From contig OZ241826.1 in the NCBI GenBank assembly GCA_965202585.1, forward strand, positions 48,112,001 to 48,176,000: a stretch of DNA of 64,000 nucleotides, read 5' to 3'. Below are positions 1 to 64,000 of this stretch, piece after piece; position 1 is the stretch's first letter; the number at the start of each line of letters is the position of its first letter. A model generated the notes under the pieces. That model was not told the origin of the DNA, did not search any database, and saw only the letters and a list, made by a program, of their open reading frames with translations. Position numbers and translations under genes: made by a program. Source of the stretch: Thalia democratica (taxonomy: Eukaryota).

Positions 1-3000
1 TTCAATTTGAATGACGTCACTTTCCTTCTCGATCACAGGTTCCGACGGTTGGTAGGAAATATCGCTCATGTTGATGCCGTCTTCGAAGTAGTAGTTGTTG
101 TCCCCAACAACGTCGTAGAATGACGACGAGGCGATGCTCAAGTCGTCGCCATGAGATCCGGAAACTTGGTCGGGAAGCTGGCAGTCGTCCAACTCTGATA
201 CGCTGATGAATAATATTTAGTTTAATATTGTGTATGAAACTATCTATCTAAAACACTTTTTTTACAAAACAATTTAATTTTTTTCTACTTGGAAGCAATT
301 TCAATAACAATAACTGATAACCCTTTACTACATATTACTAGTTATATAATTAATACCTACAAACTATATAAATTACTAAGTTATTTGCTTACCTCGCGTC
401 GTATGTGAAATCATCTGTCTGATCCACAGTTTTCTGTTTGTTAACAACTTTTATAAAAAGCAAAAAATCTGTAACTTAACTCTTATAAACAGTTATCTAA
501 ATCCAAAAGCTGATGGCTTATAGTTATTCGGCGTAAATCTTTTGTATACATTTTTTGAAAACTATAAAATTTTCTAGAAACTTAATCCACTAAACACTTG
601 ATAAAACAATAAAAACCTCAGGACTGCTTTTATCTCCGTCGTTTGAAAGTTCTATTCCTGATTCAAAATCTTCGTCCTTTTCCTTCATTTTCTTGATGAT
701 AAAAAGTTTATGGTTATTCAAAACTTTTTTTTAATTAATTTAACTTTGGTATTTTAATTATATAATCATTTAATATTAGATTAAACTATAGTTATACAAA
801 AAATTAATAAAAAGATTAAGATACAGATTAAAAAGATTAATACTATGGTTAAATACTTAATTGTTTAATGAAATTGTTATATAGGTATTCAAAAGAGTTT
901 CAGTAGATATAAAACAAATCAAAAATTTTACTACTTTTTAAATGTTTTAAACTTTCCACTTAGAAATAATTATCAAATAAAAGCATTAAATATCCCTTTT
1001 TGTATCAAGATAATTTTTACCATATAAAACTAAACTGTAAGAATGTTTAAAATCAAGCATACATTCTTTTTTTTCCTTAAATCATAACTTATTAAACATT
1101 TTTACGCATCAAAACTAACTACGTCGTTTTCTTCTATTTTAGCCATGGCATGCTTAGGAACCATTTTCATTAAACTTGTGAAAAACTCGTCTACAGTTGA
1201 ATCGTTATGTTTGTCTGTTTGTTCGTTTGCTTGTTCGTCAATCTCGATTGTATCTAAAACAAATTTAAGCTCGGCAAGTACAAAAATTTCAACTAGAAAG
1301 GTATAGCTACTAATAACAAGTAATAAAATTATGTAAATAAAATAATTACTTTTAGTACAAATTACTGCTAATAAAACATTTTCCTTAGTGTTGAAAAAAC
1401 ATTTTTTTTATTTTTGAATCGAAAACAAATTAAAGAATTTAAATATAGCTTAATAAAAAAAAATTAACAATTATTCAATTTAAATACTGCAGTAAACGCC
1501 AACTTTATCTCTTTTTGATTGAAGAGCTGTGTTTTTACACACACAACAAAACTTTAAATATGCTATAAAAATTAAAACAGAATTTTGAATTATAATCTTA
1601 AAATCAATTTAGGCCTTTATAAAAAACCTAAAGCTAGCAAAAATTACCTTCCAAACTATCATGGCTACCGTTTAAACTTCTGCCATCTTCTATGCTACTG
1701 TTCTCTGTAAAATTTCTATTTTCTTTTAAACAATCGTTCGCTTCTAAATTGTTGTTTTCTTTTAAAATAATATTCTCTTCTGAACTTTTGTTCCCTTCAA
1801 CTTGGACAACCTGACTTACGCCTTCGTCATCCTCCTTGCTTTGCACTTGACTCTCCAAACTCTTCTCGCCGACTCCGGGGGAATGCTTTTCGTCGTCGCT
1901 GCTGCTCTCAGGCACGTTGCAGACGATGGTGTAGTACTCGCTCTTCGATGGCTCCACCTTGCTCGGTATGCTGTTGATCATGTTGGTCAGGTTGAGCATC
2001 TGCTGCGTGGCGGACAACGCTCGGCTCAGCTTCGTGTCTTCCGCAATGTTGGCTGGAGGAGATGGCAGGCTGATGCTCCGCTGCTCCTTGCTGATCAGCT
2101 CTTGCTTCACTGTGAGTTAGAATGATTTTTTATAATATAATTTTCTGAAACTATTTAAACAGTATTGATAGAAGCAACTAATAGTCGAAAACTTCACGTA
2201 TCAATATAATTCAAAAATAAAAAGTGATTAAAAAAACAAAAACGGAAAAAATACCGACCGTTCTCCTTGTAGTCGTCCTGCTGCGGTATGGGGGGATTGA
2301 CCCCGTCGTAATCTCCCACCCAGCTCTCGCAGCTCTTCATGCACCGAACGATGTTGTACCTGCTGTCTTCCAGGTAGTCCATGTACGAGGTGAACAGCTT
2401 CATCTGAGACGTGAGGTCGGGTCCGAACTCGGCCATCGTGTTCAAGGAGCTCATCGAGTTGTTAAGAGACGCTGAAGACTCGTCGAACATCGCTGTAATG
2501 TAAGAATACATAACAGATTTTATCAAAAAAGATATTCAAAACAACCTTAATACATAATAAAACCAATAAATTTTTTTTTTTCTAATTTACTTGTTTTATT
2601 TGCATTTTAAATGCATTTTTGTTATATAGAACTATAAAAAAATATTAGTAGTAATCAAATAACAATTACAATTTTAACTTCAAAACCAAACACACCACTA
2701 ATGTTGGCAGGTTTTTGATCACCAGCAACCATGTCGATTGTGACTGACAAATCTTCATTTATGGTGTATATGGAGTTAGCTGAGCTTGACGCTTGTGGCG
2801 CGTCAGAAGGCTGCTTCAAAATCATTTCGTTTTGTTTTTGATTTTTCTGTTTTAAAATAAAATAAACACTTTAGATTTTAACAAAGGCACAAAGATTGAC
2901 CCAAAAGTAAGTTTAAATTATTATTTTAACAAGTATACCGAAAACGTAACATTCAATGAGCTTAGTTTCTAAACACAAAAAAACTCTACTGATCACAAAC

Positions 3001-6000
3001 AATATTGTATATACTTTGAAAAACATTACAAAAGCTGAACTAAGTTGTTAAACGTATAAACCAAAACCTGCTGTTGATCTTCAGACAGCTTGTGGTTGGT
3101 AGGCTTCATCAGGTCCTCCTCTTTTCTCTTCTTCGAAGATTCGTCTTCCTGGAAGAGCTTCAACCCGCTTGTCAACTGGAGGAACCTGAAAGCCGAAGAG
3201 TTGTACAAATCCACGTCGTTGATGGACTTGCGCTGACTCGCCATGATGTGCTGACACGGTATCAAGTATCTGTAAGGAGAGTTAATGAAACTAACATCAT
3301 CGAAAAAGGGGTTCAAAATCCACCCAGTCAAATTTGAGAAACGCTTACCGATCGAGGTTAAGGGTTAGGGGTAACATGATAGTAAAAAATAAATAAAAGG
3401 CGTAAAACGAATATAAAATAAATTAAAAAATAAAGAAAATACTTTAAAAATTAAGGTGGATTTTGAACGCGGGTGGATTTTGATAGTATACCCAAAAAAT
3501 CAACACGTTAGCTACTAGACATTAAGTTGCTTAAAAATAAACCGATACAAGCCCAAGGTAAGCAAACAAGCTTTCATGTACTTTTTTTATCAAAACTACC
3601 AAAAACCTAGTTTACTAAAAAAAATATATAGAAGAGAATTCTAAAATAACATTCAACCACTTAAAATAAAAATAAATTTACTCAGTTACTTTATACAAAT
3701 TACTGTCTTCCAGCGTTTGTATAGCAAAACATTTTAACAAAATTATACTACATAAACTTTTTTAATATTAATTTATACAGAAGTTTTTGTAACTTAAAAA
3801 GTATGAAACTAACTTAAAAACAAGCTGTAGCATGAGATCTTCGCAATTTAAATCGATCAAAGTTCTGATAAGTGACAATGACACCAACGACAACTGCAAT
3901 TGATTTATTGAACATTATTTTTAATAAATCGAAGTATAGCAAGTGATGTTTGTATAACGAATAGGTTTTTAATGCATACATTAAATTATCGATTATTTAT
4001 GTTTTTTTAGAGATTTTTAATCTTAAGTCAAACTATACCATATTTAAAGAATATTATAACTTATTATATAAGTTTATTTCATCATTATTACAAAAAAAAA
4101 AGTTGTTTTCGATATGGCTATGTAACTTTTTATCAAATATCAAAGAATAAGTACGTTATATTATGTTTGTTTTTAAAATCAGTATCTTTTTAAGTTTGTT
4201 ATGAAAGGAGTTATATAAACTTTACTTAAGTTATTTTTTTAACAAAACTTCATAAAAAAATTGATTCTAGTTCTTTGATTATGGAAATTAAAAAAAATAT
4301 ATTAGAAGTTCAAACAGTTTTAACTGGACTGTTTTTTTACCCAAAATTACTTTTAAAGTTTTTATAATTAAGAATATTGTTATTTTTTACCGTTTTCAAA
4401 GTAATTCACTGAAACTAAATGATAAACTGAAGCGTAAAATTTAATTTTCACACAAAAAGTATAAACAAGAAACTTGTTATACAAGTTTTTACGCTAGTAA
4501 AAAAACATTGAAACACGAAGTCAATATCAACCAATATGAGCTTAAATTAAGGGTTGATCATACCATTTCGATCTTCAGACCACAAGCCCTCGGTAGACTG
4601 AGACCGGTTTCGTCCTGATTAGGACTCATTAGTCAGTCACTACCTAAAAACTTGCAGTCTTCAATCTACAAACGGTTTATACATGCAAGCATGAAGCAAC
4701 TATTTGCTGACATTGATCAGTGACGTCTGCAACATTCAATACATTGTCCACTAGGCAAGATAAGAGCTTTAAGCTTAGAAAAAACTCCGCCTATAAATCT
4801 TTATGTCACTAAGGTCTAAAAAATTTTGTAACAAAAAAAAACACTTAGTTTAAAATGTAACGAAATATGTAATTTCATATGTCTGATATAGACCAATGAA
4901 CGAACGCGGTTGGAGCTGTTCATGCGCTGCACGAGCGTGTTGATGATGAGCGACCCCTCGTGATCGTGGGTGAGGACGAAGTTGAGGAAGCACTTGATGA
5001 GGGGCTGGGCGGTGACGGAGGTGAGGAACAGGTTCAAGTAGGCGGTCGTCACTATCACCTCCGATACAGACGTCTGAAAATTAATGAACTTGTTGTATCT
5101 CTAGTGAAGTAAAATTTTAGTTGTTGAAAACTATTCGGAAAAAAAGTGATGAAAACTAATTTTTTTAACATCAAAAGTTTTATTTTTATTTAATTGATTT
5201 TTTAATTATTTTTTAATTATTTTGTTATTGTTTTTTTTTTTTAATTTATAACATTAGAAAAAAAAAATCCATCAACTTCAAGTATTTGACGATCACTAGT
5301 AAGTTGTTTAAGTGCCATTAAAAAAAATCAGCCAAACAAAGTATAAGTGTTTTTAAAAAAATAAGAAATTAGATAAAAAAAAAATATTTATAAGATTTTT
5401 AAACTATTTTTTGATTGAGTATACTTGAAATAATGATGTATGTTTTTGTTAGATAACTTACGGACATAAAAAAATTACTATCAGGTTTCAATTAATTAAT
5501 ATAGCAATAATATTTTACATTTTTTTTCAACATTAATACAAAAAATCTTTTTTAACTATTAAAAATTTTAAAGTTTTAAAAATAGAACTAAACAACAATT
5601 GCTTTAAATGTAACACATATTATACTAGCACACCTTATACTAACAAATTTTTATTTGTTTAGTTAAAAGAAAAACAAATTACTTGCTTGAATTAAATTAT
5701 ATTCTATTTATTTTTTCTCTGAGATATTAATAATAGTTAATGTATGCAAACCAAAAAACTAAAGCCTTTTATAAACAAGTAAATTACTTTAAACAAGAAA
5801 AAAAAAACAATAATTTATGATTTTTTTTATGTTTTTAAGCTACTTAATTACTAAAACTTAATTTGTTTAATGTTTCTCAATTTTCATTTAAGTACGGAAA
5901 AAATATAAATATTTTGCTACTTGATCAGTGAAAATTAATTAAACTAATGCAAAATCTTAAGCAAATCAATTTATTATTTTAAATGTTACATCACGTTTTC

Positions 6001-9000
6001 AAAACAAAAACTAAATATAATTTTATAGAGTAAACAAATAAATTAAAAGTTAATTTTGAGAACAAAAAAAAAAGCTATAATTGTAATTCTGAAACAAAAG
6101 CTATTAATGTATTGTTATTTCAGCTTTTTAAAATCTAAAAAATGCACATTTATTAGTAGATTCAGCAAAAACCATTGTTCTATTATTCAGCTTACAAAAT
6201 GTACAACATCATGACTGACACACTTGTGATGCGAAATCATTAGTATATTTCCTATGCGATTAAAGTATAAAAATATATATCGATATGCCAATTTTATAAA
6301 ATACAAAACGTGGGAGCCATAGTAAGATAATGTACATAACGAATAAAAAAATAGCGAAATTTAGTTAATTTTACAGCATTTGATAGATTCTCTGTACAAA
6401 ACGTCTCTGAAATTTTGCAAATACAAACTACTTAATTTATATAAAATAAAAGTTTAAAAAAATTACAGGCACGTAAAAAAAAAAAAAAAAATAACGAATT
6501 TAAAATAAATAAAACGTTGAATTTAAAAAATTTCAGTTATAAAATTGTGATAAAAGGCTTTGTTTGACGTTTTAATCGTAGTATAATTGAGTTGTAATCT
6601 TTTAAATATAAATATTAATAAATTCTCAATCGCAGCTAACACAAGAATATTAAAAAGACAGCAAACTGAAAAACACTGGTGGAAGTAAAACTTATTTTAT
6701 ATCATAAATACTATATACGTTTTCGAAAAACCTAAAGTTTTTTAGAAAAAAACTATTCTACAAGTGGAAAGAAACAAACTAGTTTGATTATTAACAAAAC
6801 AACAACAAATAACAATTTATTCTATATTATGTGTTACTAATTAGAATCATAAAAAATAGCAGTAAGAAAAACTGAAACCATTTTAAAGAATTAATAAAGA
6901 TAATTATAGAACTAGTTAAGATAATAAAAAAAATATCTGTTTAAAATTATTTATTTTTTATTATTTCGGGTATAAAATAACTTTCATATTTCTTACAAGT
7001 AATTCTATATTTTTACTAACATCAACAAGGCATCTAGTATCTAAAACTTAGCCAATAGTTTTTCATTGAAAATTATTTTAACAAACTAATTGAAAAAAAA
7101 TTAATCGCTGAAACCTTATTCACTAGACTTACTCCGCCTTCAATCTCAACCTCGTTTATTTTCTGCCAGTAAACTTGTTGTTACACTTCTAGCATTAAAA
7201 ATTTAAGCAAAATGTTTAGCATTTAAATTTAGGTAATTCGCGTTCAGTTTTTCACAAAATGCGAAATTAATATTTAATGAAATGGTTTCTACGTTCTCTC
7301 AAACGTTTTTAAAGAAAACATTTGTTTTTAAATTTAATTTTTAAGGTCATAAACATTTTGGCCACTTTTGAAGATACTTGAGAAAATTAAGAATTTACAA
7401 CTAAATTTTTTTATCTAATATAAATTCATTAGATTGTATAGAGATAACATGCTTACTTAAATTTTATGTTAAATAATATTCAAAATACTAAGTTTTAATT
7501 TATTTGGTACCTTGTGTAGAGAAGGACCAAACACTGAGACTAAAAATCCATTGTGAATAAAGTTTATGAGCTGATCGCTTATAATAGAATGAGCTACCTG
7601 TCAATAAAAAAAAGTTTAAGTAAATCTCTAGAAAATAAATTTAACCAAGTCTATTTTAAATAGCTTAAAGTGTTTGACTAAAACTACAATGTGTATTTTA
7701 GCAATGAGGTTACTTATCAATATTTTTACTTTAAATAAAGGTTATCAAAGGAAAAATAAACAGAGAACACTTAAATACCTCTATAACAGAATTGCAAAAT
7801 TCAAATGAGTTGAGAAAGTTTGTCAGTTCAGGAACTTTAGCCCAGTCAGCCTTTTGCAGGCAATGCCAGTCATCAGCTTTTATGTCGATGTGCCTTGGCA
7901 AAGTTGAATACAATCCGCTTAAACCAGTTGCCAAGACCTAAAATTCAATTTTCTACCCTTGAGTAATTAGAACAAATTAAATTGCATTTAAAAGATACGA
8001 AACCAAGTTGGAAAAAACCGATAATAGCATATAAGCAGGTTTATTGATTGTAAAGTACTTAACTACTACCGAATTAAGAAAAAATTGTGAACTCACACAT
8101 GCGAAGTTAGAGTTGTCAACAATGTAGTTCGCTATGTTGACCTGCTGGCTCGACAAACTCATGACCAGCAACAACGCGTCTCTGGCTTGTTGGCCCACTG
8201 TGCCTTCGCTGAAACAGAACTTGGTTTATTATCAATAAAAAATTATATAAATTTAATGATTATTATACTTATCAACATACCTTTTAAATTTAAATTTGGA
8301 AAAAACTTTCGTTGAACTAATTAATAAATAAAAAAACATAATTTTGTAAAGTGAAAAATGTTAGTCTTAATTTTTAGACTTTGCACAATTTACGTTACAA
8401 ACAACTAATACTTTTTTTTTTACTTTTCAAGTTTTAACTATTATTTTAAGAAGTACCAGTGAATGTATTGAATTAGAAGGGAAAATATTAGGAACTTGGC
8501 AGGACCCTGTTCAGCATCGGCACTATGAAAGAAGACTTCTAGCAAAGTGGAATCTCTGTTCATCCAAACACACAATAAATTCAACACCATCACTCTATGC
8601 GAATCTATTTCTTCATTGCTATGTAAAGATTTAAAATGTGTTTTAATTGTGCTTAATTTTTTTTTACTGTATTGTTGAACTAGAACCAGAAAAAAAACTT
8701 TTAGCTAACTTAAAGCAATATCGATGTTAAACAAATCAAAAAATATCTTCATCAACTTAAACATAATTAAAACTTAGTAAGCAATATTCAAATTTCAAAA
8801 AACTAAAAATAGTTTTAATTTTCAAACTAACAATTATATAGGAATTTATCGCTTTTTAAATTATGTATATATATATGGAACTAAAAGCTAAAACGCTATA
8901 AGTTTGCCTATAAACAAAACACAAACTTAAAATCAGTTTCTATTGAAAGAAGTCTCATCAGTGGCTTAACAACTTGCTTGTGGTGTAACAAAGAGCCTTG

Positions 9001-10526
9001 TGCCTGACTAATCAAAACTTCGTACATCTTCAACTGAATAAACAATTATTAAGTTGATTCACTTTTTTGTTTCAAAGATAAAGATCAAGAACTCATAAAC
9101 TATAGAATTTATGATGATGTATATCTTATATTTTTATCAAACTAATAAAAGTTATTTTTAATTTCATCATCTGTATACATACAACAACTTTGAATATTTA
9201 TTAAAAAGTACAAATAGATTATTTTTTAAATTATCATCAAACAACATAAAAAAACTTACAAGACTTATGAGGATATCATTAGAATGAGTTAAAGTTACTT
9301 CACACCAAACAAGTAACTTGTTAAAAACATCTTCTGTAACTGCATATTCTAAAACTGGGCCAAGCAATTCCTCTGTTATTTTTATCAAAAATTTTCATTA
9401 TATTTTCTAATAACTTATATACAAGTACAGTTCAGGGTTGCCACTGAATTTTAACTTTCTTTTAATAATATAATAACAATAATAATTTAATAATATTAAA
9501 TTAATTTAATAATTTGATGTTAAATATTCTCTAGGTTTTCAAAATTTCTCCCACCGAAAGTGCACGTTTTGGGTCTACTTTTAGTTAAAAATCAAGTTTA
9601 AGGTAAACAACTGTGTTAAGTAGTATAACAACATTATAAAGATACTGTAAAACTACTTTAAATGTGTTTTTTAAAATTAAAATATATGATGACAATTTTT
9701 TTTGTCTGTATGATAAATGTTTGTGTCAAATTGAGATTTCATTACATTACATGTAAAAATTGTTTTAAATTCCAGGTTTTTTTTTAGCCTTATTGTCAAA
9801 TTCCATGTTTTACCAGGATTCCAGGCTTTGTAGCAACCCTTTGTGCTGTTACATGGAATTAAACTTAGATATGGACAAGTAAATCTTAAGTTTTAAAATA
9901 GGCTTTTAACATGAATTAGTTTAACATAGACTTTTAAATAAAATTAGTTTTAAATAGTTTTCAAATATATAAACTACTTTTAAGCACATACACACCAAAA
10001 CAAAGACACGTACAAAAAAAAGTTATTTACAATATTGCTAATATAAAAATTTACTTAACAAAATCAATAATAATATTTAACTAAAAATACAGATGACTAA
10101 AAAAACATGATTTTTATAAATGTGGAAATAAAATTTAAAAAAAGATACCCACTTTTGCTCTGTTCCTCAACCAGTAAATACACCATGTATTGTAACAAAT
10201 TCTGAACAGTTGAAATACTTTCACTAGTTTTGGTTTCTACTTCCTTATTCTTGATCTTGTTTGAAACTGGCTGCTTCATGTTTTCCTCAATTACGTTCAT
10301 CACCTTAATCAACATTCAACATAAACTTTACAAAAAAAAGTTGTAATAAAGTTTTCAATAAACTTCGTGCTTTTACCTGCAGCCAATGAGATTTAAACAC
10401 GTCATAGCAAATGTTTGTGTCAACGTTTGAATTTTGCTGAAAGTTGTTTAAGTTCTGTAATTTTGGCTGCCCGTCGCCTGCTGCTCCAGAAACTGATTGT
10501 TTTTTAAGCTTCTTGAACCAGCTCAT
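1..10526 (-). CDS. FHIP1: FHF complex subunit HOOK-interacting protein 1 (FHIP1 / FAM160A family); multi-exon, 3' part continues beyond window start
   Basis: Manually spliced exons (approx.): 10377-10526, ~10150-10303, ~9261-9373, ~8930-9033, ~8457-8617, 8097-8208, 7779-7937, 7511-7597, (7133-7162), 4906-5073, 3814-3893, 3068-3269, 2696-2846, 2259-2492, 1648-2109, 1123-1253, 617-691, 392-447, 1-204. Translation gives FAM160A motifs: CYDVFKSHWLQV, EGTVGQQARDALLLVM, VLATGLSGLYSTLPRHI..DDWHCL, FEFCNSVIEVAH..FIHNGFLV..GPSLHK, TSVSEVIVTTAYL, YLIPCQHIMASQRKSINDVDLY. Splice phases of the last short exons (617-691, 392-447) are not fully resolved. Confidence 0.93.
4596..4638 (-). ncRNA. Minimal type I hammerhead ribozyme with G5A core substitution (probably inactive), intronic in FHIP1
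   Basis: Minus strand reads GACTGA-CTAATGA-GTCCT-AATC-AGGAC-GAAA-CCGG-TC/TCAGTC: 6-bp stem I, 5-bp stem II, GAAA, palindromic ACCGGT stem III, GUC cleavage triplet. The core is CUAAUGA instead of CUGAUGA. Confidence 0.85.
9432..9840. mobile_element. MITE of the CAGGGTTGCCA-TIR family (degenerate right end)
   Basis: Starts CAGGGTTGCCAC and ends TAGCAACCCT, with AAATTCCAGG subterminal repeats. Internal sequence is shared with the copies at ~51370-51677 and 57761-58137. Confidence 0.65.
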
Positions 10527-11056
10527 AATGTGGCTGGCGTGAATTAGTTGCTCGAAATGGTATAAATGTTTACAATTCTAAATTTTAATACATATTTATT
10601 CCTTTATTTTAAATTTTCTAAATTTTAACATAACTTTAATCAAAATATTGCTTATAATTCTTCAACTACTAAGCTAAAGAATATGTCTATATATCTATAT
10701 AAAATTATTAATCGACTACTTTATTTAAAATCAATAGACCAAAATATGCTTTCAGGGAATAAAAGTTTTAAGAATAACTGTTATATAACTTTTTCAAATG
10801 TCGTTGACAATGTATAGTTAAGGTTATCATTTTATAAAACTAGTAGATAACACTAAAACTGTTTACAAGGTATTTTTTTTATCTACTTCGTAAAACTTAA
10901 AAACTAATTTATTCTACAATATTTTAATAAAAATGTACCTAAAACACCAGAAAAATACTAATTTAAATAAAAAATCTCATAATGAAAAGTTCAAGTTGCT
11001 TAACACTATTTTAAACTAAAATTTCCTAGATATAAATATATATTACAGTCAACAGT

Positions 11057-14000
11057 TCATTTTTTCAAACGTTCTTGCAACTTCTTTTTGAAAGCGAGAA
11101 GCTCCTTTTTTCTAACTTGGTGCTTTCTTTTTCTTAACACTTTCGGAACTGAGCCAATCTTTTTAGGGTCGATAAAGTGCTGGACTTTCTTTTTCTGGTT
11201 GGTAGATGGTGCAGAAGATTCTACAATTTCGTCACACAACATGGAGAGGTCCATCTTTTCCACATTGCTTTTCTTTGTGACCTTGACGTCCTTCAAAGCG
11301 TCTCTCATGAAGTTGAACTGGCCCATCTTTTTGTTGGGATTTTTGCGGTCTTGAATTAGGTTTTTCAACTTCACAGCGTTGGTTTTCAACTCATCAACAA
11401 AATCCTGTCTTTTCTTCTCTCTACCAAAATAAACTTATAGTTACTTTTAGAAATACTGTTTTTATAAAACTATTTTAATTGATGAAAAGTGTATTAAAAA
11501 AAAAACGTATAGTACATCATGAGTTTCTCATATTTTCTATGACAGACCTACATTACTAATTTAAAATGTATTCATATTTTTTTAGCTTTTCTTATCCTAA
11601 TAATTTTATATAACTACAAAAACTAAAATATTTATTTAGGTATTGTACAAAAAGAAATATTAAAAAATTTCAAAAACATAGTAGTATAAAAGTATGTAAC
11701 ATTACTCAACTGAGTTATCTTAGTTTATTTCCAAAACAAAATTCTTAATTGATTTTGAGAATTACTGTAAATATGTCATTACAATAATTGCTTTGTCTTA
11801 ATATTAAAAATATTTTTTGGATAGCTAATTCATTTTACTTTAAGTGTAAAAAAGTTGAGACATTAGTTTAATTTTGGGTTAGTTAAAAAAAAATGTTTAA
11901 ACTTTTTGATATATTTGTAAAGTATACTGTTATACAAAGCTGAATTATAACCAGAATTAAAATTTAAGTTATTTCGTTTGACTTTAGATAAAAATACATA
12001 GCTTCCGCCATAAACGAAAAAAGGATATAACAATAATTCACAAGCTATTTACTTAAGCATAACATTTTTGATACTTTTTACTTAGGTTGAATCTTAAAAC
12101 AATAAATTTCAATTCATAAAAAAACCAATAGCAAGTGATTGTTGTAAAAGGTAGTACAAGAAAATTAGTTCTAAAATTATCTAAGTTTTTCATGTAAACC
12201 AACTTCAAAATATATAATGTAAGTAAATTAATTAAGTTAAAATTTAATTTGAAAATATTCTTAATATTATACATTTCTAAATTTTAACACTGCTTAATTT
12301 AAAATGTTACCTTCTTTCCTTCTTGTTCAGTCTCTTTTCTTCTTTTATCTCTTTCAGCTTGGCTTCTTCTTCCTTTTCATTTTGGGCTTTCTGCTTCTGT
12401 ATGGAAACTTGAAGATTTTCTGCTTGCTCTAACAACTGGCTTTTATCTATCTTGATGTTTCCAAACGGATTTTCAACCATAACTAAACTCTTAGCTTTTG
12501 CAACCTGAAGAGTTATTGTAAAAAAATTAATCATAGTACACAAATAAAAAAAGTTTCAAATAGTCTTTTTATAAGCTAAACTCCTTTTTTCAAAACTAGT
12601 TTTGGTTTATTTTGATCCAAGTCTTTTAGAAGTTATGTAATTTGAAGTTCAGCTTTTTTTTTTATTTACAGGTTAAAAATACCCAAATGTATTGTATAAC
12701 TTTTAACTACAAATTAAATTATCATTAAGCTACAGAAAAATGATGGTAAAATACTCTTTAATGTTTTCTATCATTTTTCGGATATGTTCCTGAAAACTAA
12801 GATAAATAGTTTGAAAACTCAATAATTTTTTATATTTTATCTTGAAAATGATTAACGTTTTTTCCGAAATTCAGGGTGCCTGTAGGCTATTTTTCACATG
12901 TTAAAAACAAATTTTCATGAAAATCTGTGAAAGAAAACTTCTTAAGAGCTTTTTACTAAAGTAGTTCAGACCACATAAAAATATACTTACTTAATTTTTT
13001 CATAAAAAAACAGCAAATTTTACAATTACAAATAAAGTTTTAAAAGTTTGAGTTTTCAAACAACTCACATTATTTTTTGCTAAACAATATACCATACTAA
13101 AGAAAACTTTTAAATAAAAAAAAAGTATTTCATAAGCCATTTTTTAGAAACTATAAATAAATTTAAAAACTTTTCCAAATGACTGAAAAAAAGCAAAAAT
13201 AGGTTACATTTAAGCTAACATAATTTCTGAAATACTTAAAGCAGAAAAGAAACAAAGTAATGGTCCTAATCTTGTCATACTATATAAATAACTTGACTTA
13301 ATTTGTCAGTCACCAAAAAAGTCAATGTCCACATGAACTCTCTTTGCATCCCATTTGTTTTCAATAAATAAAAAATACATGTTAATACAATAAAATGTTT
13401 AAAATTACTCAGTATTCTTAGTTTTAGAACTTAAAAACGATATTTATGATGAAAAAGTTTTTATTTTAGTGAACAACTTTAAGCTTTTGTTGCTGAAAGC
13501 TAATTAGTGCTTTATTTTTTTATTAAGACATTGATTAACTTTTGGTAGTTTGAAACTGTTTAATAACAAAGTAATGTATATTTTGTTTAAGCTATTAATA
13601 TCATTTTCAAACTACAAAAATCAACAAAATTTTTATGCAGAACTTGACAAAGTCAAAACAACTCAAAAATAGTTAACTTCCTTTATAATGAACAACCTTA
13701 TTTTTTTAATAAAAACTAGTTCTGTTAAAAATTTATCAAGCTTTAATAATAATTTCCTAATAAAATATAAGTTTTTAGCAAACATTACTGTTTTTATTAA
13801 GTTTATGGATATTTTAATAATTTTATAAGTTGTTATCTAAATACTTAAGTTATACTAAAAATGAAATAATACAAATAAAATTATTTTAAAAATAATTCTA
13901 ATAATCATAATTAAAAACTTTTTTTAACAACTTTTATATTATAAACTTTTGATGCGTTTAGTAATAAGTATAATAAAAGTTATGTTTAATAAATATCCTA

Positions 14001-14391
14001 ACTTATAAAATTTAAACTAATTTTACTATGAAAAATAAAAACAATTGATGAAATTTGATTTACGCAAACGCTAAAAATTAAATTACCTAAACAGAGTGAT
14101 GGAAAAACTTTAGAAAACTATAGCACTTTATGAAATATAAAAGTAGTTGATAATATTTTATATCTTTTTATCTACTAACAGAAAAAAAATTGCTTTAAAT
14201 TAAACACAAATATACATAAATAAAATACATACCTTTTTTGATTTCAGGGTATCAGATTCATTATCAGCTAGTGAAAAGTTTGAAGGTTTTATTAAAGTAA
14301 ACTCTTTCAAAGTATCTTTTTCTGTACCATCATCAATTTTCACAGCTGCAATATGACTTCTAGACTTGGCTTTTTGCTTTATTTTACCCAT
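11057..14391 (-). CDS. SLX9: Ribosome biogenesis protein SLX9 homolog (FAM207A)
   Basis: Three GT-AG exons 14233-14391, 12311-12504, 11057-11420 join in frame. MGKIKQKAKSRSHIAAVK, NPFGNIKIDKSQLL, LNKKERR and GQFNFMRDALKDV parallel FAM207A motifs (MGK..R.H.AAV, NIF..TKID...L, LPKKEK, GDL..LRDAL). Lys-rich basic protein. Confidence 0.8.
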
Positions 14392-15115
14392 ATCTTACAT
14401 ACACTAGTAAAAAATACAAACTAAACTTTTATAAAAAAATAAATGAAACAAAAATTACAATTTTTAATGCTAAATGTTATAAAAAACCTCTATCAAATTC
14501 TTTTTATGACATTTTTTTAAAATATAGAATTTAACAATTAATTTTAGTATAAACACATTTAATATAATAATACACTTTAGATGAAAAAAAAGATAAAATG
14601 ACAAAAAAATGTAAAAAATATTAAATTATAGTAAGTTTTGGCCTATTTAGATTATCTTTATTGGATTAATTTAATTTTATTTTGTTTAACATTAACTATT
14701 TAACGTTCAACATAGCAAAAATTAACATAAAAAAATTTAGTTGCTAACAATTTATACTTATCATTCAGTTGTAAATTTTGAACAATTTTCTTAGTTTATT
14801 AAGTATATATTATATTATGTCTCATTAACACTAGTTAATAACCTAAAGCAACATAAATCAAAACAATGATTATTTAACAATAAAATTATTAACAGCAACC
14901 AATTAAAAATATATATTTATGCTTTAATTGCATACAAAAGTTATGGGCTAGGCTAATTTTTGTAACAAAAAAACTTTGTATAGATAGTGTAGTAATAAAA
15001 AAGGTTATAAGTATGATAATTTATTAGTATTAAGATGGAAAAAATATGTAAAACTCATAAATTTACAAATTTTTATTTCATTGCTTATTATCTACTGCTG
15101 TTGCAGGTCAAAACC

Positions 15116-15402
15116 TTTTGTCTTTAGTATAATATGGTTAACATAAACCGGATGAGTAACTATGAAAGTTTAGAAAATTTTTAAGTTTTTAGGAGTTTAT
15201 TTTAAATTCAGTCAAGACTTTTATATATTTTTCAAGTTCTAACTATATTTTCTGTCCTAATAATAACTTTTGTCTCTAGTATACAATGGTTAACATTAAA
15301 CAGATGAGTAACTAAAAAATTTAGAAAATTTTCTAGTTTTTAACAGTTTATTTTAAATTTAGTCAAAACTTTTATTATATTTTTCAAGTTCTAACTATGT
15401 TT
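15116..15402 (+). repeat. Two-unit tandem duplication, period ~152 bp
   Basis: TTTTGTCT(T/C)TAGTATA..ATGGTTAACAT..GATGAGTAACTA..TTTTTCAAGTTCTAACTAT occurs at ~15116 and again at ~15268. Confidence 0.8.
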
Positions 15403-15518
15403 CAATTTGTTGTCTTTGCAAAAAATTTGTAATAATAATGTTCAAAAAAAAGTATTTATTTTGTAAAAAAATATATTATTCTATTAGGTAAAAATATTGT
15501 GTATTTCTATTGAACAAA

Positions 15519-15893
15519 CAGGGTTGCCATCCTTTGAGCGAAAAAAACTGTCCTGAGTAACTTTAAACTGTCCAAAGTATTATTAAATCATTAAGAATAT
15601 AACTTTTTAACTTTACTAAATCAATAAAAATTAGGTTTTTCAATGAGGTTAGATATTAAATAATAAAATATTGAAACTAAATCTCATTCAAAATCTAGAA
15701 AAAAAATATCCTGAGAATTTCAGATATCTAAAAACTATTCTGAGTTATTTATTAAAAACTACACTGGCCTGATTCATTCTGAGTTTTAAAAAATCATATT
15801 ATCCTGATTAATCCTAAGATTATTTTCATAATTTTTAAAATATCATGAGTTATCCTGAGTGTCTTAAGTATCCTGAGTGTATGGCAATCTTGT
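15519..15893. mobile_element. MITE with CAGGGTTGCCA-type TIR and TCCTGAG subterminal repeats
   Basis: CAGGGTTGCCAT at 15519, degenerate ATGGCAATCTTG at ~15882-15893 and repeated (A)TCCTGAG motifs. Related fragments occur at ~17270-17343 and ~56720-56870. Confidence 0.5.
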
Positions 15894-18768
15894 AGAAAAC
15901 CGTTGTAATGACAGATGTATATTTTAAAGCTATTATACTCAGATTTTTCACTCTTTGACTCAAAAGTACCAATCTGATTTAATTAAAATTATCAAGAGTT
16001 TATGGTCAAACACTTTCTTAAAAAAAGCAGATAATGCCTAAAATTTATATCTTTGTACTTTTTATTTAGATTTTTACATTAAGTTCTTTTAAATTCTTGT
16101 TAGTTTAGTTCACTGAACTGATTTCACTAACTTGATCATATAATTTTAACTATTAATGTTCTATCAACTACTTACTGCATTGACATTAAAAAATTTTGGT
16201 CAAAACTAAAATTTTTAATTATTACATTTAAATACCTTAAATTCATGAAATAAGCTTTAAATTTAAATGATATTTTTATTCATAAAAGTTGAGATGACAC
16301 TATGACAAAGTCTTACTAACTTGGCCCTGATAGTATTATAACATCTTTAAGAGATATATGTAACAACTTTTAATTGAGTTTTATATTTTTAAACGCTGAA
16401 ATGTATATAAGTTGTAATGTAGACTTAGAATAAAAAAATTATAATTAAAATAACATGATCAGTTTTTGAGGAACTATATGAATAAAAACTAGAAATTATT
16501 AAAAGCATCAACTATCAAACGAAATAAGGATTTTTAAGTACGTACAAATTTCCTTTAATAAAACAAAACATTAAACAAAGTTTCAACAGTAGTAAAAATA
16601 TTTTAAATAAATAGTAGCTATAAGTGCCACTTAAGTAGTTATTTAAGCTTTAATATTATAATTTAACAATAATCAAGTTTTCTTAAAAAATAAATTAAAA
16701 TTGAATAATATATAGACAAAACAATAACTATTATGAGATTTAAAATTGAATTCAAAAAATATCCTGTGCTTTTCAAAAATACAAAAAAAAAACTAATGAA
16801 GCGTTTTTTTAGAAAAAAATGAACTACCATATAGTTAAAGTTAATCATTCAGACATAGAACAAAAGGTTATTAGATAGTTTTAAACTCAGTAAGCATTAC
16901 AAGATGAGGTTCAAAATTAGTTAGAATATCACATAAATGTTTTGAAAGTAGCACTTGAGATTTCTATATACAAACTTTATTGTATTTAAAATCTCAACTA
17001 ACTACTGAAAGCTATAACTTTTAGTTTAAATACTATCTAACATTTACCTTCTTTTCATCATAGTTTAGGGTAGCAGTCTAAGTGACCGAGAGCTTGAGTT
17101 ACATCAAGATAGCTGGAGTTGAAATGAGTTTCTAAGAACAAATTTAAAAACTTGTAATATGGGCCTAATTGAAAATGATGATGTTCAACCTATGGACTTA
17201 ATAAATTCATGCCTTTTAAAAGTTTTAAAGTCATAAAATCTAGTCTAAGATTTATAAAAAATACCAAAACTAGCCTGAGTTTATCAAGAAAATTAAAATC
17301 AGCCTGAGTCATCCTGAGTAGCTTTAGTGTGTAAGAAACCCTGTTTTAAGCAGGGGTCAGAAGCAGAGCTATATATACTCTAGCTCAGGGGTCAAATTTT
17401 TTTTTTTTTTTTATAAGAACTTGGTTATCAGAAAATAAATAAAAACATTAGTTTTATCTTTTTTATGATAATCTATTGGCTAGTTTTATTCTTGTTATAA
17501 AATGAGTTAAAAACATGTTTTTAAGCACATAAAAATGTTCCTTTTTCAACCTGTTGACCTCTACTCTAGCTAAACACTTTAATCGTAAACAAACGATTCA
17601 TTATTAAGTATTCAGTGCTCAGCTGGCATAGCATCATTAGCATTCTGGCAACCCTGGTCATTGGCTTATAATATAAACAATCCAGAGTTGCTTAAAAATT
17701 TACTTTGGGAATAAAAATATTTTGTAGAAACATTATTTGATAAAAATAATTTAAAGCTAGAAAACAACTTAAAAAAGCAGAATTTTAATAAACTAACCAA
17801 AATAAATTTTTCATAATGTGGGTATTTGTAATTTTGTATTAGTTATTAATAAGGTGTTAGTGTTTTTAACAAGTAAACAGAAATGGGGTTTGAAAAAAGT
17901 AAAAATATCATATTTTACTGTCTTTACTTTCAAAATACACTTAAGAACTTGGGCAAGGTAGTAAAAGTACAGTAAAACTGCTTGAAAACTGTTTTGCAAA
18001 ATAAAAAGCAAATATGTTTGTTAAAAAAATATATGATCTAAATGGATAAAATTTAAAGTATAAACACTTAACTTTGTTCTAAGCTTTAATTAAATAAACA
18101 AATAAACAAATAGAAAAAAAAGACATGAATGTGAGCATTAACAATGATTGTCATTAGATCTGGTGTAAATAAAGGCATTTGTTCATCATGCATACACTTT
18201 AACACTTTTTTTTTAAATCTTTAGCTATATTAAAAAATATATAGTTAAAGAATCAATAAATCAGAAAACAACATAAAACATTAAAATATATAAACAAACA
18301 CCAACACCAATATAATACATAAAATACAGTAGGCAAGCACTCTTTTTAACCTATTAAAATTATTGTTAAATTAATACTGTGAAACATTTAAAAAAATACT
18401 GGAAATTTAACAATATTTACTATGTCAATACTGTAAAATTATAACTATTTTATTTAATTAATTTAAGATTAAACTGGTATTTTTAATACATTTACCAAAC
18501 TACTACATATCGCAAAGAAGAAGTTTTGTTTTTAAATGTTTTTTAACACTTTGTACAATCATGCTGTAAAAATAGCTTTCTAAGGTGGTGAATTCCTAAC
18601 TCATACATGAATTAAGACAATTTAGTAACTACTATTTATTTAATTTAACAAAGGCTAAAAATCTTTATACTTTAAAAAAAAGTAAACAGTTGTATACTTT
18701 GAATAAAGGCAGATGTATAAGAGCTATCAATCTTCAATAAAATTAGGAATTTTTACAATTACCTACGA

Positions 18769-20048
<1,280 letters not shown>

Positions 20049-22687
20049 ACCTAAGATATCCTTTGTTGTAAATTTAAAAAAGTAAACTTTATCTGTAGAT
20101 AATTAAATTAATTATTATTAATTTTACAAATGAAAACTTAAATCTTAACTTTAGTTTTTTTAGTTTTAAACTTTGTTATTTATTACGTTTAATGGCAAAA
20201 CCAACTCGACTTTGCTGACGATTGCCGAAAAATGCTTCTAGTTGATAAAATTATAAATAAATTTAACATTTGAAATAGATTTAAATGAGTGCTTAAATTT
20301 CTAAAAGTTATTACTTTACTTTTAAACATATTTTATAACCTTAATTAAACTCGGTTTTGAAATGAAATTTTTCTATTTTAAACTTCTAAAGTAAAAAAGT
20401 TTAGTTTTGATAAAAAAGTTTTTGTAATGTAGAGCAACTACAACTTAGTTTTCAATAATTTAATCACTGTTGTTACTAAACGACTTCAAAAATTTTCTGC
20501 AAAATAAACAAAAATAAATACAATAAAAGATTATACATTTATAAGAAAACAACAACTGCTAAAACTATAAAATTCTTTTTTGATCAGCTAATTTAATGCA
20601 TTTTCAAATAATTTATTTATATAAAATTTTTGGGTTATTACAGCTTGTTATTTGAAAAAATATTATTGCTAAATTAATACTGTCAAACATTTGAAAAATA
20701 CTGGAAATTTAACAATATTTACTATGTCAGTCAGATAACTAAAACATTTATGAATAAAAAGTTAATATTTTATTTGAAGTTTTAGGTATATGTTTTTAAC
20801 TATTAGTTTTTCAATATTTTATCGATTAAAAAAAGGGAATTTAAAGCCTGGATAAATTGTTTCTTTCAATTTTTAACTGTACTAAAACATTTTAGATTTT
20901 AATTTCAAACTAAACTTTATGTTATTATGTATCACAACATTATTAAATAGTTTTAAATGTCTAAATAGACGAAAAAGCTAGGAAAGAATTTAATTATTAT
21001 AAGAGGATGTTTGCAATATTTACTAAACTTGTTAATTACTTTGTATTAAAGTTTTATATTAATCGACTAAATAAACATTAATAATTTCAAGTATAATTTT
21101 AGTACCTGAACTTTATGCTTAGTTGTTTTACAAGTTAGTATTAGATCTGTAATTTAAAAGTTATTTCTACTTAATAATTTTAATTTTTAAAACGTCAACT
21201 ACTTAAATTTTAAAATTAGTGATTCAAGTTAAATTTATTATCTAAAAGTTGCAAATTGTTTACAATTTATAGCATAATTTTTCTTATAATGGTACATATT
21301 AAAGTTATATTTTTAAAACAGGTGTTAAACAACAGTTTTAAAATTATTAAATAATTTTCAAAAAAAAATCACAAAAATATTGGTTACTTTACAAGTTAGC
21401 TAAATATTTAAAAATATATATTATATTGTAGCTGTATAAATAACCGTCTTAAAGTTTACATTAAAGCTTTAAAAAGTAAAACTAAACCTAGTTTATCACT
21501 GAAGAATAACTATTAAAAAAGAGAAAAAGTGCAGACTTTGATATTATATTAATAAGTTTTAAAATAAGTAGTTAAGTTTTAAATAAACTTTTCTAAAGTA
21601 ATCTATTTAAGGGACTCTGAGCTGAGATCTTTTGATAAAGATTAGTATAAAATTCTACACAGATAATACCATTCGTAGTTTTTTAAAAACTTCTAAAATA
21701 AAGGTATAAATTACCAATAAAATATATCTATTTGAACTAAAATTACGATTGTAGCAGTTAGAATAGTTAATTAAACTTTTAAATGCCTTTTTATTTGTTA
21801 TATGAGCAACAATTAGCGTTTTTAACTCTTACTTTATTTGAATGAGGATTTTGTTAAAACTGTATAGCTTTATAAAGTTTTGTAAAAAAAAAATTAATAA
21901 TAAATTTATTACCACTATTTGTTATAATTTACTTAAAAAAGCAAAAGTTCGATAAATGTTTCTAAATTTTTTTCTACTTTTAGAGGATCAATTTCGAGAT
22001 GTCACCAAGTAAACATGACATATTTTATGTGTTACGAAAATTTTTTGAAAAGTTACAAGACATTAAAATAGGTATAAAAATGTATTAACTTTAGAACAAA
22101 CTTTTCTAAGGTGGTATATATGTAGTTCGTACTTGCTATATATCAAGTTACAGTTAATAGCTTGTCTTACATTAAAAAAATACTAAACGAACTGGTGGTA
22201 TCAATTTACCGTTGCTTGTACTTTGTAGTCAAAACAACACGTAACTGATAAACGGGGCACTAACGGCAAGTTATGAAGTAAACTCTGACCTGCAAAGCTT
22301 TTTTTATATAAATTAATAAAATTGAGCTTGTTAATAATAAATAATATAGTATAAGTTCTTAGTTTGACTTTAAGTAAAGGTGTTAGTGGTTATTAAACAT
22401 TTTTTATTTTGGTTTTGTTGTTTAATTCTAATGAAATAAGCGGCTCTTGAGAAACTATTTTTGATAAGTCTTGCGCGTCGACTAGAAAACTTTCCTACCC
22501 CGAATTATAAAAAAGTTAAAATCAACAACAGCTTCTATGCAACATAATTTTAAATAACTAAAAATTAGAGACTATACACTTGTTTTAACATTTTAACTTC
22601 TATATTTCAGAACTATCTTTATACGCTGATTAATTGTTTTAAAAAAATATTTGTTTTTGAATATATTATAAGATCTATGTGTTAGAA

Positions 22688-22760
22688 CAGGGGTCGGCAA
22701 ACTTGGTTCCTATCAAATTTGCGGACCGCGAGCAAGTTTTTATAGTATGCAGCTCGCAAG
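22688..22760 (+). mobile_element. Left end of a Charlie/Buster-type hAT MITE
   Basis: CAGGGGTCGGCAAAC terminus, GCGGACCGCG subterminal motif, preceding 8-mer TGTTAGAA (NNNTANNN). No matching right end was identified. Confidence 0.5.
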
Positions 22761-23360
22761 CAAGTAAATGTCGTTCGCTAAAAGAAAATAAAGTTTAAAA
22801 AACAAAAAACTGTAGTTTGATTATTTTTGTTTTTTTAAATGCTAATAAATGCAACATTTTTATACCAAAATACATCTGTAGTTTGCGTTTTTGTGTAAAA
22901 AGTTATTTTCAGTGATAAACTTAAACTTTTATTGATAAGAAATAATTTTTAGCTTTGACAATAAAAAATATTTTTTACATATTTACTTTATTTTTATTGT
23001 TATTTTTACTGTTATTTTACTTTAGTTAAAACAGAATTTTTCAAAACGTAAGTGAAGCTAAAGTAGTAAAGCCAACACATTATAAGTTCAAAACACTTAT
23101 TGTTAATTAGCAGAGATTTTCTTTAAAAATCTAAAGTAACTGCAAGTGATTCATGTTACTGTTAATACTTTTTTTATGATATTTTTGTTTACTTGTATCA
23201 TTAATGTAATTAAAGTTAAAAATAGTGAGTATGTTAAGCATTTAGATATGTACTTGCTTTTAAATTTCAAAAACGCAACTGTAAACACTTTTACTACAAA
23301 CTCTTTCTTACGGCAAAGTTTCTTTGGCTTGAAACATTTTTTTTAAGAAAAAAAAACAAG

Positions 23361-24643
23361 ATGAAAGTAACTCTGGCCTCCTTCCTGAAATGCGGTACGC
23401 AAACTATGGCTGCCGCTTTCGAGGAGCTGGGGTTCAAAAACTGCAACTTCCTCGATCAGTTCTTTTATCAGCACGACGGCTGGATGAGGCTGATGAGTGA
23501 GGGGGAGTGCGACTTCACGCGGATGTTTGAAAACTACTATTTCTGCACCGGCACTCCGGCTTGCTTTTTTTGGAAGCAAATCAGCGAGGCTTTTCCCGAC
23601 GCTAAAGTGCGGCTCGTTAGATTTGTGTACTAATTTTCTATTGAGTTCGCGGTTATATCAAAAGTAGTTATGAAAAGTTAATTTGCTAAGGTTGTAAAAT
23701 ACTTTTTTTTTATGTTTAAAAAAATGTAGAAGTGTAATTTTTTTTATTTTTGTTTAACAAAAAAAAATAAATTAAACCTATGAACCACCAAATAGTTTTG
23801 ACAACGAGATTGTCAGACAGAGTGTGGGTGAAAAGCTACCAGGAGCAGCTGGAAGGCGTCGAAAAGCACCTAAATCAGGTTGATGTCTCCTACCAACTGA
23901 AAACTGATGAACTACAGGTCAGAAAGTTTGTAAGTCAACTTTGAGATAACTGAAATTGTATATTAATACTTTTTTTTGATTTTTCCATCATTACAGGGAC
24001 TTGCATTGCTGGTTTTGGTCCTGAGTTTCCAACAGTTAAGTCCAACGAAAAGCTGATGTTAGAGGCTTACAACAGGCATAGTGCTCATATAGTTTTGGTT
24101 AATATTAATTTCTATAGTTTTTAGTAGTATTTAAAACAATTTTTTTAATTTGAATTTTGTTTTAGAAACACAGTTTTTTTTTTACCTTGATCATCATTGT
24201 ACTTTTTCATCTATCATACTTTTTGAATAAATGTTTAAGTTTAAAAAGTTGATAGTTATAACTGAAATTCAAAATAAGAACATTTGTGTTTTACAAGAAG
24301 GTCTAAAAAACGTTGCATCGTGAAAGTAAAGAAGTTTGACGTAGCAACACGTAACCGTTTATTTTTCCAAGAATGCGCCCAAAGATCGACTCCTTATATT
24401 CGACTTCAAAGACGGTTGGGATCCGCTTTGCAAGTTCCTCGGTTATCCGGTTCTCGATGTTCCGTTTCCGCACAAAACGTCAAGGGTTCAAAAGTCAGGG
24501 AAATAGTGTCGACTGATCCGCACCCACTATTTCGGCGAATCGACAACGAAGTTAAAATTGCAAAGCTCTTATTGGCTGCTTTGTTGACGCTTGCTTTTTA
24601 TTGGTTGCCGTTGAACGTTGATTTTGGCTCATTCGTTCAATGA
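23361..24643 (+). pseudogene. Sulfotransferase-family (P-loop, NAD-dependent-epimerase-associated/Sulfotransfer_4-like) gene with apparent disabling lesions
   Basis: Exons ~23361-23606, ~23792-23929, ~23997-24098, ~24372-24643 give MKVTLASFLKCGTQTMAAAFEELG, TPACFFWKQISEAFPDAK|IVLTTR, AYNRHSAHIV, APKDRLLIFDFKDGWDPLCKFLG..PFPHK|NVKG and a C-terminal hydrophobic anchor. Intron 1 ends in AA rather than AG, the exon 2/3 phases do not match at the best donor, and there is a 1-nt deficit in CACAAAACGT at ~24475. Confidence 0.75.
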
Positions 24644-27600
24644 ACTTTTCGTTTTAGTTTATAGATAATTAAATTTTTTGCTGTAAATATTATTTCACAA
24701 ACAAGTCTTATACTTTCTTTGTAACATTAGAAGCGTGATGAGTTTAAACAACAAGTGTTATACTCAACAACAAAGTATCTTTTTCAACCTTATAAGATTT
24801 ATGGTTTTTTCAACCTCGTAATTAAAACTAAGTTTGATGTTTTATTTGAAAATGTAGTTTTGAATAGAGCAATTTTACCAGCAAAAAATAATAAGTCCTT
24901 AAGTCATATAATTCTATGTCAAAAGTATTATATTCAGTCAAAGTCGAAAAAATTTTCCATCAATAATGTTTTATATTTATCATAAAAAATAACTACATTC
25001 TTAAAAATGTAAACTGATAAACATTTTAGTGGTAACAAATATTAAACAAAACAAGTTTGTTATAATTAGCATTATATATAACGTATGATGAGTGAAGTTA
25101 ATACAAAAATAAACTTATATTCTTAATTATTTTTTTATTAATAATATGACTTTTATAAAACATTTGATAGATTAATCTTATCTAAGGTTTTATACTTTTC
25201 AAAAATATTATACAGTCACAATTTATTTTGCTTGTTTTCAAATTTGAACATATATACTAAAATATCAACACATATAAAAATATTTTAAGTTATTAAAACG
25301 TAAAACAGTACGATTAAAAACTAATACAAATACAATGTACTTTACCAGCTTAAAATATGAATCAATGATTGCTCAAGTGTAGTTTCTGGACACCAAAATT
25401 TTAATCTCTTTACCTCAATTGTCGAAAATTGCATTAAGTTTTTGTTTAAAAAAATTTTCATTGAAATCTTTTCACAACATAAACAAATGTTCTTAAAACG
25501 TTGTTTTCGAATAAATAAAAGCAATAGTTTGATACTCAATATTTATAATTTTCTTTAACTTATTTATACAGTTGAAAATATGCCTGGCAACAACAGCTTT
25601 GATTAAACTTACTCTTACTTTAATAAGCTGTCATGTTTTATTCTTAAACCTTTTTCCACACTTACTAAAACAAAAATTAGTCGTTGCAAACAAACTTAAA
25701 CGTTTCTAAATGTAATCTAAAATATTTTTAAAACGGTGACCTTAAAGATACTTGATTGATAGAATCTTGAGCCTTACTTAAAGGCTGTTTACTCTAAAGG
25801 GTGTTTCTAATTTTTTCTGCACAGCGTTGATTTTTATTGATAATTTTTTTTTAGAAACATACTCTGTCTGTATCAGGTAGTATACATCTTTACGTTGCTG
25901 ATAACAAATAACAGCTTTAGACTTTAGTAAAGTTTTAAGGTATTTCAATTCAAATAAAATTTTGCTCTTTTGGTAGTTGTTGCTAAATATAAAACCGTCG
26001 CAGTTTACTGATGGTTGTTAGTAAAAATTGATAATATATAAAAAAATATACAGTAATTTACAATTGAATTAACAAAGAGATATTTAATAATTATACAGTT
26101 CGATATTTTCTATGATAGATTACCTGGTATGTGCTATTAGTTTGATTTTCAGTAAACACTTGTGATAAATAAATTTTTGTTACATTATAGTGGTTTATTG
26201 AACAAAAATGAAAAATGTCTAAACATTTCTTGGTTCAAGGATGGAAACACAAAAGACCTCCCGGTCATCGAGTTGCATACCCAAGTTAATCAAAATTATA
26301 ATGAGATAAAAATGAAAAAGAAAGGAAAAATAACTTTACAGTCAAAATTTAAACTCTAAAACGAAAAACTCTATGAAAAATGAGACTATAAACTTACAAA
26401 ATTAAATATTTTTCAAAAAAAAAATTCAAAAAATAAAAATAAATTGTATTCAACATTATACAAACATAAAATATATATTGAACTCTTCTTTAAAAGGTAA
26501 AGTTTCAATCTGAAATGTTTTTAATTTTTAATTTTATCAATAATTTTAGCAAATAATTTAAAATTTTTAATGACTTTAAAAAAATAAAAAATAAATTAAA
26601 TAAATTAATAAATTTAAAGCTTTTTTAGAAAGTATGTTTAAGAATTTAGATTCTACCATCAACTTACTTATATACTGTACAACTTATTTATATACTATCA
26701 ACTTTTTTATAGGACTGCTTTCTAAAGAGGTTTTTTTAATTTTTTCAGTTTAGGTTTTACAAAACAGAGGCCAACGAAACTTTTGTATAATTAATCTTGC
26801 CTGCCGACTAAAAAAGTTTTCCTTTCTTCTAGCCTAGAATAATAAAGATCAATTACTAGTTCTATGCATCACTGTGTTAAGTAAGAAAAGACAGTCATTT
26901 GAATTATTCTAACGTCTTATTTTCTATACTTCAAAACTGTTCTTATACGCTAAGTATCTTACAAATATTTCATTCTATTTATTTTATGAAGTCTTAAAAT
27001 AGGAAATTTTCAAAAAGTACAAATTTTGAAGTTTTGAAGTTATTTTAATAGACATTTATTTAGTCATGATAAAACATTCAAAGAATGATAGTGTAGAGTG
27101 TAATTTTTTTTGGGTTTTTGAGAAGATTTAAAAATAAATAAAACACTTTTAAATTATGTACGTTTTCATTTAAGATAAAATTAAGACATAAAGCATTTGT
27201 ATTTAAGCAAAATTTTTTTTTTTTACAATCAAATTTGTTTTTGAATGTAAAATAAGAAACAGTTCTTTAAGATTTGTTATAAAACATAAAATTATTTATT
27301 ATACTACATTTTATGAATAATTTCAAAAGTAAAGCGTTTTATATTTTTTGTGTGTTTATTTAAAACATCGAAAACAAGTCTTGTTTTACTACTAGATGTG
27401 GAAAAATAATAAACTATCGTAAATAAAAAATTGGTACTTAAAGAGGAGCTACTTGTATTACATTACTTTTAAGTATATTTATTTTCAATCTTTTATAAAA
27501 CCCTTTCATAAATTTCAAACTTAAACATTGTTTTAAGTTTAAATTCAGCAGTGAAATTTTGTTTAAAAACTGTAGAAATTTAAGTAAGCACTTTTATAGG

Positions 27601-29377
27601 GATAAAAAATTAAGGTACGATCAACCTTTTCTTTTATATATACACTATCGAGGAAAAATTATTTACTCTTACTTAGTACTTATAAATAAGTATTTATTTC
27701 TATGAATATAGTATATATGTTTATAAATGGCTATTATTTAAGACTATATAAGGAGTGAAAAACCATGTTGCTGGAATATTGTTAGACAGCTATAAAATAG
27801 TTTAAAATAATACAGAATAAAAGCAATTAGAGTACGTGTTATTTTTGTAAAAAGACACCCAGTACTTTTATTTAAACAACATATTAAAGTTAACCAATAA
27901 TATTTGTTGTTATAAGTTATTAAAACAAACACGTTTAGATCTTTATAAGTTTTTTGAGTTTTATAATAAAGAAATTATAAAACCTCTTTTAAATCTTCTT
28001 TCTTTTTTCCTGCCATGAAATTAGGATTTTCTTAAGTTTTTACATCTTAAAATATAAAAAATCAGAAAAACCAAAAATCATTATTACATATATTTTTTAA
28101 CTTTTCTTATTATTTAAAGTAACAAAATAAAAGTTCAAAAGACTTAAGTTTGTGGAAAATTTGTGTATTAAAGTCTTATTTGTTAAAGAAATTAATATTT
28201 TTTTTTCCTTTTTATTTTTGAAATGTTATTCAGCAATAAAACTTTTTTTTTTTAAAGTAGCTTTACGATTAAAATTGTGTTTTTGGAGCAAGTTGTTTCT
28301 CTGTTTTTACTTTTTATTTCATCCAAATTAGTACTTTGCTAATCACAAAACTATAAGAAGTTTCTTAATTAGCTAAGCGTGTTTCTCAGTGATTTCAGTA
28401 ACTATTACATATCTAAGCTGAAGCAGTAGCAGTTTTCATTGTATTTGAGTCAATAGATTGTAAATAAATGTAGTAAGAATATGTAGCAATCTACCAATAA
28501 TAAAACTGAGCAGCTATACAGAAATGTTTTATGTTATATACTTATGAATTGATATAGTGTTGATTAAGCTGTATTTTTTTACTTATTACTGCGAAAAAAT
28601 ATTTATCATAATTAAAACTTACTAATAAAACAAAATAAGTTAAATTTTAGATTTATATTAACTTGGTATAATAATTTAGAATACAACCTTGTTTCTTTAA
28701 ATCAAAGATATACCTTTTAAAAGTTTTATTGATACACCAACTAATTTAAACTTTTCTACTAGGATGTTTCTTTTATTTCTAGTCTAGTTCTGAATGAAAT
28801 TCTTTATCATATATTTTTGATGTTTGGTACATGCTTGAAAGGTATTCAGTGTTATTTAAAATATAAAAGTTATATTAAAATTTGTATAACAATACATTTT
28901 TACATAAAGAAAATAGCTTCCATATACTTGAACTCAAATAAGTATATTGACTGAAATTTTACAGTTAAAGTCACTAATTCTCTTATGTTTTTTAATAAAT
29001 GAATCAAAGAATGCAGTTTGTTTGTGGAGTAGTTTAAGTTGTTTAAGGCTTCTAATATAAATCCTCAGCAAAATAAGAACAAAAAATGAAAAATAATCAA
29101 CATATAGGGGTGGCTCTAAACACTTGAACTAGGGTAGGATTGATATTTTTTATGACTAAAATTAGGTTAGCATTTAACTATGTAAACAAACAAAATAAAA
29201 ATAGTTTTAAGTATCTTAAGTAATTAGTACTTTTTATAAATGTATAAGTTTTATCAGCTACCCTAAACTAAATGCCTTGAGTACCCTCAGTTACGAGCAA
29301 CTAAACTTACTGAATAATAATATTGAAATATATTGTAATTAACTTGAAACAGGTTAACGTAGTAAATAATATCAACA

Positions 29378-31312
29378 ATGTCTCAATGTATGGCTTCTCA
29401 CGGAAGAGGTTATTATAGTGGTTATGAACAAAACAGGAATGAATCACGTGGAAGAAACAACCGTTCTAAACTTTCTCAGCATGAAAAATGGTAAGTAGTG
29501 GTTTTAAATAACACAAAAATAAAATAATAAATGAAATAGTAGAAAACTAATGATAAAAAAGCAGAACAAGTTTTAAGTTTTGTTGAAGAAATTAAAAAAA
29601 AAGTAAAACTAGAAATTTGATTTATAATTTATGTAGTGTATTTTCATTACTTAAAAACAACTTAAGAGCAACAAGCTTTGACACAGTTTGCTGTGTTGTC
29701 AACTTTTTTTTTGTGTAAAAATTAAAAACTGTTACTTCTTATATATACTCAAACTTTTAGGCAGCCAGTCACGAAGCTTGGAAGTCTTGTAAAAAATGAA
29801 AAAATACTATCTTTGGAAGAAATATACCTCCTTTCAAAGCCTATTAACGAACCTGAAATTATTGATTACTTTTTGGCTGCAAAGCTCAAGGAGGAAGTTT
29901 TGAAGATAACGCCCTTTCAAAAGCAAACCAGTGAAGGTGAACGCACTAGGTTTAAGGTTAGCAAGATGTTTTTTGATTTAAATGTTTCTACTAGAATCTT
30001 TACTAGATTTTTTACTAGATCACCACATGAGCATTTTAAATGTCGATAAATTTATTTCAATAAAATGTCTATAATGATTCACATCTAACATCTTTAAAGG
30101 TGCACCTTCTAGTAAATTAAGTAGAAAAGTAAAGAGCATTTGTTTATATAGGCGTTTGTTGCTGTTGGTGATAATGAAAAGTACGTTGGAGTAGGTGTAG
30201 AAGTTTCAAAAGAAGTGTCTAAAGCGATCCGCGGTGCAGTCTCGGTTGCTAAGCTGCTAATGGTTCCCGTCAGACACGGTTATTGGGGAGATAAGAACCA
30301 ACCTCCTCATACTGTTCCTTTTGAGGTGAGTTAAAAAATATCAAAATATTTTGATTTAGTAGTTGCGCTATGGTTCTTAAAGTTCTATATTATAGTTGAA
30401 CATAAATGATAACTGAAAACTTGAATCCTGATAATAAATCGATCAAGTATAATGAAAACCTTCTAATAGAATTGTACTACTTGCTGTACAAAGTGTCGTA
30501 TATTTCGTGTTGATTCCATTATTTATTCAATAGTAAAAAAATATATAAGTTGTCGTGCAAAAAATTGACTTGTGTTGGATTAATTTTGAAATATATAAAA
30601 TAGCAAGTGCTAGCTTTGCAGTATCTTCTAGCGTTAACTCAATTACGTTTCTCTCATGGCAATCAAAACACTTTTTTTGTATTAATAGTTAGTTATAGCA
30701 TTTAAAGTATATTTATGATTTACAATTAATTGAAGTATTTTAATGTACAAAGTTTTTAAATTGTTTGTTTAAACTAAATTAAATTCTTAACTCTAAAATT
30801 ACACTAACTCAATGTTCATAGTAGGTAGATTAAAACGATGACTTTTCAAATACAAAATCCTACAGGTAAGCGGAAAATGTGAAGCAGTTGAGGTGCGTGT
30901 TTTGCCGGCCCCTCGTGGCACAGGTATCGTATCGGGACCGGTTGCTAAGAAAATACTTACACTAGGTGGCATTAAAGACTGTTTCGTCACAGTGTGCGGT
31001 GAAACAAACAATCAGGGTCATTTAGGTATATATATTCATATTAATTGATAGTTAGTGTACGAAAATATATATTAACTATTATTATTTATCTTGTTTAGTT
31101 TGTTTAAATGTTAAACAGTTTTCCAAATTTTTTTTAAAAAACAAATGCCAGTTTAGAGTATACCATTAAAAATATTTAATACGCTACAAATAAGACATTT
31201 TAAGTTTTTTCAACAGTATTAATTTAACGTTACAGCTAAAGCAATTTTGAATGCGTTGAAAGAAACCTACAGCATGTTGAAGACCCAGCTGCCAGAAGTA
31301 CAAATGTGTTGA
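29378..31312 (+). CDS. RPS2: 40S ribosomal protein S2 (uS5)-like, strongly diverged paralog, 239 aa
   Basis: Five GT-AG exons 29378-29490, 29761-29956, 30152-30325, 30866-31025, 31236-31312 total 720 nt with no stops. Motifs include [78 protein letters not shown]. Confidence 0.92.
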
Positions 31313-32520
31313 AAGTAAAACGACCAAAATAATTATGTAAGAGCATCTTCTTGGTAATGTATATAAGTTAAATATTTTACTCTTGTCTTTTTTTACCTTT
31401 GGATCTAAGTTAATTGTTTAAAAGTTATTTGTTTTTTATACTTAAATTTCATTTGTGCATTGTAAGTTCGTTAATAAAAAACTTAGTTTCTAACTGACTT
31501 TTTAGTGCTAATATAATAGAAGTATGATAGCTTTTGACGGTCAAACATATTCTCCACAATTTAACTTGCAGGTCTAAAGAAATAATATTTCATATATAAT
31601 TAAATTTTGACTTTCATAAAATTGATAATACAGTACTTCAACGATATATAAGTTTGTTTCAAAATCGTTAAAAATTTGTTAAAATAAATCGTTTAATTCA
31701 AAGATTTTATATATTTTTGTACATTAATACCGATAAGTAAATAATACAACTAAAAATATTGATAATCTAACTGGAAGTAGTTTGTAAAAAATAACGGATT
31801 GAATTAACAAATATTAGCGTTTTTTACAAACAAACTAAAAAGAAAAAACAGTCCCATCAAATTTATATTATCAGTAAGGTATTTTATTACTTACAACCAA
31901 GTACTAACTAATACAGTACATTTTCCTTAAATTTGTATTCGACTCCGATATTTTCTGATGTTTTATGTTATTAATTTACTTGAACGGTATTAATACAAAA
32001 ACCAGCATATTTTCTAATCTAAATGAAATTTAAAATTTTAAAAGATAATTTAAGTTATTTTAATCTAAATCTCTATCAATTTAAATTGTTTTCCAAAATT
32101 TTTTAGTTGTTAGATTAAAATTTACAATTTTTGTTCTGTGACAACTCTAAACAATAAATAATATCTACAAATATTATATAACACTTAAGAAACATCGTAT
32201 GTTTAATATTTTGGTCTTTTATTAATTTTTCTTTAAATTTATTGTCTCTTTTTTTCTTAAATTTTTAGTCAAAATTTAATATCTAATAACATTATTTGGA
32301 AATCTAAGAAAATAAGTCAAATATAAATTACTTACTACCTGTTTTAAACATTTAAGTAGTTTTGTTTTATATTTAAGTGTTCGACAACTGTTAAGGCTCA
32401 CTAATACTTTTTCTCGACTTTAATGTTTTTTGCAGATTTACAATAACAAAATCATCGAGTAAGAAATTGCCTATAAATAACTTTTAAGAAAAAAATGACA
32501 TTTAGATGATTAAAAGTTGT

Positions 32521-32641
32521 TTATTAAACGACAAAAAAAGCGCTCAAAGAATTGATCCTAGTATCTGGTGTACGAAAAAACTTTTTAGTTATCGAGTCGT
32601 TCATCATTTGGATACAGTTTTAACGTCATTGTCCAGGACAA
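32521..32641 (-). repeat. ~120-bp structured interspersed repeat, copy A
   Basis: Shares AAAAAAAGCGC.CAAA, GGTGTACGAAA, GTTATCGAGTCG, GGATACAGTTT and GTCATTGTCCAGGACAA with the copies at 34190, 36900, 51950 and 54821. Confidence 0.85.
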
Positions 32642-34189
32642 ATCAAGAATTTATTGTAAACAATTTTAAACTGATTTGGTAAATACTTACTTTTGTTTAC
32701 ACATTAATAAAAAGTGCATTAACATTTCAGTATACGTCTATATAAAGTAATATTTATTTTATTAAAATCAATATCAAAATATGCTATATTACTAAACAAA
32801 TACAATCCGTGCTACCTCACTTAAAAACCTTAAAACTTTCCCAGATTTTTAACTTCTACACAATACTAAGAGCTAAATAAAAATGTATGCGTTTTTACAG
32901 CTGCTGATCTTGATAGTTATAAGCTTATAAAATTAAAACTTGTTGCAGGCTCAGAAAAGGAATAAAAACTATTTATAAAATACTATTTTAAATATAAAAA
33001 AAAAAATTGAACAAAAAAAGGTATGTTGAGTATTTATTATATGATTTAAAACATTTACATACACTAAACATTCAATACGGCCTTTTACTTTTAGACTCAT
33101 TAACTTACAACTCTTTTAATAATAAAACATCTGAAATTGTTGTTTGTTTTTGGATATGTTTTGTATTTACCAATATGTTATCATTAAAAATTTGTTTTAT
33201 AGTTTTTTTTTTATTATATGTTTTTTTCAAAATGAATATGTATTGCATGATCCTTATAAAACTGATACTTGGTATTAGCAAAATATTCCTCAATATTTTT
33301 AACTAAAATAACTTTTAAATAACACTGAATATAAAACAATTGTATACTAGAAACTGTTAAATTTACGTATTTGGTCACTTAAAAATACTAACAAATACTT
33401 GGCGTGGACAAAAAAAGTGTTCAAAAGAAGCTTGTTAAACTAAAAAAAATTACAGAGACCTTTATCTTTTGAAAGTACCACAGGTTTAATAAGTTATGTG
33501 AATATTAAAACAAACTTGTAAATAATGATTTTTTGTCATATTCGATGCAAAAAGTAAAAACTTGCCGTCTTAAACATTAAAAGTTTGTTAGGAAGACTGT
33601 TATCTTGATGAGTTTGTGTAATTGTTCTATATTGAATAAAGTAAAGTACAAATTAAATTATCAATCACACAATTAGTAGAAAGATTTATAAAGTTGTATA
33701 AGTCTTATATCAAAAAATACCAAAAATGAATACGTAAAATTATTATAAGTACTCCTTTCAACGTGTTTTAAATAACTACATAATAAACGTAGCCAGAGTA
33801 AAAATCATACAATTTAATTTTCTCTATAAAACTCTATTATAAAGATCACGGAGTAAATCTTAATGCGTTTTTGAAAAACTTATTTCGCTAAAAAACTATC
33901 AAATTTTATTGGTTTAAGATCAATCAAATTTTTATCTATTTCCAATCTATTTAAAAAATTGAATATTATTTTCAAAAGTTAAGCTCTAGACAACAAAAAG
34001 TTTACATTTCCCAAACTAATATTTAAAAAAAAAAAAGTTTTTAATATATATCAGCTATAATCATTCCTACAGTATTGATTGAAAATTTTTAATTACAACA
34101 AACAAGACAGATTGACATTTTTCTTTACAACACTTTAACCATTAAATACTTTCATGTAAAAGAAAAATTTAATTTTTAATATATTTTTT

Positions 34190-34310
34190 TTATTGAACGA
34201 CAAAAAAAGCGCACAAAATATTTGGTCCTAGGACCTAGTGCACAAAAAACCTTTCGTTTATCGAGTCGCACACCACGGAACGGATACCTTTTAACGTCTT
34301 GTCCAGGAAA
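34190..34310 (-). repeat. ~120-bp structured interspersed repeat, copy B
   Basis: TTATTGAACGACAAAAAAAGCGCACAAAATATTTGGTCCTAGGACC...TATCGAGTCGCACACC...GTCTTGTCCAGGAAA. Confidence 0.85.
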
Positions 34311-34687
34311 AGGCTAGTTTTATTTTTAATACTTTAGAACTTTAAACTTACACTGATTTAACTAATCCATTAACTTACATATAAATTCCACTTACGGTTT
34401 ATCTTAATTCAAGGTTTCAAACTAAGAATGTTTTTAGATAAAGTTTTTATGTTTTATTTCTTCCGTTCGACTAAATTACTAATAATTCTTAATTTCTGTA
34501 TAATCAACGTAATTTATTTTACACATAAACTTTACTTCGTTGTTATAGACTTACAAAAAAATAATGACAATTGTATACAATATATATATATATAGAATTT
34601 AGTTATTTAACTTCATAAATCAAACCTTTCACACTGAGCCCACCTTAAGGGCTTTATTAATAAAAATATTTATTTAAAGATATAAAA

Positions 34688-34732
34688 TTTAAAGGACTCG
34701 AGTTTCGTGCTTATGCAGTCATCAGCTTCAAA
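34688..34732 (-). ncRNA. Second hammerhead ribozyme copy (inverted arm) with G10.1-to-C mismatch in stem II
   Basis: Minus strand reads TTTGAAG-CTGATGA-CTGC-ATAA-GCAC-GAAA-CTCGAG-TC/CTTTAAA. It is identical to the plus copy except at 34718. Confidence 0.85.
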
Positions 34733-34772
34733 ACAAGTTCAAAATCTTTGTTTGCTTAGATTTTGAACTTGT

Positions 34773-34817
34773 TTTGAAGCTGATGAGTGCATAAGCACGA
34801 AACTCGAGTCCTTTAAA
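34773..34817 (+). ncRNA. Minimal type I hammerhead ribozyme, intact core
   Basis: TTTGAAG-CTGATGA-GTGC-ATAA-GCAC-GAAA-CTCGAG-TC/CTTTAAA: 7-bp stem I (one G.U pair), 4-bp stem II, palindromic ACTCGAGT stem III, GUC cleavage after 34810. Confidence 0.9.
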
Positions 34818-36899
34818 TTTTACATCTTTAAATAAACAGTATAGTTCAAAATAAATTTAAATAAACAATATATATCAGTACTGGCATATGTTGTTCTTAA
34901 TTAAATTCGTAAAAGCATATTTATTTCTGATACACACTTTGCTACCTTTTTTATGAGACATCATCACTTCAAAGTATTTTGTCCTTTAATTTTAATATAT
35001 TTTTTTATTCTCTATAAAAATAAATTATTTATAGAGTGATTATTTTAGTATGATCCAAATCTGATGTATCACTTTAAGAAAAACCAAAGCAGATACAGTT
35101 CCAGCACACTTACTTGTTGTAAAACGTTTAAAAACTTAAAAAACTCACTAAAAAGTTCAAAAGATGGCGTTTCATTGTATTTTACGTTGCTTTAAGCATC
35201 TTAGTTAATATATAGTATTAGATGCTGCTAAAGTGTACTTTCACCAAGTTTAAATGTTTATACTTTTTACAAAAACGATTTTTCTTTTTAAAACTTTTAT
35301 TATAACTTTGTGAAATGGTAAAACTGCATACTTTTTAAACTATTCATAATTGTACTCGGAATTTTGATTGGTTGAAATGTTTACTTCTATATATTTTATA
35401 CATTCTTATTTATTTTAATTTATATAGTTGTTTTTCAGTTACAATTTGAAATAATAAACAAACTTTTTGATGTAAAATTGTGGGTTTTCTTTTTGTATGT
35501 ATACTCCTAATGTAAGGAGGCTTTATTAATAGGCATTTTAGTATTTCCTAAGTAAATGTTATATAAATGTGACACAACCATCAAAAATAGATTAAAATAT
35601 ATATCTAACTTTAACTAATTATGATATAAATGTTTAACCAATAAGGTTAGATTGCTGTAATTCGGTTATATTTTTGTAAGTAAATCTTAGTGTTTTATCA
35701 CCAAATTTAAGTTGGGATTAGACTTGGTTTTTAAACCGTAAAACACGTTAGTTTTTATTAAAATGAAGTTATTATATATCATTTTTAAATAAACTTTCAG
35801 GAAACTTTTCAAGCGTTTACTTTCACTCATTAAATAAAGTTTACTTCAATTTTAACTGTTTAAGATAAATAAATCTTCGTATGGCGCTAATCGCAAACAT
35901 AAAATAAATGTAACTGATAAAAAGCTGTTACTACTTTACTGAAAATTTAATTTAATCCGTCGTTCTTATTAAAATTTGTATAAAAATCAATTCAGTTTTA
36001 TTCCGCTGTACTGAGCACTTTGAACACAACTTAAAAATGCGTTCTTACTCCTTAAGTTCTGTAAAATTTCATACATTAATACTATTATGTTAGAGATAAT
36101 TTACTTCATGAAACAAGATAATCGAAAAGTTTCAATTTTTTTTAAAGTGTTAAATGATTGAATTAGTTTATAAACATATATTTTATGAATTTATAAATGT
36201 TTTTGTGTCTCAGTTTTAACTAATAAGTTTATTATTTTTTGTGCTTTATTTTAAAACGTAAAATGTGTAATACTAAATATGTTTGAGAAATATTTTAATT
36301 TACTTTTAACATTAACTTATGTTTTAAAAATTTTTAATACAAATATAAATTTTTCTAGCTAATTTTCTTAAAGCTAGTAAACTTTTCCTTCTTTATCTTT
36401 ATAACGAATTCAAAGTTGTTTAGGTGATTACAAATTGTAAATAATTTCAAATGTCTTACTTTTTTGCACAGTAAATGCACAGTAATTATTCAGCCAAAGT
36501 TTAACCGTTTTAATACAAAAAACTATAAATTTTTGTTGTTTATATTAATGTAGAATATAAGCAGAGGTTTCTAATATTCTTGTAATATTGATGTTAATAA
36601 AATTGCTCTTACTTACTTGCTCATACTTGTGGCTGATCAGATTTGTAAAACCAAAAGCTGTTCAATGTCAGTTTATAAATGAATTTGACTAATTGCATTA
36701 CTAATATATTTAAAAAATTAGTTTTAGAGAAGGTAAATCAGGATTAAATCATAAATCATACTTTCAAAACAGCAAAATGTGCTTAATAAAGAAACAAGTG
36801 TTTAATTTTTGTAGAAAGTTAAATAGCTACAGATAACATCACAGTGTGAAATAAATTGTGAAATTCACACTTAAGTTCTTGTGCATTTTATACATATTG

Positions 36900-37020
36900 T
36901 TTTTGAACGAAAAAAAAAGCGCTCAAATATTTGGTCCAAGGAGCTGGTGTACGAAAAGACCTTTCGGTTATCGAGTCATACACCAGACCAGGATACAGTT
37001 TAAAGTCATGTTCAGTACAA
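36900..37020 (-). repeat. ~120-bp structured interspersed repeat, copy C
   Basis: TGAACGAAAAAAAAAGCGCTCAAATATTTGGTCCAAGGAGCTGGTGTACGAAAAGACCTTTCGGTTATCGAGTCATACACC...GGATACAGTTTAAAGTCATG. Confidence 0.85.
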
Positions 37021-37059
37021 ACATACATGTGTCTAATAAAGCAATTACGAAGCTTAAAA

Positions 37060-37473
37060 GTGCGGCTCGAGAGCATATTTTTGATTTAAGTGGAATGCGG
37101 CCCGCAATCACGCGAATTGAGGCCGAAAAAGAAAATTTTTGAATTTTTTGCTAGATTTTCTGGGGTTTGCAACGAAAATAAAAATAAATAAGCATAATTT
37201 ACGGAAACCTTAAAATTTGCATTTCATTTCTCAGGGTCTGAAACATTTTAAACTAACAATAGAATTTCTGATGTTTGAAACGAGTTACATAAACAAAGGT
37301 CTTAGGTACAACTTTTAAGAAGCTCGAAATTTGCACTAGTTATTCTGGAGTGCACCACTATTCAAATTCGGAAAGACAAATTTTTAAAATTAAAACTACA
37401 CAGCTTCGGCTAATGAATATATAATATTTTTGAAGTTCTCAGCCCGTAACAACTATTTGCCTGCCGACCCCTG
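37060..37473. mobile_element. Charlie/Buster-type hAT MITE fragment (right end)
   Basis: GCGGCTCG/GCGGCCCG subterminal motifs and a terminus TGCCGACCCCTG followed by GACTAGAG (NNNTANNN). A similar end, TTTGCCGACCGCTG-GGCTAGTA, occurs at 48592. Confidence 0.5.
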
Positions 37474-38322
37474 GACTAGAGAGTTTCGATCTTACAATGT
37501 TAAGTTACTGCAGTTTTAAATACTGCAATTTGGATAAAAAAAAGTATAAATGTATATAATCTAACCACTAGGTACTTTAAAGAGCATTCTCTCAAACAAA
37601 AGTCACATGTTAAGGCAGTAATATAGCTTGAAAAACTTTATTACAGCTAAAGTAGGAAATCTTGACAGTTCTTAATAAAGTAAAATTTTAACACATTGTT
37701 TTAATATAAAAATAATTATTCAAGTACTTGAAAAAATAATAAAAATTTGAATTATTTTTTTCTTCTCTTTTTAAACTTAAAATAGCTAAAATATTTCAAA
37801 CTGCAAGATTACTAAACATTTTAGAAGTATGCAAGGAAGTTGAGCTTTGTTGCATCATATTAGCCCTTTCTCTTCTAAGAAATAACAAACTTAAACAAAA
37901 AAAAATCAAAAACTTTCGTCTGTTTAGCATATATTTTTTGGCAAACATTGTATAGATAACATCTCAATTTTTAAAACCTCATTTTTGAAACAAAAAGTTT
38001 TGAATTTTAGTTTTGTAAGCAATAATTAAGCATTTAAAAAAGATGAACCTATGATACAAGCTTATAAATAAGACAGAGTACTGGCTATGTTATTAGCATA
38101 AAGAAATGTATCTTTTTGTTTACAAGTAGTATTTAGTGTTCTAAAAGACATAAACAAATAATATAAATTTATTTACAAAACTAACTAAAAACCATAGATG
38201 ATATGCAGCATTAAAAGTATTTATATTTTGTTATTTATAATGACTAAACAAAGTTTTAGAAAGTTTAAAGTTGTAGTTATTAAGTTACTTTTATAACCTC
38301 ATTTTCAACAGAAAAGTACTTA

Positions 38323-41300
38323 ATGAACGCAACAGAAGAATATTTAATACCATTTTCTAATTCAGAGAAACCTGACTTTCTCACAAGTGTGAGATCATTG
38401 TTTTATCTCCTTACACCAAAGGAATCATCTTTTGAAAATGTGACTCAAGTTCCAAACTATACTGACAGTGTAAGTCATTATGTAAAGTTTTGTTTTATAA
38501 TCTAAGTCAATTTAGAGTACTGTTTTGCTAGGTTAGTTTATAGAAAATAAATACAATATTAAAACATTTTTTTATTAAGTTGTTTTTTCTTATTTTTATA
38601 ATATTTTTAGGCTACAAATGCTTTTCTTACCCTTGTTTTTTTGGAACTGATAGTGTCATTTTTTAAAGGCAAAAAAGTGTACAATTTTAATCACACACTT
38701 ACAAGTATTAGTGCAGGAATATGCTCAAGACTTATTCAGTAAGTTATATCCATTGTTATAAATGGACAATCTTAAGTAAAAAAATGATCTTATGTGTAAA
38801 ACATATTTTTCAGCAAACATTTAATATTTATTAAGAAATAAAAATACTGTATAAAACAAAGTTTCTAAAGTTTCTGTCATCTTTGTGTTTTTCTTTTTTA
38901 ATTACACCATTATTACCATTACTTTTATAAATTCTTTATACTTTTAACATATAAAAAAAATTCAAACTGTATGATTGAGTTGATTCTAAGTAATTTACAG
39001 TATTTTTATTTCTAATAAGTACAAAATAAACAATAAGTTTTATAAATGCTTTTTTGTACAAAACTTAATTTTTTAAGTATTGAAAGTTTTTTTTAATTTC
39101 CATTGAAGTTAAACATCTTTATAAAGATTTTTTGAAAACTAAAATTACAATAACAAAAAGCTCGAAAAAAGTGATAATATCATTGAAGTTTTAAAAGTGA
39201 TTTTTAAGTTTATTATATTTATTCTTTGTCAAAGTATATTTTGCTTTAGTAGTAAATATACAAAATAAAAATAAAATCAATTTTATTTTATTTATAGAAT
39301 GCAAAAGTTTTTAAAATGTGTTATCATCAACTACATATATGTCAATAATTTTTATTTTGCAAATTGAACTAATAGTTAAATTGTAACAAAAATGTTAATG
39401 AGATATTGATAACACTAAAAGAATAATTTAAAATTAAGAAATATTCAAGTTTAAGTTTATTTCAAACCTTGAGTGTACTTTAGTTATGTTATACTTGATG
39501 TTTTATAAAAATTTGTTTAACTATCAATAGATTACCAACATGAATAAGATAATTTTAGTTATTAAACACTTTTTTTCAGTTTAGTAACAAGAAGGTCGTT
39601 AGGAATATCAATGTACATTTATATTTGGAAAAACTACAGATTTTATGACTTGCCTTGGGATTCTACTTTTACTTGGATTTTAGGTTTTATCGGAATGGAT
39701 TTTCTCTACTACTGGTTTCATAGAGCTGCACATGGCTAGTATATAATTTAAAAATATAAGGGAAACAATTAAATCATATTAAAATGTTATTTAAAAGTTT
39801 AGTTAAAAATAGATAATGCAAACAAACTATTAAACTAGCTTTTAAAAATAAAAATAATAATGTTGAACTAAATTGTTATATGTAATTTGTTACTTATTCA
39901 ATTAAATAAATATGTTTTTTTTATTTTCTACATACACTTGCTTTACTATTCAGCTAAAAAATTCTACATGTTGTTTAAAATCTTCTTAAAACTAAAGGAT
40001 AACACTTGGTTTTTAATAAAATCTATTTTTATTTTTCTATTTGATGTTTTATATGTTTTAAAATAACTCATTATTGTACATGTGTTTTGTTTTTATCGGT
40101 GGAGATTATTCTTATTTTATTTTTAGAAATAAACGTTCTTTGGGCATCTCATCAAACTCACCATAGTTCTGAAGACTACAACTTGTCAACTGCGCTGAGA
40201 CAATCGGCTTTTCAATGGATTGGTTCTATGGTTAGAATTTAATGTCTTGAGCTATAGCATTTTAAATCCAACTTTTTAAGTTATTACTCTAGGTTTTATT
40301 TATGTGAGTAAAAAAAGAAATGTAAAAGTTGTTGTAAACAAGAAATTTAATTTTTGTTTTTATACTGTAAAAGTTAATGTTTCTACTTAGCATTTATGAT
40401 TTTATATTTCTTTTGACGGCAATTATGCGTATACTAGTGTTAATTAAATTTTAGAAAGTTTTAAACCTTAAACATTTTTCAGTATACAAATATAAGTTTA
40501 AAGTTTCCAAAAACCTAGTTTGACTATGTTTTTTTTTGCAATTAAATATTCTAAATCAGTATTCAATACTTGAGAAAACTAGTTTTATTATAACAAATAA
40601 TTAGAAAGTTTTTGTTATTTTTAATTATAGAAGTGTATATGTATAGACTTTTTTTTCACAATTAACTGATAAAAATTTTCTACAAAATTTAAAACAAAAT
40701 TATTAAAGTTACACAGTTTTTAAACTTAAACATATTTTTGTATCTTTATTTGTTTTCTTATTTTTTGATTTATTATCATGTTCATTTAATTACTTGTTTT
40801 GCTGTGGTAATTTTAAACAAACAATATTTGAAATCTGTTGATAAAAACCAAAATGATAGTCTGTATACAAATATTGCAACTAGAGCTAAAATAATATAAG
40901 TAAATACAAAACTTTGTCAAATTAATTTAATTTCTAAAAACACGTAGGAAGTAATGTAAATGAAGAATAAAATTTTCTGTTTTTTTATGGTCTTTTTATT
41001 TCTTTTTATATAGTCTATACTTTGATGTTTTTGTTATACTAGTTTTTGTAACTGGTAGTAAATTTGAAATTATATTACTAAACTGTTGTTATGTTAACGT
41101 ACATTTTAGACTTAGGTTACATTTGTATACCTGTACGTGAATTGTTAGCAATTTTAAAAAGCTTTAAATTTTAAGTATACAACTATTATTAATTACTTTT
41201 ACAAAAATGATGCAAGAAATAATTCATTTTTATTGCTAATTATTTTTTTTGTAATATAAAATGTTTGAATAATCGAAGTATAATAACTTAATCTTAGAAA

Positions 41301-43638
41301 TAAACTCATGAATCATCATCATAAGTTAAGTAAATCATACTGGTCATAAGTTCTAGTAGAAATAGAACCTTCAAAGTTTAATAGAAATTCATTTGATGTT
41401 AATTAGAAGTTGAGCTTTAATACAATTGTTTTTACATGTGAAAGTTTTACATAATCTTGTGCAATATTGTAGCGCAGTCATAAAACCTAGCAAAGTTGAT
41501 TAAATATTTGTTTATATTGCATATTTGTTCACGTCTGCAACAAAACAAGTCTGTACATTATTTTAAACATTGTTCTACAGTTTTTTTGGCTGCCACAAGC
41601 GCTGTTGATACCGCCTTCCGTCCACCTAGTTCACCTTGAAATCAACATACTGTTTCAATTCTGGATTCACACTCAGTTTATTGACAGCATTGGTGAGAAA
41701 AACATCTTTTAACTTTTAACTTTCGTTATAAATACATGTACTTAAAAAATTTTGAAAAACTATCATCGTTAAATATTAATTAAAGTTTTAAAACTTTTAA
41801 TCTTATCAGGTCCGTTGGAGTACATTCTAAACACAGCAAGTCATCATAGGGTGCATCATGGTAGAAATCCATACTGCATTGATAAAAACTACGCAGGCAC
41901 TCTCATTGTTTGGGACAGAATATTTGGTAGGTTTTTATATTTTTATCGAGCGTTATTTATTATGATTTATTACTAAAATATTTTTTTAGCTTTTACTCCA
42001 AACTTGTGAGTCGTTTTATTGGTGTGACGGAAATCCCCCAATATTTGCTGAGTCAGCATATAAAAAAAAACATTAGTTTATGTTTTAATTAGTTTTTAAT
42101 ATGTTGGGGTAGAGGGTTAGGGTTAAGGGTATAAATATTTAAAAAAATAAAAAAGTCAATTGATGATTCAGCAAATATTAGGGGAAACACCTTTCCTTTA
42201 AAATCGGACCCCAAACTTGTTATAAAAATAAGTTTTATTGAAATCTTTAAATAAATAGATTTGAAAATAAACTTTGAAAAAATTGAAGGTTGTTTTATCA
42301 ATAATCATTAAATTAAAAGTTGTTATAAAACTTATTCTACTTTTAAATAGAAAATGTTTAACATTCACATCATGTATTTATCAGTTTGTAAAATTTATTA
42401 AAGCTAAAATAGAACATATTCTAAACTAGGATTTCATCACTTAACTTTGTAGACGTTCTTACATCAAATATCAATAATATAATTTTTTTAATGTCAGACT
42501 GTTCCAAGTTTACGTTAGTAAAAAAGAAAAAAATTTACTTATCTATTGTTTTAGTTTTTTAAACTCATACATAAGTGTTACTACAATCAAAGAACAATCA
42601 CTGACTCATGCGTTGATAGTATAACTTTAGTTTTACTTAGTTATCAAATTACTAATAATAAATAATTACTAATAAACAGGCACATTCGCAGCAGAAAGAA
42701 AGGACGAACAAATAGCGTACGGTTTAGTTCACAACCTTCAAACGTTCGACCCTTTGCACGTTCAAGTAAATAACATTTCAACAAAAAGCGTGTAATATTT
42801 TGAATTCTTAAAACAACACGTATCCGACAGTTATGCATGTACTGGCATTTACTCCTCCGCTTCCTGAGGATCGACGGACTGGCCAACAAGGTTTCCGTTT
42901 TACTGAAAGGTCCAGGTTGGGCTCCCGGCAAACCGAGACTCGGAATAAATTCGGAAATTCCCGAGGTAAGTCGCAAAACTGCAAGTTCTTTACGACAAAG
43001 ACAAATGAACTTTTTTTGTAGATAAAAGGGACTAAAATTGAAATATACGGTCCGAGAACGCCAAAGTGGCTGACGGTGTACGCGGTGCTGCAGTACCTGA
43101 TGGTCAACCCGATATACGAGAAGTTGATGCAGCTGAGACTGGTGCTGATGGGAAGTTTCGTCGTTTTCGACGTTTTGTTCATTCTCGCCACTCTCACTTG
43201 CCTGGGAATGTTGTACGATAAAAAGTAGGTTTCGCTGGTTGAAGTTTTGATTTGTAAGTAATTTCAAGTACGTTACTTTTAAATGAAGTATAATGTTTAT
43301 CTACTTCAAAATAAACTATCTAATTCAATGTATTATTCGCAGGTATATTTAAGCGTGCAATATTAATACTTTGATAAAATTATTTTTTTTAATATTTGCA
43401 AAAACACTGCTTTTCTATTTCTAAACTTTGAAGCTTTTTTAGGAAAAACGCTTGGCATGTGGAATTGGTCAGATGTGTTCTGATTTGTATGTTTTGCATG
43501 ACGTCATCTATAGTGACTGAACATCAACTTCCTGATGTGCTTGAAAATTTGATGATTTATTTCTACTTGACTTCGGCAGCATTTTGTACATTCGTCATAT
43601 TTGCCCATAAAAATGTTGATGATAAAAAACTGCAATAA
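38323..43638 (+). CDS. AGMO: Alkylglycerol monooxygenase (TMEM195)
   Basis: Ten in-frame exons: 38323-38469, 38611-38738, 39580-39734, 40127-40230, 41581-41692, 41810-41926, 42680-42765, 42831-42965, 43022-43224, 43443-43638. His motifs [35 protein letters not shown] and [20 protein letters not shown] are present, plus [13 protein letters not shown]. Confidence 0.96.
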
Positions 43639-45862
43639 GTTCAAACCGTAAATTGCCGTTATATAGTTTTTCACACACCCGTTAGTAATTTTTTGATCAT
43701 AAAATGCTATTCAATCTTACTTTTTATAAAATGATCTGAATTTTTTTGCTAATTATTAGAGTAAATCAAATATTTTTTTATAATATATGTTTTTTCTTTT
43801 ATAACCTTTGGTAGAGTATTTTTTAAATCATACTATTAATTGTTTCAACTTTATCTCAATCATATAATCCTTAATCGAATATGTGTTGTGAATAATATTA
43901 GTCATTTTTTGGGTAATAAAACTGTAATTAAGTATGAGTGCTCAGATATATAGTAAAAAACGTATTGAATTTCTTCAATTATAGCTTGCAAAATATGTGT
44001 GCTAATAATTCAAACCATATTAAACACTTAACTAATAACTGATGATGATAGAAATTAGCAAAATTGTCATAATATTTAGGATTTAAGGGTTGCTAATTAG
44101 GTTATAAATGCTGTTTTTAGCAGTATCAATAATAACTATTATTTAAACCTTTTTTAAGTTTATCAAATAAAATATTAGGGATTTTCAGACAAACTGTTAA
44201 TGTTATTTACTGTTCGTTTTTTATTGCTTACAATACTTCATATAAATTTCTGATCATGTTAGACTTTGATTTTAGGTTTTTTTAAATTTAAATTAGTTAC
44301 TTAAAAGCGTATTAGTTTATTTTAAATCTTGATTTGTTATACAAGACGCTTATTTTTGTAACAATGCAGTTTTAAAATTTAAAATGTATTGTTTTCTTAG
44401 GGTGACACTATTTTTAGGTTTTTTAAAAGTTTTTTTTTAAGTGACTCACTGTGGATCATGTTAAAATAAAAATCCGGTAAATCACTTTTTCTGTATGAAT
44501 AAAAAAATTATATCAAAGTTTAGAATACGAAATAGTTTTAAAAAGTGTCTAATAAAAAGGTAGCAAAATGATTATCAAGAAATCCACATGTTTTTACAGA
44601 TTCAATTAGGGTTAATATATTCCAGTACGATGCAAGTATGTATATTTTTCTTATTAAAACTTTGTTAATTTTATAGTAACAAGATAAAATTTATATCTAA
44701 AATCAATTAACAGATGCAGAAATTAAAATTTATTAGTTTTTTTAGTAAAAACAGAAGAAATAAAATTGAAAAATCTTCAACAAATTTTTAGTAAGAACTC
44801 CTGGTAAGTCAAGATCAAAAGTTAAACTTATTTGTAAATTGATGAACTAGTTAAACCAGTTTAAGTTTACAATTTTAAAGAAGTTAAAATAAAACTAAGC
44901 CTTGTGACAGATATAGTTTTTCTAGTACGTTAAAGTAATAAAAGGGTCAAGCGTTGTGAATAAGTTTGTTGAAAGTCTTGTTTATTATGAATAACTTTTA
45001 TATTAATATTGTAGGAATTTTTTCAAGGTGCTTACAAATACGGCGACCTTTGAGTTTTTAGCTAGTATTTTGAAAATTTCTACATTTGGCAAATTTACAA
45101 AAACACTATGTGAAAATTTCACCTTGGTGGAACTGATTTTCTGAAAACCACCCAAATGCAAACTGTATACGGCCGAAAAAATATAACTTTAAAGTTTCTG
45201 GCTTAATTTTTTTACATGTGGCAATTATCACATTGCACACAATTTTAAGAAAGTATTATGGTGTCACTTCTTGAATAAAAACCTCAAGGAAGTAATAAAA
45301 GTTACATAAATCAAGAAATGTCTCTATAATTTATAAGACTTCATTAACTTTCTTCTTTTTAATATTAGTTTTCTGCTTTGTAAGATTTTTGTTATTTAAA
45401 GCTTACTTTCTGATAATAATATTTAAAAAATATTCAATATAGATAAACATTTTATTTATCTTAAAATCAGTAAAAATTTGTTAATTTTTTTAATGTTTTT
45501 AGAAAAACGCATAAAGAATTATTCTGTGTTCTTCGTAAGAATATTATAAAAACATTTATTTAAACTCTTGGTAATTTACTCAAGTTGCGTTTATAATATG
45601 GTAATTGAAAACTTCTCGAAATGGGCATTACAAGTAATTTATTTATTGTTAGTATATCATAACTCAAAATATTTAATATTTTAAAACACTTTCACTTACT
45701 ACTTGGTTGATAATAAAAGTTTTATTTTATACTAAGTTAAATACATAAATGATAATTATTATAACGAACTTTTATTGTTAAAGGCGACAAAGTTTATTAT
45801 AAGCATCGAATATAATAAATAAATCATCACTTATATACTTGTTTTGTTATTAACATAATTCA

Positions 45863-48800
45863 TTAAACCTGTGGTACTTTCACAAGACAGAGGTCTCTGT
45901 AATTTCTCGTGAGTTCACAAGCTTCTTTCGACCACTCTTTTCTGTCCACATCGTAAAAGGCCACCAGTTCTGATGATTTCCGTCCGAAAACGACAATTTT
46001 ATTTGCTATTGTTACGGCTGTACGCGCTGCCGCTCTCTTAAGATCAAACTCGAAAGACTCGTGCGGCGGTTTTATGATCACAAATTTGTCGGACAAAGAG
46101 TCGTATACTTCACAGCTGTTCAAACGATGCATGTTTCTCCCCGCTATGGCAAAAAGTTTATTTTTGATGGCAACTAAGCTATGCCTATACCTGGAAACAT
46201 TCATTCTTGGCATACAGGTCCATGAGTTGGAAACGTGATCGTATGCTTCAACGGTGTTGAATCCGTCGGTTCCGTCCCGACCCCCGGAGACGGCAATTTT
46301 TCCCTGAAAAACCGCGCATGTAGACTCCATTCTTACTCTTCCCATTTGCGCAACTTCATCAGTGTAGCTCCATGAGCACCTTTCAGTGTACAATGCACAG
46401 CATTCTGAGGTTGCCTGCCTTAAATCTAAATTCCATCCTCCGATAAGATAAACTCTTTTCATAAATATACAAAAATTATCATATTCGTATGAAATTTCAA
46501 ATTTGGCTACCGTTTTCCACCTTTTAAAATCAAATAAAAACTTTTCAACGTGTACATCATATATATCGCTTCGAAATGCGTAAATTACACCATCTATAAA
46601 AGCTAAGTTAGAGAGCCTTTCAAATCTTGTAGGAATTTTAGTAATTTTCTTTACATTTTTGAAATCTTTACAATCAATTTGGTTTAAACTGCGCGAAATT
46701 ATTCCATCTTCAGATTTATACTTTCCAAAGAACATGTAGTTAAACATAGTTTGGTTGTTGTACCTGTTTGTGTTTAAACTCCTACCTTTTTCGCGATAAA
46801 AATTATCTCTACTACGCAATACTTCTGTTATCGCGGAAAGAGACTCTTCAGTTTTACCAAGTGACGAAAACAAAGGAGAATTTTGAGAGTTGTTTTTGAT
46901 CATCGTATATGCGTTTTCGGACAACAAAGGCATGCGTATTTTCAACAATAGTTTTTTGGAAAAGTTGCACCTTTCTATGTAGTTGAAATCGATCCAGGTA
47001 CACGCTGCATAATAAACTTCCAACTCAGAATTGATGAGCAACTCAGAACTGGCTGCTATTTTTAGTATGTGCAGAATATTCAACTCTAAGAAACTTTCAG
47101 TTTGGCAAACATCTGTGAAAGTGCGTTCTATGTAGTGCAGTATGAATTTTGACAGCTTCGATTGATTGAAGGTGCTCATTATCTGGTAACAGCCAGCTGC
47201 ATTTTGGACGTTCAGCTTTTGTTTTACTATCCTTGATAAACTGCTTTCCGGTCGTTCATTCAGTAAAAGAGTGTTTTCCATCAATCTCATTACATGATTG
47301 TAGTTGCAGAATTTATTGTTGCCTGCAATGATAAAAAGAACATCATAAAGAAGTTTTTTTCTTTAGTTTTTGAAATATTTTTTAAACGGTTAAAATATTA
47401 AATAAACTACATTCAATTTATATCAAACCTTTCTAAAGTATGCACCAGCACATAAAAGTGAGAAAATAAAAGTTAATTTTTTCATAAACTTTACTAAAGC
47501 TATTTTGACAAAAAAAAACTATAAATTTGTAATATATTTTAATAAACGTTTTGGATACTCTGAATTTGAAGGCTAGGACTGTAAGCACTTTGCTTCTTTT
47601 AAGTCATAAGTTATTTATTGTTGTTGCTTGCATGCTGTTGTATTTTAATGTTATTTAGTCAATGTATCACGAAGAAAAATGTTTTATACAATCGATAATT
47701 AAGCCTATTTAAAGTTTTAAAACTTTTGTCGCAAAACAGTATCTTTAATTTTTTTAACAACTTTTTTTGAATCAGATATGAATCTTTTTATTTTTTATTT
47801 TGTTTGACCCAATTAAAACAATAAATAATGAACTTCACCACACGACTTACAACAACAGCATCCAAGAAAATCTATGAACGGCTTCGTCCTTATTAGGACT
47901 TATAAGGTAAGCATAGTCGTTAGAAACCGCTGTTGAGATGTTATTAAGCGGGCTAAATTAAAAAGAAATGAATTGAAGCAATAAATGTGTAAACACATAG
48001 CTAGTTAAGTTTTAAACAGTATATCTTACTTGTGATTACTTTCTGTTAAAAAATAAGTTTACTATGGTAAAACATAGAAGATACACATGAAGCGAGTCTT
48101 ATAATGAAAGTAATAGTTTAGACAGTGATTAAAATTAAATTATGATTATCTGAAGGAAGTAAAACATAATAAAAGAAACTTTACAAAGTTTTATGGTTTA
48201 TTTCTGTTGAACAAGGAATAACATACCTTAATAGTTTTTCAAATATTAAAAGTCTTAAAATAAGCTAGAGTTTAAGACTGAATAAAATAACAAAGAAACA
48301 TAATAATAAAAAAGTACAAGGTAGACTAGGCGATACGGCAGGAATTTGGTTGTCACGGGGAAAACTTCGAAAATAAAATTATTATCGAGCTACTTGTAGT
48401 TTTAGTTTTCACATGAGAAGGAACCGAAATATCTAGTATAAGTTTCATATTTCTTGTGAATGTTTTTTTAACCTTCGTTTTATGTCCCAGAATATCTAGT
48501 GTAAGTTTCTTAAATTTTCTTTCGCGGGCCAAATTTGCATGTTCACTAACCGCAGGTTTTACTTTTGAAGGGCAGAAGTTTGCCGACCGCTGGGCTAGTA
48601 TTTTTTTCCTTAATTTAATTATACAAAAAATTTAAAAATAAAGTAACACTAAGTTTAAGTTTATACTATTTAAATCAAGTTACTAAAGTGATCATTGATA
48701 ACCTGTTTTATAAAGCATAAAACTGTACCTTAAATTATTTAAAATGCTAGTTTTTGCTCTTTCCTTAGATTGAGCTAATTAAATTAACTATAATATAAAA

Positions 48801-49355
48801 ACAACTATAAATTTAATGTGTTAATTTGGATTATTTCGTATAAACATCTATAAGTACATGTTTTTAAGTATTGTAAATAAATGTAAACAAAATATTTTAC
48901 TAATCTGTTTGTTCCGAATATTAAGTTTAGTGAATAACTATATTTTTAAATGTTTTTAAACTACCGAACATTTACAAGAAATTTGCGGTGGAAATTACAA
49001 AATTCTAAGTTTTAAATGAGATCAGGATGTAATGGTTTTAAGTTATTTTTTAACTATAAGACATAAAATTAATACCTTTAAAATAGTATTGATAGTTTAC
49101 ACTACTGGTGTTTAAACTACAACTTCTTGATATAATTTTTTCAATATTTAAAAACTCATTACCGTTTTTTTTGTAGATATCAGCAGATTTCAAATGTTCC
49201 TTAAAAAATAAATTTGAACTTTTTTCCTTGCACAAGCCTGTGAAACTAGGAGTTTCTGCTGAAATTGTTTCATCTAAACACTGTCTTTTGCTCATGTCTT
49301 CACTAGTCTCACGGCTTTCAGCTTTATGGCTGTATTTACCCTTCTTTGAGGTCAT
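45863..49355 (-). CDS. Kelch-like protein (BACK + Kelch repeats), no recognisable BTB domain
   Basis: The large exon 45863-47322 holds a BACK-like segment (TESFLEL..SSELLINSELEVYYAACTWI..LLLKIRMPLLS) and Kelch repeats (VYLIGGWN, IAVSGGRDG..VEAYDHVSNSWTCMPRMNVSRYRH, LFAIAGRN..CEVYDS). The putative first exon 49163-49355 (MTSKKGK...KKN G) joins in phase via GT-AG; that join is less certain. Confidence 0.85.
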
Positions 49356-50499
49356 AATTTTATACTATCCTAAAAATTTTAAGTATTTAACGTACAATTT
49401 AGTAATCAGTAGTTTTTTACTTAACTATTTTTTTATCAAATAAAAATAATGAGTTTTTAAATTTATTTCAAAGTATTGATTAAACAATAAGTATTCAAAG
49501 CAACTCAATTATTTTTTGAAGTAACAAATAAATATTTAAAAAAATAAGTTTATAGTTATTTATACTTTACTAAAATGTCGACTTTGCAGTTACTATGAAG
49601 ATTTAATCTTTTTAATTTATAATTTTTTGAGTATAACAGAAATAAAGTAAAAACTTCTTAAATAAAAAAAAACGAATTTGTTGTAACGCTATTTACTCTA
49701 GTCGAAAGTATCATCAAGATTATAGCTTTAACATAAAAAAAATAATCGCTAACATATAATAATAATAGTTTTTTTTTCTTATTTACATTAGCATTAACTA
49801 ATTAAAAAAAGACTTTGAACTTATGGTTAGTATCTATTTTGTTATCATTAAATACAAAATTTTATTAAAATGTTTTTTACAAATGGTACTTTTACAAAAT
49901 AATTTTTTTGTTTCTATTAAAGTTTGCTTCTTTATAAAAAGTTTAAGGACTTACTTGGTTACGTACTAACATGCTAAAAATATTAAAATGTAATCTTAGC
50001 GTATCAGGTCAAATTTACAACTTTAACATAGATCTAATAAAATCAAGAGACTGACTTACTACATGAAACAGCAAAAAAAAAAACCAAACAGAAAAAATTA
50101 GAGAGCACATCTAAAACTCCAATAGTTTTTTAACTTTTTTTGTAGCTCCTTGTAAATGTGTGAAGTGTCAATTAAAAACTTTTAATTTATTTAATTCAAT
50201 AACAACATTCTTAAAAAGAAATAATTAACTGCAGCTGTTATAAAGTTTCCAGTATATATTAAACTTAACAAATTTTTTTAAATACAATAAATAGTAATGA
50301 AACGTTAACTATCAGCTAGGATCGTAAATATGTATAGAGAATAAAAATAAATGATAATAATAAAATATATGATAAGCACAGTGTTGAAATATTTAACAAA
50401 AAGATAACAAATAAAGTTACAAATAAATAAAACAACTAAATAAAATTCATTCTGCTTCTCTTTTCTTCATCTTCTTCGGTTTCGTAAAGTATTCTTTTT

Positions 50500-51280
50500 A
50501 CCTTTCTTTCAGTCTTTTGTATACAGCAGATCTCCATTTGGCGCAGTCGTTTGCAAGCATTTTTAACTCATTAGATCTTATATTCAAGCTTTTAGGTCAG
50601 GCTTGCATACGTCCTTAAAACGTAATTTTAGACGATCTCAGTTACGTTTACCAACCACCAACTCGCCATACAACAGAGACTTTGGGATTTGCTCAGCACA
50701 TATCCTCAGAACATGACCGAATCAGCGAAGCCCGCACTGACTGAGGGTAAAGTATATGGTGGTAAGACTAGAACGTCTCAATACTTCCTCGTTGGTGATA
50801 TTTTGTTGCCATGCTGTTCTGAGGACGCGAGGAAGGCATCGAAAGTGAACGAAATTAAGTTTCTTCTCCTGCACACTAGACAACATCCATGTTTAACTAC
50901 CGTAAAGCAGAGTACTGCATACACAGGAACGATAAAATTTAGCCTTTGTGCGAATGCTTAACTTTTTGTTATCCCAAACTTTTGCAGTCAAACGAGCGAA
51001 AAGAACTGAGGCCTTAACAATGCAACTATTTATTTCTGTGTCCAATGACGCGTTTGACGCAACGTTTGAGCCAAGTTATACAAAGTTCTTTTTTTTTCGA
51101 TATCGTTGCCATTAATTTTGATTAATGTTAAAAATCTTTTGCTTGACTTAAAACTTTAGTTTTCTTAAGACTAACAGTAAGGCCGAAATCCGAGAATGTC
51201 GATGAAAACTGACTCAGTAGTGTCTGCAGGTCTATGGCCACAAGTGCAGCATCATCAGCAAAAAGAAGATCACATCTTTT
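50500..51280 (-). mobile_element. Degenerate non-LTR retrotransposon (RTE-like) reverse transcriptase 3' fragment
   Basis: Minus-strand translation gives LLFADDAAL (51241-51268), [30 protein letters not shown] and GHVLRI...IPKSLLYGEL..GKR...LRFKDVCK.DLK, with stops and frameshifts. Confidence 0.88.
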
Positions 51281-51369
51281 AAAATATAGTTGTATTTTTC
51301 AATGACGCGTTTTTTTTGATGCTGACTTTGATTTACTTAAAATTTAAAAAAAAATTACAAAATTATTAA

Positions 51370-51677
51370 ATTTAAGGTAAACAACTGTGTTAAATAATAT
51401 AAAAAATTTAAAAAAGTACTTTAAAGCTACTTTAAATGTGTTTTTTAATATAAAAAAGTTTTAATGATGACAAAAAAAAAGAATATCTTTATACTATATT
51501 TTTGCTTGAAATTAAAATTTTACTAGTTAACATGTATAAATTGTTTAAAATTCCAGGTTTTTTAGTGATTTTTGTACGAAATTCCAGGTTTTTCCAAAAT
51601 TTCTAAAATTCAGGATTTTTAGCCTAAAATATTAAATTCAAGGTTTTTAAAGATTTCAAGTTTTGTGAGAACCCTGT
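51370..51677. mobile_element. Truncated copy of the CAGGGTTGCCA MITE family
   Basis: TTAAGGTAAACAACTGTGTTAA, ACTTTAAATGTGTTTTTTAA and AAATTCCAGGTTTT repeats shared with 9432-9840; ends GAGAACCCTG. Confidence 0.6.
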
Positions 51678-51949
51678 TGAGAAGTAGTAAAAATATTGAT
51701 AACAATTATAACTTCTTTCATACAGTATAGATAGTAATTTCATAAAATAATTCCAAAAAATTATTTTTATTAGCCTGCAAATAAATTAATATTTCAAAAT
51801 ATCAAAAATCAACAGCAGTATTTAAATCAAATTTTTTATTAGTAATTAATATTTTTTTGAACGGACTCTCAGATGAATAGCTATATTTTTTTATTTTCAA
51901 AAACTAAAAAAAAAAGTATATAGGACTATATTTTATATATAATGTAGTA

Positions 51950-52081
51950 TTGTCCTGGACAATGACGTTAAACTGTATCAAAGTAGTGTACGACTAGATA
52001 ACCGAAAGGTTCATTCGTACATGAGATCTTTGGACTAAATAAAAACTTTGAGCTTCTTTATTTTTTTTATAGTTAAATAAA
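51950..52081 (+). repeat. ~120-bp structured interspersed repeat, copy D
   Basis: TTGTCCTGGACAATGACGTTAAACTGTATC...TGTACGACTAGATAACCGAAAGGTTCATTCGTACA...TTTGAGC; reverse orientation to copies A-C. Confidence 0.8.
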
Positions 52082-54820
52082 CAATACTAAATAAAACTTT
52101 AAAGCAGGATAAGTTTTGCTATTCTTAAATTTTAACATTTGTAATGTTTCCTGCTGATAGTAATTATTTAACTTATACTAAAACCATTGTCCATAAAAAC
52201 TTTTAACTTATAACGAGACTTGGAAATTATTTTTTTCATATAAATGAAACTTAAACTTATTTTATTTGTAAGATTTAAAAAAACACACAAATTTTAATCT
52301 TAAAATTTTCAAAGGTTAATGAAACAAGTATTTACTTTTAAACTAAAAAAATCTAAATAATTAGCAAAATTAACTTAATAATGCATGATGAACAAGTAAA
52401 TTGTTAACACTTTCTGCAAAAAAGTGACCCATAAAAATTTATTTACAAAAGTTGTAAATTTAACAGCTATTTATAAACTATACTCTACAAAATATTAAAA
52501 GAGTTGATTTTTTTAAAAGCTTGCAGTAATTAAGTCAGTAACATTTTTAATTTTAACTAAAAAGTGTACCTTAATAACAACATTAGTCTTAGACTCCTTA
52601 ACAAACTTGAAAAGTGTATTTTTTGTCTATAAAGTTTAACATTTTTTAAATAAAAAACAATGTATTTACTTACTTTTTTGGAAGGTGATTAAAAAAAATG
52701 TATTTCTAAAAAATACACCTTTATAGTTAAAATATGATACAAAACATATAAATATGTATTAGTGTATGAAAATAATTTAATCTAGTTTTTTTTAAACTAA
52801 AAAAGTTTATGTTGGTAATTGTACCCATTTTTAAATAATTGCAATGTAATAATTATCTTTTGCCTTTTAGAAATAAATTGTACATGTATGATTTTTCAAA
52901 TAAAAAATCTATCATTGAATTGAGCATTTATTAAAAAAAAATACACAAAAACAAAAAAATATACAATTAACTAGATTTTAGAGTTCTATAATACTTACCT
53001 TATATTTGTAACCTCTCTAAACAAACTAATTTATTAAAAATTTAAACTATAGAACTAAGCTTTTTTAGCCGTGATGTTAATATTCACTATTAAATTTTAG
53101 TTTTAATGTACTTTAGCACAGCTTAAAATTGAGTTCTAGCGAGTTAAGTAATCTGTGTCTGTTTTACTTAAAAAATAATTAAATAAAAAAAGATTTAAAA
53201 CTTTGTGTAAATTTAAAACTTGTTAACAATAAATATGAAATAACTTTTTTTTCAACACTTTAGTCTCTTTACAGTTAATACTTGCTTATATATACGATAA
53301 GTTGAACATAGTCGTTTGTAAAATTTTTTGCTTGGTTTTAAGTTATCTGTTTAAATATAGTTTTTTTTTTAAACACTTTTCATTTATTTTACTTTTTAGC
53401 TTATTTTAAACTGTGGTAATATACCTTAGAAAAAAAGTTAGGTAACAACTCACTTAATATACGGATAAAGTGTTACACATGATAATCTACACATGATTAA
53501 AATGAAATTTCTTTAAAATGAAGTAAATACAATAGATATAAGCACAACCTTTTTTTTTTTTTAATGCAACATACAAATAATAACTAAAAATAAACTTTAA
53601 ATCTAATTTTCTTAGATTAATAGATAATAGTTCTTATTTAATTTATACATATACACACAGGCTTACTTGAAATAATGAAACATATAAAACACTTGTCTTG
53701 ATTTACTCTTTATTTGTTTATTTAATGGCAACAATTACTAAATAACTTTAGACTTTTTAGAGAAAAGCATACTTAAAAACTTCAAGCTTTTTGTAACTCA
53801 ATAAGTTTGATATAGAATATAAAAATGAGAAAAACATCAAAGCTAATATTAAATGATTGTTTTAAAACAGTTTTACAATCTAGCAGTTGTTAACCTTATC
53901 GTTTTTGTTATTGGAGAATTAAAAAAAAATCAATAATTAGCTACTTAATTTGTTAACCTAACTTATGCATAAATCTAGGTTTGCCATAGTTTTAGTTATT
54001 CTGAATGCTGACTAAAAGATTATTACTTTAACTCAAAATTTTATGCTGTAATATTTTTTGCGATTTGCTCATAAAAGGTCTGTATATACGTACTACTAGT
54101 CTATCAATTTTTACCAAAGTCGCTTTTTGTGACTTATTTTTTCGTGTTAAAAACATGTACTACTTATATACTTTTATATACTGACCAAATAGAAACTTAT
54201 TTTTATTTTAGTATAAGATTGCATTTAAATATTAATTTTGGCTCCGTTTAGTTTAAAACCTAGTTTCATTAAGCATGAATTTAATATTAAAAAAGTAAAC
54301 TTTAATATTTTAAAAAGATTATATGTTTTATTAATATAAGTAGTTAGGTTAGAACTATGAATTGTATTTTAGCCAATAAGTTAACTTACAATAAACTAAC
54401 TTAGAAAAGACACAAATTAAACAGTTTTTTATAATCTTCAAAGTAGAAATATTGTACTTTTAAGTTTTTAGTAATTTGATTAAGTAAAATATATTGTGAA
54501 ATTGTGTTGTTAAATAAGAAAAAAAAAAGTTAAAATATTGTAACAATATTAGTCCAAGAATAGTTAATAAACTAATATAAAAAAGCAAAGTTTATATTTT
54601 TTATTTTACTTTTTAAAGATTTTAATAGAAAAAGATGATATTTTTAATTTCATAATTTTCTTGTTAAAATAGTTTTAAATCCTTTTTTTGAACAATATAC
54701 TACCAGAATCCTAAAAGAATTACAACAGATTTGTATGCAAACTAACATAGAGTATACTGTTATATTTGAAAACTGAAACAACTTTTATCTTGTCCAACTG
54801 TAACTACTACTTGTAACAAC

Positions 54821-54938
54821 TTGTCCTGGACATGACTTTAAACTGTATCCTTGTGCATGACTCGATAACCAAAAGGATTTTCGTACACCAGGTCCTTGGA
54901 CCAAATATTTGAGCGCTTTTTGTTTTTCGTTCAATAAA
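54821..54938 (+). repeat. ~120-bp structured interspersed repeat, copy E
   Basis: TTGTCCTGGACATGACTTTAAACTGTATCC...CTCGATAACCAAAAGG...TCGTACACCAGGTCCTTGGACCAAATATTTGAGCGCTTTTTGTTTTTCGTTCAATAAA. Confidence 0.85.
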
Positions 54939-55598
54939 CTATATAACTAACTATCTTCAGATGTTTGTAATTTTATAACTGTTTAATATACTAATGGAAT
55001 AAAAAGTCAATTTAAAAATCTCACTTTAAAACAATGATTAGTGTAGTTTGTAAACACACAACTGTATTTATTTCAACTGAATTAAAAAGTTATCATGTTT
55101 CTAATAACTTTATTTTTACGAAAACAAACTTAATTTACTCGATAACACTACTTATAACCGGCTAGAAACTTATTCTAAATTTTGTGCACTCACTAGCATA
55201 AAAAACTAAGCTGAATATTTTTAAATAGAAACAAGTAAAGACTACTGAACATTCAAAATGAAAGATGTATAAAGAAGAAAACTTACTTTATTTATTAGAA
55301 TGTAAACACTTTTTTAAGTATTTTGATGTTAACAAACACATTGTGTTTTTTGGACCATAATCTCTACATAAGCAATTAAAAAGATAATCAAAAAAAAGAG
55401 CATGATAAAAAACTAAGTCTTTACAATAACAATTAAAAACTAACATTTTTTTACTTAAGGTATAAATAGTAATAACATAATACTTGCTTAGGATAGACTT
55501 ACTAAGTAAAGTATTAGTTTAATTACCAATTAGTAATAAGTTCGAAATGAATTTATTCTTTCAAGAACTTATTTTACAAACTAAGTTTCGGTCAAAAC

Positions 55599-57360
55599 TA
55601 GTGATGTACCGGACTCACTATCCGGGTCCGGGTCCGGCCGGATATTGCCATTTTTGTCTGATATCCGGATCCGGCCGGACTCTAATTTCAAAAAAAAGTC
55701 CGGATCCGGTTCCGGCCGGATTCTAATTTGAAAAAAAAGTCCGGGTCCGGTTCCGGCCGGATCCTAACTGAGATCCGGCCGGACCCGGACCCGGATCTAG
55801 TTAGTAAAATAGAGCATACTGAAAAGTATTTTTTTAAAACAAACCCTGTGTAAATTGTTAAGATTCATTTTCGTCAGTTAAAATTAAACACCTACCGTGA
55901 TTGGCTCATTTTGTACATGTGACTAATTTACATTTGTTTACATTTAAACTATGAAATAAACATTTCAGAAATGCAACTCTTTACATATGTTGTAAAATTG
56001 AAAACTTTGGAATGAATACTTGCACTATTTAATGTTTAAAGTTGAGCTCAGAGAATATTTAGAGTTAATTTTAGTGATTAAAGTTGAATGTACGAGCCAA
56101 TGAGAATCATATGACGAAATGTTTCAAACTAAATACTGATGCAACAAACCATCAGAACACGACAGGCAGTTAATATGTAAGCAGTTAGTTAGTTTGGTGT
56201 GCAGCTTGAAGCAACAAAATATCATGAACATTATTGTGAATGCTTATTGTAAGTAGTGTTTTGTTTTAAAAGTTAATACTTCAACTGGTGTTTAACTGTT
56301 TAAATATTTAAGCCAGGTTATAGTTTTAGTTTTTAAAAAATTTTACAGTTTCTTCTTTATTAAAAGTTTTATTTAATTTTTAGTTTATTGTTTTAAGTTT
56401 TTTAATATAGATTTTAGTAGCTTCCAGTTTTCAAAGTGTTACCAAAGTAATTAAAAATTTTGTATATGCTAGTATTTCTTGTTGTGTTTTATATAAAAGA
56501 TTCATCACTCAAAACTGTCGTGTCTGATTATAGAAAGTAGTCTCAGTTAGAATTTAGTATTTGTTAGATATTAATTAAATAAGGTAGGATTTAATTTTGA
56601 TAGGTTGTACTAATAAGTTAAGTGTACCACAATCAGCCCACAACTTTACTACCAAATTGTCAACATTTGCTAGCTGTTCTACTGATTATTAGATTAAAGT
56701 AATTTTTTCAGTTTTTAAAAACATCATTCTGACTCAGGCTTGTTTATACTCACTCTAGCTAGTTTTATTGACTTAATTAGTGGCAACCCTGCTAGTTTGA
56801 AAAATTTTGGGAATTTTAGAAAATCTTTGACTGCCTCAGGCTAGTTTAGTTTTTTATAAAAACTCAGGCTAGTTTTCTTTTAAATTTTGAATGAGTTTGA
56901 GCTGATCCAGTTTTCAATATTTGGTAATTTTCTAGTGTACTTTTTTCAAGAACTTGATTTCAGATTTTAATTGTAAATAACACCTAAATTTGTAAACCTT
57001 GTGGCTAGCTGTTCTATTTATTATTAGATTAAAGTTCTTTTTTTTTCAGTTTTTAAAAACCTCATTCTGACTCAGGCTAGTTTATACTAGTGATGTAGCG
57101 GACTCACTATCCGGGTCCGGGTCCGGCCGGATATTGCCATTTTTGTCTGATATCCGGATCCGGCCGGATTCTAATTTAAAAAAAAGTCCGGATCCGGTTC
57201 CGGCCGGATTCTTATTTGAAAAAAAAGTCCGGGTCCGGTTCCAGCCGGATTCTAATTTGAAAAAAAAGTCCGGGTCCGGTTCCGGCCGGATTCTAACTTG
57301 AAAAAAAAGTCCGGATCCGGGTCCGGCCGGACACAAAATTGTGGGTCCGGTACATCACTA
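55599..57360. mobile_element. Non-autonomous hAT (Ac-group) element, composite with a second internal left end at 57088
   Basis: 16-bp perfect TIRs TAGTGATGTACCGGAC / GTCCGGTACATCACTA, an exact 8-bp TSD GTCAAAAC (55591-55598 and 57361-57368), and ~40-bp subterminal CCGG-rich tandem units. Confidence 0.9.
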
Positions 57361-57760
57361 GTCAAAACCAAAACATATAATAAGTTGGAAATGATGATTT
57401 TGTAAAACTATATCAATATTGTTATAATCCGTGTAAATATGATATAGTAAATGTTTATTCTTTATTTAATTTTTTTTGTTAAAAAACTATTTTTAAATAA
57501 TTTTTATATGTTCAAAATGCGTCAATATCTTTATTTTTTATTCAATACGGCTCAATATCAACATAATTAAATCTCCGTTAAAGTTAGAGTTTTAAAAACT
57601 TTGTTATGTACTTAAAACCTTATAAGCAGTTTATTTTCAAATCTTGTTGGTAAAAATTAAGCGCTAGATAGTAAAAGCTTGCTTATAATGTATATACTAA
57701 TTCACAAAAACTGTTATAAATTTATAAACATATATTATCCAGAAATTTTATTAGTATATA

Positions 57761-58137
57761 CAGGGTTGCCACTCGTTTTTTAAAAATTTTCTTAGGTTTT
57801 TAAAAGTACACATTTTTTGGTCTATTTTTAGTTTAAAATTAAGTTTAAGGTAAAAAACTGAGTTAAAAAGTGTAAAAACATTGAAAAGATACTGTAAAGC
57901 TACTTTAATTATGTTTAAAAAAAAAAAATGTTGATTGTCACAAATTTTTTTATTTATATGATGAATTTTTTGAGTCAAATCGAAATTTTACTACTTAACG
58001 TGTGAAAATTGTTAAAATTCCAGGTTTTTTTAGTGATTTTGTTCAAAATTCCAGGTTTTTTTCAAAATTTCTTAAATTCCAGGTTTTTTTGGCCTAAATT
58101 GTCAAATTCCAGGATTCCAGGTAAAGTGGCAACCCTG
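57761..58137. mobile_element. Complete 377-bp MITE, CAGGGTTGCCACT TIRs
   Basis: CAGGGTTGCCACT at 57761 and AGTGGCAACCCTG ending at 58137, TATATA on both flanks, AAATTCCAGG subterminal repeats. Confidence 0.85.
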
Positions 58138-59152
58138 TATATATCTCAAATGTTAACTAAAATAACAGTCTTTTATATTAGGTGTTTTTTTTAATACTTT
58201 AACTTACTGAACATTTTGTTTATCAAAAGACAATGTTTTAATTTTAATGACTTAAATTTTATTTTCAAACTTTACTTATTTGTAAACAAAGCAATATGAA
58301 CTCACTTATAACCTTTTTCAAACCGGGAATTGTTACCACATATATTCTTTTAATGAAAAACTATTTTTTGTTATATTTTATAAGAGAAATGAACAACTCC
58401 TAAATCAGTAATAAAACTAAGATGTACAAGTTTTGATTTGAACAAAAATATCAGACTTAAAACTAAAAGGTTAACATTATTCAATAACCGTTGTAGACAA
58501 TTAATTTTCACTATAATCAAACGTTTACATATCGACAAATAATATCTTTTTATATAAAAAATATCTTAATTTAATAGTTTTAATATAAATAACATTTAAT
58601 TTCAGAAAGAGTTATAAAGAGGCATTATATTTTAAGTTTATTTTGTAAACAAATAAAAGCGATCTAAAACCGTAACAGTCATTACTTTATAAATAGTAAA
58701 AATAAACCTCAGCTATCAACAAGACAAAAATTAGTTAGATATTCTAGCTAAATTTTTAAACTTCAATCCTTTACAAAAGTTTTTTTTTCTAACAAATAAA
58801 ACGTGTTGCAAGTATAAGTATATTGGCCTTACTGACACAAAATAGTAATGATTTTATTTATAATCTAAATACTCTTTAAAGAAAAATATATAAAAAATCT
58901 CTTTTTTTGGAAACTCTTTTAAAACTAGTAATTATACTAATAGTCAGATAATATCGTACAATTTAACAGTCATTAAAGAAAATTAAATAACATTTTAAGA
59001 AATACTTTACAAAAACATTTACCTATATAATCAGAGATGAATAAATAGTAATCATACGGAATTTATACCTTTTTCATATTTTAAAATAAATAAATTCTTT
59101 AGATAAAATTTATCCTAGAAAAAAAAAACGAAGTTTTAGTTACATATGGAAG

Positions 59153-61609
59153 CTAATATCTCTTGTAAGTTTTTCTTTCCATTTTTCTTTTTTGCTTTTC
59201 AGTAAGCTCAGGAGGACCTTCTTGGAAAATCCATGGAGCAATTACATTAGTCCATAGCTTGTAAAACGCAACAATCGGAATCTGTAAAAACATAAAAGTT
59301 TCAGTTTAAACTAAGACTATGCACTGAAAATCAAAAACTAGTTTAAACGGACTGAGTCTTGGATTAAATTTAGCTATTGTGATAAACTGTAGTATAAATG
59401 CTTTTATTTTTCCTTATTAAATTCATTTTATAATACAAATGCTTATGCTTGCTTATGAAAAAAAATCTAAAACTATTAGGTAAACGATCGACTAATTTCA
59501 AATAATAAACAAAATTATAACAGAACTTACTATGAACCAAATTAGTAGGAAATACAGACTGAAGTTGCTAAGCATCTGGCAAAATATAGTGATGCCAAAA
59601 ATATCTTTTATGTGCCTGAAATAAAAGTTAAACTTTTAATATATATTTTAAAATACTTTAAGAGGTTTAGATGTTATGCAAAAAAAGTTGCAACAGTTTT
59701 AGCAAAAAATAATCGTCTAAAAATAAAATAAGTTACAATAAGCAGAAGTCTATTTTTAACAATCAGTTTGTGTTCAATTGCATCTTATTACGTATATTGA
59801 GATCGAGAAGTAAATACTAACAAACTATAAAAATAATCTTAACAACTCTGTTTGAAAAACATCAAAGAAAATTTATTAACAAAGCTTAATACTTTTAAAA
59901 AATATAAATTATGTTTTTTATCACACTAGTTACAAATTTGTGGGTAAGCATATGTAGCTGTTACTTCCTAAATGAACACGATATCTTTGCTAGCTACACA
60001 CCACTAGCTGTACTTCTAAGCAATTTATATCATTTGAGCTAATCTTATAGTTCTGATAGCATTATTGAAATTTTTAAACTAAAACTATAACTTAAAAAAC
60101 TAAAAACTAAGTAGTGATAACTAGAAACAGAAAAATTAAACACGTCAGTTTATCAAAAGAATTAAGGACGTGTACAAATATTAACATTGTCCTTTATTTT
60201 AATTCTTTAAACCTAAACTATTATAAGACATGTTCTTTGCAATATTACTAATAACTTGTAAGAATCAGATAAAAAAAAGTTATCAAAAGTATAAATTCAG
60301 TTTGAAAATATGTCATGTGCAAGTTGTTCTTAAATTATTGACTTGACAACTTAAATCGTTGGAGATTGATTTTTAGTGAGAAAACCTTTTTTGCCTTTTT
60401 AATTTACGTCTTTCATAAAAAACCTATTGAAACTTCCAACTTTGATCACTTATATTTTTAAAGTTTCTTTGATAGCTCATGAAACAACATTCAGCTTAGC
60501 TAATAATGAAAAATATAAAATTAACTTTTTTGTAAAGTTATCTAATTATTTTTAATAACACTTGCACATTTCAATTTTTTTTTCTTTAAAGTTTAATAAA
60601 TTGTGATTAAAATTTAAAAGGATATAAGCTAAGAGTGTAAACCACTTTATTTAGTCTTGTTTTTAGATAAATACTTAAGCTACGAGCTACTCATTACATC
60701 TTTTTAAAATTTAATTTACCTTTTGAGATACAAGCGATCAAAGTTTCAGAGTTTCATGGTAGAAATTAAATAAAATACTAACATTCTTAATAAACTTAAA
60801 ACTTATATTTTATTAGATTATATTGTTTAATATTCCACTATAAAGTCAAATAAAATCTTTAAAAGATAATAATTAAATCACATCAGTAAATAATTTATAC
60901 ATAAATTTCTAAAAAGCTGAATTATTATGTAGCCATTCTATACAACTCACTCAGCTACACCAGAACCAGCATTGATGTCAAGATTAGAGCTGACCATAGA
61001 TTTTATTGTGTAAATACACACAAAATAAACCAACAATGAAATGGCAAAAGCGACCTGAGTAGAAAAAAAAACTTATTTTCATTTGTATATACACAGCTTA
61101 ATAGTGAATAAAATAAAAACAGTATAAACTTTAAAACGTTACATAAACCATTAAGCTAAATAAAAATATTTGAATTATGTTTATGAGTAATCAAATTATT
61201 CTAAAACTGTACAAATAACTTTTTTTAACAATTTTACTTTCATTAAATTACTTAAGTAACAATAATGTTTTAGTTTTTTAACTAAAAAGATTGGAAATTT
61301 AAACAAATTCTTACATGATTCACCCAACAGAGATTGTTTGCCCACCAAAAGTATTGACAAAATAATGTGAATACCTAAAGAAATTGTTAGTCTAAATACT
61401 TTATACAAATAAAACAGAATGTAAAAGTATAAACAAATAAACAGAATTAATACTAAAGTAATAAAACTCGTTTTTTTAAATCCTAAAAAAGGTAAACTAA
61501 CTAAAACAGAAACTATTGTTTTCTGATAAAAAACGTATGTTGATAGGTTCTCTTCTTTAATTTGCTTACTACCTTTAGTTGCTTCTTTTCCAGATTTTTT
61601 TGATTGCAT
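59153..61609 (-). CDS. TMEM208: Transmembrane protein 208 (SND2 homolog)
   Basis: Five GT-AG exons 61502-61609, 61315-61374, 60951-61054, 59531-59615, 59153-59281 join in frame. Motifs include ATKGSKQIKEEN, NLDINAGSGVAEHIKD, FSLYFLLIWFIIP..AFYKLWTNVIAPW and EKQKRKMERK. Confidence 0.92.
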
Positions 61610-62878
61610 CTTTTAAAATTTTAAAATGGATTAAATACCAAAATTTAAACTTTTGGTACAATAAAATTATCAAGAATAATTTTTAATAAATAAAACTAAA
61701 TAAGAATTTTGTGATTTATACAAAACTTAAAGAGTTGTACAATATTAAAAAACTTTAGATTACTAAAGCAAACTTACCATTATACTTGATCAGTATCAGA
61801 CTTTTGGTATACAATAATATATTTCTAAAAATTTGTTACACTATAATTTTATAAGTTTATCTTAAATAGTTATATAGACTAAAATTTCAAAACACTTATA
61901 TACAATAGTTATAAACCACCTTTTTAATTAGTAAGTAGTAAAAAATATACTACTTAACAATTAAAATGGCTTACTAAAATTTGCAAAACAAACTATTTAC
62001 GAACTATTAAGTTTATTGATAACAATTTTACATATAACTAATTGAAGTGATTTATATATAAATTATAACTTTGTTTTTAAACCAATGAAAAGTTTTCTGA
62101 AGATTATTTTTTAATGGCTAAATACTAAAATTATAACATATAAATAAATCAATAAAATAAAAACTTAAATAATTTAAATGCCTGTCAAAATAAAACCTAC
62201 TGTAAAATATTTGTACTGTAACAAAACAATTTTATATGTTCAAAATGTGCTATAAAAGTTAATTGTCACAAACTAATCACAGCCTTGACTAATAAATTGC
62301 AAGTGTTTAAAAATATATTTTTAATGTAAATTTAAAACTAAATAATAAATAATAAATTGTTTTTTTGTTTTTTAAATTTAGTCACAGTCAAATGTTTTTT
62401 CTTACTGTAAGTGGCAGTATGTATTAAGAATTACTTAATAAAATGCTTACATAAACAAAGAAGGTTTAATACTAAAAATAAACTTATAAATAAAGTGAGC
62501 TAAAAAATAGAAGTAACTATTGTTAAGAACTTATTTAAATCTGAAATCATAGCTTATAATAGTTTTTGAGCAACCTTGATCAAGGCCATGGGGAAGAGAG
62601 GGTAGAAATTTTTGTTACAAGTTGATTGTATTTTAATCATTTTAAAATTAGCTAGCAGTAGCTTTTTTTTACTTATTTTAAATTTAAAACAGTTTTTGAG
62701 ATTTTAAGGTTACACTGTTGGAAACTTCAATAGGCTTCTTACAGTGGAATAAATAAATAATTAAAAAAAATGATTTCATTAAAAGGCTATCTTCCCAAGT
62801 TTTTAAGCAACTGTATTTAAATTTTCTTGGACTAATCCAACCAAAAGTCAAACTTTTTTTTGAATTAATATATATAAT

Positions 62879-63304
62879 ATATATACCACAGATGTTTTTG
62901 TGTTAAAACTTTATTCCGACTAACGGCGTTTCACTGCTCTCAAATAAATTTAAGAACAGATCTACAGAGTCTATAAAATATTAACACACATTAGAAAAAA
63001 AGCATGTACAATTATGTATAGTGTTTATGTGGAATAAAACTATAAAATTATAAAATTGTCTACAAAAAATACAAGTTTAATAAAAGCAAACACTAACCTC
63101 AAAAAAGACATTTGTTTTTGTAGACAATCTTATAATTTTATGTTTTTATTCCACATAAACACTATACATAATTGTACATGCTTTTTTTCTAATGTGTGTT
63201 AATATTTTATAGACTCTGTAGATCTGTTCTTAAATTTATTTGAGAGCAGTGAAACGCCGATAGTCAGAATAAAGTTTTAACACAAAAACATCTGTGGTAT
63301 ATAT
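62879..63304. mobile_element. 426-bp foldback element / MITE with 190-bp inverted arms
   Basis: 62879-63068 is the reverse complement of 63115-63304 with only a handful of mismatches; 46-nt spacer; termini TA-CCACAG...CTGTGG-TA within TA runs. Confidence 0.9.
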
Positions 63305-64000
63305 TCCGACAAGCTTAGCTTATCAGGATCTCCAGGATTTAATACCTTTTAACGTTACATCTTATAATATATATATACATATTTATTTATTTAATGTTTT
63401 AATAGGATTTTCTTTGAATGAAAGGAATTTCCTGGTATTTTGAGGTTAACTGTATAAAAATATAAAAAATTTCAGTTAATTCTTAAAATTCAAATAAAGT
63501 TGGCAATGATACATTTCTTTTCAATGCTCTTGTATTCAAAACTTTTCACTATTTAAACTAAATTAAAGGATATAATTTTGGATCTATGTAAAATAAAGTG
63601 TAGAACCCTTCATGGCCTTAATTTGAGATACTTTTGCTATGAATATCAAATTAATATTTTTTCATAAACTATTGAAGCCTTGATAAATTAGACTTTGTAC
63701 AAAAACCATTAATTTTTAAAAGTTTTTAAATTGCATCTATCAAATATACTATGGTCACTTGAAAAAATGAACTCTTTATTTTTTTCTAAGTTATACAAAC
63801 AGGGAGGCTACCAATTTTTGATAAGTTCCTTTGAGGTTTTTCAAATTACAAGTTTACTTGTTCCTTTTAAGTAGAAAATAAAATCTAAAGTAAAAATGTT
63901 TTCAGTATAATAAAAATACTGAAAAGATAACTGTAATGTCATTTTAAAAATGTTTTAAATTAAAAAAACTATAAACATTTTGACCTTTTTTATTATTTAA

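What the first reader, a model, noticed from the sequence alone, without database searches (positions are those of the whole stretch)
29378..31312. Intact but highly diverged RPS2/uS5 paralog: candidate specialised-ribosome protein
Seen in sequence: five canonical exons give an uninterrupted 239-aa ORF, so this is a gene-level duplicate and not a processed pseudogene. My manual alignment to the human sequence as recalled gives only about 120/192 core identities (~60%), low for a protein normally very conserved across animals. Changes hit conserved surfaces, often with charge loss or reversal: QTRAGQRTRFK to [18 protein letters not shown] to VEVSKEV, GRCGSV to GKCEAV, GCTATLGNF to GETNNQGHL. 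The N-terminal RGG repeats and the C-terminal tail are reduced or lost. Established: uS5 lines the mRNA entry channel and affects decoding accuracy. Inference: a tissue- or stage-specific paralog or an extraribosomal neofunctionalised copy.
Basis: partly seen in the sequence, partly recalled or inferred. Interest (0 to 1): 0.72.

Follow-up and report, generated by a model that had tools for sequence, protein, structure and literature searches.

The report
Expressed, highly diverged uS5 (RPS2) paralog
This marine animal keeps normal copies of ribosomal protein uS5/RPS2 elsewhere in its genome, and also carries here an intact, spliced, selectively maintained but strongly remodelled extra copy whose role (alternative ribosome part or a new job) is still untested.

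Summary
Five GT-AG exons (29378-31312, +) give an uninterrupted 239-aa protein with both uS5 domains. It is a true paralog. The genome also has two canonical RPS2 genes on another chromosome (274 and 275 aa), and the window copy is 55% identical to them. A second intact diverged copy lies 318 kb away in inverted orientation (89% aa identity), and an unplaced contig carries a dead copy. Exons 2-4 have the same lengths as in one canonical gene, so this was a DNA-level duplication, not a retrocopy.

A 714-nt contig from a marine metatranscriptome skips exactly the four predicted introns, at about 95% identity. Against four environmental homologs the window copy shows purifying selection (pN/pS 0.23-0.32, p about 1e-5). 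Between the two genomic copies dN/dS is about 0.8-1.5, and dead copies exist, so the family turns over.

The protein has lost most RG repeats and the 36-aa C-terminal tail. It differs at 41 of 144 near-invariant animal uS5 positions, including the loop RAGQ to SEGE and the mammalian ram site A226 to V. Net charge drops from +23 to +9.

Tissue specificity and ribosome incorporation are untested. No full-length counterpart or paper was found.

The parts
29378..29490 (+). Exon 1: ATG plus a degenerate N-terminal extension of 37 codons and 2 nt. Only two RG motifs remain.
   Evidence: The RNA contig covers 29450-29489 and joins to exon 2.
29761..29956 (+). Exon 2: the segment before the S5 domain plus the first 24 positions of the S5 N-terminal domain. 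It carries the remodelled loop [11 protein letters not shown].
   Evidence: Pfam PF00333 positions 1-24. Same 196-nt length as exon 2 of both canonical genes. Spliced in RNA.
30152..30325 (+). Exon 3: the rest of the S5 N-terminal (dsRBD-like) domain. GDYNGHVGLGVKCSKEV has become [17 protein letters not shown].
   Evidence: PF00333, 44.0 bits. PDB uS5 hits at E 6e-19.
30866..31025 (+). Exon 4: the S5 C-terminal domain. PAPRGTGIV is kept. Val stands at the position of mammalian ram site A226. It ends in GETNNQGHL.
   Evidence: PF03719, 56.9 bits. PDB alignment 1-51 to 184-234 of the 293-aa chains..
31236..31312 (+). Exon 5: a short C-terminal end of 24 codons plus a TGA stop. The canonical 36-aa tail is absent.
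   Evidence: Spliced in RNA.
31313..31379 (+). At least 67 nt of 3' UTR.
   Evidence: The RNA contig runs on to 31379 (table 8).
27093..31916 (.). Extent of the DNA segment shared with the second diverged locus (C1:48.459 Mb, inverted) and with the environmental scaffold L013. Flanks are 70-76% identical. The core 29707-31084, introns included, is about 88% identical.

Best explanation
The window holds a functional, transcribed member of a small family of strongly diverged uS5/RPS2 paralogs that turns over by gene birth and death. The family arose by DNA-level duplication of an intron-containing canonical RPS2 gene, then changed very fast, and has since been held under purifying selection in the window's lineage (copy A). 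A later inverted duplication produced copy B, which looks relaxed, and a dead copy.

The protein keeps both uS5 domains. It has lost the RG-rich N-terminal extension and the eukaryote-specific C-terminal tail. It has also turned acidic in the hairpin loop and changed the sheet surfaces that are almost invariant in animal uS5.

The most likely mode of action is inferred, not shown. The protein would take the uS5 place in a subset of 40S subunits and change the mRNA-entry and decoding-fidelity side of the subunit. It would probably do so without the usual RG methylation and without the N-terminal-extension-dependent handling of canonical uS5.
For: The gene is intact, with five GT-AG exons and both Pfam domains.

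Canonical copies are retained elsewhere.

Exon lengths 196, 174 and 160 nt are the same as in the canonical AT-rich gene, so intron positions are shared.

A 714-nt contig of a marine metatranscriptome run skips exactly 29490/29761, 29956/30152, 30325/30866 and 31025/31236, all GT..AG. It best fits the A-type environmental allele L016. Of the five contig differences the tool listed, four are synonymous.

For copy A against environmental homologs, pN/pS is 0.32 (L014+L017, p 2e-5) and 0.23 (L013+L016, p 3e-6).

In AT-biased neutral simulations, 0 of 2000 replicates keep a 239-codon frame open at 20% or more divergence. The gene is 41.6% different from its canonical relative.

The derived motifs (ITPFQKQTS[ED]G, VEVSK, GE[TN]NNQGHL, CFVTVCG) are conserved across the environmental homologs.

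The best PDB matches are ribosome-bound uS5 chains.
Against: Between copies A and B, dN/dS is 0.78 (NG86), 0.99 (YN00) or 1.5 (ML), which is not below 1.

Two family members are dead. The C467 copy has a stop, a frameshift and a lost donor. The Tara scaffold L013 has a TAG at the last codon of exon 2 and lacks exon 1.

Copy A differs at 41 of 144 positions that are at least 97% conserved in 140 animal uS5 sequences. Net charge falls from +23 to +9, and in the core from +14 to +4. Both eukaryote-specific extensions are lost. These changes could prevent 40S assembly.

Only one RNA contig was found. It comes from an environmental sample and is about 95% identical, not identical.

No full-length diverged-type protein appeared in the large protein collections.

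Ribosome incorporation and tissue specificity are untested.
Confidence: 0.5

Rival explanations
1. The copy has taken on a new role outside the ribosome. It keeps the uS5 fold but no longer assembles into 40S subunits. It would act as a free RNA-binding or regulatory protein, or as a decoy for factors that bind uS5.
For: The core loses ten positive charges and 28% of near-invariant positions are replaced. The RG-rich N-terminus and the C-terminal tail are lost. The stem branch of 3.17 substitutions per site compares with about 0.05-0.1 for canonical tips. After that burst, purifying selection set in. This is the pattern expected after a change of function.
Against: No partner or activity is indicated by any result. 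Core motifs of ribosomal uS5 such as [18 protein letters not shown] and PHTVP are retained. Very diverged ribosomal paralogs are reported to still enter ribosomes, for example Drosophila eRpL22-like (PMC6743460, title and abstract seen).
Confidence: 0.25
2. The duplicate is decaying. The family consists of young and old copies drifting towards pseudogenes. The window copy happens to be still open and is transcribed only at background level.
For: dN/dS between A and B is about 0.8-1.5. Dead copies exist at C467 and L013. Under neutrality, about 10% of frames stay open at the 5% divergence seen between A and B. No diverged-type protein was found in the large protein collections, including sequences from the 'merc' source.
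Against: Copy A shows significant purifying selection against four independent environmental homologs. The frame is open despite 41.6% nucleotide divergence from canonical. Exons are 93-96% identical between A and B, against 82-91% for introns 1-3 and 72-76% for flanks. All splice sites are intact and used. The excess of amino-acid changes sits on copy B (tip branch 0.13 against 0.068).
Confidence: 0.2
3. It is not a separate gene. It would be the organism's only RPS2 in a fast-evolving proteome, or an assembly or contamination artefact.
For: None was found.
Against: Two canonical RPS2 genes lie on chromosome-scale contig C4. The locus, introns included, is covered by contigs of three DNA runs from two labelled organisms and two studies.
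Confidence: 0.01

Closest known systems
Canonical eukaryotic uS5 (RPS2; yeast Rps2/SUP44; bacterial S5)
   Same: It has two domains, S5 N-terminal (dsRBD-like) and S5 C-terminal. Core motifs are conserved ([30 protein letters not shown]). Its intron positions match one canonical gene of the same genome.
   Different: It is 55% identical to its own genome's canonical copies, which are 82-96% identical to other animals' uS5. The RG repeats are nearly gone and the 36-aa C-terminal tail is missing. Of 144 near-invariant positions, 41 are changed. The loop RAGQ has become SEGE. Val stands at the mammalian ram position A226. Net charge is +9 against +23.
Germline- or tissue-enriched ribosomal protein paralogs (Drosophila eRpL22-like and RpS5b; vertebrate Rps27l)
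   Same: A second locus encodes a variant of a core ribosomal protein while the canonical gene is retained. The published cases show paralog-specific ribosomes or expression that has split between the paralogs (PMC6743460, PMC6760144, PMC10313321; abstracts seen).
   Different: No tissue data and no ribosome association exist for this gene. No diverged uS5 paralog turned up in the literature searches. The family here also includes dead copies and a relaxed sister copy.
RPS2 processed pseudogenes and retrocopies
   Same: They are extra genomic copies of RPS2. One such intronless, frame-broken canonical copy was seen in a Tara contig (L015/P0007).
   Different: The window gene has four introns at the canonical positions, an open frame, used splice sites and a signal of purifying selection.

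Membership tests
uS5 / RPS2 protein family | Ribosomal_S5 N-terminal domain (PF00333) above the curated cut-off | tested here: met
   Exon 3 scores 44.0 bits against a cut-off of 27.1, covering profile positions 25-65. Exon 2 supplies positions 1-24 at 21.7 bits.
uS5 / RPS2 protein family | Ribosomal_S5_C domain (PF03719) above the curated cut-off | tested here: met
   Exon 4 scores 56.9 bits against a cut-off of 21.5. PDB uS5 chains match at E 1e-15.
uS5 / RPS2 protein family | Eukaryote-type RG/RGG-rich N-terminal extension | tested here: not met
   The canonical copies have a run of about 14 RG dipeptides. The window protein has GRG and RGR only.
uS5 / RPS2 protein family | Eukaryote-specific C-terminal extension (the stretch after ...TYSYLTPDLWK...) | tested here: not met
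   The protein ends about 36 residues earlier than the canonical copies.
uS5 / RPS2 protein family | Physical component of the 40S subunit | not testable with these tools
   This needs ribosome-fraction proteomics or cryo-EM.
Specialised (paralog-specific) ribosomal protein | Separate locus, with the canonical gene retained in the same genome | tested here: met
   Canonical genes lie at C4:47.08 Mb and C4:55.73 Mb. The window is at C1:48.14 Mb.
Specialised (paralog-specific) ribosomal protein | Transcribed and correctly spliced | tested here: met
   One 714-nt RNA contig skips all four predicted introns. It is about 95% identical and comes from an environmental sample, so it is an allele or a close relative.
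Specialised (paralog-specific) ribosomal protein | Protein sequence under purifying selection | tested here: inconclusive
   For copy A against environmental homologs, pN/pS is 0.23-0.32 with p about 1e-5 to 1e-6. Between copies A and B, dN/dS is 0.8-1.5.
Specialised (paralog-specific) ribosomal protein | Tissue- or stage-restricted expression and a paralog-specific translation effect | not testable with these tools
   No RNA run of the species itself was offered.
Processed pseudogene | Intronless copy with frame disruptions | tested here: not met
   The gene has four introns and an open 239-codon frame.

The most novel reading that the evidence does not exclude
A lineage of marine animals maintains a dedicated alternative uS5. 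This protein builds a distinct class of 40S subunits with a recharged mRNA-entry and decoding-fidelity surface: the acidic hairpin loop SEGE, Val at the ram site, and no RG or C-terminal extensions. If so, it would be a natural, selectable variant of the ribosome's accuracy centre, used in particular cells or stages.
Probability: 0.2. Interest if true: 0.8.

Novelty: new member of a known kind. Interest (0 to 1): 0.5.

Why it matters
uS5 lies at the mRNA entry site and influences decoding accuracy. A single change at mammalian A226 is a ribosomal-ambiguity mutation that could not be transmitted in mice (PMC8187632). A naturally retained uS5 copy that is changed at that very position and across otherwise invariant surfaces would be a ready-made test case. 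It could show whether ribosomal-protein paralogs really create functionally different ribosomes, or whether such copies escape the ribosome for other roles. The family also offers an intact conserved copy, a relaxed copy and dead copies side by side. That makes it a compact system for studying how duplicates of an essential, dosage-sensitive ribosomal gene survive or die.

Tried and rejected
Full-length diverged-type proteins were not found.
- The representative search with exon 2 gave only two environmental exon fragments among 150 hits.
- The word-index search with exon 4 gave two fragments.
- Two profile searches, built on a canonical scaffold plus diverged exon pieces (A2, A3), returned only canonical uS5. 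Yet the A3 profile scores the window protein at 358 bits, above canonical sequences at 335 bits or less. The pre-filter of 8000 candidates may have excluded such proteins, so this is not proof of absence.
- The JGI metagenome scan with exon 4 gave only matches of 48-60% identity, taken as canonical-type.

The first run request failed as busy. It worked on retry.

Scans of this genome for diverged paralogs of neighbouring 40S proteins were too insensitive across introns to say anything. These were uS3 (PF00189), uS8 (PF00410) and uS4 (PF00163).

The tree could not place the diverged clade. An AU test does not reject a sister position to the genome's own canonical clade (p 0.59). Shared derived residues are equivocal, two for and three against.

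No terminal inverted or long direct repeats bound the duplicated segment, so capture by a transposon is not indicated.

The chaetognath ribosomal-paralog literature was checked as a lead only. The paper does not mention RPS2, and the organism's identity is unknown to me.

No structure prediction was run. The spliced protein has no single reference and long sequences may not be typed.

Full report
OBSERVATION. Five exons join into a 720-nt frame of 239 codons plus TGA: 29378-29490, 29761-29956, 30152-30325, 30866-31025 and 31236-31312. All are on the + strand and every intron is GT..AG. Pfam places the Ribosomal_S5 N-terminal domain across exons 2 and 3. Exon 3 alone scores 44.0 bits against a cut-off of 27.1. 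The Ribosomal_S5_C domain falls in exon 4 at 56.9 bits against a cut-off of 21.5. The best solved-structure matches of exons 3 and 4 are uS5 chains of eukaryotic 40S subunits (E 6e-19 and 1e-15).

OTHER uS5 GENES IN THE GENOME. The window is C1:48,112,001-48,176,000 of an 802-Mb assembly that is AT-rich (about 25% GC in this window). Domain scans and a DNA scan of the whole genome found five further uS5 loci beside the window gene:
- A canonical gene at C4:47.08 Mb: five exons, 274 aa, GC3 0.30.
- A canonical gene at C4:55.73 Mb: four exons with intron 3 missing, 275 aa, GC3 0.73.
- A second diverged gene at C1:48.459 Mb on the opposite strand, 318 kb from the window gene, with five exons and an intact 239-aa frame.
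- A diverged copy on the unplaced contig C467.
- A distant bacterial-type hit on C7, which I take to be the mitochondrial uS5. I did not follow it.

I built the gene models by hand from splice sites. The two canonical proteins are 93% identical to each other and 82-96% identical to other animals' uS5. The window protein (copy A) is 55% identical to them and 89% identical to the second diverged copy (copy B).

HOW IT AROSE. Exons 2, 3 and 4 are 196, 174 and 160 nt long in copy A, in copy B and in the AT-rich canonical gene. Intron positions and phases are therefore shared, and the family began as a DNA-level duplication, not a retrocopy.

Homology between A and B runs through introns and flanks, roughly over window 27,093-31,916. 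Identity is 70-76% in the flanks and about 88% in the core 29,707-31,084, introns 2 and 3 included. I read the more similar core as gene conversion between the copies. That is an inference. It fits the DNA runs, where an A-type contig carries B-type letters at 29847, 29848, 29867 and 29902.

The C467 copy is collinear with locus B at 94-96% over 10 kb, so it is either a haplotig or a third locus. It is dead: it has a stop in exon 2, an 8-nt frame-shifting insertion in exon 3 and a lost donor after exon 4. No terminal repeats bound the duplicated unit.

EXPRESSION. One RNA run was offered, a marine metatranscriptome from 2016. It holds a 714-nt contig laid on 29450-29489, 29760-29954, 30150-30323, 30864-31023 and 31234-31379. 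The contig skips exactly the four predicted introns with GT..AG ends and differs at 38 letters plus one gap.

Its states are a mosaic of A and B. In the last exon and the 3' UTR, its count of 16 changes and one gap closely matches the 15 changes and one gap of an environmental genomic contig, L016. L016 has the A-type intron 4, and its gap falls in the UTR at 31335. Of the five contig differences the tool listed, four are synonymous, and the fifth turns codon 67 back to the canonical Lys.

So an A-type allele or a very close relative is transcribed and spliced in nature. Level, tissue and stage are unknown. Contigs of three DNA runs, from two labelled organisms, cover the whole locus.

SELECTION. 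Between A and B, dN/dS is 0.78 (NG86), 0.99 (YN00) or 1.5 (ML), with 28.5 non-synonymous and 10.5 synonymous differences. That is not below 1 (p 0.24).

More distant members of the diverged family exist as exon fragments in marine metagenome assemblies. L013 is a Tara scaffold with exon 2 and part of exon 3. L014 holds exon 2, L016 holds exons 4 and 5, and L017 holds exon 4. Against these, copy A gives dN/dS of 0.12-0.27. Pooled pN/pS is 0.32 (L014+L017, binomial p 2e-5) and 0.23 (L013+L016, p 3e-6). Copy B gives 0.43 and 0.54.

In the protein tree, B's tip branch (0.13) is twice A's (0.068). The near-neutral A-B value is therefore largely B's doing.

Against the canonical genes, dS is saturated and dN is 0.34-0.39. 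A substitution-only, AT-biased neutral simulation keeps a 239-codon frame open in 10% of replicates at 5% divergence, in 1.5% at 10%, and in 0 of 2000 at 20% or more. Copy A is 41.6% different from the canonical AT-rich gene.

L013 is itself dead. It has a TAG as the last codon of exon 2 and a deletion of 1.3-1.5 kb that removes exon 1. Overall the family turns over, and copy A is on the conserved side of it.

WHAT CHANGED IN THE PROTEIN. In an alignment with 140 canonical animal uS5 sequences, 144 columns present in copy A are at least 97% conserved. A differs at 41 of them and B at 43, and nearly all of these differences are shared. They include:
- R95S, A96E and Q98E, which turn the loop RAGQ into SEGE.
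- G113K and H114Y.
- K120E and C121V.
- R145H and K161E.
- G167E, in copy A only.
- A204V, N213H and F214L.

Net charge falls from +23 to +9. In the 176-residue core it falls from +14 to +4.

The ungapped PDB alignment puts exon-4 residues 1-51 on residues 184-234 of the 293-aa mammalian chains. Residue 204 of copy A therefore corresponds to mammalian residue 226. Rps2-A226Y is a ribosomal-ambiguity mutation that raises misreading in mammalian cells, and it could not be transmitted through the mouse germline (PMC8187632). Here the residue is Val in A, B, L016 and L017.

From my own knowledge, not tested here: the RAGQ loop aligns with the bacterial S5 hairpin that carries spectinomycin-resistance changes and the G28D ram change. 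The RG repeats are the PRMT3 methylation site. The N-terminal extension is where the Tsr4/PDCD2 chaperone binds.

The derived motifs are conserved among the environmental homologs, which argues that they are maintained states and not decay.

PHYLOGENY AND DISTRIBUTION. The diverged clade sits on a stem of 3.17 substitutions per site, against tips of about 0.05-0.1 for canonical sequences, and its position is unresolved. Holding it together with the genome's own canonical clade is not rejected (p-AU 0.59). Shared derived residues are equivocal. The age of the first duplication therefore stays open.

Outside this genome I found the diverged type only in the four marine metagenome fragments, in the DNA runs and in the one RNA contig. 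No full-length protein appeared in any protein search. Literature searches gave no described diverged uS5 paralog.

MECHANISM AND RIVALS. These points are shown: an intact gene, retained canonical copies, splicing, purifying selection on copy A, and coherent, conserved remodelling of otherwise invariant surfaces.

These points are inferred: the protein folds like uS5 and replaces it in some 40S subunits, changing the entry-channel and fidelity side of the subunit. I give this reading 0.5. An extraribosomal new function fits the loss of charge and of both extensions about as well, and I give it 0.25. A decaying duplicate remains possible because of the A-B dN/dS and the dead copies, and I give it 0.2. 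An artefact or an only-copy reading is excluded.

COMPARISON WITH KNOWN SYSTEMS. The gene meets the domain definition of the uS5 family but fails two features typical of eukaryotes, the RG extension and the C-terminal tail. As a kind of thing it belongs with diverged ribosomal-protein paralogs such as Drosophila eRpL22-like and RpS5b or vertebrate Rps27l (PMC6743460, PMC6760144, PMC10313321; abstracts seen). For uS5 I found no described counterpart. I therefore rate it a new member of a known kind, of moderate interest until expression pattern and ribosome association are measured.

Noticed in passing
L008 (G000:C4:55725500-55735499; exons at locus 2453-2586, 4138-4333, 4948-5281, 5623-5786) and L009 (G000:C4:47072000-47081999; exons at locus 269-399, 4301-4496, 5355-5528, 5999-6158, 6672-6835): Two intact canonical RPS2 genes lie 8.7 Mb apart on one chromosome. 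They are 93% identical in protein but have opposite codon usage, GC3 0.73 against 0.30, in a window of about 25% GC. The GC-rich copy has lost intron 3. dS between them is saturated.
   Followed up: partly
L012 (G000:C467:34000-43999), exons at locus 3630-3742, 3955-4150, 4334-4515, 5053-5212, 6122-6198: A dead diverged-type uS5 copy with a stop in exon 2, an 8-nt insertion in exon 3 and a lost donor after exon 4. It sits on an unplaced 50.6-kb contig that is 94-96% identical to the C1:48.459 Mb locus over 10 kb. It is either a null haplotype of that locus or a third locus.
   Followed up: partly
L010 (G000:C1:48455000-48464999, minus strand): The second intact diverged uS5 gene has an extra stretch of about 750 bp in intron 4 compared with the window copy. 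It also has about twice the amino-acid change on its tip branch.
   Followed up: partly
L015 (Tara Oceans marine metagenome contig, gene 1454-1948): A genomic contig carries an intronless canonical-type RPS2 copy with exons 1-3 fused and frameshifts at both ends (protein P0007). It looks like a processed retrocopy in a relative of this animal.
   Followed up: no
L013 (Tara metagenome scaffold, 2284 bp): A diverged-type uS5 locus in another marine organism. Its upstream flank is collinear with window 27093-28186, but it lacks the 1.3-1.5 kb that holds exon 1, and it has TAG as the last codon of exon 2. It is a dead copy.
   Followed up: partly
window 29707-31084 against flanks 28910-29602 and 31092-31916: Identity to the paralogous locus steps from about 75% in the flanks to about 88% in the core, introns included. 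DNA runs show A-type contigs with B-type letters at 29847, 29848, 29867 and 29902. This suggests gene conversion between the two diverged copies.
   Followed up: partly
L011 (G000:C7:17212000-17221999): A bacterial-type S5 N-terminal domain is uninterrupted over profile positions 5-64, and an S5_C piece lies 2.7 kb downstream. It is probably the mitochondrial uS5 gene.
   Followed up: no
window 23361-23633 (+): The nearest sizeable open frame upstream of the uS5 gene is a 90-aa exon-like ORF. It was not identified. The uS5 gene otherwise sits alone in AT-rich DNA.
   Followed up: no

Follow-up and report, generated by a model that had tools for sequence, protein, structure and literature searches.

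Penelope-like elements (PLEs) and the short ribozyme-bearing repeats related to them provide the closest described parallels to the structure that we report here. The Hydra clade, described by Craig, Yushenova, Rodriguez, and Arkhipova in 2021 (PMC8557442), comprises short PLEs (<3 kb) with a single ORF. Its members have a C-terminal GIY-YIG endonuclease without the CCHH motif, the motifs RWK and DKT (the latter for DKG), CxxC and CxH motifs flanking the E and N residues, a modified linker zinc finger (CxCX5C), canonical hammerhead ribozymes, and a habit of inserting into (TA)n. In the same study (PMC8557442), PLE insertions have pseudo-LTRs that arise from partial tandems; a 5'-truncated copy is accompanied by an inverted neighbor that is truncated likewise, and just one of the ends bears a tail. 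Dual hammerheads on opposite strands, 100 to 700 bp from each other, were reported in 2014 by Cervera and de la Pena (PMC4209133), who traced them to truncated PLEs. The metazoan non-LTR retrozymes (Cervera and de la Pena, 2020, PMC7229834; Li, Clavereau, and Pollet, 2026 preprint, 10.64898/2026.07.22.740005), in turn, are head-to-tail units of ~170 to 400 nt that give rise to circular RNAs.

We analyzed a head-to-head pair of hammerhead motifs within a window of 64,000 nt, by which we mean the whole stretch of Thalia democratica DNA under study. The locus is very probably one insertion of an autonomous PLE of the Hydra-clade type, which we call family B, into a (TA)n microsatellite. PLE integration is known to leave such structures behind, and this one is no dedicated ribozyme switch (Table 1). 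The whole unit runs from 34595 to ~34866, is set in (TA)n, and carries a tail on one side. A first-pass annotation had placed it at 34669 to 34836; the repeat and both ribozymes lie where it said, but the element extends beyond these limits and takes in the left tail. Because the tail lies at the left, the main copy reads in sense on the minus strand, and it is the sense arm in which G10.1 has become C. The insertion retains ~160 nt of the PLE in the main copy and ~85 nt in the partner, which is short of the final ~80 nt of the element; neither contains an ORF, and a search of the window for RT or EN coding sequence found none. The main copy is 88.8% identical to the genomic copy that served as our coordinate ruler. 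The plus copy starts slightly farther upstream than the main copy, and the junction between the two consists mostly of these extra 5' bases.

Table 1. Features of the insertion (window coordinates; signed positions in the remarks are counted from the cleavage site)
Feature	Position	Strand	Remarks
Left part of (TA)n target microsatellite	34579..34594		Read from sequence; (TA)n on both sides in other family copies too
3' tail of main copy, 74 nt, left side only	34595..34668	-	Aligns with family 3' ends up to +109 from cleavage site
Conserved tail hairpin AGCCC/GGGCT	34637-34653	-	Similar hairpin in 3' end of sister PLE family
Main copy, 5'-truncated ~50 nt upstream of cleavage site	34669..34747	-	Spans -50 to +109
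Main-copy hammerhead	34689-34731	-	C17 pairs with plus-strand base 34695; G10.1 to C (plus-strand base 34718)
Junction ("loop" of palindrome)	34748..34757	+	Resembles PLE 3' UTR just upstream of ribozyme
Inverted partner copy, 5'-truncated, tail-less	34758..34837	+	-56 to +27, ending in AAATAAAC
Partner hammerhead, intact	34774-34816	+	C17 = 34810; predicted cleavage after C34810; exact pattern match 34780-34810
Filler of 29 nt repeating arm end (TTTAAATAAAC)	34838..34866		Direct repeat 34827-34848 / 34856-34877, 86% identical
Right (TA)n target remnant	34867..34875		Read from sequence

The repeat search delimits two arms of 94 nt each (34654 to 34747 and 34758 to 34851) that are 90% complementary and spaced by 10 nt; around the ribozymes the arms are identical at 69 of 71 nt, with 2 mismatches, and AAATAAA terminates both. 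Each arm holds the conserved type I hammerhead core, with CUGAUGA, GAAA, the A...U pair at 15.1/16.1, and C17. The plus arm combines this core with an open helix I of 7 bp made by its 5' and 3' flanks, a helix II of GUGC/GCAC closed by the loop AUAA, and a helix III that is a loopless 8-nt palindrome, ACUCGAGU. The minus-arm motif is the same except at G10.1; the G10.1-C11.1 closing pair of helix II, present in the plus arm, is replaced by C opposite C. Sequence reading thus agrees with the first-pass annotation, which had described an inverted repeat with an intact hammerhead in the plus arm, a copy in the minus arm differing by G10.1 to C, and a palindromic helix III of the kind typical of PLE ribozymes.

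The Rfam hammerhead models, which that annotation had proposed to run, tell the same story below threshold. Hammerhead_1 (RF00163) matches both of the tabulated hammerheads over its full length (model positions 1 to 45), with 30.1 bits (E 1.6e-5) on the plus strand and 21.4 bits on the minus strand. Because both scores fall below the gathering score of 34, a gathering-threshold Rfam scan of the whole window returned no match. A 31-nt ribozyme pattern, by contrast with its reversed control, which occurs nowhere in the 802-Mb genome, has 549 occurrences there, so the motif is not a product of chance. Sub-threshold Rfam matches to miRNA precursors were set aside as a generic response to a long hairpin.

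Palindromes are a known class of artefact, and TA dinucleotides flank this one, which invites two readings: a foldback error introduced during sequencing or assembly, and a DNA transposon of the MITE type, bounded by terminal inverted repeats and a TA target duplication. Both are extremely improbable. No contig among the Logan contigs spans the palindrome centre, as the artefact reading would have it, but independent Logan unitigs from the probable source sample cover 34300 to 34609 and 34799 to 34915 with zero differences, which means that both outer junctions exist in short reads. The arms, moreover, are imperfect, the junction is asymmetric, the tail is one-sided, and this asymmetric layout is seen at 39 loci whose junctions differ. 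A MITE has fixed terminal repeats; here the inner ends vary and the outer ends are unlike each other, which is the opposite. Summed depth is thousands-fold higher over the repeat than over its flanks, consistent with a high-copy family, and the family is also found in the Logan contigs of a second organism (X3).

A search of the genome for copies of the arm and for linkage to Penelope RT/GIY-YIG coding sequence, likewise proposed beforehand, found both. The 198-nt window query returned 1382 first-look candidates, in which whole palindromes match at 75 to 86% identity and single arms at 92 to 97%. Across 18 aligned loci, a conserved extension of ~75 nt with a small hairpin is present on one side only, (TA)n lies at both ends, and the junction sequence is unique to each locus. 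We also picked forty loci with the ribozyme pattern as the sole criterion and aligned 20 copies upstream. Conservation extends at least 480 nt upstream of the ribozyme in most of the pattern-sampled loci, and this region encodes the C terminus of a GIY-YIG endonuclease. A full-length family B copy contains, in order, a ribozyme with the tail hairpin, a 710-aa ORF, and a second ribozyme, and a degraded copy follows the same plan, with a ribozyme on each side of the ORF. By these alignments, the hammerhead and tail are the last ~165 nt of an autonomous PLE predicted to encode an RT/GIY-YIG protein of ~710 aa. A separate non-autonomous family of ~265 nt, sharing only the 3' hairpin with the PLE, was considered and dropped, as the upstream alignment runs into the GIY-YIG coding region. 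It is the continuity visible in other genomic copies that links the window copy to the autonomous element, and it bears out the first-pass view of an ORF-less, Penelope-related insertion made of inverted pseudo-LTR pieces.

Family B is laid out as pseudo-LTR, ORF, and pseudo-LTR, with a hammerhead in each pseudo-LTR, and the ribozyme sits ~105 nt from the 3' end. Many copies retain open frames of 704 to 713 aa, the proteins of which are 98 to 99% identical. ORFs of 710 to 712 aa with YRDD and IIY...YIG are present in full-length relatives. A sister family, A, encodes an ORF that is 78% identical to that of family B over the C-terminal 293 aa; this family is no less abundant, an endonuclease-domain query yielding more than 10,000 first-look candidates. 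The 712-aa ORF of family A contains RWK, DKT, YRDD, IIY...YIG, CxxC, and CxH and lacks CCHH; its linker cysteines read CxCx3C...C, in contrast to the CxCX5C published for the Hydra clade. RVT_1, GIY-YIG, and HTH_animal domains are found in its language-model neighbors from the ESM Atlas, the nearest cluster of which is mostly cnidarian. A Pfam search of the PLE ORF and its homologues yielded no significant family, and a PDB sequence search with the ORF yielded nothing significant. Judged by motif inspection and target preference, the motifs and the (TA)n targeting fit the Hydra clade of PLEs. Many open frames are 98 to 100% identical, and the two Hydra-clade families look recently active in this genome.

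The ribozyme is maintained in the family. CUGAUGA is unbroken in 94 of 111 family copies and GAAA in 110; each of the seven pairs of helix I is kept in at least 90% of the same copies, and G10.1-C11.1 is G-C in 105. The fourth pair of helix II, on the other hand, is C-G in 56 copies, A-U in 51, and unpaired in 4, a pattern that reads as a single compensatory change separating subfamilies. In the youngest copies of family B the ribozyme has GUGA-GUAA-UCAC, ACUUGAGU, and U17, and the family A ribozyme surrounds the same core with a different helix I, a helix II of 10 bp, ACAUAUGU, and U17. Since helices II and III and the base at the cleavage site turn over around a core that is retained, we would argue that active lineages need the ribozyme, and retention of the core across subfamilies supports a probable role for it in the life cycle of the element.

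The window copy belongs to a subfamily with GUGC-AUAA-GCAC and C17 that is older than the copies whose ORFs are 98 to 99% identical to one another. Elsewhere in the genome, the best matches reach 97.2% identity with the plus arm and 94.4% with the minus arm. The insertion had been called recent, which holds only in a loose, relative sense: the arms differ at 2 of 71 positions, and the subfamily is older than the copies with nearly identical ORFs.

How two such fragments come to lie head to head is best read from a comparison of 128 copies, for which one genomic copy was the coordinate ruler. Thirty-nine head-to-head pairs, the window pair included, were found among them. Almost all of these combine a partner that extends to the true 3' terminus (+109) with one that breaks off between +26 and +42, in the UA-rich stretch downstream of AAAUAAAC. 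Truncation at the 5' side falls anywhere from -439 to past the cleavage site, mostly at unequal points in the two partners, and the junctions range from a 14-nt overlap to a 26-nt gap (-14 to +26 nt), with one outlier of 79. Family A pairs have the same arrangement, with arms of ~215 nt. The palindrome is the overlap of two 3'-end fragments, and its "loop" corresponds to the offset between the points at which their 5' sides are cut short.

Many of the palindromes retrieved with the window-copy query are truncated alike on both arms, at about -50. Such equal truncation might point to a snap-back mechanism or to palindromes being copied as such, but we attribute it mostly to selection by the query, as copies picked by the pattern have scattered ends. 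This bears directly on the possibility that the palindrome is itself a non-autonomous element, resembling a retrozyme or a SINE, of which the hairpin and tail are transcribed together and copied in trans by the PLE RT. The 1382 candidates, the many matches that cover the whole palindrome, the similar arm lengths in many of them, and the tail hairpin held in common with autonomous elements are what one would expect of such an element. We nevertheless consider it very unlikely, for each palindrome has a junction of its own sequence and length, pattern-picked copies have scattered 5' ends and mostly continue into the PLE 3' UTR and ORF, and head-to-tail arrays of a short unit are absent, neighboring copies being separated by (TA)n. 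Rather than a retrozyme-like or stand-alone palindrome, we find a severely 5'-truncated copy of an autonomous PLE with an inverted, 5'-truncated, tail-less partner.

The end points suggest how the insertion of a family B element could have produced this pair. The GIY-YIG endonuclease would cut a self-complementary (TA)n target. One DNA end would then act as a primer on the RNA's 3' terminus, which ends in (UA)n, and reverse transcription from the other end would start at the internal UA-rich stretch, 27 to 42 nt past the cleavage site. The two incomplete cDNAs would finally be joined, much as in LINE-1 twin priming. In that process, two cDNAs are made from both ends of a staggered break and joined midway, which leaves an inverted 5' segment and a variable junction. 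The present case differs in that the enzymes are a GIY-YIG endonuclease and a PLE RT, and in that the second priming site is apparently fixed at the UA-rich stretch by (TA)n microhomology. From the regular asymmetry of the pairs comes a concrete, testable model for the handling of the two ends of a broken (TA)n target by the PLE endonuclease and RT.

The presence of ribozymes at the locus follows simply from the make-up of the element, in which one lies ~105 nt from the 3' end, and structure predictions indicate that here they are most likely inert passengers. RNA of the palindrome region is predicted to form one hairpin of -118.7 kcal/mol (z = -22.6 against shuffled sequences) in both the MFE and the centroid structure. 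For a single arm as a monomer, the MFE structure (-9.2 kcal/mol) is not that of the ribozyme; intermolecular helix III forms in the two-strand MFE structure, at -25.1 kcal/mol against 2 x -9.2. Cleavage at the locus is unlikely on four grounds: a read-through RNA holds the complement of the ribozyme and would fold into the long hairpin, the palindromic helix III requires a second ribozyme, the window offers no partner for a dimer on the same strand, and G10.1-C11.1 is no longer paired in the sense copy. A search of the whole window for a second hammerhead on the same strand found none; there are two motifs only, on opposite strands.

The same observations weigh upon the proposal, raised in the first-pass annotation, that the locus is a switchable or self-silencing ribozyme, a functional RNA that chooses between a 79-bp dsRNA hairpin serving as a source of siRNA and the catalytic hammerhead, and that thereby silences or regulates the element. 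The hairpin is indeed very stable and the plus-arm core intact; with hundreds of similar palindromes and abundant parent families, a small-RNA response to hairpins is conceivable. A marine metatranscriptome (X6) yields contigs that match the family, which are no proof of transcription and may stem from DNA or from other copies. A switch nonetheless finds no support here and seems very improbable. A ribozyme fold of about -9 kcal/mol faces a hairpin that dominates the ensemble, the second ribozyme that helix III needs is missing from the same strand in the window, and the arms have already diverged, with the sense copy lacking G10.1. An integration by-product, furthermore, explains the structure fully. 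A broader version is that the hundreds of PLE head-to-head fragments act genome-wide as hairpin-RNA genes that silence both Hydra-clade families: read-through RNA would form dsRNA of 80 to 400 bp, in which the hammerhead is locked inactive, and would be diced into small RNAs. We regard this as unlikely; if true, it would mean that PLE integration regularly generates the silencers of PLEs themselves. As an integration by-product, the locus taken alone is an ordinary transposon scar, useful as a small, clean example of PLE integration architecture.

Comparison with the described systems places the locus among truncated PLEs. Like the retrozymes, the window copy is short and AT-rich, has no ORF, contains type I hammerheads, and is related to PLE pseudo-LTRs; it departs from them in being a single head-to-head fragment pair of a coding element, with no same-strand tandem partner. 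The PLE hammerheads of PMC4209133 resemble those studied here in being type I motifs in pseudo-LTRs with a short palindromic helix III that implies dimeric cleavage, and truncated PLEs likewise account for massive numbers of single motifs across the genome. Pairs on opposite strands, 100 to 700 bp apart, are known from that study too; the window pair is spaced by only ~116 nt from cleavage site to cleavage site. Unlike the minimal hammerheads with a long helix II described there, the window motifs, with 7 bp in helix I and 4 bp in helix II, have the appearance of canonical type I ribozymes of metazoans; it is family A of this genome that has the long-helix-II form of PMC4209133. The one-sided tail of ~75 to 80 nt, too, exceeds the 30 to 40 nt quoted for PLEs in general (PMC8557442). 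Inverted truncated partners, one-sided tails, and opposite-strand hammerhead pairs are all already described for PLEs, and what we add are solely new members. With the Hydra-clade PLEs, the window copy has in common the (TA)n insertion, the inverted 5'-truncated neighbor, and the one-sided tail.

Both Hydra-clade Penelope-like element (PLE) families, the autonomous family B that gave rise to the window copy and its sister family A, look recently active in the genome from which the window was taken. First-look candidates for the EN domain in this genome exceed 10,000, many of the PLE open frames are 98 to 100% identical, and the long copies frequently lie as inverted pairs, 1 to 4 kb apart. The window as a whole has a G+C content of only 25.6%. 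The ribozyme-plus-tail family of the window also occurs, at high depth, in a sequencing run from a second organism (X3); a marine metatranscriptome (X6) holds matching contigs, which may come from DNA or from other copies.

At three other genomic loci (L068, L070, and L080), tail-less ends of family B adjoin the 3′ end of an oppositely oriented family A copy, with a short (TA)n tract between them. Such abutments may result from one microsatellite having been hit more than once, or from the use of two different RNAs at a single break. In the window copy, the end of the plus arm, the tail-less inverted partner, is directly repeated (see table), for which duplication and integration filler are the candidate origins.

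The hammerhead of family A is a variant: helix I has 4 bp; helix II has 10 bp and is bordered by two opposed U residues at 10.1/11.1; helix III is palindromic (ACAUAUGU); and nucleotide 17 is U (U17). The distance from this ribozyme to the element's 3′ terminus is ~97 nt. Rfam did not pick up this variant at E < 0.01. The window also contains a further motif resembling a type I hammerhead, which belongs to a different family; in it, G5 is replaced by A (CUAAUGA) and helix II is UCC...GGA.

Positions of the motifs and repeats discussed
Feature	Location	Position	Remarks
Hammerhead-like motif, different family	Window	4593-4643	Minus strand
22-nt direct repeat of arm end (TTTAAATAAAC...)	Window	34827-34877	29-nt spacing; between plus arm and right (TA)n remnant
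Family A hammerhead variant	L048 (genomic locus)	4476-4530 and 7003-7055	Also in L049-L051
TTACGTCA motif	L048	4393-4402
TTACGTCA motif	Family B alignment	~100-130 nt upstream of ribozyme

Conserved in the 3′ UTR/pseudo-LTR of both families is TTACGTCA, a CRE/ATF-like motif that may be a component of an internal promoter.
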